This document shows, in pieces, positions 1 through 64,000 of a stretch of DNA of 64,000 bases. The stretch spans positions 640,001-704,000 of the forward strand of contig CAWCPV010000003.1 of NCBI GenBank assembly GCA_963797555.1, given 5' to 3'. The notes beneath the pieces were generated by a model. That model was given only the letters and a program-made list of their open reading frames with translations. It did no database searches and was not told the DNA's origin. The stretch's first letter is position 1, and the number at the start of each line of letters is the position of its first letter. A program made the position numbers and the translations under genes. This DNA comes from an uncultured Gammaproteobacteria bacterium. GTDB lineage: Bacteria > Pseudomonadota > Gammaproteobacteria > CAWCPV01.

Positions 1-14
1 CACTCTCAGCCGAA

Positions 15-170
15 GTGGCGTACAGGGAGGTACGCCATGACCGAATGGCAGGATAGCCATTCGGCACGTCCGCGGGACGCCCCGAAGGGGTGGCGTACAG
101 GGAGGTACGCCATGACCACCGCGCAACGCCGCTAGCGGGACGCGCAGCAGATTTTCCACAAGCTCTCAGA
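15..170. repeat. REP/MITE-like palindromic repeat cluster (probably continues left of the window)
   Basis: The 28-bp unit GTGGCGTACAGGGAGGTACGCCATGACC occurs at 15-42 and 90-117, each with a hairpin TGGCGTAC/GTACGCCA. A second hairpin CCGAATGGC-AGGATA-GCCATTCGG lies at 41-64. Confidence 0.7.
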
Positions 171-882
171 ACCGCTCCCGGTCGGGGCGAAGGTCCAGCT
201 CATGCGTCCAGGCCGATCGCTCCTGCTCGATCAGACGGAGGTAGGTTTGTGCAATGGCGTCCGGCTGCAAGCAGTTCTCTTCCTGGATACCAGGCACGCC
301 GCGCGTGCGGGGCGTCCAGATGACACCGTCGATCACCACATGGGCCACGTGGATGCCCAGCGGGCCGAACTCGCGGGCCATCGCCTGGGCGAGGCCCCGC
401 AGCGCCGACTTTGCTGCACCGAAGGCTGAGAACTGCGCTCCCGGCTTCACCGAGGCGGTGGCCCCGGTGAAGATGATGGTGCCCTGGCGCCGCGGGAGCA
501 TGCGCATGACGGCCTGGCGGGCACAGAGGAATCCACCCAGACAGTTCACCCGCCAGAGGGTTTCGAACTCTTCGGGAAGGGTGTCTACCAAGGGTTTTAT
601 CAAGAAGTGCCCAGCGGTGTACGCCAGCAGCGAGACGACGCCGAGTTCCTGCTCCAGGCGCGAGAAAGCCCTGCCCACGGCGTCGGCATCGGCGAGGTCG
701 CAGGGTAACATCACCATGCGGCCCCCCGTGGCTTCCACCTCCTGCGCGAGCCCCGCCCCGAACTCGGCACTTCTCGCGAGACCCGCCACCGCATACCCGG
801 CTGCTGCGAACCTGCGGCACAGGGCTGCCCCGAGGCCGGGGCCCACCCCCGCCACCACCGCAACCGGCTGTCCAGCACTCAT
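166..882 (-). CDS. SDR family NAD(P)-dependent oxidoreductase
   Basis: N-terminal VAGVGPGLG Rossmann motif, FTGATAS, FGAAKSALRGLAQ and C-terminal AWTHELDLRP. Confidence 0.9.
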   Translation of the reverse strand: MSAGQPVAVVAGVGPGLGAALCRRFAAAGYAVAGLARSAEFGAGLAQEVEATGGRMVMLPCDLADADAVGRAFSRLEQELGVVSLLAYTAGHFLIKPLVDTLPEEFETLWRVNCLGGFLCARQAVMRMLPRRQGTIIFTGATASVKPGAQFSAFGAAKSALRGLAQAMAREFGPLGIHVAHVVIDGVIWTPRTRGVPGIQEENCLQPDAIAQTYLRLIEQERSAWTHELDLRPDRERF

Positions 883-1624
883 GGCACGACCTCCATACCT
901 CTGCCTCGGGAAAAGGAGTGGCGCTTGCCAGGGGCGAAACCCGGCACGTTTCTTTCCCCGCAGCCGTCGACTCCCCTTCCCCTCCGCAGGCCTGGGTCAA
1001 GATAACGCACTCCGGTCCGGGGCTTCAATTGTCGGAAAGTGATGAGGCCCACTTCTTGGCTTGCGCGTCCAGATCGCTGACGGTCTTGACGCCGAGATGC
1101 ATGGACTTGGTTTTCCGGACCCTAACGATCTCTGGGGCGAAAAACGCGCATGGATTCCCGTTTTGCGGTTCGCGGCGGGCTCGTCGCGGCAATGCGGCAT
1201 CGTTCACTGGCAGAAGGATAGGTCGGGCGTCGCGATCGCATGCGGTGTCAGCGCCGTCCCCAAGTGCATGGCATAGCGGCGCGCCTCGTAAGGCGCGGTA
1301 TAGACACGACGCCACACCCCTCGGCTGCCCCGCCCTGCTGTAACTTGAAGAATGACCTTGCGCTTGTGGGTGCCACCCTACCTCGACGCCGGCGAAAGAG
1401 ATATCCAAGTCCACGTGCGGGCGACGGCGCACCGGCACGGACGGCGGACCCATCTCTCTACCCGCAACAGGCGGCAGGGATCCGTTTTGGCTAGGCGGCG
1501 GAATTGTGAGAAGATACCGCCCCGGCAGCGCGGCGGGCAAAGCCCTGGGCGCCGCCATTGACCCTTATGCACGCGCTCGTGCACCGCCAGCGCGGCTCAC
1601 CCAACCACACACAGAGGATTCACA

Positions 1625-2368
1625 GTGAAAAGCACACTCTTCGTGGCGTTCCTGAGTTCCACCCTCGCCGCTGGTGCGCTCGCCGCCGAAAGCGCAGGCC
1701 TCACCACCGAGAAGGAGCAGTTCAGCTACACGGTCGGATACCAGTTCGGCCACCGCCTGGCCCAGATCTATCCCGATCTCGACGCCAAGGCACTGAGCCA
1801 GGCGATTCAGGACGGCCTGAGCGGCGCGCCGGCCAAGATGTCGCAGGAGGCCATGCAGGCGGCGATGAAGGCGCACCTGCAGGTGCAGCAGAAGGAGCGG
1901 CTCGACGCCGCGGAGAAGAACAAGAAGGCCGGCGAGGCCTTCCTCGCCGCCAACAAACAGAAGGAAGGCTGGAAGGTCCTGCCCAGCGGGCTTCAGTACA
2001 AGGTCCTCAAGGAAGGCACCGGAAAGCAGCCCGCTGTAGACAGCACCGTGGTGGTAAATTATCGGGGAACGCTGATCGATGGCAAGGAGTTCGACAACTC
2101 CTACACTCGCGGACGGCCGGCAACCCTGCGGGTCAACCAGGTCATCAAGGGGTGGCAGGAGGTGCTTCCGCTCATGCACGAAGGGGCGAAGTGGGACGTC
2201 GTCATACCACCCGATCTCGCCTACGGTGCCCAAGGTGCCCGCGCCATGATCGGACCGAATGCGACGCTAGTGTTCGAAATCGAGCTGCTCGAAGTCAAGG
2301 CGCCCGCGGAAACGACCACGCCTGGCAAGCCCGCCCCCGCGGGCAAGGAAAGCAAGCAAACCCCATAG
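1625..2368 (+). CDS. FKBP-type peptidyl-prolyl cis-trans isomerase (Mip/FkpA-like)
   Basis: Signal peptide, then LPSGLQYKVL, YRGTLIDGKEFD, VIKGWQE and PNATLVFEIELL. Confidence 0.95.
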   Translation: MKSTLFVAFLSSTLAAGALAAESAGLTTEKEQFSYTVGYQFGHRLAQIYPDLDAKALSQAIQDGLSGAPAKMSQEAMQAAMKAHLQVQQKERLDAAEKNKKAGEAFLAANKQKEGWKVLPSGLQYKVLKEGTGKQPAVDSTVVVNYRGTLIDGKEFDNSYTRGRPATLRVNQVIKGWQEVLPLMHEGAKWDVVIPPDLAYGAQGARAMIGPNATLVFEIELLEVKAPAETTTPGKPAPAGKESKQTP

Positions 2369-2401
2369 TCTGGAAGCCACAGATCCAAGCCACGGGCCGA
2401 G

Positions 2402-2428
2402 CGGGGAGCCGCATTCGGCGGCTCCCCG
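2402..2428 (+). terminator. GC-rich hairpin downstream of the FKBP gene (possible terminator)
   Basis: 11-bp stem CGGGGAGCCGC-ATTCG-GCGGCTCCCCG; no U tract follows. Confidence 0.45.
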
Positions 2429-2812
2429 AGATCCTGTTGGCGAGCCGATGAGACGCTCCGGCGCGTCTCCCCGAACAGCATCGAGCCGCGGCAGAGGAAG
2501 TCCGGGGTCGGTGTCATGTCCGGATGATGCGCTGGGGCGTTGTCCTTGGAGCGCGCGACGGATGTCACCCTCGTGCACGAAGTTCGAGCTGGCAAACAGC
2601 AGCCTCTTGACGGCGGCTCGGCGCGCCTCCCGGTGAGGCCTGAGCAGCCGCCAGCCTCTCATCGTGTTACACCTGCCAAGTCGCGGCCTGGCAGGCGCGC
2701 CCCGAGAAGGTTGGCGCGCGGCCGCACGCCGACGCGGGCTGTAGTATAGTCCCTCGGCACGGGCTCCCGCCCCGGCGCGGGCCTCGTCTCGTCGCAACAC
2801 GGGAGTGTCAGG

Positions 2813-3823
2813 ATGGACTTTCTCAGCCAGTACGCCCTGTTCCTGGCCAAGGCAGTCACCAGCGTGCTTGCAATCCTGGCCGTGGTGGGCGGCATCATCG
2901 CGCTTGCGGCCCGCGGTCGCCACCGCGGGAGGGATCGCATCGAGGTGACGCGGCTGAACCGGAAGTACGAGGAGACGGAAGGGATCCTGCAGGCCGCCAT
3001 TCTCCCCAAGAAGGAGGTGAAACGGCGCCGCAAGGCTCGCAAGAAACAGCGCAAAGCCCAGGAGGAAGGAGCCTCCGAGCAGCGTCGCGTATACGTCCTA
3101 AACTTTCATGGGAACGTGTTGGCCTCTGCCGTGTCCTCCCTGCGCGAGGAGGTCACCGCGGTCCTCGCTGTGGCCACGCCGCAGGACGAGGTGCTCCTGC
3201 GCCTGGAGAGCGGAGGGGGAATCGTCCATGGATACGGCCTGGCCGCGTCGCAGCTACAGCGACTCAAGGAGCGGAGCGTGAAGCTCACGGTAGCGGTGGA
3301 CAAGGTGGCCGCAAGCGGCGGCTACATGATGGCGAGCATCGCCGATCGCATCATCGCCGCCCCTTTCGCAATCCTGGGCTCCATTGGCGTCGTGGCCCAG
3401 TTGCCCAACTTCCACCGCCTGCTGAAGAAGAACGAGGTCGACTACGAGCTTATCACCGCGGGCGATTACAAACGCACGCTGACGCTGTTCGGAGAGAACA
3501 CCGAGAAGGGCCGCCAGAAGGCGCGCGAAGAGGTGGAGGAGGCTCACCGCTTGTTCAAGGAGTTCGTCAAGACTCATCGCTCCCAGCTCGACATCGACAG
3601 CATCGCCACCGGCGAGTACTGGTATGGGGTACGGGCGCTAGAGCTGAAGCTGGTGGACGAACTGCGCACCAGCGACGACTATCTGCTGGACGCCAGCCGG
3701 ACAGCAGACCTGTACGAAGTACGTTACGTGGCGAGAAGGACCCGGGCCCAGCGGCTCTTCGCGTCCGCCGAGGAGGCTATAGACCTCTCCCGGTCCTTCG
3801 GCGGTTTCGCGAACGTGGCATAG
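2813..3823 (+). CDS. sohB: Protease SohB (peptidase S49)
   Basis: MDFLSQYALFLAK N-terminus, LESGGGIVHGYGLAASQL, DKVAASGGYMMA and GSIGVVAQLPNFHRLLKK. Confidence 0.95.
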   Translation: MDFLSQYALFLAKAVTSVLAILAVVGGIIALAARGRHRGRDRIEVTRLNRKYEETEGILQAAILPKKEVKRRRKARKKQRKAQEEGASEQRRVYVLNFHGNVLASAVSSLREEVTAVLAVATPQDEVLLRLESGGGIVHGYGLAASQLQRLKERSVKLTVAVDKVAASGGYMMASIADRIIAAPFAILGSIGVVAQLPNFHRLLKKNEVDYELITAGDYKRTLTLFGENTEKGRQKAREEVEEAHRLFKEFVKTHRSQLDIDSIATGEYWYGVRALELKLVDELRTSDDYLLDASRTADLYEVRYVARRTRAQRLFASAEEAIDLSRSFGGFANVA

Positions 3824-3854
3824 GGCGCCGATTCGGCAACGCCGCCCTGCGCAG

Positions 3855-4745
3855 TCACTCCCAAAGCCAGGCGGCGCCGCGCACCCCGCTAGAGTCTCCG
3901 AAACGAGGCGGCACCAGGCGCGAATCCACCCGATCGGAGAAGACGTAGCGGCCCCACAGACGGGGTACGGTATGGTAGAGGCGCCCGATATTCGACATGC
4001 CTCCGCCGAGGACGATGACGTCCGGATCCAGGATGTTGATGACATGAGCCAGCGAGCGCGCCATGCGGTCCTCGTAACGCGCCAGCGTCGCCTCGCAGGC
4101 CGCGTCGCCGCCCAACCCTCCTTGCCAGATCCCGGGCGCATCCAGGTGCCGGCCCGTCACGCGCTCATGGTCGCGCGCCATGCCCGGACCGGACAGGAAA
4201 GTCTCGATGCAGCCGCGCTTGCCGCAGTAACATTCGGGACCGGGCAGATCCTCTTCCCACGGCAGCGGATTGTGGCCCCACTCCCCGGCGATGGCGTTCG
4301 GGCCGGTCAGCACCCGCCCGTGCACTACCACGCCGCCTCCCGTTCCGGTGCCCACGATGACGCCGAACACCACGCGCGCGTCGGCTGCCGCCCCATCGGC
4401 AGCCTCGGACAGGGCAAAACAGTTCGCATCGTTGGCCATGCGCACCGGCCGCTTCAACAGTCGCTCCAAGTCGTTCACCAGCGGTCGGCCGTTGAGGCAA
4501 ACGGAGTTCGAGTTCTTGAGCAACCCGGTCGCCGGCGAGATGGCGCCGGGCGTGCCGATCCCCAGGGTGCCTCGCTCTCCCAGCGCAGTGTCCGCGCGCT
4601 GGACGAGCATCGCGATAGCCCGCAAGATAGCGCCATAGTCGCCCCGGGGGGTCGCAACCCGCTCACGCAAGAGTTCTTTGCCATGGGGGTCGAGGGCGAT
4701 GATCTCTATCTTGGTTCCGCCCAGGTCGATACCGAGACGTATCAT
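3855..4745 (-). CDS. mak: ROK family sugar kinase (fructokinase-like)
   Basis: GIDLGGTK, NDANCFALSEA, AGEWGHNPLP and the CYCGKRGCIE zinc motif. Confidence 0.88.
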   Translation of the reverse strand: MIRLGIDLGGTKIEIIALDPHGKELLRERVATPRGDYGAILRAIAMLVQRADTALGERGTLGIGTPGAISPATGLLKNSNSVCLNGRPLVNDLERLLKRPVRMANDANCFALSEAADGAAADARVVFGVIVGTGTGGGVVVHGRVLTGPNAIAGEWGHNPLPWEEDLPGPECYCGKRGCIETFLSGPGMARDHERVTGRHLDAPGIWQGGLGGDAACEATLARYEDRMARSLAHVINILDPDVIVLGGGMSNIGRLYHTVPRLWGRYVFSDRVDSRLVPPRFGDSSGVRGAAWLWE

Positions 4746-4943
4746 TTTGTTTCTAAAGAGTTAGGTGGCACGGGCTAGCCATCTTGGCTAGGTGCCCGGA
4801 CACGCGGTTCGCCTGCTGGGGCCGCTGCGGGGTCACGGTGCCGACCGGGCTCTGCGGTTCGTTGCTGCAGATGCGGAACGCCGGTCACGAAGCGGCGTGC
4901 CTCGGCCCGTTTTCAGGCCGGATGGAAGACAGAGCGTCGTAGG

Positions 4944-5936
4944 GTGAAGACAGCGATCTACTACACAGCGCTGGCCGGCTTGCTGCTGGCGATCGCCGTG
5001 TTGGTTTGGGCGGGTCTGCCGGAGATCGTGCGCACCCTGACCCTCGCCGGATGGGGCCTTCTCTGGCTCGTGCCATTCCATATCCTCCCCGTTGCGCTCG
5101 ACAGCGCCGGCTGGCGCGTGCTTCTCAGAGCGCGCGCGCCCCAGGCCCGATTGTCCTATCTGGTCTGGGTCGCCGCGGTGCGGGACGCGGTCAACAGCCT
5201 GCTTCCGATCTTCGGGCCGGGCGGCGCGGTGGTGGGCGTTCGGCTGGTCATGCAGCGGGCGGTGAGCGGAAGCCTGTCGGCAGCCAGCGTGATCGTCGAG
5301 GGCACGGTCACCCTCGCCAGCCAGTTCCTGTTCGTCATCCTCGGGGTGGCCATGTTCGTTTCACAACATCTCGGCGCTGAAACCCGGTTGATTCAGGATA
5401 TCCTGCCCGGACTCATCATAGCCCTTCTCGGACTGATCCTTCTGTTTTTCGTCCAGTGCCATCCCGGTCTTTTCCATCGCGCCGAGGCTCTGATGGACAG
5501 GTTCGCTGACAGGTGGGATTTTCGCGAGTCGATCGGCAGCCCCGTGCGGTTGCACGGCGAGCTACGTCTCCTTTACGCACAGCGCCGGGCCGTGGTCCAA
5601 AGCGGACTCTGGCAGTTGGCGGGGCTGCTTTCCGGGGCCGGCGAGGTCTGGCTGGCTCTGCACCTGTTCCAGCAGCCGGTCAGTCTGGCCTCTGCCATAC
5701 TGCTCGAAAGCCTCGGTCAGGTGGTCCGCACGGCGACCTTCATGGTGCCGGCGGGCGTCGGCGTACGGGAGGCGAGCTTCGCACTGTTCGCCCCGATGGT
5801 CGGACTCTCGCCGCAAGTGGGCATTGCCCTGGCGCTCGCCAAGCGCCTGAGGGAGCTTGTTTTTGGCCTCCCCGTGCTGGCATCCTGGCAGTGGGTGGAA
5901 GGGCGCCGCCTGGTGACCCGCGGCACCGTCGATTAG
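4944..5936 (+). CDS. Lysylphosphatidylglycerol synthase TM / HpnL-like flippase membrane protein
   Basis: Multi-pass hydrophobic protein with RDAVNSLLP, FMVPAGVGVRE and ALAKRLRELVFG. Confidence 0.75.
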   Translation: MKTAIYYTALAGLLLAIAVLVWAGLPEIVRTLTLAGWGLLWLVPFHILPVALDSAGWRVLLRARAPQARLSYLVWVAAVRDAVNSLLPIFGPGGAVVGVRLVMQRAVSGSLSAASVIVEGTVTLASQFLFVILGVAMFVSQHLGAETRLIQDILPGLIIALLGLILLFFVQCHPGLFHRAEALMDRFADRWDFRESIGSPVRLHGELRLLYAQRRAVVQSGLWQLAGLLSGAGEVWLALHLFQQPVSLASAILLESLGQVVRTATFMVPAGVGVREASFALFAPMVGLSPQVGIALALAKRLRELVFGLPVLASWQWVEGRRLVTRGTVD

Positions 5937-5984
5937 CAGCAGAGGCTAGCTTGAGAGCATCAGCATCGGGGGACAGCGTAAGCT

Positions 5985-7248
5985 ATGACAATTTGGTCGC
6001 AGCCACTTAACGACAAACTTTTCAATGGGATGCTCCGAGCAGCGAACGCGCTCGGCCCGGCAATCGACCGCAGCGGTCTGGGGCTCGGATCGCTCGATCT
6101 GCAGACCCTGCTGGATACCGCCTGCCGCAGGGCGGGACTCGGCGATTTCGGTACGCCCGCGCTCGAAGCGCCGCTGCGGGTGCTTCTCGATGCCTGTCAG
6201 AACGAGGCCAACCTAAACCTGTTCGGACGCATCTCGACCCGATGGGACGTTCCTGCGCTTGCTGACGAACCGGCTGCGGCTGGAGGAGGACCGCAAACGC
6301 AATCCCGCCATCGCTGACGAGCCCGTCGAACGCCCGCTCTTCATCGTCGGCCTGCCGCGCAGCGGCACGACGCTCCTCCATAGCCTGCTGGCCCAGGACC
6401 CTGAGAACCGCTGCCCCGCGCACTGGGAGACCATGTATCCCTCTCCTCCGCCCGAGCGCCTGCACTACGAAGACGATCCGCGCATCCGTCAAGTCGAGCG
6501 GCAGCTCAAGTGGTTCGGCCGCATCGCCCCCGGCTTCAGAGCGATGCATCTGATCGGGGCACGTCTCCCGCGAGAGTGCACGGAGATCATGGATCACGTG
6601 TTTCTCAGCCTGCGCTTCGACACGCTGTATCACGTGCCTTCGTACCTGCGCTGGATCGAACGGCACGGGCTGCGCGACGCCTACACCTTTCATCGGACCT
6701 TCCTGCAGCAGTTGCAATGGCGCTGTCCACCTCGGCGGTGGGTGCTCAAGAGCCCGGACCACGTATTTGCGCTTGCCGATCTGTTCGCCGTGTATCCCGA
6801 TGCCCGAGTGCTGATGACCCATCGCGATCCGCTGCGGGTGGTGGCGTCGGTTGCCAGCCTCACCGCGGCGCTGCAACTTCCCTTCAGCGATTCGGTGGAT
6901 CCGGTCCGGGTGGCCCGCACCGTCAGCAGGCGATGGGTCGAAGGCGCGCAAGGCATGGTCCGAGCGCGCGAGGAGGCCGACATCGGGGGCCGCTTCCTGG
7001 ACATTCATTATGTCGACTTGGTCCGGGACCCCATGGGCGAAATTCGTCGCGTCTATTCCCACCTCGGTCTGCCACTGAGCGACGAGGGCAGCAAACGGAT
7101 GCGCATGTTCCTCTCCCAGCACCCCAAGGATCGCCACGGCCAGCACCGCTATTCCCTCGAACAGTTCGGGCTCGACCGCGACGAGCAGGAGCGGCAATAT
7201 CGACCTTACGTGGAACGCTTTCAGGTCGAGGCGGAGCCTGCCATCTAA
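5985..7248 (+). CDS. Sulfotransferase family protein (frameshift at about 6250)
   Basis: PAPS loop IVGLPRSGTTLL, WVLKSPDH and THRDP. The N-terminus (GLGDFG...EANLNLFGR) is in the 5985 frame and joins if one extra T at about 6250 is removed. Confidence 0.85.
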
Positions 7249-8231
7249 GGCTTCGCTATGCGGTCGAACACCATCACCGACGAGACGCCATCCTTTTCAT
7301 AGAGAAGCGCCATCTGTCCTGCCAGGAACCCGAACCGCTTGACGCGGCCGAGCTGGTCCAGGAAGCGGCTCTCCACCGCCATGGCCGGTTCCGGGCAAGC
7401 CATTTTGGTCGAAGCAACGGGTCCCACTGACACCTCGCCGGGCATGCCGCCCTCCGTCGCCGTCGCGACGTAACGGTTACAGCCGGCGCTTCCCACGAAC
7501 TTTCCGGCTTCGAACCGGAGGGTCACCTCGGGTTCCGCTGGCGCCCCCTCGTCGGCGCCCCAGCCGCGAAGCGCCCATTCGGTGCCTGTGAGCGTCTCCA
7601 GGGAAAGCCGCTGCGGTTTCTCGGAGAGGGCAAGCTCTTCGAGCTCCCCGCCGCGTCGGAGTACCCAGCCCCGCGTGGTCACCTCGCCAGGGCAGCAGGC
7701 TGGATCCGATGGTCCGGCTTGGACGACATCTAACATTACGCGTCCGTTCTCGATGCGCCCGCTGCGGATCTGGACGCGGTCGCCGATCCGCTTAATCGCG
7801 ATGTTTCGCAGCTCGCCGTCCCTGCGACCGACCACGGCCAGGTAGACGTAGGAGCCAGAACCACTACCGCTTTCACCCAGTAGAACCACAGCTTCGTTCT
7901 TACCATCCCCATCCAGATCGCCGACGAGTCGAAAGTCGCCTAGCAAGCTCACCGTGGGACTGGAGGCAGCACCTTTGACCTGAGGTTTGCCGTGCCACGA
8001 CCCATCGACCAGCGTCACGGGGTGCAAATCGAAGCCCATGTAGGTGGCATTCTTCAGCTCCTGCAGCGTTGGCGGCGACTGTTCGGGCGTGCCGTTTGGG
8101 GCCGACTCGGATGCATGTCCTTCGCTGGATGGATGAGCGAACGAGAGCACGAATACACCGAGTGCAAGCCAGACGATGGACGAAAGGTAATTTCTCACCG
8201 CCTCTCTCCGAGTCCCCATGGCGCAGCCCAC
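7245..8231 (-). CDS. Secreted protein with C-terminal META (HslJ-like) domain
   Basis: GSAGCNRY...STKMACP META motif, GDLDGDGKNEA repeat and an N-terminal hydrophobic segment. Confidence 0.85.
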   Translation of the reverse strand: MGCAMGTRREAVRNYLSSIVWLALGVFVLSFAHPSSEGHASESAPNGTPEQSPPTLQELKNATYMGFDLHPVTLVDGSWHGKPQVKGAASSPTVSLLGDFRLVGDLDGDGKNEAVVLLGESGSGSGSYVYLAVVGRRDGELRNIAIKRIGDRVQIRSGRIENGRVMLDVVQAGPSDPACCPGEVTTRGWVLRRGGELEELALSEKPQRLSLETLTGTEWALRGWGADEGAPAEPEVTLRFEAGKFVGSAGCNRYVATATEGGMPGEVSVGPVASTKMACPEPAMAVESRFLDQLGRVKRFGFLAGQMALLYEKDGVSSVMVFDRIAKP

Positions 8232-8290
8232 GGCGGCTCAGTGTACCAGACCCTCACGCGCCCGATCCCCGGGTGCCATGGGAGCCACCC

Positions 8291-9880
8291 CGGAACGTGT
8301 CAACAACTTTGAGACACGGGTGGTTGGAAACTAAGTTGTCATTGCCGCCATCTCGCATTGGCCGAGCGTGTTGGCTTGCTCGAGGAGCAGGGTACTGGTC
8401 GTGGGCAGATCCTGCTCGGGGACTATCGGGTTGATGGCGACCAGCTTGGGGGGCTGGGCTGCGACTGGGCGCCCCCGCACGAAGCGCTCGGGATGTGCCT
8501 GGTGGGCGGCATCGAGCGCCGCCTGGCGCACCGCCAGAGCTCCTTGCCCCGTCCGTGAAACACATCAGCCGGCGTGAACAGGGCGAGCCCCGAATGCTGA
8601 TGGTGGTGGTTGTACCAGTCGAAGAACTCGGTGCACCAAGCCCGCCCCTGCTCGAGACCTCGGAAGCGACCGGGAAAGTCCGGCTGGTACTTGAGGGTCT
8701 TGAACTGAGACTCGGAGAAGGGATTGTCGTTACTCACCCTGGGGCGGGAGTGAGAGGGCTCCACCTTCAGCTCCGCCAGGAGGTCGAGAAAGCCCCGTGC
8801 GGTCATGGGGGCACCGCGGTCCTGGTGGACCCGCAGGCTGCGTGGCTCGATGCCATGGCGATGGATGGCTTCTGCCAGCAGTTGTTTGGCGAGTGCACTG
8901 TTCTCGCGGGCCGCCAGCCAAGCCACCACGAAGCGGCTGTAGAGGTCGAGCACCACGTAGAGATTCAGGAACACCCCTCGGCTCAGGGTGGCGAGCTTGG
9001 TGATGTCCCAGGTCCAGACTTGGTTGGGGGCGCTTGCCTCCAAGCGCGGCACGGGATGGTGAGTTTTGGGGCGCACGGCGCGCCGCTCGCCCGACTCTGC
9101 GGATTCGGCCAACAGCCGATGCATGGTGCGAACAGAACACAGATACCGCCCCTCGTCCAGAAGCTTGGCGTAGACCTCAGCCGGGGGCTGGTCGATGAAG
9201 CGCTCCTCGTGGAGCACCTCGAGCACTTCCCGGCGCTGCGCCTCGCTCAGGCGCCGTGGGCTACACCGTGGACCGCTGGCAGGCCGAGTAACCCGCGGTC
9301 GGTGCCGATAGAGTGTCGCCCGCGCAAGCCCCAGGGCCGCACAGGCGGACTTGAGCGGCACCACCGGGTCACGCGCTTCGAGTGAAGCGCACTCATGGCA
9401 CGTGCTCGCTCTCGGTGGCCGCCAACAACTCCTGGGCTTTTTTTTGGAGCTCAAGGAGCTTCTCGGCGATGAGGAGCTTGCGCGTGAGGATCGCCTTGTC
9501 GCGCTCCAGCGCCTCGATGCGCGCCGGTCCTTGGCATCCTTGAGCGCCTTGCGACCCGGCTTCCTGGGTGCGAGCCCGGCCTCGCCTTCACGCTCGAGCT
9601 GCACACGCCAGGCCGCCAATTGGGAGCTGTACAGCCGCTCTCGACGCAGCAGCGCCGCCAGTGCTCCACGCTCAGTGCAAGCCTCGGCCTCGGCCAAAAG
9701 ACGTTGCTTGTCCTCGGCCGAGAAGCGCCGATGCAGCCCCCGATCATGCTCAGGGTTGGCTACCACCTCAGTACCACTTCCAACTGAAACAGGCTTGGGC
9801 ATGACATCCTCCAGTCCGCCCTCGAATCATACTTACATTCCAGGAAACCCGTGTCTCAGTCATTATTGGCACAGAGGGGG
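8291..9880 (-). mobile_element. IS3-family insertion sequence, copy 1 (orfA/orfB, with indels)
   Basis: orfA HTH (LLRRERLYSSQL) and orfB DDE (WTWDITKL, HQDRG, SNDNPFSES). Imperfect IRs TGTCAACAACTTTGAGACAC (about 8298) and GTGTCTCAGTCATTATTGGCACA (9851-9873). A-run at 9438-9445. Confidence 0.92.
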
Positions 9881-10033
9881 GGACCCGACCCCTGCGGTGC
9901 GCGTGCGGGATTGAGTGCCGGAAGCGCCACACGGACCTCCCACGCAAGCGGTTTGGTCGCGACACTGAAGGTCCGGGGTTCGCCACCGTAGTCTGCACTG
10001 ACCGCAAGCTCCATCGTTACTAGCGGTACCTCA

Positions 10034-10500
10034 TCACTTAGCTGCCTCCCCACACAGCCCGCTGATTGTCTTTTCAAACCGGTAAGGCTCCAACGCCGCC
10101 ATTCCCTTTCTTGAGATGTTAAGACCCCACTCTGGCTTACTTTGTAAACCCGCATAGTCTCGGCTGACGAAGACCCCGTTGGGGCTGGCCCAGACAAGGG
10201 ACGGAATGAGGTAGAGGTCTGGGGGCTGGCCATCAAAGAGAAGTCCAAGCGCCAAATACACCTTGTCCTTTAACGAGACTTGTCTTTTTGCATGAACACG
10301 TAGCCCGCCGAACGGAGGGACTTCACCTGAACCTCAATGAAAGGCCCTTCCTCATACCGCGCAACAAAGTCGATACCGCGATCATCAACTTCCGTTGAAT
10401 AGACCTGAAATCCATACATCGTCAACTCCATCTTGACAAAGTACTCCGTATACGCACCGACTTGCTGTCTATTCAACCGGCTCCAATTGTATCGCTGCAT
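10034..10500 (-). CDS. DUF4365-like PD-(D/E)XK nuclease (frameshift at about 10270)
   Basis: E...DDRGIDF...EVQVK motif; two adjacent ORFs read as one protein. Confidence 0.7.
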
Positions 10501-10660
10501 TTGGTTCTGAGATGGCTAACGTTCCCGGCATCACTTTTGGGGGCGACAAGGGGACCGGAGAAGGGGACGGATTTGTCTTTCTAGCCTCAGGCGAGCCCTA
10601 CAAGGAATGGATTGGCCATAGACGCACTCGATCAACCACGCCTCGCAGCCATGACGCAGG

Positions 10661-10981
10661 CTACGCCACCGCACCACCGACGATGGCGCCAAGCAGCAAC
10701 GGACCGATGTGAGCAAGTGCGAGGACGACTCCACGAGCACCGGCGACGACACCGATCACCAGTGCGCCGGAGAGGGTCGTCGCCAGCGCGAAGAGGCTCA
10801 CCCCCGACACAATCGCCGGCAGAAAGACCGCGCCGAGCGCGTTCCCGACGCCTCCGGCCTTCTTTCCGCCCACCGCCCCAGCAAGCAAAGGCCCGATGAG
10901 TGGGAGCCAGAAGAGCAGAAGCAAAAGGAGAAACATCCAGCCGATGCCAGAACTGATGCTGCCCTTTGCATTCTGCGGCAC
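10661..10981 (-). CDS. Small hypothetical membrane protein (about 3 TM segments)
   Basis: Hydrophobic Gly-rich 106-aa ORF with a GGGAG RBS upstream. Confidence 0.7.
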   Translation of the reverse strand: MPQNAKGSISSGIGWMFLLLLLLFWLPLIGPLLAGAVGGKKAGGVGNALGAVFLPAIVSGVSLFALATTLSGALVIGVVAGARGVVLALAHIGPLLLGAIVGGAVA

Positions 10982-11100
10982 GCGAATCTCCCTTCAATCG
11001 AAAAGCCGTCGACCGCGGCGGTTGGGCACCGAGTTGTCCGACCGTGCAATGCGCCCAACGTTGAGAACCCCTCGGTCGGCCCTGCGAGCCCAGCAGCGCA

Positions 11101-11328
11101 TCACGCGGACCTGTCGTTCCGCATAACGGCTGGGACGATGTCCTGCGACCGCGTCCGGCGCCGGTCCGGCCCTCGCCCGCGGCTCAACAACGCCTTGTCT
11201 ACCGCCGCCCGATCCTTGGCTAGAGCCGGGATGGTCGTCTGGTCGGTGAGGTCTTTCAGGTAGTTCTCGCCCAGGGCCTTTCGGGCTAGTTCGAGAAATG
11301 GATCGTGTGGGGGAGACCGCATCATCAT
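11101..11328 (-). pseudogene. Truncated ORF, possibly the N-terminus of a DNA methyltransferase
   Basis: Translationally coupled to the nuclease; protein-like only for about 45 aa (LTDQTTIPALAKD). The MTase identity is inferred from context. Confidence 0.35.
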
Positions 11329-11933
11329 CCTGCGTTGTGCGCCTTAAGAATATCAGGATTCCGGTTGAGAACCTGCCCTACGAGCGTATCGAAGAACGAC
11401 GAAACCGGGCTTTCCAGGCTCAGGAGCTGTGGACCTGCGTTAAAGTCAACCTGCACCAGGACCGCGGCCTCGACCGTACCGGGCGTCCAGTGGGGAGGCC
11501 GCCGCCCGGACAGTGCGACGAGACGCCGATCAAGCAAAGCGCCCCACGTGCAGCCATGCTTCGTGATGGCTCGATCTTCTTCGACATTGAAGACCATGAA
11601 GTAACCGATCACGACCTCCGGAGAGTTCGTGGCCTCGCCCATTAAGTCGTCAACCCGGTTGGGGACCGTACCACCCAGGTTGGTCAGGAGCGACTTCAGT
11701 GATATCGCTAGCCGGACCTTTTCACGGTGGAACCAAGCCACATCCCAGTTCTTCTCGTGAGCAAACCCCGGGAGCCGTGGTTCGATTACTGCCCCCGCGA
11801 GCCCTCGGTGGGCCAGTTCCTGTACACAGTACCGCGCCAAGACATCCAGCCGCTTCGTGGAGGTTGTCATTCCTTCCGTACGCGCCTTGCGGTACAGGTC
11901 TTTCACGGCTGCGAACAGGGTCAGATCGGCCAC
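11325..11933 (-). CDS. Type II restriction endonuclease-like protein (PaeR7I/XhoI-like PD-(D/E)XK)
   Basis: EKNWDVA...AISLKS...VPNRVDDLMGE; likely GTG start at 11933 after a GGGAG RBS. Confidence 0.65.
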   Translation of the reverse strand: MADLTLFAAVKDLYRKARTEGMTTSTKRLDVLARYCVQELAHRGLAGAVIEPRLPGFAHEKNWDVAWFHREKVRLAISLKSLLTNLGGTVPNRVDDLMGEATNSPEVVIGYFMVFNVEEDRAITKHGCTWGALLDRRLVALSGRRPPHWTPGTVEAAVLVQVDFNAGPQLLSLESPVSSFFDTLVGQVLNRNPDILKAHNAG

Positions 11934-12016
11934 GGTGCGTCGACTCCCAATTCTTCCGCGCCCATCACAGTCCATCATGCGCGGAAAGGGGACAGATTTA
12001 TTTGTTCGACCTCCTA

Positions 12017-13162
12017 GTGTAGTGCTTGGTAATTAACGGAACATATATGATCTATCGCTGTCCAGGGCTATGAAGCCAAGACAGGAGAGCACTGATGCGA
12101 GTAGCCCCGATGGTCCGACTGAGCGCGGAAGAACAGCGGAGCCTGAGGCGTGTGTCGCGTTCGAACACCACGAGTGTGAGGCTGGCCCGCCGAGCGCGCA
12201 TTGTGCTGTTGGCGGCGGTGGGCATGGAGAACAAGGCCATCGCGGCGGAACTCAAGATTGGGCGTGTGCAGGTTGGGCGTTGGCGGGAGCGCTATGCGCA
12301 AGGCGGGCTGGCGGCCATCGAGTGTGACCTGCCGCGCGGAGGTCGTCAGCCCAAGGTGGATGCCGCCGAGATCGTGCGACGCACGACTCAGACCCAGCCC
12401 TTAGCAGCGACACAGTGGAGTACGCGGACTGGAGTGAGCGACACCACGGTGCTGCGCGTGTGGCATGCCCATGGGCTGAAGCCGCATCGTGTCGAATCCT
12501 TCAAGGTATCGCGCGACCCGAAATTCACCGAGAAGTTGGAGGACATCGTCGGGCTGTATCTGTCCCCCCCGGAGCATGCTTTGGTGTTGTGCTGCGACGA
12601 GAAGAGTCAGGTTCAGGCGCTGGATCGTACCCAACCTGGCCTGCCGCTGAAGAAGGGGCGGGCTGCGACCATGACCCATGACTACAAGCGCCATGGCACC
12701 ACGACACTGTTTGCTGCCCTGAACACCTTGGAGGGTTCCGTGATTGCCCGCTGCGAGCCGCACCATCGCCACACGGAGTGGCTCACCTTCCTGCGCCAAA
12801 TCGACCGCGAGACGCCCAAGGACAAGGAACTGCACTTGGTCTGCGACAACTACGCCACCCACAAACATCCCAACGTTCAGAAATGGCTGGGAAAACACCC
12901 GCGTTTCCACATCCATTTCACGCCCACCTCAGCATCCTGGTTGAACATGGTCGAGCGATTCTTCCGCGACCTGACTGTGGATCGGTTGCGCCGTGGCGTG
13001 TTTCGAAGCGTCCCCGAGTTGATCCCTGCCATCAACCGCTATGTCGATGCCCACAACGCCAATCCCAAACCCTTCATCTGGACCGCCAAGGCTAAGGACA
13101 TCCTGCAGAAGGTCATCCGCGCCAACGCACGTTTAAGTTCTAAACAGAATGAAGCACTACAC
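12017..13162 (+). mobile_element. IS630-family IS, copy 1 (transposase 12095-13165)
   Basis: IRs GTGTAGTGCTT/AAGCACTACAC with flanking TA; DDE motifs DEKSQ, DNYATH and NMVERFF; 15-bp in-frame deletion relative to copy 2. Confidence 0.97.
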
Positions 13163-13301
13163 TAGCGAGGGCCAAGGGGTCGCCAGAGAGATTCTGGCGC
13201 ACAGTTTCGGGGGGAAATACAACGACCCGGGCGGGGACGGCTCGCTCGACCCCGCCCGGGTCTGGCTCAACCCTGAACTCCGCTTTCCAGAGACGCCTGG
13301 C

Positions 13302-14033
13302 CTAGTCCCGGGTATGCGCCTCGCGCTTGGCGTATTCCGGGCCACCGCCGCCCAACCAGCGATACACCCCACCGGCCATGACGGCACCGACGATCGGGGC
13401 CACCCAGAACAGCCACAACTGCGCCAGCGCCCAGCCGCCCACAAATATCGCCGGCCCGGTGCTGCGCGCGGGATTGACCGAGGTGTTGGTCACCGGGATG
13501 CTGACCAAGTGGATGAGGGTGAGCGCCAGGCCGATGGGGATCGGCGCGAAAGCCGTTTGGGACAGCTTGTCGACGGAGCCGAGGATGACCATGAGGAAGA
13601 AAAAGGTCATGACGACCTCGCACACGAGCCCCGCCCCCAGCGAATAGCCCCCGGGCGAGTGGGCGCCGTAGCCGTTGGCCGCGAACCCCCCGCTAAGGTC
13701 GAACCCCGGAGCACCGCTTGCGATCACATACAGTACCGCGGCCGCCGCGATGGCACCGAGCACCTGGGCGACGATGTACTGGACGACTTCACTCGCCGGA
13801 AACTCTCCTCCCGCCCATAACCCTATGGTCACCGCCGGGTTGAAGTGGGCTCCCGAGATCCGCCCCACGGCGAACGCCATGGTGAGCACCGTGAGCCCGA
13901 AGGCGAGCGCAACGCCGAGCAGTCCGATCCCTACACCAGGAAATTTCGCGGCCAACACGGCGCTGCCACAGCCGCCGAGCACCAGCCACAAGGTGCCGAA
14001 GAATTCAGCACCCAAGCGGTGAGACATGTTCAT
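13302..14033 (-). CDS. aqpZ: Aquaporin Z
   Basis: [29 protein letters not shown] and [10 protein letters not shown]. Confidence 0.95.
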
Positions 14034-14384
14034 AGGATTCCCCTTGTCACATTGAAAGGCGCAAGTATAGGCGAAGGAAACAACGGGCGCATATTCGGGC
14101 AGCGCGGTCGATGCGACGCAGCAGGTCTGGTGCAATCGCCAGCCGGGCCCAGAGCATTTCCATCCACATCACGGCTATTCCGCCCTTGGGCGCCGGCCAT
14201 CCTGGCTGGGTTGACCGGGGGGCCGCGCGCAGAACCACCGGGGAGCCGGACGGTGAATGCAGCACCTGAGCGCACCGTCGCTGCGCGCTGACCGACCTCG
14301 GTCGCGCTCCATGCGCCCCGGAGGCGGAGTCGCGATCCGGGCGGACGATATGTCGCCAAGACTTCAGCGCGTGCTCACATGAAT

Positions 14385-14620
14385 GCAGACGTCGTCCGTC
14401 GGCGCACAACGAGGCCAACCTTCACTTGTTCGGATACTGGCCGGCGTGCTGATCGGCGTCGGCGCATCGCAAAAAGGACTGGCTTTCAGCTTGGGCCGGC
14501 GAACGGCTGGTGTGAGCCGCTGCTGTCGGGCGCAGTCTCCGTGCTGCTCAGCCCGGTTTCTGGGTCGTCGGACTGTTCGTGGCCGTTAAGCTGATCTTCA
14601 ACGGCTGGTGGGTACGTGCT
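14385..14620 (+). pseudogene. Degenerate HdeD/DUF308 acid-resistance membrane protein relic
   Basis: Fragments across frames: ILAGVLIGVG, GW...LLSGAVSVLL-PVSG and VVGLFVAVKLIFNGWW, matching the HdeD C-terminal pattern. Confidence 0.5.
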
Positions 14621-14843
14621 CGTGGCGCTGCCCCGGCATGCTGCGCCGTGCCTCTGAAAACGGTCAAGACCCCGTCCCGTGATGTCTGGCGCGGTCCGGT
14701 TGCTTGCTGGAGAACGGCCCTTGTGTCTTCGCGTCATCCCGGAAATCGTCGTCACAGTGTCATGTAGTTTGGCTACGGTATATGGTACGGTCGCAGCCGT
14801 CAGCACCTGCGACCCAATCCTTACCATAAGGAGGCCCGTCGTG

Positions 14844-15700
14844 ATGAAGCGGTTGATGCTGAAATTGCCCCAGAAATCGGCGAGCACGCCGGGCTGGGGA
14901 AAACTCCCAACTCTCATGCTTGCAGCGTGCATTGCCGCCGGCAGCGCACAGGCCGCAGAAGAACGTCCGCCGCGTCACTCCCCACCCCCGTGGAGCGGGA
15001 GGCGTCCGCTCTCGCCGCGGGTACCGTCCCAGCCAATATCGAGCAGACGACGGGCGTACCGGGCGCCCCCGACGCCACAACGACTATCGACGGGCGCTAT
15101 CTGCCGAACCCGCCGCAGCCGTTCGTCGGTCGGATCGAGCTGAATGCCGCCCAGTCCAAGCCCGCCCGGCCGGCGCGGGTCGTGCCGCCAAAGGGTGCCC
15201 CGAACATTCTGCTGATCATGATCGACGACGTCGGTTTCGCTGCACCCTCCACATTCGGCGGGGTGACCCCCACCCGAGCACTCGACCGCATCGCCGCGAA
15301 CGGGTTGCGCTATACGAACTTCCATTCGACCTCGCTGTGCTCGCCTACCCGGGCGGCCCTCATCACCGGGCGCAACCACCACTCGGTGGGCTTCGGCGTC
15401 ATCTCGGAGGCGGCGACGGGCTTCCCCGGCTACGATAGCTACATCGGCAAGGACAGCGCGACCATCGGCCGCATCCTGCTGGAGAACGGCTACCGCACCG
15501 CCTGGTACGGCAAGGACCACAACACCCCGACCTGGGATGGGAGCCAGGCGGGGCCCTTCGACCAGTGGCCAACCGGCATGGGCTTCGAGCACTTCTACGG
15601 CTTCGTTGGGGGCGACGCCAGCCAGTGGGAGCCGAACCTGTGCAACGACACCAAGGCGATCTATCCTATGTCGGGCATCCCGGTTGGAATCTGATCACCG
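14844..15700 (+). pseudogene. Arylsulfatase, N-terminal fragment
   Basis: PNILLIMIDDVG and SLCSPTRAALITGRNHH; frameshifted and truncated after WNLITA. Confidence 0.9.
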
Positions 15701-15857
15701 CGAGCGAGGACACCGTCGCCAAGGTCTATGACAACCTGGACTTCACGCACGCCCTCGAGGCGTTCGTGAACACCTTGCAGGGCGTCAGCATCGACGCGCT
15801 CCGCAAAGGCCTTCTGGGCGCCGCCTTGAAAGACAACGAGGTCATGAATCGAGAAAC
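15700..15857 (+). pseudogene. DUF1254-family fragment fused to the sulfatase fragment
   Basis: TVAKVYDNLDFTHALEAF parallels STKKIYDNLDFQRAVQAY in the 21392 gene; cut off by IS630. Confidence 0.7.
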
Positions 15858-15859
15858 TA

Positions 15860-17020
15860 GTGTAGTGCTTGGTAATTAACGGAACATATATGATCTATCG
15901 CTGTCCAGGGCTATGAAGCCAAGACAGGAGAGCACTGATGCGAGTAGCCCCGATGGTCCGACTGAGCGCGGAAGAACAGCGGAGCCTGAGGCGTGTGTCG
16001 CGTTCGAACACCACGAGTGTGAGGCTGGCCCGCCGAGCGCGCATTGTGCTGTTGGCGGCGGTGGGCATGGAGAACAAGGCCATCGCGGCGGAACTCAAGA
16101 TTGGGCGTGTGCAGGTTGGGCGTTGGCGGGAGCGCTATGCGCAAGGCGGGCTGGCGGCCATCGAGTGTGACCTGCCGCGCGGAGGTCGTCAGCCCAAGGT
16201 GGATGCCGCCGAGATCGTGCGACGCACGACTCAGACCCAGCCCTTAGCAGCGACACAGTGGAGTACGCGGACCCTGGCTAAGGAAATGGGAGTGAGCGAC
16301 ACCACGGTGCTGCGCGTGTGGCATGCCCATGGGCTGAAGCCGCATCGTGTCGAATCCTTCAAGGTATCGCGCGACCCGAAATTCACCGAGAAGTTGGAGG
16401 ACATCGTCGGGCTGTATCTGTCCCCCCCGGAGCATGCTTTGGTGTTGTGCTGCGACGAGAAGAGTCAGGTTCAGGCGCTGGATCGTACCCAACCTGGCCT
16501 GCCGCTGAAGAAGGGGCGGGCTGCGACCATGACCCATGACTACAAGCGCCATGGCACCACGACACTGTTTGCTGCCCTGAACACCTTGGAGGGTTCCGTG
16601 ATTGCCCGCTGCGAGCCGCACCATCGCCACACGGAGTGGCTCACCTTCCTGCGCCAAATCGACCGCGAGACGCCCAAGGACAAGGAACTGCACTTGGTCT
16701 GCGACAACTACGCCACCCACAAACATCCCAACGTTCAGAAATGGCTGGGAAAACACCCGCGTTTCCACATCCATTTCACGCCCACCTCAGCATCCTGGTT
16801 GAACATGGTCGAGCGATTCTTCCGCGACCTGACTGTGGATCGGTTGCGCCGTGGCGTGTTTCGAAGCGTCCCCGAGTTGATCCCTGCCATCAACCGCTAT
16901 GTCGATGCCCACAACGCCAATCCCAAACCCTTCATCTGGACCGCCAAGGCTAAGGACATCCTGCAGAAGGTCATCCGCGCCAACGCACGTTTAAGTTCTA
17001 AACAGAATGAAGCACTACAC
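15860..17020 (+). mobile_element. IS630-family IS, copy 2 (intact transposase 15938-17023)
   Basis: Near-identical to copy 1, with the same IRs and TA flanks. Confidence 0.97.
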
Positions 17021-17126
17021 TAGCGCAGTAGCGCTCCTGAGCCGGCCCACAGTGGCAACTGCGATTCCAAGTTCAATTTCTGTTCAATTCCTGTTCCCGA
17101 AATAAACCAACCAAAAGGAGAACCGT

Positions 17127-19650
17127 ATGAAAGCGAAGCGAGTAGTAACGACAGCACGTTGGGGGGCTGCGTTTGTATTCACAGCCGCCTCGTGCTTCGC
17201 GACAGAGATACAAACCACCGGCGAGCCGGGTTCGCCCAGCGCCACGACCACCATCAGCGGGGAGCAGCTCCCGCCGCCGGCCCCGAAGTTCGGCGGCGTG
17301 ATCAAGGACGACGCGCTACAGTCCAAACCCTGGTGGCCGCCGCGCGTGGTGCCGCCCAAAGGCGCGCCCAACATCCTGCTGATCATGACCGACGACGCCG
17401 GCTTCGGCGTGCCGAGCACGTTCGGCGGCGTCATTCCGACGCCGACCATGGACCGCATCGCGCAAAACGGACTGCGCTACAACCGGATATTCTCCACCTC
17501 GCTGTGCTCGCCGACGCGCGCCGCGCTGATCACCGGGCGCAACCATCACTCGGTCGGCTTCGGCGTGATTGCCGAGCAGGCCACCGGCTTCCCCGGCTAC
17601 GACAGCATCATCGGCGCGGACAACGCGACGATCGGCCGCATCCTGCGCGACAACGGCTACGCGACGAGCTGGTTCGGCAAGGACCACAACACGCCGACCT
17701 ACCAGGCCAGCCAGGTCGGGCCGTTCACCCAGTGGCCGACCGGCATGGGCTTCGACTACTTCTACGGCTTCGTCGGCGGCGACGCGAACCAGTGGGGGCC
17801 GAACCTCTTCCGCAACACGACGCAGATCTACCCGTTCGAGGGCAAGCCGCCGGGCTCATGGAACCTGGTCACCGCGATGGCCGACGACGCCATCGACTGG
17901 ATGTACCGGATTCACCAGACCGATCCCAACCAGCCGATCTTTCTCTATTACGTGCCTGGCGCCTCGCACGCGCCGCACCACCCGACGAAGGAGTGGGTGG
18001 ACAAGATCCACGCGATGCACTGTTCGACGACGGCTACGAGAAGTTGCGCGAGCGCATCTTCGCGAACCAGAAGAAGCTCGGCGTGATTCCGCAGGACGAA
18101 CAGTTGACGCCTTGGCCCAGCGACATCCTCACGCCGTGGGACAAGCTCACGCCCGAGGCGAAGAAGCTCTACATCCGGCAGGTGGAGGTGTTCGCCGCCT
18201 ACGTGGCTTACAACGACTACGAGATCGGCCGCGTGATTCAGGCGTTCGAGGACCTGGGCAAGCTCGACAACACGCTGATCATCTACCAGAACGGCGACAA
18301 CGGCACCAGCGCCGAAGGCGGGCCGGAAGGCACGTTCAGCGAGGTCGCGTTCTTCAACGGCGTCCGCCCGCCGGTGGACGTGCAGATGAAGTTCTACGAC
18401 GCCTGGGGCACCGAATTCGCCTACAACCACATGTCGGCGGGCTGGTCGTGGGCGTTCGACACGCCCTTCGACTGGTTCAAGCAGAACGCCTCCCGGCTCG
18501 GCGGCATCAACCAGAACATGGTGATCTCAGTGGCCGGCGCGCATCAAGGACAAGGGAGGCCTGCGCGAGCAGTTCATGCACGACATCGACGTCGTGCCCA
18601 CGCTGCTCGAAGTCACCGGCATCTCCGCGCCCGAATACGTGGACGGCATCAAGCAGAAGCCCATCGAGGGCACAAGCTTCGCCTACACGTTCGACGCGGC
18701 CAACGCCAAGGCGCCTTCCCGGCACAAGACCCAATACTTCGAGATGATGGGCCAATGGGCGCTCTATCACGAAGGCTGGCTGTTGAGCACCAAGGTCGAC
18801 CGCGTGCCGTGGGACGCGTTCAGTCCCGCCAACCCGGACCCGCTCAACAACCAGGTGTTCCAGCTCTACGACCTGACCAAGAACTTCAACCAGTCCGAGG
18901 ATATCGCCGCGCAGCATCCGGACAAGGTCAAGGAGATGCGGAAGATGTTCGTCGAGGAAGCGAAGAAGTATCAGGTCTTCCCGCTGGACGCGTCGGTGGG
19001 AGCCAGAGTCGCGGCTGCACGTCCGAGCCTCACCGCCGGCCTCAGCGAGTTGGTCTACACGCGGCCGATGACCGGCGTTCCGCAGGGCGATGCGCCGTAT
19101 CTGCTCGACACCTCCTACAGCCTCACGGCGGACATCACCGTGCCGGAAGGCGGCGCCGAGGGCATGATCGCGACCTCCGGCGGGCGTTTCGCGGGCTGGG
19201 GTTTCTACCTGCTCAAGGGCAAGCCGGTGTTCTGCTGGAACATGCTCGATCTCGAGTGGATCAAGTGGGAAGCGCCCGGAGGCACTCGCGCCCGGCCAGC
19301 ACACCTTGGAGTTCGACTTCAAGTATGACGGCCTCGGCGTCGGCACGATGGCGTACAACAACTTCTCCGGCATCGGCAACGGCGGCACCGGCACGCTGAA
19401 GGTGGACGGCAAGGTGGTCGACACGAAAAGGATGGAAAAAACGATCCCCATCATCCTCCAGTGGGATGAGAGCTTCGACATCGGCTCGGACACGATCACC
19501 GGCATCAACGACGAGGACTACCTGCCGCCGTTCCCGCTGACGGCGAAGTTCAACAAGCTGACGATCAAGATCGACCGTCCGCAGTTGTCGCCGGAGGACA
19601 TCAAGAAGTTGGAAGAGGGCATGAAGAAAGCCGCCCTCGGCATCGAATAA
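17127..19650 (+). CDS. Arylsulfatase (Cys-type), with apparent frameshifts at about 18020, 18528 and 19280
   Basis: Signal peptide, DDAG, CSPTR formylglycine motif, GKDHNTP, HAPH, GDNG and a C-terminal beta domain (DESFDIGSDT). Confidence 0.92.
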
Positions 19651-19756
19651 CGTCGCTTCGGTTGTGAACCGCGCGGGCCGTCCCGGAAATATCCGGGCCG
19701 GCCTGCGACTTCAGACCTGGCGGCCGGGCGAGATCGAGCTGGTGCCTTAGGAGGAA

Positions 19757-21299
19757 GTGAATAACGAGGATACTGTTCCAACACTTGGTCTAGTTCTGGC
19801 TGTGACGATCGCGATCGAGCCGGCTATAGCTGACGCACAGACTCAAGGCGGCTCGCCTTCCGTCCCACCGAAGTATTCGCCCAATGTGCCAGCGAAGATC
19901 ACGACGCCTGATACGGTGACGACCCGGATTGGCACCCTGCACTTCAAGGATGGGACCCCCGATGCCGCGACGGTGCAGTTGGCCTTCGATCAGATGGACT
20001 TCGGGGGCGTCGACGCTTTCCTCAAAGGGATGTCCGCAACCTCGGTCTATGCGCTGTGCAGGGGCTTGGGGGAAGCGGGCGTCAAGCTCAACCAGGGCAT
20101 CGGCGTCACCGAGGACCTCATGGATGCCCGAACGTTGTTTCTGACGGCCAATACCACCACCGTCTACGCCCTGTTATGCATCGACCTGAAGGATGGACCA
20201 ATGGTGGTGCGGGTGCCGCCGCGAGTACTTGGTCCGGTGGACGACGCCGATTTCCGCTGGGTGACCGATGTCGGACTAACCGGCCCGGACAAGGGAGCGG
20301 GTGGCGATTATCTGTTCGTTCCACCCGGATACAAAGGGACGCTGCCGACGAAGGGTTATCACGTCGCGAGACCGCACACGAACTTGCTCCTCATGTTCTA
20401 TCGCGCCTTCGTGGAGAAGGGAGACATCGCGGCTGCGGTGGCCGGCGTCAAGGCGAAGGCGGACATCTTTCCCCTGCCCAAAGCGGCCAAGGCTCCGGAA
20501 ACCAGCGTCGTCAACATCTCGGGCGTCAAATTCAACACAATTAGCGCCAACGATTTCAGCTTCTAAGAAGGAGCTGAACGCGGTGGTGCAGAACGAGCCC
20601 GCGGACTGGGTCGATCCGGATACCGTGGGCCTGTACGCGTCTATCGGCATCCGCAAGGGACAGCTGTTCGCGCCCGACGCCCGGATGAAGAAGATTCTGG
20701 CGGACTCGGCGGCCGTGGCGAATGCCATTGCCCGCTCGAACCTGTACGCCTCGCGGGATCCGCGAACCCGGATCTACACCGACCGGCAATGGTTTACACC
20801 CTTCGTCGGCGGCAGCTATCGGTTCCTCGACGGCGCGGAGCGTCTGCTCGATGCGCGGATCATGTTCTTCTACTACGCCACGAGCATCACGCCGGCGATG
20901 ACCGAATCGCGGCCCGGCACCGGTTCCGCTTACGCAATCACCGTACGCGACGCGACCGGGAGCTACCTGGATGGCGGTCGCACCTACAAGGTGACCCTGC
21001 CGGGACCGATTCCCGCGAAAAACTTCTGGTCCTTCACGGTCTATGACAACCAGACCCGTTCGCTGCTTGCCACCGACCAAAAGCTGGCAGGACTCGACAG
21101 CACGGCTCCGGGCATCCGGATGAACCCGGACGGTGGAGTCACTATCTGGCTCGGACCCAAAGCACCGGCCGGCCAAGAAAGGAACTGGGTGCAAACGATG
21201 CCCGGCAAGGGGTACAACCTCGGCCTGCGACTCTATGGACCTCTGGAACCGTGGTTCAACAAGACCTGGCGACCCGGCGACGCCGAATTGCAGCCCTGA
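19757..21299 (+). CDS. DUF1254/DUF1214 secreted protein (frameshift at about 20565)
   Basis: LTANTTTVY, GPDKGAGGDYLFVPPGY, NFWSFTVYDNQTRS and LRLYGPLEPWF. Confidence 0.88.
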
Positions 21300-21391
21300 T
21301 CCCGGCTGTTCAAGTTGTGGGGCTCAGGCTACCGCGTGCGAGTGGAGGCCAGCCCCCTGATGGAAGCAAGCACACAGTAAACGAGGCAAGC

Positions 21392-22653
21392 ATGAACGGG
21401 CGTAGGGCAATGACAGGCGGTCTTGGAGTGGTACTCGCGGCGGTCCTTTCGATGTCCGCGTCGCAAGTGGCCATGGCGCAGTCGCTCACCGGTCCGCCGG
21501 CGGATCCGCAGTTGAAGTTCTCGACGCCGATGCCGCCGGGCGTCGCCGCGCCCGACAAGATAGAAACCCGCTTCGGCACGCTGAGCTTCTCCGACGGCGT
21601 CCCGGATGAGGCCAGCACCAAGAAGATCTACGACAACCTGGACTTCCAGCGCGCGGTGCAGGCGTACTTGTTGGCGCTGCCGGTGGTGAACCAGGCGGCC
21701 AACCGCAACGGCATCCTCGCGATGGGGCCCGCGAACACGACCGTGCCGATCTGGGAAAACCTGGTGGACTCACGCACCGTCGAGCTCACCGCCAATGACA
21801 ACACCCCCTACACCTGGTTCTGGGTAGACCTGCGAAAAGGGCCGCTGGTCATCGAGGCGCCGCCGAAGGTACTCGGGCTGGTGGACGACATCTGGTACCA
21901 CTGGAACGGAGACATCGGCTTCACCGGGCCGGACAGAGGCAGGGGCGGCAAGTACCTGCTGCTGCCCCCCGGCTACAAGGGGAAAGTGCCCGAGGGCTAC
22001 TTCGTCGTGCGACCGGGTTCGTTTAGCGTATGAGCCGGCTGGCGCAGTTTCCTCGTCGATGGCAATCCCAAGCCCTGCGTCGATGAGGTCAAGAAGGTCA
22101 TGAAGATCTATCCGCTCTCTCAGGCAGCGGGCCCACCGGAACTGAGGTTCGTGAACATGTCCGGCAAGCCGTTCAACATGGTCGGTCCCGGCGACTTCCG
22201 GTTCTGGGAAATGCTCGAACAAGGTCGTGCAGGACGAACCCACCGACACGGTCGACGCAACGACGCTCGGCTTCTGGGCATCGGTGGGCATCCGGAAGGG
22301 CCAACCCTTCGCGCCGGACGAGCGCATGAAGAAGATCCTGACGGAGGCGGCGGCGTGGTGACGCGACCGGGCGCGCGCTGGGCTACCGGGTGCGCGAGAA
22401 GGCGGCCTACATCTACGACAATCGGAAGTGGAAGTATCCGTTCATCGGCGGCTACAAGTTCGAGTGGCAACCCGGCGTTCCGAACCTGAGCGCGGCGGCG
22501 ATGTTCTTCTTCTTGGCCACCGGCGTCACGCCGGCGATGGACACCAAGATCGTCGGCGAAGGCTCCACCTACCCGTGGACCGCCGTGGACGCCGACAACC
22601 ATCCGTTCGACGGCGGCAAGAACTACAAGCTTCGGTCCAACGTCACAACCTGA
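21392..22653 (+). pseudogene. Second DUF1254/DUF1214 protein, disrupted and C-terminally truncated
   Basis: LTANDNTPY and GPDRGRGGKYLLLPPGY; in-frame TGA at 22031, frameshifts at about 22222 and 22357; ends after DGGKNYKL. Confidence 0.85.
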
Positions 22654-22667
22654 GGAGGTCAATCACC

Positions 22668-23036
22668 ATGAGCCGTCGCCTACCCCTTTTAAGCCTAGTC
22701 GTCCTTGTCCCGGTGCTCGTCGCCTCAGCGGTCGGCGTGCGAGCCGTCGCCGCCGAAGCCAAGAAGCCGGTCGCCAAATGGACTTGCGCGGACTTCCTTG
22801 CCGTCGACGAGCAGTTCAGACCAAAGGTCGTGTATTGGGCGACCGCCTACGCGAAAGGCGGCAAGCCCGAGGCCAGCGTCATCGACATCGACGGCACCGA
22901 AAAGGTCACGCCGATGATCATCGAGGACTGCACCAAGGCTCCGCAGGCTTCGTTCTGGCAGCGCCTTAAGGCCGACTGGGCGAAGGTCAAGGCGGCAGCG
23001 AAGGCCGAGACAAAAAAGGTCGAAAAGAAGATGTAG
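22668..23036 (+). CDS. hdeA: HdeA-family acid-activated periplasmic chaperone
   Basis: Signal peptide, then KKPVAKWTCADFLAVDEQF...KPEASVID...VTPMIIEDCTK, closely matching E. coli HdeA including both Cys; GAGGAGG RBS. Confidence 0.9.
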   Translation: MSRRLPLLSLVVLVPVLVASAVGVRAVAAEAKKPVAKWTCADFLAVDEQFRPKVVYWATAYAKGGKPEASVIDIDGTEKVTPMIIEDCTKAPQASFWQRLKADWAKVKAAAKAETKKVEKKM

Positions 23037-23188
23037 GCGTCCGCCTAGCGGGCAGACCATAAGCGCAGACCCCGCCACCGCCACCCGGCGCGGGGGCCGC
23101 TGAAGCCGTTAGTCTCCGTGAGTGGCCGGCAAGAGGATGCCGGCCGCTGACCTTGTTGCCCGTCGCGCACTGGGACGGAGGGGACGCC

Positions 23189-23520
23189 ATGCTCGGGTTC
23201 GATCTGGACATCTGGGACTACCTGACCTTCGTCACGCTGTTCCTGGCGGTGGTTGCGGGCGTGGCGTTTTGGGTCTCGCCCGCCGGGCTGCCCGGGCGGA
23301 TCACGATTGCCCGCAAGCACCCGGAGGCGGAGGCGGTCAAGCTGCTCGGCTGGGCCGGGCTACTGCCGACCACCCATTCCTGGGTCCAGGCCTTCATCTG
23401 GGCCTTCGGCCCAGCGACATCATCGACAGCCGGCGCTTTCCGCGCCAGGAGGCGCGGGCGAGGACATCGCCCAGCCGGGCGATGTCCCGCCGAAGGCGGC
23501 CGCGGAGCAGACCCGAACTC
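23189..23520 (+). pseudogene. DUF3302-family small membrane protein (frameshifted)
   Basis: DIWDYLTF...LPGRITIARKHPEAEAVKLLGWAG...WVQAFIWAF; the tail DIIDSRRFP lies in another frame. Confidence 0.75.
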
Positions 23521-24086
23521 AGGTTCCCGGGCCGACCAGCGTCAGGTCCACGCGCCGGTTCTTCGCCCGGCCCTCTGGCGTGTCGTTCGAAGCTACCGGG
23601 TGGGTGTCGCCGAAACCTTGCGCCGACAGCAGGTTCGGAGTGACTCCCTGGCGCTTTAGGAACTGAACGACCGTATCGGCTCGGTTGGACGACAACTGCA
23701 GGTTCGACTCCACGCCCATGCGCTTCAGCTCGGGCCCGATGGGCACGTTGTCGGTATAGCCGTTCACGACGACCCGCGTGTTTTGCAGCTTCACCAGCGT
23801 CGGGACCAGCTTCATCAACGTCTGCTCTCCTTTCTCTTCAAGCTGCCACCCCCCGAAGGTCCGCCTTCATGGTGACCTTGAGCTGCCCTTCGAGCTTGGT
23901 AATCTCTACCTGATCGGCGGCAATCTCGGCGGAGAGCTGCGCTTGGAGTTGCACATAGTCCTGCTCCAACTGGTCATACTGCTGTACCGGCACACAGGCC
24001 GCAAGCGACAGGACGAACAGCGCCGCGACGCGCGCGGTGAACGGAATCTTGATCACGGTTAGTCTCCTCGGATTTGTTACATACAA
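23519..24086 (-). CDS. OmpA/MotB-family lipoprotein (frameshift at about 23855)
   Basis: Lipobox LAAC, GYTDNVPI, NLQLSSNRA and GRAKNRRV. Confidence 0.85.
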
Positions 24087-24218
24087 GTGCGGGCCACTCC
24101 GCCTCTGGCGTTCACCGCAAACGTCTCGGTGATCAGACCAAACGTCTGGCTGCTCCGGCCGATTCCCACCGCCAGAAGGAGAGGCTGGGAATACGTCCGA
24201 AAAGGCTCGACCCTACGA

Positions 24219-25265
24219 TTAGGCACTTGGATTGCTGACAATCTGATAACTCACGTCGCTGCCGAAATAAAATGGCTGATAGAAAGCACGGCCGAACGTG
24301 AAGTAAGTGACTCCGTTGACCTTGGTCGCGACTGCACCGCTGGGCAAACTGTTGACATACGCCCCGACCGGAGGCTGGACCAACTGATAGCCGCCGGCCG
24401 TCTGCGTGTAAAACGCACCGCCGCAGTCCTGGTAATAAGTGCCATTGTTGTAGATCATGTTGAACGAGGGCGGTAGACTGGTCACCACGGCGCCCTGAGG
24501 CGGAGCCACGACGGTATACTGCGATCCCTGCGGGGCATAGTAGACTCCTCCCGAATAGTAGTAGGTGTTGCCGCCAACATACACGGTACTGTACGCTGCC
24601 GGCAGACTCGCAACCATGGCGCCCAGGGCAAATCCGCCCAGCGCGGCCCCGGCGTAGTAACCGCTCCAGTCGTCGCAGTAATTATTCCAGTGGTCGTCGT
24701 AATTGTTCTGTAGGGTATTGGCTTCGTTGACTCGAGTCTGCTGCAAGCTGTTGGCTTCGTTCTGGCGGTTCTGCTGGTATGTATTCGCCTCACCCTGTCG
24801 CCCTTGTTGGCGCTGGGTCATACTCTGTTGGCGAGTCTGAACATCCGCCTGACGGGTGCTGGCAAGATTACTACCGCTTCCGCCGCTCCATTGGCCCCCA
24901 CCCCAACTATGGCTTCCGGAGTTCCAGTCGTGGGCTGCGCCGAAATCCCCGTCCGAGTGGCTTACGCTGCCCAAGGCACCGCCGCCGAAGGCACCGCCAC
25001 CCAGTCCGCCACCGCCGAAGCGGCCGCCGAAACCGCCGCCCCCGCCAAATCCGTGGAAGCCTCCGAATCCGCCGCCTCCGAGGCCCCCGCCATGGAAACC
25101 GCCAAACCTTCCACCTCCGAACCCTCCGCCATGGAAACCCCCGAAGCCGCCCCCAAATCTCGCCAGGGTCCCGCTCGGGTCGATACCGAAGACCGCCACC
25201 AGAGCCGTCGCCAGCAGAAGGAGGCGCCGCGAATTCCGATGCTGTGTTACGCTCGTTGCCATCAC
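24219..25265 (-). CDS. Secreted Gly-rich protein with C-terminal Tyr-rich beta repeats (DUF6515-like)
   Basis: SRRLLL leader, GGF repeats, Q-rich helix and three YYYSGGVYY...VVAPP-type repeats. Confidence 0.75.
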   Translation of the reverse strand: MMATSVTQHRNSRRLLLLATALVAVFGIDPSGTLARFGGGFGGFHGGGFGGGRFGGFHGGGLGGGGFGGFHGFGGGGGFGGRFGGGGLGGGAFGGGALGSVSHSDGDFGAAHDWNSGSHSWGGGQWSGGSGSNLASTRQADVQTRQQSMTQRQQGRQGEANTYQQNRQNEANSLQQTRVNEANTLQNNYDDHWNNYCDDWSGYYAGAALGGFALGAMVASLPAAYSTVYVGGNTYYYSGGVYYAPQGSQYTVVAPPQGAVVTSLPPSFNMIYNNGTYYQDCGGAFYTQTAGGYQLVQPPVGAYVNSLPSGAVATKVNGVTYFTFGRAFYQPFYFGSDVSYQIVSNPSA

Positions 25266-25288
25266 CGATCTCTCATGTCCGTTACACT

Positions 25289-25930
25289 TTACCCATTTTT
25301 TGTGGCGACTTTGACGAATTGAATCTTGTCGGCCCCCGCGGGTACTTTAGCGGTGAACAGGGAATCGGGAAAGCGCGCTCGAAGGTCCCAATCGGTCAAG
25401 ACGGCAGTGAACTGGGGAGAACCCGGCATGGTTTTGTAAGTGATGAGCAGCTTGCGCGGCAGCAGTTGTTTGCCGTCCTCAATCCAGATCTGCCAGTCGA
25501 TGTACTTTTCGACGAACGCCAGATGCTGACAGCATACGCCGTCAACGACACTCGGACCAACACTAATGCCAAACTGCACCTTCCCCATGAGCGCCTTGTC
25601 AGGATCGCTGTATAGCAGATCGGACAATGGAGGAGCAAAGCCGAGATCCTTCATCACATAGTCCATGGCTTGATCCAGCTTAGCTGGAACCTTTTCTGAG
25701 GCATACATATTCTTGTCGGGGTCGTAAAGGGTGATGGTTTCGCCGTTGTACCAGAATTGTTTGGAGCCAAGGTCCCCGCTGTATTCAATATAGGCATCAT
25801 TGGGTCGGCGCACCGCCACGTCTTCCGTGGCCGCAAACTGGATCTTCTGCCCCGACGGCAGCACGTCGTCAAAAGTTATCTGAGCCTGAAAGCTGAATTG
25901 CTCGACGCTGTTCAGATACTTGCTCATTCC
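25289..25930 (-). pseudogene. DUF2092-family periplasmic protein, N-terminus lost
   Basis: MSKYL...GQKIQF...VRRPN...CQHLAF...IDWQIWI...PRKLLITYK...PQF; fused to transposase sequence. Confidence 0.8.
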
Positions 25931-27166
25931 TTGGGGTGGGCCAGGCGGACGAACAGGCTCCACCAGTTGTAGATGAGCGCCACGGCGCGGGCCGAGAGCT
26001 GGCAGCGGTGCAGGTCGTGGGTGGTGAAGGCGCCCCAACCCCACTGGTTCTTCAGCTCCTCGAAGGCATTCTCGGCGTCGGCCCGGTCCCGGTAGAGTTG
26101 GCCGAGGCTTCGAATCTCGTAGTCGGTATTGGTCACCAGCACGGCATACTCGTAGCCGAGTGATGTTCTTACCCGCCTTTCGGTCCGCCTCGATGAAACC
26201 CAGCAGTTGCTGGCCGTTATGGTCCTGCGCAATCAGCACTTCGCCCTGGAGCGGGCGGCGCAACACCACGACGCGCCGCGGCGCCTGCCAGCCACACAGA
26301 CGCAGGCTGCCGTCCTTGCCTTCCCAGCCCTGACCGGCATCGGACCAGCCGCTGCCCCAGAAGATGCGCTCGATGTGACGTTTGACGTTCTTCGAGAGCT
26401 TGAGCTTGAACAGGTAGGGTGGTTGCCGCTCCTCCAGCGGAGCCATGAGGGTGTCGGAGCCGAAACCGCAATCGCCGCGCACCAGCTTCGGTCGTCTGGG
26501 GGGCGAGAGGGCGTCGAGTATCTTCAGCAGCCCCGGCAGGCTGTGGCTGCCCGAGTGCGCATCGCCCGCCTTGACCTCGGCGCCGACGACCAGCCGCAGC
26601 CCCGCCATGTCGATGTCGAGAATCCACGGCGCATCGAGCAACAGCGCCACACTTTCCTCCAGGTGCCGGTCCAGCCAGGCGACGCCTGCGGCTTCGGGGG
26701 TTCGCGGCGAGCGCCCGGCACAGGGCATCCTCGCTGATCACCTTGTTCATGCCGAGCAGCCCCGGATTGACGCCATCGCAGCGGATCGCCGTGACATGCG
26801 CATAGCGCCTGTGACCGGACAGAATCGACAGCATCCAGGTGCCAAGCACCTCGGCCTTGCTCGGCGCATTGGGACTCACGTAACGCAACGGGTAGCCCTC
26901 TTGCCAGCGCGACCACAGTCCAGTGAGCGTGAGAAATTCGATGAAGTACGCAAGCTGGCCCATCGGCGTGGCCGCGCTCTCGCTCTCCCAGCGCACTTGC
27001 ACCCGGCCACCGACCGTCTGCACCCCGGCACACGATGCAATCCTTTCTTGCGCCCCCACCGGCTCCAGTCTCGACTCACCCATCGGGTGACCCCCTTCAA
27101 TGCCTCGAAACCCACAGCCTGCCTGATTCCCAGGCAGCTTGCACGGGGTCAACTGAGCTTTCTAGG
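25930..27166 (-). mobile_element. IS1380-family remnant (frameshifted, internally deleted, right end missing)
   Basis: Left IR CCTAGAAAGCTCAGTTGA at 27166; ATPMGQLAYF, VRGDCGFG and RADAENAFEELKNQWGW. Confidence 0.88.
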
Positions 27167-27449
27167 TTGAATCGGCCCACTCGGCTCTGGAACTGCCTCC
27201 TTTGGCGCGCCGGGTCCAGGAAATAGCGGTGTACACGGTCACGGTGGCCCGCCCCGTCTCAATCGAGTAATCTACAAGCCGCAACGGTTCCGGAGCGGGG
27301 CCGAGCGGCCCCGGACCCTCGGGTTCACCCGCGCGCCGTGTCAACCGCCCGGCTGGGCTGCGTCCACGGGGCAGTCAAGGTTAGCAAGAGATGAGGCCAG
27401 GACAGGGATAGCGAGCACCGCCAACACTCGCTGGCCCGCGCTGTAACTC

Positions 27450-28751
27450 ATGATGACTCCAGAAAACGAAGCGCCTTCTTCGCGCGGGCTCCTACCGCTG
27501 GCGCTCCTCGCTTGGCTGGTGGGATCGTTCTCGGGATTGGTGACCGCATTCTTCCGGCTCGCGCTCCAGCACGCTGACCGGGGTCGGGAAGGCCTCATCG
27601 CGTGGGCGCACGGCTGGCCTGTTGCAGGATTTGTCCTGGTAGTGGGGGCGGTGGCCGGAGCGACTGCGGGTGCATGCTGGCTCGTGCGGCGTTTCTCCCC
27701 TTACGCTGGCGGGAGCGGCATTCCTCACGTGGAGGCAGTTCTGGACGGGGAGCTGCCGCCCGCGCCATTCAGTCTGCTGCCGGTCAAGTTCCTCGGCGGG
27801 TGGCTCGCGATCGGCGGCGGGCTGGCGCTGGGCCGGGAAGGACCCAGCGTGCAGATGGGAGCGAACATGGGCGCGGTTCTGGGACAGGTGTTTCGTTTGA
27901 ACGGGCGGGATTGCATGGCGCTGCTGGCCGCCGGTGCCGGCGCGGGTCTCGCCACGGCGTTCAACGCGCCCATAGCGGGGGCAGTGTTCGTGCTGGAAGA
28001 GCTGGTGCGGCGCTTTGACACACGCATCGCCATCGCCGCGCTCGGCGCTTCCGCCGGCGCCATCGCCGTGGCACGGTTGGTGTTAAGCCAGGCGCCGGAC
28101 TTCGCTGTGGAGGCGATGCCTTATACGGGCAGCGGGAGCGGATTCCTGTTCTTCGCCCTCGGTCTGCTGGCCGGCCTGGCCGGTGTGGCCTACAATCGCA
28201 CTCTGCTCGCGGCGCTCTCCATTTCCGATCGCTTCGGGCGCTGGCCGGCAGAGCTGCGAGCGGCGGTGATCGGGGCCGCGGTCGGAGCACTCGCTTGGTT
28301 CGCCCCGGGGCTGGTCGGTGGCGGCGACGCCATTACTCAAAGAGCCCTTGGCGGAAGCGAGGTCATCGGCGCCCTGCCGTTCGTATTCGCGCTCCGCTTT
28401 GGGCTCGGCGCGGTGTCCTACGCGGCAGGCACACCGGGCGGGCTGTTTGCGCCGATGCTGGTGCTGGGGGCCGAGCTGGGGCTGCTCTTTGCGGCGCTCT
28501 GCCACCTCGGGTTGCCGGACCTGGGCGCGCCAGCGGCGGCGTTTGCGGTCGTGGGCATGGCGGCGTTCTTCACCGCCGTGGTCCGGGCCCCAATCACCGG
28601 CATCGTTCTCGCCGTCGAGCTGACGGGCGGTTTCACCCAGCTCCTGGCGATGCTCTGGGCTTGCTTTGCCGCGATGGCAATTCCTACTCTGCTTGCCAAC
28701 AGGCCGATCTATGATTCGCTCAAGGAGCGGACGCTCCGGTCCCGAAGGTAA
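27450..28751 (+). CDS. clcA: ClC H+/Cl- exchange transporter
   Basis: GSGIP, GREGP (gating Glu), AFNAP...LEE (proton Glu), GGLFAP and C-terminal PIY. Confidence 0.92.
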   Translation: MMTPENEAPSSRGLLPLALLAWLVGSFSGLVTAFFRLALQHADRGREGLIAWAHGWPVAGFVLVVGAVAGATAGACWLVRRFSPYAGGSGIPHVEAVLDGELPPAPFSLLPVKFLGGWLAIGGGLALGREGPSVQMGANMGAVLGQVFRLNGRDCMALLAAGAGAGLATAFNAPIAGAVFVLEELVRRFDTRIAIAALGASAGAIAVARLVLSQAPDFAVEAMPYTGSGSGFLFFALGLLAGLAGVAYNRTLLAALSISDRFGRWPAELRAAVIGAAVGALAWFAPGLVGGGDAITQRALGGSEVIGALPFVFALRFGLGAVSYAAGTPGGLFAPMLVLGAELGLLFAALCHLGLPDLGAPAAAFAVVGMAAFFTAVVRAPITGIVLAVELTGGFTQLLAMLWACFAAMAIPTLLANRPIYDSLKERTLRSRR

Positions 28752-28764
28752 TAGATGAGGTGCG

Positions 28765-28930
28765 GTGGTGCCCCTGGTGCGGGAAATCGACGAGATGCGC
28801 TACCAGTGGGACGAGCCCTTTGTGGTGGATGACCGCCGCGTCAGGAAGCGCTTCGGGCTGAGCCCGACGGATGCGTACGAAGCCGCGCGAGCAACGGTGG
28901 ACTGGGCAAGGGAGACCTACGAGCTGACCA
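28765..28930 (+). pseudogene. C-terminal fragment of an NAD-dependent epimerase/dehydratase
   Basis: REIDEMRYQWDEPFVVDD...ATVDWAR tail with no N-terminus. Confidence 0.55.
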
Positions 28931-29080
28931 AGGCGGGTGTCCGTGGCCCCGGGGAAAACGCAAGCGCCTTGACCGGTACGCGCCTAGGGCCTATCTTCGC
29001 TACCGGCTCTGTTCACCCGCGATGCGCGGCGCGCTACCGCGAGTATTTCCCCAGGCTGAAACTCATGGCGCCGCATTGAT

Positions 29081-32000
29081 ATGCCCTTCCAACGCTATCT
29101 CAACGCCATTGGCGACGCCCTCAGGCGCGGAGACGCCACCGAACACACGCACCGCCCGGCGCTGAAGGCACTGGTGGAGTCGCTCGAATCAGGCATCGTC
29201 GCGACCAACGAACCGAAGCGCATCGCGTGCGGTGCCCCCGACTTCATCATCTCGAAGGGCGAGGTGCCGGTCGGCTACATTGAGGCGAAAGATGTCGGCC
29301 TCGCCCTGACAACCATCGAGGAGGACGAACAGCTCAAGCGTTACCGGGCGAGCCTGCGTAACCTGATCCTCACCGACTACCTCGAATTCCGTTGGTACCG
29401 CGATGGCAAGCTCCTGCAATCCGCACGCGTGGGCAAGTGGCAAAAGAACGGGGTGCTCAAGAAGGATGCCGCAGGCATCGCCGTCGCGGGCAAGCTGTTC
29501 GCGGGCTTCTTGCAGGCCGAGGTCGAGGCGATTGGCTCGCCGCGTGATCTGGCCGAAAAGATGGCTCGGCTGGCCCGCATGATCCATGACCTGATCGCGA
29601 CGGCGTTTACGGCGGAAGGGCTCGGTGGCGAACTTCACGCGCAATACGAAGGCTTCAAGCAAGTGTTGATCGCCGAACTCACACCCCCGCAATTCGCCGA
29701 CATGTATGCGCAGACCATCTGCTATGGCCTGTTCGCCGCGCGCTGCAATCATGCGGGCGGGCCGTTCACGCGCCAGTCCGCCGGTTACGAACTGCCACGC
29801 ACCAACCCCTTTCTGCGCGACGTGTTCTCGCGCATTGCCGGCGTCGGGTTGGACGATCGCATTGCCTGGGCCGTGGACGATCTCGCGCTGCTCCTCTCGC
29901 GCGCTGACATGGGTTCCATCCTGGCGGACTTCGGCAAGCGCACGCGGCAGGAAGACGCGGTGGTGCATTTCTATGAAACCTTCCTCGCCGCGTATGACCC
30001 CGAGCTGCGCGAAACGCGCGGCGTCTACTACACGCCCGAGCCGGTGGTGAGTTACATCGTCCGTTCCGTGGACGCGATCCTCAAGCGCGATTTCGAATTG
30101 AACGACGGGCTGGCCGACGCGAGCAAGGTGAAAATCCAGGTCGGCACCGGCAAGCAGGACAAACGCTACGCGAGTGGTGAGCGACAGGAGGAGCGTGAGG
30201 TGCACCGCGTGCAGATTCTCGACCCCGCCGCGGGCACCGGCACCTTCCTGTACGCCGTGATCGAGCAGATACGCGAGCGCTTCATGGGCAATGCCGGCAT
30301 GTGGCCCGGCTATGTGGCCGCGCATTTGTTGCCGCGGCTTTACGGCTTCGAGCTGCTGATCGCGCCTTACGCGGTCGCCCACATGAAGCTCGGCCTACAG
30401 CTCAGGGAATCGGGCTACGACTTCGCGAGTGACGAGCGCCTGCGCGTCTATCTCACCAACACGCTGGAAGAGGCGCACGAGCTCGCCGGGCTGCCGCTGT
30501 TCGCCGCCGCTATCGCACATGAGGCGGCGAGCGCAAGCGAGGTGAAGAAGGATGCGCCGATCATGGTGGTGCTCGGCAACCCGCCGTATTCCGGGCACTC
30601 CGCCAATACGGGGGAGTGGATCAACGGCTTGCTGCACGGCTTCGATGCCTTGACCGGCGCGGCCATCGGTAGCTATTTCCTCTGCGACGGCAAGGCGCTT
30701 GGCGAGCGCAACCCCAAATGGCTGAACGACGATTACGTGAAGTTTCTGCGCTTCGCGCAGTGGCGTATCGAGAAGACCGGCTACGGCATTCTGGCTTTCA
30801 TTACCAACCACGGGTATCTCGATAATCCGACGTTTCGCGGCATGCGCCAAAGCCTCATCGAGAGCTTCGACGACATCTATCTGCTCGACCTCCACGGAAA
30901 CAGCAAGAAGAAAGAGAAGGCGCCCGACGGCGGGCCGGACAAGAACGTTTTCGACATCCAGCAAGGGGTGGCGATTGGGATCTTCGTGCGGCGCGGCGGT
31001 GCGCGCAGCCGCAACGTCCATCATGCCGATCTATGGGGTAGCCGCGAGAGCAAGTATTCGTGGTTGTGGGAACATGACGTCGCAGACACACCGTGGGCCG
31101 CACTTGCGCCGGACAGCCCCGCATACATGCTGGTGCCTCAGGAGACCGCCCTGCTTGTCGAGTACATGCGAGGCTGGAAAATCACTGAGGCGATGCCGGT
31201 CAATGTGCTCGGATTTCAGACGCACCGCGACAAGTTCGCGATCGACTTCGAACGCGACCGGCTCGAAGCCCGGCTCAACGAAATGCGCGACACCGTATTG
31301 CCGGATTCCGAATACGCGGGGCGCTACGGCCTACAAGATAACCCGGGTTGGCAGCTTCGACCGGCGCGAGAGGCGCTGCGTAAGGATGAGCAGTGGCGCG
31401 ACAAGCTGATCTCTTGCGCCTATCGCCCATTCGACCACCGCTGGTGCTACTTCAGCGAAGTCGCCATGGACCGCCCACGGCGCGAATTGAAGGACCACGT
31501 GGCAGGTCGCGACACGCTATCCTGGATCCATGACTTGAATCTCCGAGCGCCCGGGGCGCGAGAGAATGGGAGCTATTCTCAGTTGAGTTGGTTAGTTTTT
31601 AGCCAACCGGTGACGCCGGCTATGTACAGCGGGCGTAGACCCTCGTCGGCGCAGGAGTGACGGCGGGGCTTTGAGGCTTGGACGCTGAATTTCGGGCGTA
31701 GGTTTACACCGGGGTCTGGTGAGGCCCGGGTCGAGTTTCTATGGAGGTCGTCCTAGCTACCCGAAGGCGAGCTGGTAATACAGCTGCTCGAAGGCGCGAA
31801 AGCCGGGACAGAGCCGGCTGAAGCGCAGCTTCAGTCTGCGGGCGGTGGCGACCAACCGGGCGGCGAGGTACATCAGTTCCTGGAGGACGGTCTTGATCCG
31901 CCGGCGCTTGGCCGGATGGCGCAGGGGAGCCGACTCGCCGGTCAGCCCGATGAGCCCAATGAGGCGCAGGATGTTGTAGGCGAACACGGCAAAGGCGAGC

Positions 32001-33757
32001 ACCAGGTCATTGGTGTCGAATTTCCCGGAGGGCAGCCGTTCGATATCGAGGTCGGTCTTGAACTCGCTGTGGCGCTCGGCGCGCTCCAGCCAATGGGCAG
32101 GGTCCTCGCCCCGAGGGTTCCACTGGATAATGAAGTCCACCTCCTCTTCGAGGTAGCGCAGCCGGTTCTCCAAGGCGTCGTGGGCGCTGTCCTGGCGCAC
32201 CAGCAGCGGCAGTTTGGTCAGGCGCCTGGCCCGCGGCAGGATGCGCTCCCAGACCTAGCCGAATTCCTTCTGACTGTGCTGCTTGCCTTCTCGCAGCTCA
32301 CAGCCGACGCACCACCCTTCGGTTCCCACGTAGGTCGCGATCGGCGCATAACCGTCATAGCCGTGGTAGGTGCGCGAGACTCCTTCTTGCTTGGTCCCGG
32401 AGTTGTCCATGGGAAAGACATCGATGTCCACCGGCACATGACCGGTCTTGAGCGCACTGACCGGTGCCTTGGCGTTGACCATGAACTCGATATCGGCCTC
32501 GTCAATGACCTCCCGCAGGACCGCTGCGTGCTCGTCGAGACGCTGCCTCAGCGTTTCTGGCGAGGGTACCCGCTCCAGCCCCAACGCCTGGCGGAAGAAA
32601 TCGTCCTCTCGGACGTTGGAGACCGCTTCGAAGTCACTCTTGCCCAAACACATCAACCCCAGATAGCTCTTGGCTACGTCTTCATGGGAGATGCCGTGGC
32701 GTAGCGGGATCGCCTGCTTCAGCGCCTTGCCCAGGCCGCTGAAGCGGTTGACGCAAAGACCGACCAAGGCCAGACCAGAATGGGAGGTGTAAAATTCCTC
32801 ATCGGACTGCTCCAAGGTGAACCGCTTCATCGTTCACCTGCCGGGTGAGCTGGAGTGCGGCCCGATTTTAGCTGAACTGCAATGATAAATCAGCAGGTTG
32901 CGGCCATCCGCTGAGACGCGAAGTCACGGAATCAGGGCTATGCTTTGGGGTTGGGCGGCAAGGATTGGCGGTGCAAGACGACATATGGTCCCTTCTGACC
33001 TGTTCAGATTCGCCAATTGATGCCAATGTGTTCAGGCGCGGCGGAGTGAATGTCTTTCCACTTTTCCTGTACCCGTCTGCTATAACGGACTTGTTCGAGG
33101 AAAGCCAATTAGCCACCGCGATGACGCGCCGCCGTCCGAACTTTAGCAGAAGGTTTTGTCGCGGCGTTCTCGACGCGCCTCGGACTGACCTTCGTCCCCG
33201 ACGGCCAGGGCGATCTTGCGAAAACCTTCGGCCCCGAAGACGTGTTCCACTACGCCTACGCGGTGTTCTACTCGCCGATGTACCGCACGCGCTATGCCCA
33301 GTTCCTCAAGAGCGATTTTCCGCGTCTGCCACTTACCACCAACCTTAATCTATTCCGTCGTCTGTGCGCACTAGGGCGGCGGCTTGTCGCGCTGCATCTG
33401 ATGTACGAAGATGCGAAGGAGCGCTCGCGCTACCCGGTGCCCGGCAGCAACGAGGTGCGGAAGGTGAGCTTTGCCACCGATGCCGACCGCCTTGGAGATC
33501 AGAACCCACCCGGTTCCCCCGACATGGGCCGGGTGTATATCAACGCCGAGCAATACTTCGAGGGCGTGCCCGCGCGCGTATGGACCTATCACATCGGCGG
33601 CTATCAGATGTGCCACAAGTGGCTGAAGGATCGCAAAAGCCGGCTGCTTTCGTATGACGACATCAAGACCTACCACCGGATCGTCGCCGCGCTCGCCGAG
33701 ACAATCGAGCTGCAGGAAAAAATCGACGACGCAATTCCCGGCTGGCCCCTGGGATAA
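29081..33757 (+). pseudogene. Type IIG/ISP-like restriction-modification enzyme interrupted by IS1380
   Basis: N-terminal PD...EAK nuclease, GVYYTP, LDPAAGTGTF, GNPPY and C-terminal DFPRLP...IGGYQ..KWLKDRK; IS at 31521-32936 and frameshift at about 33150. Confidence 0.9.
31521..32936 (-). mobile_element. IS1380-family IS with internally deleted transposase
   Basis: IRs CCTGGATCCATGACTT and CCTGATTCCGTGACTT; 5-bp DR GCTAT at 31516-31520 and 32937-32941; DIDVFPMDNS and EFKTDLDIERLPSGKF. Confidence 0.93.
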
Positions 33758-33969
33758 ACACCGCTGGCGCCATCGGCGCTCCGCGGAGCCTTCTTGTGAC
33801 CGTGGACGGCTTGGCGTCTCGGCGCAGGCGGCGCTGGCGGGGGAAGAACTTTCGCGGTCGGTTATCGACCACGAAAACCGCGCGCTTCCCATGGAAGCCA
33901 GGGTCTGACAGAATTTTCACATTAGCGACGACCCATGCAGGCCCCTGAGATCCCGGAGGGTAAAATCAA

Positions 33970-36579
33970 ATGACGCGCCCAATCTCCAGTCACCCCGTGA
34001 CGCGCTGGCTTATCGGTCTCGCGCTGCTCACATTAGCGGTTCCGGCGCGGGTGTCGGCGGCCGACGACCCCTGGCCGCGGGAGATCAAGAGCCCCAAGGG
34101 CACGCGGGTGGTCATCTACCAACCGCAGATCGAGTCGTTCAAGGGCGACACGGTCAAGGCCCGGGCCGCGGTCTCGGTGCGGACGAAGGACATGAAAGCC
34201 CCCGTCTTTGGGGTCGTATGGTTCAACAGCGCCGTGTCGACCGACCGGGACACGCGGGTCGTCACTTTCGAGCAGGTCAAGGTCGACAAGGTCAAGTTTC
34301 CGAACGCCAAGCCGGAGGACGAGAAGAAGCTCGCCGGATTCTTGGAGGCAGAGATCGCCAAGTGGGACCAGCGGACCATGTCGCTGGACCGGCTGCTGGC
34401 CTTGCTCGCCGCGGTGGAGAAGCAAAAGGCCGGGGCCAAATACGGGAACGAGCCGCCCAAGATCCTGTTCAGGACCAAGCCCTCCGTGCTGGTCAACATC
34501 GCCGGCAAGCCCATCCTGCGGGATGTGGAGGGCTCGTCGGTCAAGCGGGTGGTGAATACCCCGTTCGTGCTGCTGATGGACCCCTCGGACAACAAGTACT
34601 ACCTGACGGGGAGCGCGCTCTGGTTCGTCGCGCCGGACGTCCTGGGGCCTTGGCAGCTGCTCGACGCTCCGCCCGCCTCGGTGGCGAGTGTCGCCCAGCG
34701 CATCGCGGAGGCCGAGGTGCCCACGAAGGTCACTCCGGACATTCTCAGGGCCGAGACCGTGCCCGAGATCATCGTCGCCACCGAGCCGACCGAGCTGATC
34801 GTCGCCGATGGCGAGCCCGAGTTCGCGCCCATCCAGGGCACGGACCTGTTGTCCATGACCAATACCGCTCGGGACGTGTTCCAGGTGGTCGGCTCTCAGC
34901 AATACTACGTGCTGCTCTCGGGCCGGTGGTTCGCCGGTCCGTCCCTGGAAAACGGTCCGTGGTCTTACGTGGAGCCCGAGAAGCTGCCCGCGGCCTTCTA
35001 CCGCATCCCCCCGGACTCCGACCAGGGCTATGTGCTCGCCTTCGTGCCGGACACCCCCCAGGCCGAGGAGGCGGTGGCGGACGCCCAGATCCCCGTGACT
35101 GGGGCTATCCCCCGCAACGCAACGACCCAGGTGAGCTACGACGGGGCGCCGAAGTTCGCGGCCATCGATGCCACCGACCTGCAGTACGCCACCAACACCC
35201 AGACCCCGGTCATCAAGGCGCAGGACAAGTACTACGCCGTCGATCAGGCGGTCTGGTACGAGTCCGACAAGCCGGACGGTACCTATCAGGTCGCGAGTTC
35301 GGTCCCGAAAGAAATCTACGACATGCCGCCCAGCAGCCCCGTGTACAGCGTGAAGTACGTGCAGGTGTACGACTCCACCCCGGATACCGTCTACGTCGGC
35401 TACACGCCGGGATACACCGGGACCTACGTCTCGGGCGGCACGGTGGTGTACGGATCGGGCTACGTTCACCCGCCCTATGTCTCGAGTGCGGTGTACTACC
35501 CCGCGCCGGTCACCTATGGCTATGCCCCGGTCTACGATCCCTGGTACGGCGCCTGGAATTTCCTGGCGGGTGCCACCTTCGGTTTCGTGGCGGGCGCGGC
35601 GGCTTCGAACTGGTGGGGCTGCGGCTGCTGCGGCTGGCGCGGCGACATGCACGTCGACATCAACCGTAACGTCAATATCAGCCGCGACTACATGCGAAAC
35701 CTCAACGTCAACAGGTCGGATTTCAGGAACGTCTCCCGGAATCGCAACGACTTCCAGAGCCTGCGCTCCGACCGAAGCCAGTTTCGCAACAACGTGTACA
35801 AGGACCGGGGTAACTGGGGTCGGCAGATCGAGAACAATCGCCGGGCCCAGCTCGACCAGCGTTTCTCCGCCCTGGAGCGAGGCCAGCGGCCGAACGCCGG
35901 CCTCGAACGGCGCGTCGCGGCGCACGAAGGTACAAAGGGCGCAGGGGCGCGTCGGCCGGAAGCGGCTCAGCAAGCTCGGCAAGCTCGCGAAGGGGCGCGC
36001 ACCAAGCCGGCGACCCGCGAGGCTGGCGCTGCTCAGCGCGCGCCGCAGGCCCAGACTCGAGCCGCGGAGCGTGCCGCTGCGAGCGGTAAGGCGGGCGAGG
36101 GTCGTGCAGCCACGCGGGAGGCTGGGCCGGCCGGACGAGCGCCTCAGCGCACCGCAGCGGCGGAGCAGCGCAAGGCGACCCCGCAAGCAACGACGAAACA
36201 GCCCCGCTCCGCGAGTGAGCGAGCCCAGTCTCGAGAAGTGGGAAAAAACAACGTGTTCGCCGGTCGGGACGGCAACGTGTACCGCAGCACCGGGAGCGGT
36301 TGGGAGCAGCGGCAATCCAGCGGCTGGTCCAAGCCGGAGTCCCGTTCCCAGTCGAACTTTTCGCAGAACCGCGCCAGTCTGGATCGCGACCTCGGGGCGC
36401 GTGCCCGCGGTACAGAGCGGACCCAGAGCTTCCAGTCGGCGCGACCCTCCGGCGGTAGTGCCAGCCGTGGGGGCGGCGGGGGTGGCCGCAGCTACGGCGG
36501 GGGCGGTGGCCACGGCGGCGGGGGCCGCGGAGGCGGGGGCCGCGGAGGCGGGGGCCGCGGAGGCGGGTCCAGGCGGTAG
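33970..36579 (+). CDS. Large secreted uncharacterised protein ('carbohydrate-binding family V/XII'-type) with low-complexity tail
   Basis: Signal peptide, WPREI...YQPQ, YYVLLSGRWF, PPSSPVY and VVYGSGY; NNVFAGRDGNVYR motif and GGGGR tail. Confidence 0.8.
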   Translation: MTRPISSHPVTRWLIGLALLTLAVPARVSAADDPWPREIKSPKGTRVVIYQPQIESFKGDTVKARAAVSVRTKDMKAPVFGVVWFNSAVSTDRDTRVVTFEQVKVDKVKFPNAKPEDEKKLAGFLEAEIAKWDQRTMSLDRLLALLAAVEKQKAGAKYGNEPPKILFRTKPSVLVNIAGKPILRDVEGSSVKRVVNTPFVLLMDPSDNKYYLTGSALWFVAPDVLGPWQLLDAPPASVASVAQRIAEAEVPTKVTPDILRAETVPEIIVATEPTELIVADGEPEFAPIQGTDLLSMTNTARDVFQVVGSQQYYVLLSGRWFAGPSLENGPWSYVEPEKLPAAFYRIPPDSDQGYVLAFVPDTPQAEEAVADAQIPVTGAIPRNATTQVSYDGAPKFAAIDATDLQYATNTQTPVIKAQDKYYAVDQAVWYESDKPDGTYQVASSVPKEIYDMPPSSPVYSVKYVQVYDSTPDTVYVGYTPGYTGTYVSGGTVVYGSGYVHPPYVSSAVYYPAPVTYGYAPVYDPWYGAWNFLAGATFGFVAGAAASNWWGCGCCGWRGDMHVDINRNVNISRDYMRNLNVNRSDFRNVSRNRNDFQSLRSDRSQFRNNVYKDRGNWGRQIENNRRAQLDQRFSALERGQRPNAGLERRVAAHEGTKGAGARRPEAAQQARQAREGARTKPATREAGAAQRAPQAQTRAAERAAASGKAGEGRAATREAGPAGRAPQRTAAAEQRKATPQATTKQPRSASERAQSREVGKNNVFAGRDGNVYRSTGSGWEQRQSSGWSKPESRSQSNFSQNRASLDRDLGARARGTERTQSFQSARPSGGSASRGGGGGGRSYGGGGGHGGGGRGGGGRGGGGRGGGSRR
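36514..36567 (+). repeat. 15-bp tandem repeat encoding GGGGR
   Basis: Unit GGAGGCGGGGGCCGC, about 3.5 copies. Confidence 0.85.
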
Positions 36580-36688
36580 GACCCAGGGCGGTGCTCGACC
36601 CCGCCCTTGTCCTCGTGGGTTGCCCGGCGCGATGGGAGCAGCCGCGTCTGGAGCGCCGCGCGTACGGGAAATCACGGGAGGTGAGAAC

Positions 36689-37205
36689 ATGCGAAAGATG
36701 ACGCTGAGTCTGCGCATGGCCCTGCTGGCCGCTGCTGCCGCCGCTGGTTTGCGTTCGAGCGCCACCGTCGCCGACGAGGTCGGCAAAGCGCCTGACGGAT
36801 ACGTGGGAGACGCGGGGGGCACTGCGGTAACCGATAGTTCGGGAGGCTGCGTGCGCACCGGCAGGTGGTCGGAGTCGACCACCCTGCCGTGAGCTGCCGC
36901 CAGTGGCCAAGGCCGAACCCGTTGCCCGACCCCTCGGGCGCTAAAGCGAATCACGCTGTCGGGGAAGACCCTGTTCGACTTCGACCAAGCCACGCTGAAG
37001 CCGGAGGGCTAGGAGGCTCTGGACGAGGCCATCTCCCGCGTCCGCCCGGCGATCGCAGCTAGCGACGTGGAGGATCGCCACATCAGCGTCATCGGTCACA
37101 CCGACAGCACCGGGAGCCCGGCATACAACCAGCGCCTGTCCGAGCGGCGGGCCGAGACCGTCCGAGACTACATGGTGGAGCGGGGAGTAGACCCGCACGT
37201 CATCG
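36689..37205 (+). pseudogene. OmpA-family protein, disrupted
   Basis: GCVRTG.W, LFDFDQATLKPEG(stop) and [20 protein letters not shown]; truncated by an IS remnant. Confidence 0.85.
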
Positions 37206-37400
37206 ACCTCCAGCACCACGTGGTCCCGGATCAGCTCTGCAACGTTTTTGGCTATCATGACTCCTGGGCTCCGAGTGTCACTTCCTTGACCCACAGAGTC
37301 CAATCGCTCAAGCGATCTACGCAGCGCGTACACACTACTACACTCTGCAACACTCGGAGCCGTCCCTCTGTCCTCCCATGCCTCGCCGGCCTGAGGCGAA
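37200..37400 (-). mobile_element. 5' remnant of an unclassified IS transposase
   Basis: [18 protein letters not shown] resembles the N-terminus of a recurrent transposase family (from recall only). Confidence 0.45.
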
Positions 37401-37419
37401 GCCTCGTTAGCAGAATGAT

Positions 37420-37595
37420 CCTAGATTCGGCAGTCGAATCAGTAATTTCCCGGCAAGTGGCTGATCGCAGTGGACGTCCTTATGACTCGGGCATCACCCA
37501 AAAGTAACTGCTCCGCAGCTGCTCGAAAGCCTCGGAATGCCGCACCAATACTGGCTTTCAGCGATTCATGGCCTCGGTCAACTGCCGAATTTAGG
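37420..37595. mobile_element. 176-bp IS1380-type MITE
   Basis: IRs CCTAGATTCGGCAGTCGA and TCAACTGCCGAATTTAGG; exact 5-bp DR ATGAT at 37415-37419 and 37596-37600. Confidence 0.88.
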
Positions 37596-38023
37596 ATGAT
37601 TCCATCTTCTCCATGCATCAGAAGACGTTCATGGTGTACGAGCGCCATTTACACTGGGAAAAGACCGCAAACCGCAAGCACGCTTACCTGATGGGACGAC
37701 CAGTCACCCGTTCTATTCTATCCGGCGGGCTATCTGCGGGGACGCCTGGGAAAAGGTCAGTACAGTTTCGAAGCTGCAGAAGATGCCAGTGGGTTCCCGG
37801 AAAAAATCGGCTGCTGGCGGCGATCCCAAGCCCCAGTCACACTTTTCAGCCGCCGGCCAGCAGATACCGCCCCTCTCCGATTTCTCCGGACACGCAGCAG
37901 GGACGATACCTGAATTCTCGCGGACGAGATCGGCTCCCCCAGCCGAAACCGTCCACGCCTACGGGGCAAGCGAGGAAAAACCCACCGCCTTCCCGAGTCC
38001 CTCCCGGTCTCTAAACGACCCCG

Positions 38024-38048
38024 TGCTAGAATGCCGTTTCCGGGAGGA
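38024..38048 (+). promoter_or_regulatory. Extended -10 (TGcTAGAAT) and RBS (GGGAGGA) orphaned by IS1634
   Basis: Both motifs lie directly left of the IS; the spacing fits the ATG at 39917 once the IS is removed. Confidence 0.5.
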
Positions 38049-38056
38049 GCGTCCGA

Positions 38057-39912
38057 CGGATCTTCCCCCAAGGATCGCACTGCGAAGCGGCGTGAAAGCT
38101 GCTGGCTGAGCGGGCTTCAGGGTAGTTTCGCACATCGTGAAGTACCCATGGAAGTGGTCGGTATCGTCAGGTGAGTACATTGACATGCTGGTAAGTATGT
38201 GGAATAGTAGTGGCCATGTACATCAACGTCGTGCCCAATCGCCAATCGCCTCCCGCCGTGCTGTTGCGCGAGTCCTATCGCGAGCAGGGCAAGGTCAAGA
38301 AGCGCACTTTGGCGAATCTGAGCAAACTACCGAGGGAGGTGATCGAGCACATTCGCCAGGCCTTGGCAGGGCAGGCCATGGCGGTCAAGGAAACGATCTG
38401 TGGCGCCATCTATGGGCTGTTATTCGTGCTGAGGGAGCTGGCCCGCCAGGGCGCAATACAGGAGTCTTTGGGGGACTCCCGGATGGCGAAACTGGTGCTG
38501 TTTTTGGTGCTGGCGCGCATTGGGCATCAGGGCTCGCGACTGTCCGCTGTCCGCTGGGCGCTCGATCACGCGGTGCAAGCCGTGCTTGGGCTAAGCGCTT
38601 TCGATGAGAACGCACTCTATGAGGCGTTGGATTGGGCGGCCTCACAGCAGCAGGCCATCGAGGATCGACTGTATCAGGACGCGGTGCGCCGCACGGGCGA
38701 GACGCCGGCTCTGATGTTATACGATGTCAGCTCCTCTTACTTGGAAGGCGAGCAAAATGAGCTCGGGGCCTATGGCTATCACCGCGACGGCAAGAAAGGC
38801 AAGCCGCAAATCGTCATCGGCTTGCTCACCGCCAAAGATGGCGAACCGCTTAGTGTAGAGGTCTTCGAAGGCAATCGCACCGACCCCCAGACGCTCGGCT
38901 CTCAAGTCGAGAAGCTCACCGAGCGCTTCCACGTGAAAGAGGTGGTTCTAGTGGGCAATCGGGGCATGATCAAGGCCCAAGGCAAGGAGCGCCTGAATCA
39001 AGCGCATCTGAAGTACATTACGGCGCTCACCGACCCGCAGATCCGAAAACTCATTAAACAGGACGTCCTTCAGCCCGATCTCTTCGATGAGCATGTGGTG
39101 GAGGTCCATCACCAGGGAAAGCGCTTGGTACTTCGCTGTGATCCGGCCACCCAACGCAAGGAGCGTCATCGCCGCGAGGATAAGCTGCAGCGGTTGAGGG
39201 GGCTCATTGAAGAGCGCAATGGCTTCGTCGCGCAGTCGCCCCGAACCAAGCCCGAGGCGGGATTGAAAAACCTGCAGGGCTGGGCACGTCGCCATAAAAT
39301 CGCCGGGTGGGTCCACTTGACACTGAACGGTAGAACCCTCGAACTGCAAATCGATGCGCAAGCCAAACAGGACGCTGAGTTGTTGGACGGCTGTTATTGT
39401 ATTGAAAGTGATGTGCCGTCGGCTGACCTCACCAAAGACGAGATCCATGATCGCTACAAAGATCTGCAAACCGTGGAGCGCAACTTCAGACGACTCAAGA
39501 CCGGCTTCTTGGAAGTCAGACCCATCTCTGTGCGCAAAGCCCCCAGAACGCGCGGGCATGTCTTTATCGCCATGCTCAGCCTCAAGGTCCTGCGCTTGAT
39601 GGAACAACGACTGCACGCCGCCTTTGGCACTACCCACGACAATGACCAGGCCGAAACCGTCGACAGCGCCTTAACGGCGCTGTCGCGATTGTGTCTACAA
39701 CACTACCCAATCGGTGAGCAGGAGATCGTCGGCCTGCCCCGCCCCGATCCCCGCCAGCAACAAATCCTCTCCGCCCTGCAAGTCACACTCACCGCTCCTT
39801 GATCTCCTTTTGATCTCCTTGTAGCCAGGCAAAACCTCCTGCTGTTTGGCTAAAGTCCTTTGTTCCCAGTCTGTTAGACCCATTCGCCGGCTCTACGCTG
39901 GGGGAAGATCCG
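38057..39912 (+). mobile_element. IS1634-family IS (transposase 38210-39802)
   Basis: IRs CGGATCTTCCCCCA and TGGGGGAAGATCCG; LLRESYRE...KRTLANL, LYDVSSSYLEG and VERNFR; second Asp reads N (GNRGM); imperfect DR TCCGA/TCTGA. Confidence 0.93.
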
Positions 39913-39916
39913 TCTG

Positions 39917-40595
39917 ATGACCAACGTCGAAGAGCGCGTGGACCGCCTGGAGGAGGCATTGCAGGCCTTCGTCCGCGATGTAGGCATCGAGTTCAACAAA
40001 GTCTACAACGCCCAAATCAGGGGCGAGATGGAGACTCAGGGCGCTCCGCGAGGAGATGAAGGCATTCAAGGACGGGATGGCAGACTTCAAGGACGAGATG
40101 GGAGACTTCAAGAAGGAGATGGCAGACTTCAAGGAGGAGGCACGGGCCCAGAACCGGGAGATGAATCGCCACTGGGCGGAGATCGCCCACAAGATGGGGA
40201 CCCTGGCCGAGGACATCGTCGCCCCCAACCTCCCCAGACTGGCGAGGGAGTTGTTCGGTTGCGAGGCCGTTGATCTCTTCGCAGTGCGGATGCGGAAGAG
40301 GTGGGACGGCGAGACGAGGGAGTATGACGTGATCGTCGCCTGCGGTGACCATGTGCTGGTCAACGAGACCAAGAGCACCCTGAAGAGCGCGCACGTGGAC
40401 CAGATGGTGGGGGTCCTGGAGGAGTTCCGGGAGGTCTTCCCCGAGTACCGGGACAAGAAGCTCATCGGCATTCTGGCCAGCCTCTACGTGGACGAGGGGG
40501 TGGTGCGCCGTGCCAGCTCCAAGGGCATCCTGGTGATGGGCATGGGCGAGGAGACCCTGGAGGTCCTGAACAAGGAAGCGGCGCGCCCATACTGA
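39917..40595 (+). CDS. Coiled-coil heptad-repeat protein with C-terminal PD-(D/E)XK fold (DUF3782-like), frameshift at about 40035
   Basis: EM.xFKD heptads, KMGTLAEDIVAP and EYDVI...NETKS. Confidence 0.75.
40053..40136 (+). repeat. Four 21-bp tandem repeats
   Basis: Consensus GAGATGGCAGACTTCAAGGAC. Confidence 0.9.
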
Positions 40596-40763
40596 GGGCT
40601 GCTCGCGGGTGGGCTGCATCGGGGACTGTCCGCTGCGGGATGCGGGCTGCCGCGAGATCTACCGGAGTCACGAGGTATTCGTCCTGCCTTCCTTCGCCCC
40701 GACGAAGATGGGCTTTGCTGTCACCTTCTCCACATAATTGCGCTACCGCATCAATCTGATTTT

Positions 40764-41105
40764 AGGGCACCTCGAATAATTGGTTTTGGCGCCGGTCGGT
40801 CCCTCTGATCGAGTCACGGATGAGGGAATTGGGGCGAAGCGAGTGGTTTTTGAGGGGTTTTGGGAGGGCTCCCGCTCGCCTTCCGACCGCCGGCCGGAGG
40901 TTCCTGCGGTCCTCAGGCCGGTGCCGGCATCGGACCTTTACCGCCTGAGCTGACCAGGTAGCTCAGCCGGGGCATGTTGTAGACGAGATTCATGAGCCCT
41001 ATCTTGGCCCTCGCACGCACCCCTCCGATGGTTCGCACGAGCTTGCCGCCTTGCTCGTTGTGCTGGGAGCCGAAAACATGCTCGACGCGCACCCGGATGC
41101 TTGAG
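40764..41105 (-). mobile_element. IS5-family 3' remnant
   Basis: SIRVRVEHVFG...VRTIG...AKIGLMNLVYNM; terminal GGGCACCTCGAATAA. Confidence 0.8.
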
Positions 41106-41108
41106 CGG

Positions 41109-42202
41109 CGAAGCGCGTGACCCGGTGGTGCCGCTCAAGTCCGCCTGTGCGGCCCTGGGGCTTGCGCGGGCGACACTTTATCGGCACCGCCGACCGCAGG
41201 TGTCGCAGTCTGTTAGCGGTCCACGGCGTAGTCCACGGCGCCTGAGCGAGGCGCAGCGCCGGGAAGTGCTCGAGGTGCTCCACGAGGAGCGCTTCATCGA
41301 CCAGCCCCCGGCTGAGGTCTACGCCAAGCTTCTGGACGAGGGGCGGTATCTGTGTTCTGTTCGCACCATGCATCGGCTGTTGGCCGAATCCGCAGAGTCG
41401 GGCGAGCGGCGCGCCATGCGCCCCAAAACTCACCATCCCGTGCCGCGCTTGGAGGCAAGCGCCCCCAACCAGGTCTGGACCTGGGACATCACCAAGCTCG
41501 CCACCCTGAGCCGAGGCGTGTTCCTGAATCTCTACGTGGTGCTCGACCTCTACAGCCGCTTCGTGGTGGCTTGGCTGGCGGCCCGCGAGAACAGTGCACT
41601 CGCCAAACAACTGCTGGCAGAAGCCATCCATCGCCATGGCATCGAGCCACGCAGCCTGCGGGTCCACCAGGACCGCGGTGCCCCCATGACCGCACGGGGC
41701 TTTCTCGACCTCCTGGCGGAGCTGAAGGTGGAGCCCTCTCACTCCCGCCCCAGGGTGAGTAACGACAATCCCTTCTCCGAGTCTCAGTTCAAGACCCTCA
41801 AGTACCAGCCGGACTTTCCCGGTCGCTTCCGAGGTCTCGAGCAGGGGCGGGCTTGGTGCACCGAGTTCTTCGACTGGTACAACCACCACCATCAGCATTC
41901 GGGGCTCGCCCTGTTCACGCCGGCTGATGTGTTTCACGGACGGGGCAAGGAGACTCTGGCGGTGCGCCAGGCGGCGCTCGATGCCGCCCACCAGGCACAT
42001 CCCGAGCGCTTCGTGCGGGGGCGCCCAGTCGCAGCCCAGCCCCCCAAGCTGGTCGCCATCAACCCGATAGTCCCCGAGCAGGATCTGCCCACGACCAGTA
42101 CCCTGCTCCTCGAGCAAGCCAACACGCTCGGCCAATGCGAGATGGCGGCAATGACAACTTAGTTTCCAACCACCCGTGTCTCAAAGTTGTTGACACGTTC
42201 CG
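41109..42202 (+). mobile_element. IS3-family copy 2 (orfB and right end only)
   Basis: Near-identical to the reverse complement of 8291-9380; ends GTCTCAAAGTTGTTGACACGTTCCG. Confidence 0.93.
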
Positions 42203-42207
42203 CATCC

Positions 42208-42520
42208 TAGTGTGGCGTCTCACAAATAGCTATGCACAGATCTGCTCCACCCGGTTTCGGGCCGCGACGATCTTGCGCAGGATGTCCTCGCCCTTGGCGT
42301 TCCAAACATAGCGCTTGGGGTGGGCGTTACGCTCAGCGAGAAAGGCGATGATAGCCTCGGCGAGCGCCTTGACGGAGCCAAAGCTGCCTTCGGCGAGAAA
42401 ATCGCCCAGATCGCGGAAGAACCGCTCGACCAGATTCATCCAGGACGAAGAGGTGGGGGTGAAGTGCAGGTGCATGCGCGGGTGCTTCGCGAGCCACGCC
42501 TTGACCGCCTGATGCTTGTG
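42208..42520 (-). mobile_element. IS630-family 3' remnant (a different element from 12017 and 15860)
   Basis: HFTPTSSSWMNLVERFF; terminal TAGTGTGGCGTC. Confidence 0.85.
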
Positions 42521-42539
42521 GGTGGGGCCTTTGCCCTAG

Positions 42540-44547
42540 CCCGACTTCGCGGATTCGCGCGGCGATTGGCCCGCTGGCCAGGGGTAAGTGATTGTTTGTG
42601 GGGACCGTGGTGGGCCAAAAAGGGTCGAAATGCGCTGTAGTGAAGACCTTGCTTGTTTTCAAGGGGAAAAATCTGCGGATAATGATGTTCCATCATGTTT
42701 CTAAGGGCCACGACGCGGAAGAAAGACGGCAAGGAGCACCGTTACTGGAGTATTGTCGAGAATAGGCGCCTGAGCGGTGGGCGCGTGCTGCAACGGCATG
42801 TGCTGTATTTGGGTGAGATCAACTCCTCGCAGGAGTTGGCGTGGCGCAAATCCATTGAGGTGTTCGAAGACGGGGCGCTGACACCGCGCACGATGTCGTT
42901 GTTTCCCGAGGAGCGATCTGAAGAGCTGTCGAGGGATGCTTCGGTGGTACGTTTGCGGCTGAAAGAATTGCGGCTGTGCCGACCGCGGCAGTGGGGTGCG
43001 TGTTGGCTGGCGCTGCAACTGTGGGAGGAATTGCAGTTAGATCGCTTCTGGTGGGAACGGTTAACGCCGAGTCGCAAGGGCACTCGGTGGGATCAGGTGT
43101 TATTCGTGCTCGTGGCCTATCGGTTGCTGGCACCGGGCAGCGAGTGGCGGTTGCACCGGGAGTGGTTTGGCCGTACGGCCTTGGCGGATTTGCTCGGAGT
43201 GGATGCGGCGCTCTCCGACAGCCACCGGCTGTATGTCTGTCACGACCGCTTGCTGGAGCACAAGGCGGCGGTCTTTGACCATCTGGTGCGGCGGTGGCGG
43301 GATCTGTTCAATGCCACCTTCGAGGTGCTGCTCTACGACCTCACGAGCACCTACTTTGAGTGTGAGCCCCCGCAGTCGGAGCAGGACAAACGACGATTCG
43401 GCCACTCGCGCGATAAGCGCAGGGACTGTGTGCAGGTGGTGATCGCCTGGGTGGTGACCCCGGAAGGCTTGCCCTTGGCCTATGAAGTGTTGGCGGGCAA
43501 TACGGCCGACAAGACGACGTTGAAGGAGTTCCTCGCGCGCATTGAGCGTCAGTACGGAAGAGCGCAGCGGATTTGGGTGATGGACCGCGGCATTCCGACC
43601 GAAGCGGTGCTGGAAGAGATGCGCGCAAGTCGCCCGCCAGTGCACTGACCTGGTGGGCACGCCCAAGGGGCGGCTCAGCAAATTGGAGAGCGCGCTGCTG
43701 CTCAAGCCGTGGCGGGAAGCGCGCCCCGGCGTAGCCGTGAAACTGTTGGCGCAGGATGGGGAGCTGTATGTGTACGCGCAAAGTGAACAGCGCGTGGCGA
43801 AGGAGCGTGCGATACGACGGCGCAAGCTGAAGTGGCTGTGGGCGCGGTTGAAGAAACTCGCGACCATGCAACTCACCCGCGAGCAACTGCTGATGAAGCT
43901 CGGTGCGGCGCGCCAACACGGCCCGGCGGTATGGCGCTTGGTTCAACTGGAGGTCGACCCCAAGGACGCCACGTTTAGCTACCGCCTGCGCCGCGATAAG
44001 CTGCGTGAAGTGCGCCGGCGCGAAGGACGGTATCTGCTGCGCACCAATCTCACCGACACCGATCCCGCCAAGCTATGGGGGTTTTACCTGCAACTGGTGG
44101 CGGTGGAAGAAGCATTCAAGAATCTCAAGGGGGATTTGGCCATTCGGCCAATCTTTCATCAACACATCGAGCGTATCGAAGCCCATATCTTCATTGCCTT
44201 TCTTGCCTATTGTCTGCATGTCACGCTCGGGCGACGTTTGCATGCGCTCGCGCCTGGATTAACCACGCGCAGCGTGCTGGAGAAATTCGCCGCCGTGCAG
44301 ATGGTCGACGTACAGGTGCCGACCACCGATGGGCGCGAATTGACGTTCACCCGCTACACCCAACCTGAGCCAGAACTGCAACTGCTCCTCGCGCAGTTGA
44401 AGCTCGAACTGCCCGCACCACCAGCTCCGAAAATCAGCACCGCCCACACTGCCTCAGCCGCCGCGATGTAGTGCAGACCTTGCCAGGCGCCCTCTCGCAA
44501 TTTCAACCACTTACGCTATCCCTACCCCGCGAATCCGCGAAGTCGGG
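42540..44547 (+). mobile_element. IS1634-family IS (transposase 42695-44471, split at about 43645)
   Basis: IRs CCCGACTTCGCGGATTCGC and GCGAATCCGCGAAGTCGGG; CTAG on both flanks; YDLTSTYFE, MDRG and VEEAFK. Confidence 0.95.
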
Positions 44548-44900
44548 CTAGCGCTCTGCCTCGTCTCGTCGCTGGTAGTCGTGACCGAAGTCCTGCTGGC
44601 AGCGAAAGGGTATAAACCGACCGTCGTGGATTCGAAGGAACTCTGGATCGCGGAGCGGCAGCGCGCCAGTCGCCTGGGCGGGCAGGCGCTGATCCTGGTG
44701 GGCGCATCGCGCATTCAGCTCGGTATGGACCTCGATGTGTTGCGTGATGAGACCGGGCTGGAACCGATCCAGCTCGCCATCGACGGGAGTTCCTTCATGC
44801 CTATACTGGAGGGTCTTGCGCGCGATTCGTCCGTCACGGGGACCGTCGTCGTCGACTTCGCCGAGGGAGTCGTCGGCGGTCCGTCCGATTCGTCCCGCGC
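44548..44900 (+). pseudogene. Membrane-anchored SGNH/DltD-like protein fragment
   Basis: TM helix split by IS1634, LVGASRIQLGMD and QLAIDGSSF; truncated. Confidence 0.55.
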
Positions 44901-45189
44901 CATCGTGGTCAAGGCGGGGGTGTGTCGGCGTCGGCGCGTCCGCCCCAAACCCGCGCGTGGCGGAAGACTTCCGCCCGGTCTTCTCCCAGCCCAGAGGCCA
45001 TACAATACCTCACCCCGAAGCCGCCCACGTCGAGCGGTAGCGTCTTCCATGTCCCGCCGCTGGCCCCGACATCCTGCACCGCAGCCGAAACGGTCGTTTG
45101 CGTCCTCGGTCAGGCTGCGGCTCTCGGGGCGCCGGCGGCGTTCACCCGTCGAAGCCCGAGATGGAGACTGCGTGTGAGAATTTACCGCA

Positions 45190-45607
45190 GAGAACCTGCA
45201 TGACCGCCGGCACGAGGCTCGACGTGCGCCAATTGCTCGTATGGCTGCTGGGTCCGCTCGCAAGACGAAGAAAGCGCACAGTACATCCTCGCGTTCGGCG
45301 ATCCACGCGACCGATTCCACGTGCTGAGGATGGACGGCGAACAGGGCAGCGTCGCTGGGCAGACGCGGAGGCGCTATACCGCCGCGCCTTGGCGGTCGAC
45401 CCTGACCACCGGGACGCGACGCTCTGGCTCGCCATTCTGTACCAACGAGCGGGGAGGCTTTGCGCCGCCGCAACCGAATATCGGCGCACCCTGCGACTCG
45501 ACCCGGGCAACCGGGTGGCGCAGGCGAACCTCGCGTCCGTTCTGGCGTCCCCGTCGGTAAATGCGAAGCAGGCTGCGTGTCAGAGGAACGCAGCACCCCA
45601 TGACTGA
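45190..45607 (+). pseudogene. TPR-repeat protein remnant
   Basis: AEALYRRALAVDPDH and EYRRTLRLDPGN TPR motifs. Confidence 0.6.
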
Positions 45608-46125
45608 CCCGCCTTGCCTGCAGCTACGCCCATGTCGCGATGCCGACCGGATGCCGCTTTTGCGCGCGGTACAAAGAGTGGATCGGGCTGGGGTCTCGGC
45701 GCTGAGACACTAAGCCAGTTCAGCGCTTTGCATCGCGTTCACTCGAACCCGGCCACTGAGCCGATTCCCCCCCAGTGGATCTGGTTTGCGAACTCAACCG
45801 GACGGCCGTGCGGGCAGCCGACCTGGAATTGGCCGAGGGTGGGTCGACCGCCAGCGGCGACAACGGCGGGTCAGGCGCGTGGCACCCTCGACGCGCTACG
45901 CACCTGCCACAGGGGCTGCCGCTTGATGAGAAACAAGATGAGGGTCGGGTGGAGCAGGGTGCAGGCTGTATAGAGCCACAGAGGCAAGTACCCCAGAACA
46001 CGCCGCAGCGGTTCTGGCACTTCAAGCTCGTAGTCCGCCGGGCGCCGGCATACTCGGTCGCTCCAAACCGCGATGCGGAAGAAAGGACCTGCGAGTCTCC
46101 TCAGGGCCGGCCACGACAGAAGCCT

Positions 46126-46920
46126 CCGCCGTAGGGACGGCGGTCACCCGCCGCCCCCGGCACAGACCCGGACGTGCAGTTTTTCCGCATCCGGTTCCTC
46201 GGTTGTACTCGCTTCCGCGCAGACGGCCACTCGCCGTCTGTTGGCTATTGCCCGCAGTGAGGTTCGCTTGCGTTCTCCGGCCCGACTCTGTCCGGCGCAA
46301 GTTTCCTATACGGGCTGCGTACTTCCGCCAGGTCCTTCCCCTTGTAACGGGCTTTCCCCGTCTCCGAGTACTATGCCTGGTAAGACTCCCCACCAGCATA
46401 CGGCGGGCGTTCCCTTTGACAGTACTTCTCCGCCTGCCTGCTCCGAAGTTCCCTTCGTCCACTTAGGTTCCGGCTTAACCCTGTGTCCGGGTTTCCCCTT
46501 CCGTGCCTCAATAGCCGTATACCGTATGACCGAGCTTCCCTCCGGCCAGGAGCCGATGGGGCCTCCTGGGTTCTCCGACGCCTCTCTTCCTGCATGCCAC
46601 GGCCTGAGGACTCCGGCGGACCTCCACGCCCTCGCCAAAACGGGCGCTTCGTGTAGCCTTCGGGCACGTTAAAACCCTCGGCATCCGCAACAAGCTTATC
46701 TCGAAGCTGTACCAGCACTTCAGGGAGCGCGGCCTCCCCTACGGCCTACAGGATACTCTGCCTACGCTTAGCCCGTCTTGTTCGCAGCCTCTCGGCTACT
46801 CCGCCACGGACCCAAGGCTTCGATACGGGTGGGTGGCTAACCCTTATGAAGATGCCTTACGACCTCTTCTCCCGACAGGGACTCTCACCTGCAAGAAGCG
46901 CCGAGCTTTGCCCAGCGCGA
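46126..46920 (-). ncRNA. ORF-less group II intron (about 795 nt)
   Basis: D5 GAACCGGATGCGGAAAAACTGCACGTCCGGGTC (46165-46197); D6 with bulged A in CCCTACGGC; 5' TCGCGC followed by a GGTGAGAGTCC D1 motif; no RT ORF. Confidence 0.9.
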
Positions 46921-47355
46921 TAACGTCCTCCCGATACTTGCCGAGGCGTCTCAACATCCAGTGGAAAACCGCGTGGGGCAGGTAGTGGAGCAGCGGCACC
47001 TTATTGTGTACCTCCCACGGCCACAGGCGGTTTGGCGTGGCGAGGCAGGCGACCCCCGTGAGTTTCAGCACTCACGCCACCTCTCTTACGTGGGCCCGCG
47101 CATCGCCAACGTGCTCGATGACGTGGTTGGATACGACCACGTCGAAGATCCCGTCCGGAAACGGAAGGGCCTCCGCGCAGCGGACGAAGCCGTATCCCCC
47201 GGTGCAACTTCGCAGGTCCCGCACGTCCACGCTAACGACCTTGAACTCTTCTGCAAGCAAGGCCGCGATCTCCCCAATTCCGGTCCCGATATCGAGCAGG
47301 AGGCCCGAGGGTGTCGATAGGGCGCCAGATTCAGCCAGCACCCGGAGGATCTTAC

Positions 47356-48870
47356 GGCTCTTTCGGTAATTGTGTGGATCGTGGTGGTCGAGTAGCATCC
47401 GTTCTGAGCAATCGTCTATCACAACATCTTGTGGTTGGGCCTGTGGGGTTGTGGGCGAGAGGCCCGCGAGTGTGGGCAACCGGGAGGTTGTCCACACGGT
47501 CCTTGGGACGCGGGCCGCTCCGCAGGACTCGTCCACAAATCCACAGGCCATCAAGGGGGGAGCGCCATGGAGCCAACGCATCTATTCACGACGGCACTGG
47601 GCCTCACGGCGCCTTGGGAAGTCACCGGCGTACGCTTTGACCCCGAGGCTGGGCGCATCGACCTCGAGGTGGCCTTTGCCAAGGGGAGCCGCTTCGCCTG
47701 CCCGGCGTGCGGAGCGCCAGGCCAGCCGGTGCATGATACCCGCAAGCGCAGCTGGCAGCACCTGAGCTTCTTTAAGTCACGGGCAGACCTGCACGCGCAT
47801 CTGCCGCGAGTGCGCTGTGAGAGCTGCGGCAAGACGACTCAGGTCGAGCCGCCGTGGGCGCGCGCACAGAGTGGCTTCACGGCGCTGATGGAGGCACTGG
47901 TGGTGACGCTGTGCCAGGCGATGCCGGTGGCGACCGTCGCCCGGCACCTGGGCGTGGGCGATGAGCGCCTGTGGGGGGTGCTCGAGCACTACGTGGAGGC
48001 GGCCCGCGCCCAGGAGGACCACTCCCCGGTGCGCGCCGTGGGCCTGGACGAGACCGCCGCCCGGCGTGGGCAGCACTACATCAGCCTGTTCCATGACCTC
48101 ACGGGAAAACGCCTGCTGTTCGCCTGCGAGGGCCGCGACCAGAGCACCGTGGCGGCCTTTGCCGCCGACCTCCAGGCGCACGGGGGCGACCCGCAGGCCA
48201 TCGAGCAGGTGTGCATCGACCTGTCCGCCGCTTATCTCGCCGGGGTGACCAAGCATCTGCCTAAAGCCACGGTGAGCTTCGATGCCTTCCATGTCATCCA
48301 GCTCGCCAACCAGGCCGTCGATACAGTGCGCCGCGAGGAGGTCAAGACCGAGCCCGCCCTCAGGGGCACCCGCTGGACCTGGCTCAAAGACGCCCACGAC
48401 TGGACCTGGGAGCAGCTCACCGACTTTCACTGGCTCTCCCGCGCCCGCCTCAAGACCGCCCGCGCCTGGCGCCTCAAGGAGGCGCTGCGCGATATCTACG
48501 CCACGGCCAGCACCCTCGAGCAGGCCGAGACCGCGCTCACGCGCTGGTATAGCTGGGCACGGCGTAGCCGCCTGCAACCCATGAAGCACCTCGCTGCCAC
48601 TCTGAAAGACCACTGGGACGGTGTGCTCGCCGCGTTCGACTCCGGCCTCACCAACGGCCGCGCCGAGGGCATCAACTCCCTCATCCAGGCCGCCAAAGCC
48701 CGCGCCCGGGGCTACCGCACCACGCACTCGCTCATCACCATCGCCTACCTCATCGCGGGCAACCTGGCCCACTTGCCGGCCTCGCCGTTCAACACACGAT
48801 CTTGTGTCAGACCTCAGGCAGAGGCTGCCGCAGCGTAAGCATATCTACCCACACGATTCCGGTAAGAACC
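47356..48870 (+). mobile_element. ISL3-family IS (transposase about 47567-48838)
   Basis: IRs GGCTCTTTCGGTAATTGTGTGG and GGTTCTTACCGGAATCGTGTGG; 8-bp DR GATCTTAC; CPAC zinc finger, GLDET, FDAFH and TNGRAEGIN. Confidence 0.96.
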
Positions 48871-49244
48871 GATCTTACGCGCCTTCCGCGGCCGACTCGA
48901 AGTCGCCGAGAACCCAGGGCGGTGGGCAAACGAACCGAACTGGGACGGCCCAATCCCTGCCACGATGGCGGACAAAGGCACCTCGCGAGGCGTTAAGGAA
49001 ACTCTGGTGAGCGCGGCGTCTCGTTCTCCGGTATAGCCCGCCCGTGCATCAGCGGACGCCGGCACGATGTTGGTCCGTCCGCTCCGGGGGCGTTCCGGCG
49101 CCTGGCACGCCCGCACTTCAAGCCCGCTTCGCGCATCGCGTTCCTGGTTCGCAAAAAAGACTCCTCTTCACCATCGCTTACTCTCCCGCAAAACGGAGCG
49201 CGATCGCAGGTGCTGACGCCGCCAGCGCGTATTCGGGCGATCTT

Positions 49245-49932
49245 CTAGTCCTGAAAGCGGAACTTGACGATAGCGTAAAGTGCGGCGATCCCGTCGCGCC
49301 AGGTAATTTTCTTTCCCTCAGCGTAGCTTCGGCCGCTGTAGCTTATAGGAACCTCATAAATTCTAAGCGGGCGCTTGGCGACTTTCGCGGTAAACTCCGG
49401 TTCAAAGCCAAATCGATTTGAGCGCAGGGTGATGCTGCGGACCACTTCCGCGCGAAAGGCCTTGTATCCCGTCTCCATGTCGGAGAGATTGATGTTGTTC
49501 AGCGCGTTCGAGAGCAGCGTGAGCAGTCTGTTGCCGACATAGTGCCAGAAGAACAGGACCCTGTGGGGTCCACCCAGGAACCTGGAACCGTACACTACAT
49601 CGGCGCGGCCGTCCACGATCGGCTGCATGAGCGTAGGGTATTCGGCAGGGTCGTACTCGAGGTCCGCGTCCTGGATGACAACGATATCGCCCGTGACCGC
49701 GCTGAAGCCGGTCCGCAACGCAGCCCCCTTGCCCCGGTTTTCGGGATGGAAGAGGACCACGAGGCCCTCATCGTTCTGTGCAGCCTTCTGCAGCCGCTCC
49801 CGGGTCCCGTCCGTCGATCCGTCGTCCACCACGATGACCTCTTTGTCGACGGGCACGGCGCGCACTCGCGCCAGTATGTCCTCGATAGTCGCTTGCCTCG
49901 TTATAGACGGGCATTACCACGGAGAGCTTCAT
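49245..49932 (-). CDS. Glycosyltransferase family 2 (DPM1-like), frameshift at about 49895
   Basis: MKLSVVMPVYNE, VVDDGSTDGT, QDADLEYDP, YGSRF and GKKITWRDG. Confidence 0.92.
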
Positions 49933-50000
49933 CCGGACGTGTCCAGTTGGTCAATTCCCACGCTGCTGACGGCCATCGGCATATGTGCCGTCCGGCAGTA

Positions 50001-50770
50001 TTACCCGATTGAAGGAACTGAATTTCTTCTCAGAACGATGAGTACACTCTGCCCGAAGGGCTACGGCCACTTATCCAGGCCCTGGACTAACGGCATCAAT
50101 CTCTCCATGACCCGCACGTCCCGGTCAGTGATCGCCCGTTTGCCTGATACCTTCATTCTGAAGAACCACCCCAGTGCCCCGATGGGATTGAGAAAACGGT
50201 ATTCCACGATTGAAGTCTGGCCGCCCTTTAAAGCCTTAGCAAGCCTGATCCTGTCCTTCCTCGTGTATCTTCGGTAGTGACCGATTCTCCGATCGAAACC
50301 GGAATATAGCCACATACCCGCAGGCACCCAGGCGACGAAGCAACCGTTCGGCTTCAGAATTGCCGCTCCGTGCTCGATGACCGCAATGTCCTCGTCGATA
50401 TGCTCGAGAACATTTGCCGAATAAACACAATCTATGCTATCCGGTTTATCCACCGCGCGAATATCCCCGATCGGTTCACACACTGTCGCGGTGTCCTTGA
50501 AGCGCCGCCTGAGGTGTTGGCGGTTATCTTCTGAAAGCTCACACGGGACCACCGCAAAGTCCCTGGCCACGAGCTCCGTTAGGGTACCCGTGCCGGCGCC
50601 CAGCTCGACGTTCATCGCACCCAGGTACGGTCTGATGTGGGAATACACCCAAAGATTGTACTTCCGTGCATCGTCCAAGATCTCCAATACGGTGTTGCCG
50701 ATGCCTCCAACGCGGTATGCGCCGGCGCCGTCATGGAATCTTTCCGGCGGTGGAACGCCGTGGCCCCACA
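50001..50770 (-). CDS. Class I SAM-dependent methyltransferase (in-frame TAG at 50061-50063 near the C-terminus)
   Basis: VELGAGTG, NVLEHIDED and DRRIGHYRRY; the PFGQSVLIV tail continues past the stop; start uncertain. Confidence 0.8.
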
Positions 50771-51053
50771 TCAAGGCAGCCGACCGATGATGCCCCGCCA
50801 CACTCGCCGTGGGCCGTTCATCACTGCCATCGGAACCCTGGGAGGGGGCGGCCAAGTCGACTTCATGGATTACCTGTCCTCCGGGCAACTCGGGTTGGCA
50901 AGGGACCCGCGGGCGACCGCTCCAGGCAGACCCCGGCGTCGGTCAATCGGCACCTTGCCCGCGCAGGAAACCACGGCCCTCTTGCCGCTGTCAAGCCGGC
51001 CGACTTTCTCACGCTATAATCGACTCATCCTGGACCCCCTCGGGTGACCGCCG

Positions 51054-51677
51054 ATGCCGACGACTGCCCCTCGCCCTGAGCGCCTGACCCACGAGCAGTA
51101 TCTCGCGCTCGAGTCGTCCGAAGACCAGCGGTACGAGTACCTCGGCGGGGAGGTGTTTACCTTGGCCGCCGGCTCGGAGCGGCACGCGCTCATCGCTGCG
51201 AACACGGTGGGCGCGCTCATCGACGCCACACGCGATCGGCCCTGTCGCGTCTATGGGTCGGACGTGAAAGTGCATATCTCCGCGCTGGACAAGTTCTGCT
51301 ACCCGGATGTGATGCTGGCCTGCGAGGACAGCCGCCGCTCGGAGCAATACGTCGAGAATCCGCGGCTGGTCGTCGAGGTGCTCTCGCCCCAAACCGAGGC
51401 GTATGACCGGGGACTCAAGTTCGAGCACTACCGCGCGATCCCGGCTCTGCGGTACTACCTGCTCCTCGACCAGAACCGCGTTCACGCGGAACTCTTCCTT
51501 CGGAGTGCGGAAAGCGCGTGGGTCCTCAACGAGGCGCGCGGCATGGACGGAGTACTTGACCTTCAGGTCGACGGCATCCAGCTTGCCCTCGCGGAGCTAT
51601 ACCGCCAGGTGGTTTTCCCGCGGGGGCCGGATTCCCCGGGACCCGTCGCGGCAGGCGAGACTGGGTCGAGCGCTTGA
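51054..51677 (+). CDS. Uma2-family endonuclease
   Basis: RYEY, H, YPDV, VEVLSPQTEAYDRG.K and Y motifs. Confidence 0.92.
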   Translation: MPTTAPRPERLTHEQYLALESSEDQRYEYLGGEVFTLAAGSERHALIAANTVGALIDATRDRPCRVYGSDVKVHISALDKFCYPDVMLACEDSRRSEQYVENPRLVVEVLSPQTEAYDRGLKFEHYRAIPALRYYLLLDQNRVHAELFLRSAESAWVLNEARGMDGVLDLQVDGIQLALAELYRQVVFPRGPDSPGPVAAGETGSSA

Positions 51678-51742
51678 GCGCGAAGGCGAGGTGGCCGGCG
51701 ATCGGCGCTGGGCTCAAGGTGACACGCCCAGACCGAGTGAGG

Positions 51743-52450
51743 TCAATCGTGGGCCCTCTTCAGGGCCAGCGTCAGTCCGTCTGCGATCGGCACCAGACTC
51801 AGGGTGATCCGCTCGTCGTGCAGCAACCGCTCATTGAATGAACGCAGTGCCGTGGTATCCCGATCGGCGACGGCCGGGTCCGCGACCCGGCCGGACCACA
51901 GCACGTTGTCGACCGCGATCAGACCTCCGGGCCGCAAGAGCTGCAGCGCACGCTCGTAGTAATCCGCGTAGCCCTCTTTGTCAGCATCTATGAAGATGAA
52001 ATCGAACGTCCCAGCCTGACCGGAGGCCAGCAGATCGTCCAGCGTCTCCTTCGCGGGCGCAAGCCGCAGGTCGATCTTGTCCGAAACACCGGCTTCCTCC
52101 CAGTAACGGCGGGCCACCGAGGTCCATTGCTCGCTCACGTCACAGGCCACGATGCGGCCGTCGTCCGGGAGCGCGAGGGCACACCACAGGGAGCTGTAGC
52201 CAGTGTATACCCCGACTTCGAGCAGGCGCTTGGCACCCATGAGCTGCACCAGCAGCGCCATGAACTGCCCTTGCTCCGGGGCGATCTGCATGCGCGCCAT
52301 GGAGTCTTGCGCAGTCTGTTCACGCAGCCGGCGCAGCACCTCCGGCTCCCGCAAGGACACCGACAACAGGTAGTCGTAGAGGGTGTCGCTGAGACCTATG
52401 CTTCGGTTCGACACGTTCCGCTCCGTCTCCGTGCAGCGTGAAGAGTCCAA
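51743..52450 (-). CDS. Caffeoyl-CoA-type O-methyltransferase
   Basis: MQIAPEQGQF, LEVGVYTGYS, FIDADK, VDNVLWSG and IADGLT. Confidence 0.93.
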   Translation of the reverse strand: MDSSRCTETERNVSNRSIGLSDTLYDYLLSVSLREPEVLRRLREQTAQDSMARMQIAPEQGQFMALLVQLMGAKRLLEVGVYTGYSSLWCALALPDDGRIVACDVSEQWTSVARRYWEEAGVSDKIDLRLAPAKETLDDLLASGQAGTFDFIFIDADKEGYADYYERALQLLRPGGLIAVDNVLWSGRVADPAVADRDTTALRSFNERLLHDERITLSLVPIADGLTLALKRAHD

Positions 52451-52462
52451 TGAAGTCGGGGA

Positions 52463-54505
<2,043 letters not shown>

Positions 54506-55423
54506 TCAATGCCTCAGCGGCCGATCCAGGTCGCGCTGCCGGGCCTCGAAATCCAGCACCTTATCCCACAGGGTGCGGAACCCGCGGTGATCCAGCGGAC
54601 GCCGATTGGCGTCGTACACCTCTGCATCCAGCCTGGAGGCCAGCCGGTCTGCGGTCGCTACCAACTGCTTGAACGTGGAGGTGCTCTCGCCAGGCCCCGG
54701 GAGACGCATGAACAGAGCCACGCCGGGCGTCGCCACCTCGTCCATGTGGTCCAGATCGAAGGTACCCGGCTTCAGCACGTTGGCCGCACTGTACAGAGGC
54801 GCATCACCCTGCGGACTCGACGCCATCTTGTGGAAGATTCCCATCTCGCCGTGCACCATACCGGCCTCCTGGAACGCCGACAGCAGCTCCGCACCCCGCA
54901 TGTGCCGGCCGTTCCTGCCGAGAACGGTGAGGGCGATGACCAACTCGTCCTGTTGGTCTCCCCGGGACGGCGTCTCCTGCCCCGGCGGGCGGCCTGTTTC
55001 AGGCGGTGCCACGTTCGCCTCGACTTCTGCCGATGGTCCATCCGACGGGGCGGGCGGTCGGCCCGCCACAGCCTCTGACTCAGCCATCAACGTCGGCTCG
55101 ACCGCCGATGAGGAACGGCGGTCGCCCCCCGGGGGAAGGTCGCCGAGCGCTCCGAGCGTGTGTCCGTTGGGCCGTTCGAACGCCGGGAAAGCCCGGTCGT
55201 CGTCGGACGGCCCTCGATCATCCACCAGGTCGTTCTGCCGGGCCGCTGCGAGCAGGTTACTCAGCCTCTGCAGCTCGCCTGCGAGCTGCGCGTCATCGGC
55301 TGATTCCATCCTGTAGCGTGCGTCGACCAGCCGTCGGCTGCGGCGCTTCTCCCACACGTAAATCGCCAGGATGACGAGCGCCCCGACTCCGAGCAATATC
55401 CAACGAAGCACATCCATCGCCAT
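54506..55423 (-). CDS. zipA: Cell division protein ZipA
   Basis: N-terminal TM, Pro-rich linker and GEMGIFH...KPGTFD...TPGVALFM; lies between smc and ligA. Confidence 0.92.
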   Translation of the reverse strand: MAMDVLRWILLGVGALVILAIYVWEKRRSRRLVDARYRMESADDAQLAGELQRLSNLLAAARQNDLVDDRGPSDDDRAFPAFERPNGHTLGALGDLPPGGDRRSSSAVEPTLMAESEAVAGRPPAPSDGPSAEVEANVAPPETGRPPGQETPSRGDQQDELVIALTVLGRNGRHMRGAELLSAFQEAGMVHGEMGIFHKMASSPQGDAPLYSAANVLKPGTFDLDHMDEVATPGVALFMRLPGPGESTSTFKQLVATADRLASRLDAEVYDANRRPLDHRGFRTLWDKVLDFEARQRDLDRPLRH

Positions 55424-55520
55424 GTGACTTCTCGCAATGTGGCCGGGGATCCAACAGAACCATGCGCGGTCTGGTCCCCAACCGTCCCCCCAAATCCAGC
55501 CGCGAATGGTGCCCTTTAGC

Positions 55521-58500
55521 TTACGCCTGCATCGCCGCCATCGCCATGGCCTCTTCCATGTCCACCGCGACCAGGCGCGACACCCCCGGCTCGTGCATCG
55601 TCACCCCGGTCAATTGGCCAGCCAGCTCCATGGTGACCTTGTTATGGGTCACGAACACGAACTGGGTGCGGGCGGACATCTCCTTGACCAGTTGGCAAAA
55701 GCGGCCGACGTTTGCATCGTCCAACGGAGCGTCTACCTCGTCCAACAGGCAGAAGGGCGCCGGGTTCAGCTCGAACATCGCGAACACCAGCGCCACAGCC
55801 GTGAGGGCCTTCTCCCCGCCCGAGAGCAGGTGGATATTGCTGACCCGCTTTCCGGGCGGGCGAGCCATGATGGCGACGCCCGCATCGAGCAACTCCTCCC
55901 CGGTGAGTTCCAGATACGCCTGCCCGCCCCCGAACAGCCGCGGAAACAGCGCCTGCAGCCGTTCATTGACACGGTTGAATATCTCCACGAAGCGTTGCCG
56001 CGTCTCTCGATCGATCGTGCGGATAGCACCCTCCAGCGTCGTCACGGCCTCTTCGAGGTCCGCGACCTGCGCGTCCAAGTACTCCTTCCGCTGCGATTGC
56101 GCGCGGAACTCGTCGACGGCGGCGAGATTGACGGGACCCAGGCGCTCGATTCGGTCTTGAAGCCGCTCCAGCTTCAACTGCCACGTGCCTGGCTCGGCTT
56201 CATCCGACAGCTCCGCCAGCAGCGCCTGGCGCTCGAAGCCCGCGGCGGTCAAATCTTCCTCCAGCGTCCGCGCGCGCACACTGAGCTCCTGCCAACGCAG
56301 GCGTAACTGCTCCTGGGATGCTCGTAGCCGCTCCGACTCGGAGGCGGCCGTCTGCCTCGCGTGCTCGTTCTCGGCAAGCTGCTCCTGGAGCTCTTCGACA
56401 CGCCGGCGGGAAGCGGCCAACGAGCTCTCGGCATTCCCTCGGCGTGTCAGCCACCCCTGCAACTCCGCCCGCATGTCCTCGATGGGCTGGATACTCTCCT
56501 CGCATGCCTGCTGCAGCTCATCCCGCCGTGCTCCTTGTCGTTCCAGCCGCTCGTGCAGCCTGATCAGCGTGTTGCGCGCGGAATCCAGAGCACTGCTCAA
56601 GGATTGGGCGTGCAATGCCGCCCGATGCACCCCTTCCTGCTCCTCCCGGGCCAGAGCCCGGGCCGCATTCAATACCGTCAGCAGTCCCTCGCGCCGGTCG
56701 CGCATGGCCTCTCGGCGCCCAGCCAGATCTTCTGCCGCGGCCGTGGCGTTCTCGAGTCGAGCGGCTGCGCCGGCCATCTCGGTCTGCAGGTGACCGATCT
56801 GCCCCGCCAGCTCGTGGGATTCCGCGCCAAGCGCGGCCAGGCGTGCGCGGGCATGATCGAGTCGCGTCTCCTCCCCTCGGCACCGGGCCTGTAGCTCGGC
56901 GACTCGGTGGTGGGTCTCGCGCACTTCTGTTGCGAGAGATTCGCGGCGTGCTTCCAGCGCATGCAATGCCTGCCGTGCCTCCTCGAGAGACCTCTCCTCG
57001 TCGGCCAACCGCTCCGCCAACGCTTGTTCGTGCCTCTCCAGCTCCCGTATCTCGCGGGCCCTGCTCAGCACGCCAGCGCGCGGATCAGCGCCGCGCACGA
57101 CGCGCAGCCAGTTGGGCCCCAGACGGATGCCCTCGCGCGTGACCAGCGACTCATGAGCTGCCAGTCTCGTCTTCAGGCGCAAACCGTCGCCCAGGCTTTC
57201 CACTGCGTAGATCCCGTCGACTAGCCCGTCCACCCGCCAGGGCGCCTGGATCTTCTCCCGTAGAAGTCCGACGGCGGTCTGTCCCGCCTCAGCGTTCGCA
57301 GACGCGCGGGTGTCGAAAAATACCAGCCTGCCGCCGCTGAAGTCCTGCAACGCCCCCTCGATCGCCTCCAAGCCGGCCAGGCACAACGCCCCCAGGTGGT
57401 CACCCAGGGCCGACTCGGCCGCCTGTTCCCAGCCTGGCTCCACTTGGAGTTGGTCGGCCAGCCGGGGCGCATCCGCGAAGCCCTGTCGTTCCAGCCAGCG
57501 CGTCACCGCCTCCTCCCGGCCGTCCATCGCTTCCTGCTGCAGTGCACGCAGGGACGCCAGCCGCCCGCGCAACTCGTGGAGCCCCCCGCGCAGGCCGTCC
57601 GCTGAGCGGGCTAACACAGCGTTGGCCGTGCGCTGCTCCGTCGTGCCCGCAGTCACCTCGGCCAAGTCGTGGTCCAGCCGGGACATCTCCAACTGTGCCT
57701 CGCCCAGCTCGGCCTGGCTCTCGGCGAGCGCCTCCGAGGCAGGAGCCACTGCGATCCCTTGCTCTTCCTCGCGCAGCCGCGCCGCACGCTGCTCCAGTTG
57801 CTGACACTGTCTCTCCAACTGCTGCAGCCGGGCGCGCTCCACCTGAACGGTCTGGGTCGGCCCGGCCGTCTCCTGGGTCAGGTCTTCCCAAGCACGCTGC
57901 CAGCCGTGCATAGCGTCTTCGGCCTGCGCCAAGGAGGACGTAGCCTCCTCGGCGCGCGCCGCCAGTCGCTCGTGCTCCGCGCGCCCCGTCTCCAGGCCCT
58001 GCGACAGCTCGACGCACTTCTCCTCGTCCGCCTGTATTTCGGCACCGGCGGCGGCGATATCGCGATCGAGAGCATCGAGGTCCCTCAGCCGCTGCTGCCT
58101 CCCCTCCTGCGCGCTCTTGATCGCCTGCTCCTGGCGCGCGATCTGTGCACCGAGCCCGTAGAACTCCGCCTGGGCGGCGTTGAACCCGCGGCTCGCCGAT
58201 TCATGCTCCAGGCGCAGCCGCTCGACGGACGCGTCTCGGCTGCGGACCTCCGCCATACATGCTTCCACCCGCGTCTCCAACTCCCGCAGGCCGCGCATCT
58301 CCGCCTGCGCTTGTTGGTCAAGGCTGCGCCAGCGCAGAGCTTGCCCTTGGGCCTTGAGCAGCCGCTCCTGATCCTTCAGGCGCGTGTACTTGCCCGCCGT
58401 CTCCGCCTGCTCCTCCAGGTGCTTCAACTGAGCCACAAGCTCGGAGCGGATGTCATTGACCCGCGCGATGTTTTCCGCAGTCGTTCGCAGCCGCAGCTCG

Positions 58501-59038
58501 GTCTCTCGGCGGCGCTCCTTGTACCGGGAGATGCCGGCAGCCTCCTCCAGGAACAGGCGTAGGTCGTCTGGGCGCGCCTCGATGAGACGTGAAATCATGC
58601 CCTGCTCGATGATGGCGTAGCTGTGGGGGCCGAGACCGGTGCCCAGGAACAGGTCGGTGATGTCGCTGCGGCGGCAGCGGGTAGCGTTCAGGAAGTAGCT
58701 GGACTGGCCGTCGCGCGACACCACGCGCTTGATCGAGATCTCGGCGTACTGGGCATATGCCCCGTCAATCGGCCGTCGCTGTTGTCAAAGATCAGCTCCA
58801 CCGATGCCTGTCCCACCGGCTTTCTGGACGCGGACCCGTTGAAGATCACGTCCGCCATGGACTCACCGCGCAGGTGACGAGCCGACATCTCGCCCATCAC
58901 CCAGCGCACTGCATCGATGACATTGGACTTGCCACAGCCGTTGGGGCCCACACACCGCGCCAGGGCGCTCTTCAAGGGGATGGTGGTCGGGTCCACGAAG
59001 GACTTGAAGCCCGCCAGCTTGATTCTGGTCAGGTGCAT
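55521..59038 (-). CDS. smc: Chromosome segregation protein SMC (apparent 1-nt deletion in a G run at about 58760)
   Basis: [25 protein letters not shown] and LDEVDAPLD. Confidence 0.97.
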
Positions 59039-59099
59039 CGGGGGTGTTAGAATCGTGGCGGACCATAGCTAAACAGACGCCCGCGACGGTAGCAACTAG

Positions 59100-59492
59100 T
59101 GACCGACACGCGCACCCAGCCAGACGCCTCGAAACCTTCCCCAATCCCAATCCCGAGCGGGACTACACGTCCGGATGAGCATCCCGGAGTTTACCTGTCT
59201 GTGCCCGAAGACCGGCCAGCCCGATTTCGCGACCCTGTACATCGACTACGTCCCAGAGTAGCTCTGCATCGAGCTCAAGTCCCTGAAACTGTACGTGTGG
59301 TCTTTCCGGGACGAGGGCGCCTTCCACGAGGCGGTGACCAACCGTATCCTCCAGGATCTGGTAGACGCCTGCAGCCCGCGATTCATGCGCGTCCGTGCCC
59401 AATTCAACGTCCGCGGAGGCATCTACACGACGGTGGTCGCCGAGCACCGGGGGTCCGGCTGGCGCTCGCCGGAGCCGGTAACCTTGCCCTAA
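59100..59492 (+). CDS. queF: NADPH-dependent preQ0 reductase QueF (type 1), with apparent indels and an in-frame TAG
   Basis: [38 protein letters not shown] and FNVRGG. Confidence 0.9.
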
Positions 59493-59731
59493 GGGGCGAT
59501 GATCGGTGTACCGCGTGGGCACGTTCCTTCTGACTGTGCCGAGATCTTCCGCCGGCTGTGACGGGTTGCGAATAAAATCGTCGCCTGGAGGCCTCCCATA
59601 CGAGGCACCCCGGAGCGAGACGCGAGACATTTTCAAGGAAGCCGGGTAAGCGGCGAGCGAGGGCGCGACCCGACCAATGAGCCGAAAAGCTGCCTAATTC
59701 ACGACCTCGCAGCTCTCCTGCCCCTGTCTAC

Positions 59732-61048
59732 GTGGGGATAGACCTGGGCACGTCCGGCTGCCGTACACTCGCCATCGATGCGCGGGGTCGCGTTCGTGCC
59801 CAGAGCCGCGCCCCGCTGCCTGCTCCCCGTCGCCGCGGCTCTGCCGTGGAGCAGGATCCCCAGCTCTGGTGGGAGGCAGTTGCGGCCGCTTTGCGGGCGC
59901 TGTTCACACAGTCTCCGCCCGCTGCGGTTGCTGCGCTGGCCGTGGACGCCACCTCCGGCACCGTGCTTCTCGCCGACGCCACCGGCCGCCCGCTGGGACC
60001 CGCCCTCATGTACAACGACGCCCGCGCCACGGCTGCGGCCGCACGAGTAGAGCGCGTCGCTCCCCCGGAGGCCGTGGTGCATGGCCCGACCTCCGGACTC
60101 GCCAAGATCTTGCACCTGCAGCGACTACGGCGCGCGTGTCGGACCCGTTACGCGCTGTCCCAGGCCGATTGGATCGCAGGGCGGCTCGCCGGCTCCTTCG
60201 GTGTGAGCGACGACAACAACAGCCTGAAGCTCGGCTTCGATCCGGTGAGCCGTTCGTGGCCCCCGTGGATCGAGCAGCTCGGTTTGGATCTCGCCCTGTT
60301 GCCGCGGGTCGCTCGGCCGGGGACAGCGCTGGCCCGGGTAGGACGGGAAGCCCAGGAGGTCATCGGCTTGCCGCCCACGACCCTGGTAGCAGCGGGCACC
60401 ACGGACAGCACGGCGGGCTTTCTCGCCGCAGGCGCGCAGCACCCGGGTGAGGGGGTCACCTCCCTCGGCTCGACGCTCGTCGTCAAGGTGCTCTCGCCCA
60501 CGCCGCTGTTCGCCGCGCCGCATGGCGTGTACAGCCAGCCCCTGGGTTCCCTGTGGCTCGCGGGCGGAGGCTCCAACACGGGAGGGGCAGTCCTGCGGCA
60601 TTACTTCAGGGACGAGGAGATCGACCGCCTGAGCCGGTCCATCTCGCCCGATCGGCCCAGCGGCCTGCACTACTATCCCCTCCTGACTCCCGGCGAACGT
60701 TTTCCCGTAAACGACCCGCGCCTTCCTGCGCGGCTCTCGCCACGCCCCGCCGACGACAGCCGCTTCTTGCACGGGCTCCTGGAAGGCATCGCCGCCATCG
60801 AAGCGCGAGGATACCGCCTTCTGACCGAGATCGGGGCGCCCAAACTGAGATCGGTGCGCAGCATCGGAGGCGGGGCATCCAATGCGCTGTGGCTCACCAT
60901 CCGGGCGCGCCTGTTAGGGGTGCCCCTGCTCCCTCCGCTGCACACCGAGGCTGCATACGGCGCGGCCCTCCTCGCCAGACAGGCGGCGCGGGGCGAGCCG
61001 GGACCGAGCTTCAGGGGTGTTCAGCCTGCGAACGCCGAGGGGCTATAG
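59732..61048 (+). CDS. FGGY-family carbohydrate kinase
   Basis: GIDLGTSG, VDATSGT, GTTDSTA, SLGSTL, GGGSNTGG and GERFP. Confidence 0.92.
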   Translation: MGIDLGTSGCRTLAIDARGRVRAQSRAPLPAPRRRGSAVEQDPQLWWEAVAAALRALFTQSPPAAVAALAVDATSGTVLLADATGRPLGPALMYNDARATAAAARVERVAPPEAVVHGPTSGLAKILHLQRLRRACRTRYALSQADWIAGRLAGSFGVSDDNNSLKLGFDPVSRSWPPWIEQLGLDLALLPRVARPGTALARVGREAQEVIGLPPTTLVAAGTTDSTAGFLAAGAQHPGEGVTSLGSTLVVKVLSPTPLFAAPHGVYSQPLGSLWLAGGGSNTGGAVLRHYFRDEEIDRLSRSISPDRPSGLHYYPLLTPGERFPVNDPRLPARLSPRPADDSRFLHGLLEGIAAIEARGYRLLTEIGAPKLRSVRSIGGGASNALWLTIRARLLGVPLLPPLHTEAAYGAALLARQAARGEPGPSFRGVQPANAEGL

Positions 61049-61341
61049 GCTGGGCACGGGCGCCGGCTGCACGTAAGATCCTTGCGTAGTGAGTTTGCGT
61101 GTCCGGTGGGGATCTCCGCCGGGACGCACGGGGCGCGACTTCGCCCCGAACACGACGTCCCAGAGCTTGTGAAGCTTGTGAAAAATCGTCGCCAGCAGCC
61201 CGAGAGCGAGGCGCACGGAGCGCAGCGGCGAGACCTATCGAATAGACAGGCGAGGGACCAGCCCGGCGGGACGCCCCTTACGGGATCCGCAGCCGACTGG
61301 TTGACAAGCCCACGGCTAAATGGAGTCCGGGTCTGCAAACC

Positions 61342-62463
61342 TTGAACACGGAGAGGGTCCTCATCACCCTCGGCAGCAACCTGGAGCGGGAGCACAACCT
61401 GCCGGCTGCCGTCGCGCGACTGCGTCACCACCCGCGCCTCGCTCTGCGGGCGCTGAGCCCCGTATACGAGAGCGCACCGGTCGGCGGTGCCCCGAACCAC
61501 CCTCACTACTTCAACGCCGCCGCGCTCGTAGAGACCGACCTGACACCTTCGGCCCTACGCGACACCCTCCGGGCGATCGAGCGGGACCTGGGACGGGTAC
61601 GGACAGCGGACAAGCACGCGCCGCGTACCATCGACCTCGATATCGCCCTGTACGGCGACCAGATACTGACCGTCGAGGACAAACACATTCCCGACCCGGA
61701 TATCAGCGTCTTCCCGCATCTCGCCCTACCCCTCGCGGACATCGCCCCCGGCTGGAGGCATCCGCAGACAGGGCTGACCCTGCGCGAGATAGCCGCCGGC
61801 ATGTCGTATTCCACTGGGGAGATCCGGAAACTCATGGCGAAGGTCATCGAGCACTTACCCACCAACGGCCACTATGCCACCACCTTGGACGGCGATCCCG
61901 GCGAGGTGTATGACCCCGAGTTCGAATCCCTGGTCAGGCAGATGTTGGTTCAGCTCGGGGAAGACCCCGAGCGCGAAGGCTTGCAACGCACCCCTTTACG
62001 TGTGTCCAAGGCTCTGGATTTTCTGACCGGCGGCTACCGGATGTCGCAGCACGACGTGGTGCGCGATGCACTGTTCTCGGACGACTGCGAGGAGATGGTG
62101 GTGCTCAAGGACGTGGAGTTCTACTCGCTGTGCGAGCACCACATCCTGCCCTTCTTCGGGCGGGCACACGTAGGCTATCTGCCAAACGGGAAGGTGATCG
62201 GGCTGAGCAAGATCCCGCGCGTCATCGACCTGTTCGCGCGCCGGCTGCAGCTTCAGGAACGCCTCACCAATCAGGTCGCCGACGCTTTGATGGAGATCCT
62301 CGACGCCCACGGCGTCGCGGTGGTCATGGAGGCGAGCCACTTCTGCATGATGATGCGCGGCGTCCAAAAGCAGAACAGCCTGACCGTTACCAGCGCCATG
62401 CGCGGCACATTCCGCCGCGATGCCCGCACTCGCGCCGAGTTCACTCAACTAATCCGAGGCTAG
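61342..62463 (+). CDS. folE: Fusion of HPPK (FolK) and GTP cyclohydrolase I (FolE)
   Basis: N-terminal LGSNL, YESAP and PRTIDLDI; C-terminal [26 protein letters not shown] and HFCMMMRG in one ORF. Confidence 0.92.
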
Positions 62464-62660
62464 CGGCAAGGGACTGCGTGGCCTTGGAGCGCCGCCATCC
62501 ACGGACGAGCGCGGGGGCCCCACATCCGCTGGAGGCGCCGCATCTTGTTCTGGGGTCGCCGAGGCTCGCGGATGCCTCTCATGCCTTTGCCCGATCGATG
62601 GGGCGGTGGAACATTGCTTAGATGTAATAAGTCGATGCCAAAAGGTAAGGAACGAATGAC

Positions 62661-62900
62661 ATGCCCACTGCCACATTGACTGCGAAGAGCCAAACGACCG
62701 TGCCCAAGGAAATCCCTATCAACGTCGACGCGGCGGACCTCGAGGAGATACTGCCCCGACCGGAGCAGCCCGTCACCCTCGAACAGATGAATGCAGCCAT
62801 TGTAAGCCGCGGCGGGTTCAGTTGAAGGGGCTCGACACGGGGGGTGACTGGTGTTGCTGCGGACCCTCGACCGATGCGGTGAGTCGTCCTCGCCCGAGCC
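62661..62900 (+). pseudogene. Decayed AbrB-type antitoxin / PIN toxin (vapBC-like) pair
   Basis: MPTATLTAKSQTTVPKEI..VTLEQMNAAI with the middle missing, overlapping an MKGLDT start. Confidence 0.65.
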
Positions 62901-63063
62901 CGCACCCGGCGCTGGTCGGACGCCGGGGGCGGCGACGCAGTGTCTTCCTGGCCGATGCCACGCACGACCACTGCCCTGGGGTTTCCATGCCGCCGGGCAA
63001 GCGGCGTTTCTCACCTCCCGACCATCATTCCCCACACGGCGAGGGTCCGAAACCTTCGCGGCG

Positions 63064-63657
63064 CTACGGAGGACCCGCAGCGCCGCCCGCCTCCGGCCCG
63101 GGCAGCTCGAACACTTCCCACAACGCCACTTCGAGGCCCTCCAGCGTCGCGAAAACGAGCTTCTCGTCCGGGCCGAACACGGTGCCCTTGTCGAAGCCGT
63201 CTGGGCCGAGCAGGAAGCGCATGACGTACTGCTCCAGCGGGTCCACTACCACGTATTCCCTCACGCCGGTGCGCTCGTAGAGCACTTTCTTCTGACGCAG
63301 GTCACGGGTGGCGGTTGCCGGGGAGAGTACCTCCACGACCACGTCCGGTGCGCCTTCGACGTGGGTGGGGGTGACTTTCGACCGATCGCACACCACCAGG
63401 ATGTCGGGCTGCACCACGTCCATTTCGGAAAGGCGCACGTCGGTGGGCGCGATGAAGGGTCGGCAGGGCTTCCCCGAGAGAGTTTGGAGCAACCTGGCGA
63501 ACAAATTCCCGGCGACCGCTTGGTGGCGAGGGGAAGGCGCCGGGGACATGGCGTAGGCCACACCGTCGACGATCTCCCAGCGCTGCTCGTCGCCCCAACT
63601 GCGGTAGTCGCTCCAAGTATAGCGGGTGTTTGCGCCCGTCTTGGCCGGTGTGGACAT
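63064..63657 (-). CDS. Uma2-family endonuclease
   Basis: WEIVDG, PAP..RHQ, VVQPDI, VVEVLSP and GVREYVVVDP. Confidence 0.93.
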   Translation of the reverse strand: MSTPAKTGANTRYTWSDYRSWGDEQRWEIVDGVAYAMSPAPSPRHQAVAGNLFARLLQTLSGKPCRPFIAPTDVRLSEMDVVQPDILVVCDRSKVTPTHVEGAPDVVVEVLSPATATRDLRQKKVLYERTGVREYVVVDPLEQYVMRFLLGPDGFDKGTVFGPDEKLVFATLEGLEVALWEVFELPGPEAGGAAGPP

Positions 63658-63774
63658 GGCTGATATTCGGGTGCCTGTTGTCGACACAGGATACCTCATG
63701 ATACCGATCGCCGAAGTCGTCCGGCCTTTCCGGCATCCGACACGCAGTGGCACAGAACCTTCCGACACTTACTG

Positions 63775-64000
63775 GTAACCGTTCACCCCCCTGGAATATT
63801 TTGACCCGGAGGGCTGGACAAAACGGTTCCAGCGTGAGACAGTTGGGTGCCCTTGGCAGGATGTTCCTCGACCTCACTGTCACACACAATCATGGTGCTC
63901 AAGGAGCACGACCTTCGTCAGCTCAGCGAGGAGCGCATTCTGGAGCTGAGGCAGAAGGATCCCGATGCGCTGGCAGCGCTGAGCATCCGCCTGCTGCAGG
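63775..64000 (+). mobile_element. Left end of an IS66-family element (runs off the window)
   Basis: GTAACCGTTCACC terminus; ORF from 63892 reading MVLKEHDLRQL... Confidence 0.7.

Follow-up and report, generated by a model that had tools for sequence, protein, structure and literature searches.

An ORF-less group II intron with UCGCG...GGA ends in a methyltransferase pseudogene of an uncultured gammaproteobacterium, and the apparent preference of its relatives for integron attC sites

Mobile group II introns of the IIB-like bacterial classes (E, F and CL1) have six ribozyme domains, exon-binding sites EBS1 and EBS2 in domain 1, a two-base bulge in domain 5 and a bulged A in domain 6. In the Thermosynechococcus elongatus family, ORF-less group II introns spread by the reverse transcriptase (RT) of sister copies. 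Integron attC sites serve as insertion sites for group IIC-attC introns (S.ma.I2 type), which belong to class C, do without EBS2 and recognize the target via a stem-loop; in the excerpts of two studies that treat them, they enter the bottom strand of attC and run against cassette transcription (PMC7923331, PMC9229058). A 2015 review, in the part that deals with targets, lists attC for class C introns only (PMC4424553). The same two studies touch on introns of other classes in integrons in passing. In a Shewanella survey, two integrons are mentioned as having introns of CL1 and of class E (PMC9229058), and a soda-lake integron contains the IIB1/CL1 intron UHB.I2, which follows an attC in the cassette orientation, with class E fragments reported in a CALIN (Sonbol and Siam 2021, PMC7923331). 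In the passages on UHB.I2, its authors describe the flanking exons as not conserved, and tie neither the ends to tertiary contacts nor EBS1 to attC (PMC7923331). Our full-text search for UCGCG group II intron ends gave no relevant match, and we found no published link of changed ends to tertiary contacts or of EBS1 to the attC core, in a literature whose supplements (PMC7923331, PMC9229058) may show comparable insertion sites.

Here, we analyze a 64,000-nt stretch of DNA, the window, from a 20-contig draft assembly (G000, 84.6% complete) of an uncultured gammaproteobacterium. An ORF-less group II intron 796 nt long occupies 46920 to 46125 of the minus strand, within a methyltransferase gene that is broken (Table 1). 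Like the IIB-like introns, it has the six domains, both exon-binding sites, the domain 5 bulge and the domain 6 bulged A, and its relatives encode an RT/maturase without an endonuclease domain (TIGR04416). The ribozyme size also fits the 450-700 nt given, in the part of the source on ribozymes, for IIE and IIF introns, in which EBS1 is used in splice-site choice (PMC3753933). It departs from them in its UCGCG...GGA ends, its AAC triad and its missing ORF, and we make no class assignment; the RT encoded by the relatives matches PDB entries of several classes alike (1e-36 to 1e-41), and its NCBIfam match is to the general family only. UHB.I2, compared here by its published description, has the ends 5'-UUGCG..GU-3', sharing a first U and a penultimate G with the window intron, and its RT also lacks the endonuclease domain; unlike the window intron, it keeps its ORF, and its second and last nucleotides differ (PMC7923331, excerpts). 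Use of attC is shared with the IIC-attC introns, from which the lineage is set apart by EBS2/IBS2 candidates, by the cassette orientation, with two introns (L044, L004) on the strand of the cassette ORFs, and by insertion at the R' end, CGTTA/GG (the slash marks the insertion point). The arrangement of near-identical ORF-less copies beside ORF-bearing relatives, with the start of the ORF retained, recalls the T. elongatus family, from which it differs in that the ORF-bearing relatives are 81% identical and both broken, and in its non-canonical ends. We consider it highly probable that the element, ORF-less and non-autonomous, derives from a mobile group II intron of an odd-ended, attC-targeting lineage and lies here at an ectopic site.

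Table 1. Position of the intron, its structural elements and its exons in the window, all on the minus strand
Feature	Position	Strand	Evidence or remark
5' exon, upstream part of a class I SAM-dependent methyltransferase	46921..47362	-	Pfam, homologue alignment
Weak IBS2 candidate CAAGU	46936..46940	-	9 nt upstream of IBS1; by eye
IBS1 ACGUUA, last 6 nt of 5' exon	46921..46926	-	Complementary to EBS1
ORF-less group II intron, 5'-UCGCG...CGGA-3'	46125..46920	-	Copy boundaries, empty-site contig, homologous protein
Domain 1 core, RF02005 match	46601..46859	-	90.6 bits vs cut-off 49
EBS2 candidate AAGCUUG, domain 1 internal loop	46691..46697	-	Pairings read by eye
EBS1 UAACGU, domain 1 hairpin loop	46666..46671	-	Pairs with IBS1 ACGUUA, covaries in relatives
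Gamma nucleotide U in J2/3 (GUC-U-UACCA)	46383	-	Pairs with last nucleotide A46125
RT reading-frame remnant, about the first 37 codons, plus new hairpin	46220..46330	-	Alignment with ORF-bearing L006
Domain 5, AAC replacing AGC triad, AC bulge	46165..46197	-	RF00029 alignment; helix 93.1% paired, 5 compensatory pairs
Domain 6, GUGA loop, bulged A46132	46128..46161	-	Helix 97.7% paired, compensatory pairs 9/14
3' tail GGA after domain 6	46125-46127	-	
3' exon, methyltransferase C-terminal part	45871..46124	-	tblastn with P0001 residues 141-211, 95.8% identity

The boundaries are set by four lines of evidence that agree, namely the copies, an empty site, a homologous protein and covariation in relatives. 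A search for other copies, suggested by the earlier note, found three further full ones in the assembly (C4:743176-743971, C14:392959-393755 and C7:294062-294857; 100, 100 and 93% identity). The window copy and two of these differ by a single one-base indel only (reported as 100% and 99.9%), and all copies span TCGCGC to CGGCGGA, with unrelated flanks outside. The empty site is a metagenome DNA contig (run X2) that joins 46124 to 46921 and skips the 796 nt exactly, and P0001, a 95%-identical metagenome protein, reads through the junction as KYREDVRLLSWPALRRLAG. Removal of the 796 nt restores the methyltransferase frame as the earlier note had claimed, giving GAC GTT AGG CTT, which corresponds to ...KYREDVRLLSW... 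of P0001. That note had also left a 1-nt ambiguity at the ends, which is settled as a start at U46920 and an end at A46125 because the contacts of nucleotide 1 with the penultimate nucleotide and of gamma with the last nucleotide covary in relatives; moreover, the base preceding UCGCG varies (a, g or t) and is therefore exon, not intron.

The identity of the element as a group II intron is carried by a domain 1 match, a consensus fold of domains 1 to 3 and covariation in domains 5 and 6; the features named in the earlier note are all present, on the minus strand. Across the whole window, RF02005 (group-II-D1D4-6) gave the sole Rfam match at the gathering threshold (46859..46601, E = 4.5e-24, model positions 1-225 of 225), and permissive thresholds added only sub-threshold domain 5 matches and a chance miRNA match. 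The D5-D6 model RF00029 scored 29.8 bits, below its cut-off of 40, over 46199..46131, and its alignment stops at CUAC (46131), 6 nt short of the actual 3' end. When the two domains were drawn by hand on 36 sequences, 95.6% of the cells were paired and 14 of the 26 pairs showed compensatory changes; none of 500 shuffles did as well, and slid controls were 39-46% paired. The bulged A46132 is invariant in the 36 sequences and lies 7 positions ahead of the last nucleotide; the two-base bulge of domain 5 and a domain 6 bulged A 7-8 nt from the 3' end are both in place. Below this A is a lower helix of four pairs, which varies among CG, UA, AU and GC and is followed by the GGA tail. The catalytic triad is neither AGC nor CGC: the window copy and its close relatives have AAC, with the middle A opposite G, and distant relatives have AGC.

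The proposed check that domains 1 to 3 fold was borne out by an RNAalifold consensus of 26 relatives, which holds 106 pairs, 51 of them with compensatory changes, and includes a basal domain 1 helix and a long-range helix enclosing a large domain 2, the limits of domains 2 and 3 being only partly resolved by this fold. The set was held to 26 sequences because MAFFT and RNAalifold on all 41 distinct 5' segments were too gappy, and the other 15 lacked a domain 3 anchor or duplicated another row. Of 140 columns invariant in the other 25 sequences, the window copy deviates at three, two of which form one compensatory AU to GC pair; the third is a U to C change in J2/3 common to the window copy, L002 and L003. 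One G of the conserved GGGUGA motif is also missing in the window copy and L002, and the window copy could be impaired by this loss and by the J2/3 C. The GUGAG at 46888, tried as a 5' end and rejected, is the conserved GGGUGAGAGUCCC motif within domain 1. The ORF-less copies have a 22- to 24-nt insertion in domain 1 after CCCUGUCGGG (46846-46869, minus strand; also in L004), able to form a small extra hairpin and absent from every aligned ORF-bearing relative.

The window copy begins UCGCG and ends GA where GUGYG and AY are expected. The non-canonical ends read by the earlier note hold, since the four copies cease to match at TCGCG and GGCGGA and relatives align in the same columns. The relatives came from 64 loci in many phyla, fetched with the RT of L006, an ORF-bearing intron of the same assembly, and their 5' and 3' parts were located by nhmmer. 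Their ends form a series, GUGCG...GAY, GCGCG...GAC and UCGCG...GGA. Rows with GUGCG or GUGUG end in GAY (three in GUC), and those with GCGCG end in GAC (one AAC, one GAA); GGGCG goes with GAA and CCGCG with GGA, and rows with UCGCG end in GGA except for one AGA, two GAGA and one GGC. Counted over related sequences rather than independent events, the first and penultimate nucleotides are G-A in 19, U-G in 17, G-U in three and C-G in one of 40 rows. In 36 of 37 rows, the gamma nucleotide of J2/3, found in relatives in the context GUC-N-UAUCA, is the Watson-Crick partner of the last nucleotide (U-A 17, G-C 13, A-U 6; the exception, L072, has G-A), and the gamma-gamma' contact is present in the window copy as well. 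L017 keeps UCGCG and has a final C with a G at gamma, and L020 and L028 keep G1 and the penultimate A and have a final A with a U in J2/3; from these combinations, the two contacts vary separately. The odd ends are thus a property of the lineage and not damage.

Within 46125-46920, neither the ORF list nor the alignment to L006 revealed an RT-type ORF, and the lack of such an ORF together with near-identical copies at unrelated sites marks the intron as non-autonomous. In the ORF-less copies, a 21-nt hairpin (46240-46220) replaces the remainder of the ORF. The peptide TSLRAIAN (46263..46240), which had been read as a remnant of an intron-encoded protein, does align to TFLRAIAT in the RT of L006. 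Just upstream of the ORF, a covarying hairpin, ACGGG-GAAAG-CCCGU, is kept in the ORF-less copies and may be a putative binding site of the protein. As for the RT-encoding partner that the earlier note proposed to search for, the assembly has two RT-bearing relatives, L005 and L006 (81% identical; L006 84.8% over domains 1 to 3), both of them broken. L006 (C4:299460-301484) has a 407-codon RT/maturase frame (RVT_1 5.7e-31; TIGR04416 345 bits against a cut-off of 300) that is frameshifted in the maturase domain. In L005 (C5:219787-223400), another element with an RT of its own splits the RT frame after residue 279. The two are nested like a twintron; the RT of the inner element is a different one (35% identical), and the outer RT additionally has a frameshift in its downstream part. 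The 84.6%-complete assembly contains no intact cognate RT, its other RTs being at most 46% identical. Because both RT genes of the subfamily are broken, it is only by inference that we propose copying by an RT/maturase supplied in trans from a related intron.

Among 40 genomes of the same class, none holds a full-length ORF-less copy, and three, including the unpublished genome G039, have partial or related matches. A Psychromonas record (L074:587-1131) contains another ORF-less form of the family, independent of the first, 545 nt long and with the canonical ends GUGCG...GAU. The end of this form at 1131 lies about 0.85 kb upstream of another family 5' match (at about 1981), which is without an intron start.

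Exon recognition is explained largely by base pairing. The EBS/IBS pairing that was to be checked is clear for EBS1, which is complementary to the end of the 5' exon, fixes the 5' junction and covaries with IBS1 in six combinations, UAACGU/ACGUUA in the window and AAUGGC/GCCAUU, UAAUGU/ACAUUA, UAGCG/CGCUA, UAACGG/CCGUUA and UAACU/AGUUA in relatives. Read by eye, the EBS2 candidate complements AAGCU, AGCUU or GAGCUU 3-5 nt upstream of IBS1 at L002-L004, and across the other copies and relatives such partners lie 3-7 nt upstream (UGAGC with GCUCA in L018, UCAGCU with GGCUGA in L017). The candidate IBS2 of the window forms five pairs, one of them a wobble, with the GCUUG of EBS2 and is weaker than at the other copies.

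The same pairing bears on the target. The earlier note proposed a GTTA/G preference, and this is what the family shows: among 41 distinct insertion sites, the 5' side closes with GTTR at 32 and with CGTTR at 30. Both flanks are known for 39 sites, of which 20 go on with G and 12 carry the complete integron core GTTRRRY. Insertion at GTTA/GG falls 3 nt beyond what we take to be the G/TT crossover point of the integrase. We folded the 5' flanks as DNA while constraining GTT to pair with an AAC upstream of it, and compared them with 1161 other GTTR sites in the same loci, controls that may themselves include attC sites. The median folding energy was -13.9 kcal/mol for 27 relatives and -6.0 kcal/mol for the controls (Mann-Whitney p = 1e-4); 19 of the 27 flanks reached -10 kcal/mol or lower, compared with 332 of the 1161 controls, and eight lay above it. 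A TAAC partner was available in 13 of 27 relatives and 193 of 1161 controls. The relatives therefore mostly appear to occupy attC-like sites, at the R' core CGTTA/GG and in the cassette orientation, a statistical link.

Individual loci add to this picture. Downstream of the L044 intron, and on its strand, come an ORF, an attC, an ORF, an attC and an ORF; putative attC sequences repeat as a clear array in the relatives' loci at L044 only, and more weakly at L022 and L060. The 93% copy of this genome, L004, has an attC-like site on one side and the next ORF on the other, with further attC sites after that ORF, and is an older copy in a cassette array. The L003 junction is also attC-like (-18.0 kcal/mol), and attC features were found at L003, L004 and many relatives. 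Additional family 3' ends lie 1-1.3 kb upstream of full copies (L027:591-685 and L053:4-96) and fit several introns at neighboring sites of one array. The genome itself has a chromosomal integron (C7:43755-48500), with an integrase (C7:47556-48500; TIGR02249, 502 bits) beside four attC sites (C7:43755-46347) spaced about 700 nt apart with GCCTAAC and GTTAGG boxes; on the strand that reads GCCTAAC first, all four end in CGTTAGG followed by C or A. None of these four sites is occupied by the intron. By contrast with such sites, no likeness to attC is seen at four of the six insertion sites in the genome (the window site, L002, L005 and L006). At the window site, we found no imperfect hairpin of 55-140 nt with R'' ...TAAC and R' GTT..., and the target is coding sequence common to P0001. 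The idea that attC is the normal target is thus supported for the family, the window site being plain coding sequence and some other sites non-attC; the further idea that the intron entered a look-alike site within a gene agrees with the CGTTA/GG found there.

The interrupted gene is in poor condition. Its 5' exon matches Methyltransf_23 (6.4e-13) and Methyltransf_11 (7.2e-13), and it contains an in-frame TGA at 47072-47074 (minus strand); P0001 carries Arg at this position, and the X2 contig reads CGA there, with G at 47074. Methyltransferase homologues align from 47362 and only from their residue 21-25 on, the first approximately 20 codons of the homologues were not found at the locus, and an ISL3 transposase gene (DDE_Tnp_ISL3, 1.9e-72; 47567-48835, plus strand) adjoins the 5' end. 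Even if the intron is spliced out, the host gene remains a pseudogene: with the in-frame TGA, the missing start and the ISL3 neighbor, splicing would not restore function. Several mobile-element-like ORFs surround the intron, among them a 272-codon ORF at 43653-44471 (plus strand) without a Pfam match at E 0.001.

Could the unusual features of this locus have been misread? The intron might instead run canonically from GUGAG (46888) to CUAC (46131), leaving the extra 32 and 6 nt as repeated target, a reading prompted by the presence of the GUGAG and by the stop of the Rfam D5-D6 alignment at CUAC. We give this almost no credence, as every copy is alike out to TCGCG and GGCGGA and diverges only beyond, the empty-site contig skips 796 nt and not 758, a cut at 46888/46131 shifts the frame where P0001 fits removal of 796 nt, the GUGCG of relatives stands in the same columns as UCGCG, and domain 6 drawn to GGCGGA has its bulged A and a compensatory lower helix. 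Nor is it at all plausible that a full-length intron was collapsed during assembly and its ORF lost in that way, which the earlier note had named as a threat to its reading. Repeats do collapse easily, and this draft is in 20 contigs, but the four ORF-less copies lie on different contigs with unique flanks, and contigs from other assemblies cross the deletion point in two DNA runs and two RNA libraries (X1 record 2, X2 record 19, X6 record 23 and X10 record 7), X1 being possibly the source sample. From these contigs, the ORF-less form is no assembly artifact and is not restricted to this genome.

Two other alternatives deserve more weight, although we regard both as unlikely. The element may be a dead relic that neither splices nor moves any more and leaves the host transcript interrupted. 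Such a fate would agree with the one-base loss in GGGUGA and the U to C change in J2/3, with an assembly that offers no intact cognate RT, and with a host pseudogene in which nothing selects for splicing. On the other hand, three copies one indel apart in unrelated flanks speak for recent movement, the GGGUGA loss (L002) and the J2/3 C (L002, L003) are common to copies and so were themselves copied, and 137 of the 140 family-invariant columns are retained. The only exon-joined form that we saw is the contig from DNA run X2; the RNA contigs (X6, X10) lie on the intron only, with none on the exons and none joining them, and since they differ from the window and stem from related copies, they are uninformative on splicing. 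The second alternative, improbable to a similar degree, holds that the likeness to the integron core is incidental, the intron homing to any match to EBS1 and EBS2 with no special relation to attC. It draws on the full GTTRRRY at only 12 of 39 sites, the eight of 27 flanks that are not hairpin-like and the ordinary sequence at four of six sites in this genome. Against it stand the far commoner attC-like folding in the relatives' flanks than at control GTTR sites, the L044 and L004 introns, each flanked by an attC and the next cassette ORF and backed by further ORF-attC units, and the shared CGTTAGG[C/A] end of all four attC sites beside the genome's IntI.

The reading that we prefer, an ORF-less derivative of a mobile intron from an odd-ended, attC-targeting lineage, is as follows. 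A IIB-like ribozyme with EBS1 and EBS2 has lost its ORF, in a lineage that has exchanged the near-universal GUGYG...AY for UCGCG...GGA together with the contact partners: a U at nucleotide 1 faces a penultimate G, and a final A faces a gamma U. The DNA target would be recognized mainly by base pairing, of EBS1 with ACGUUA and of EBS2 with a few bases upstream, and the preferred CGTTA/GG is the R' core end of attC on the cassette-sense strand. The window copy would be a recent ectopic insertion, in the sense orientation, at a look-alike site in the methyltransferase gene. What the data show directly are the anatomy, the boundaries, the copies, the covariation and the target pattern; we infer that the element still splices, with A46132 branching onto U46920.

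The lineage keeps the other hallmarks of group II introns but reads UCGCG...GGA, and because GUGYG...AY is treated as the group II signature on which boundary-finding pipelines depend, these will miscall its ends, as Rfam D5-D6 did. The coordinated changes are natural evidence on which terminal nucleotides touch, and the lineage offers ready variants for asking whether U can take the branch. Taking the family as a whole, we lean modestly toward the view that a widespread lineage has rewritten nucleotide 1, the penultimate nucleotide and the last nucleotide with gamma, and homes to the R' core of attC, with the ORF-less offshoot as a parasite. If this is true, the rewritten positions would amount to a natural compensatory experiment on both contacts and on branching at a nucleotide other than G. 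The complementarity of EBS1 to the conserved CGTTA of the R' end provides a base-pairing account of attC targeting, and insertion in the sense orientation bears on the transcription and rearrangement of cassette arrays. Under the same view, the intron would move with the downstream cassette as its front section and could splice from cassette transcripts, and the ORF-less form, a non-autonomous parasite of this system, would also insert at look-alike sites of ordinary genes.
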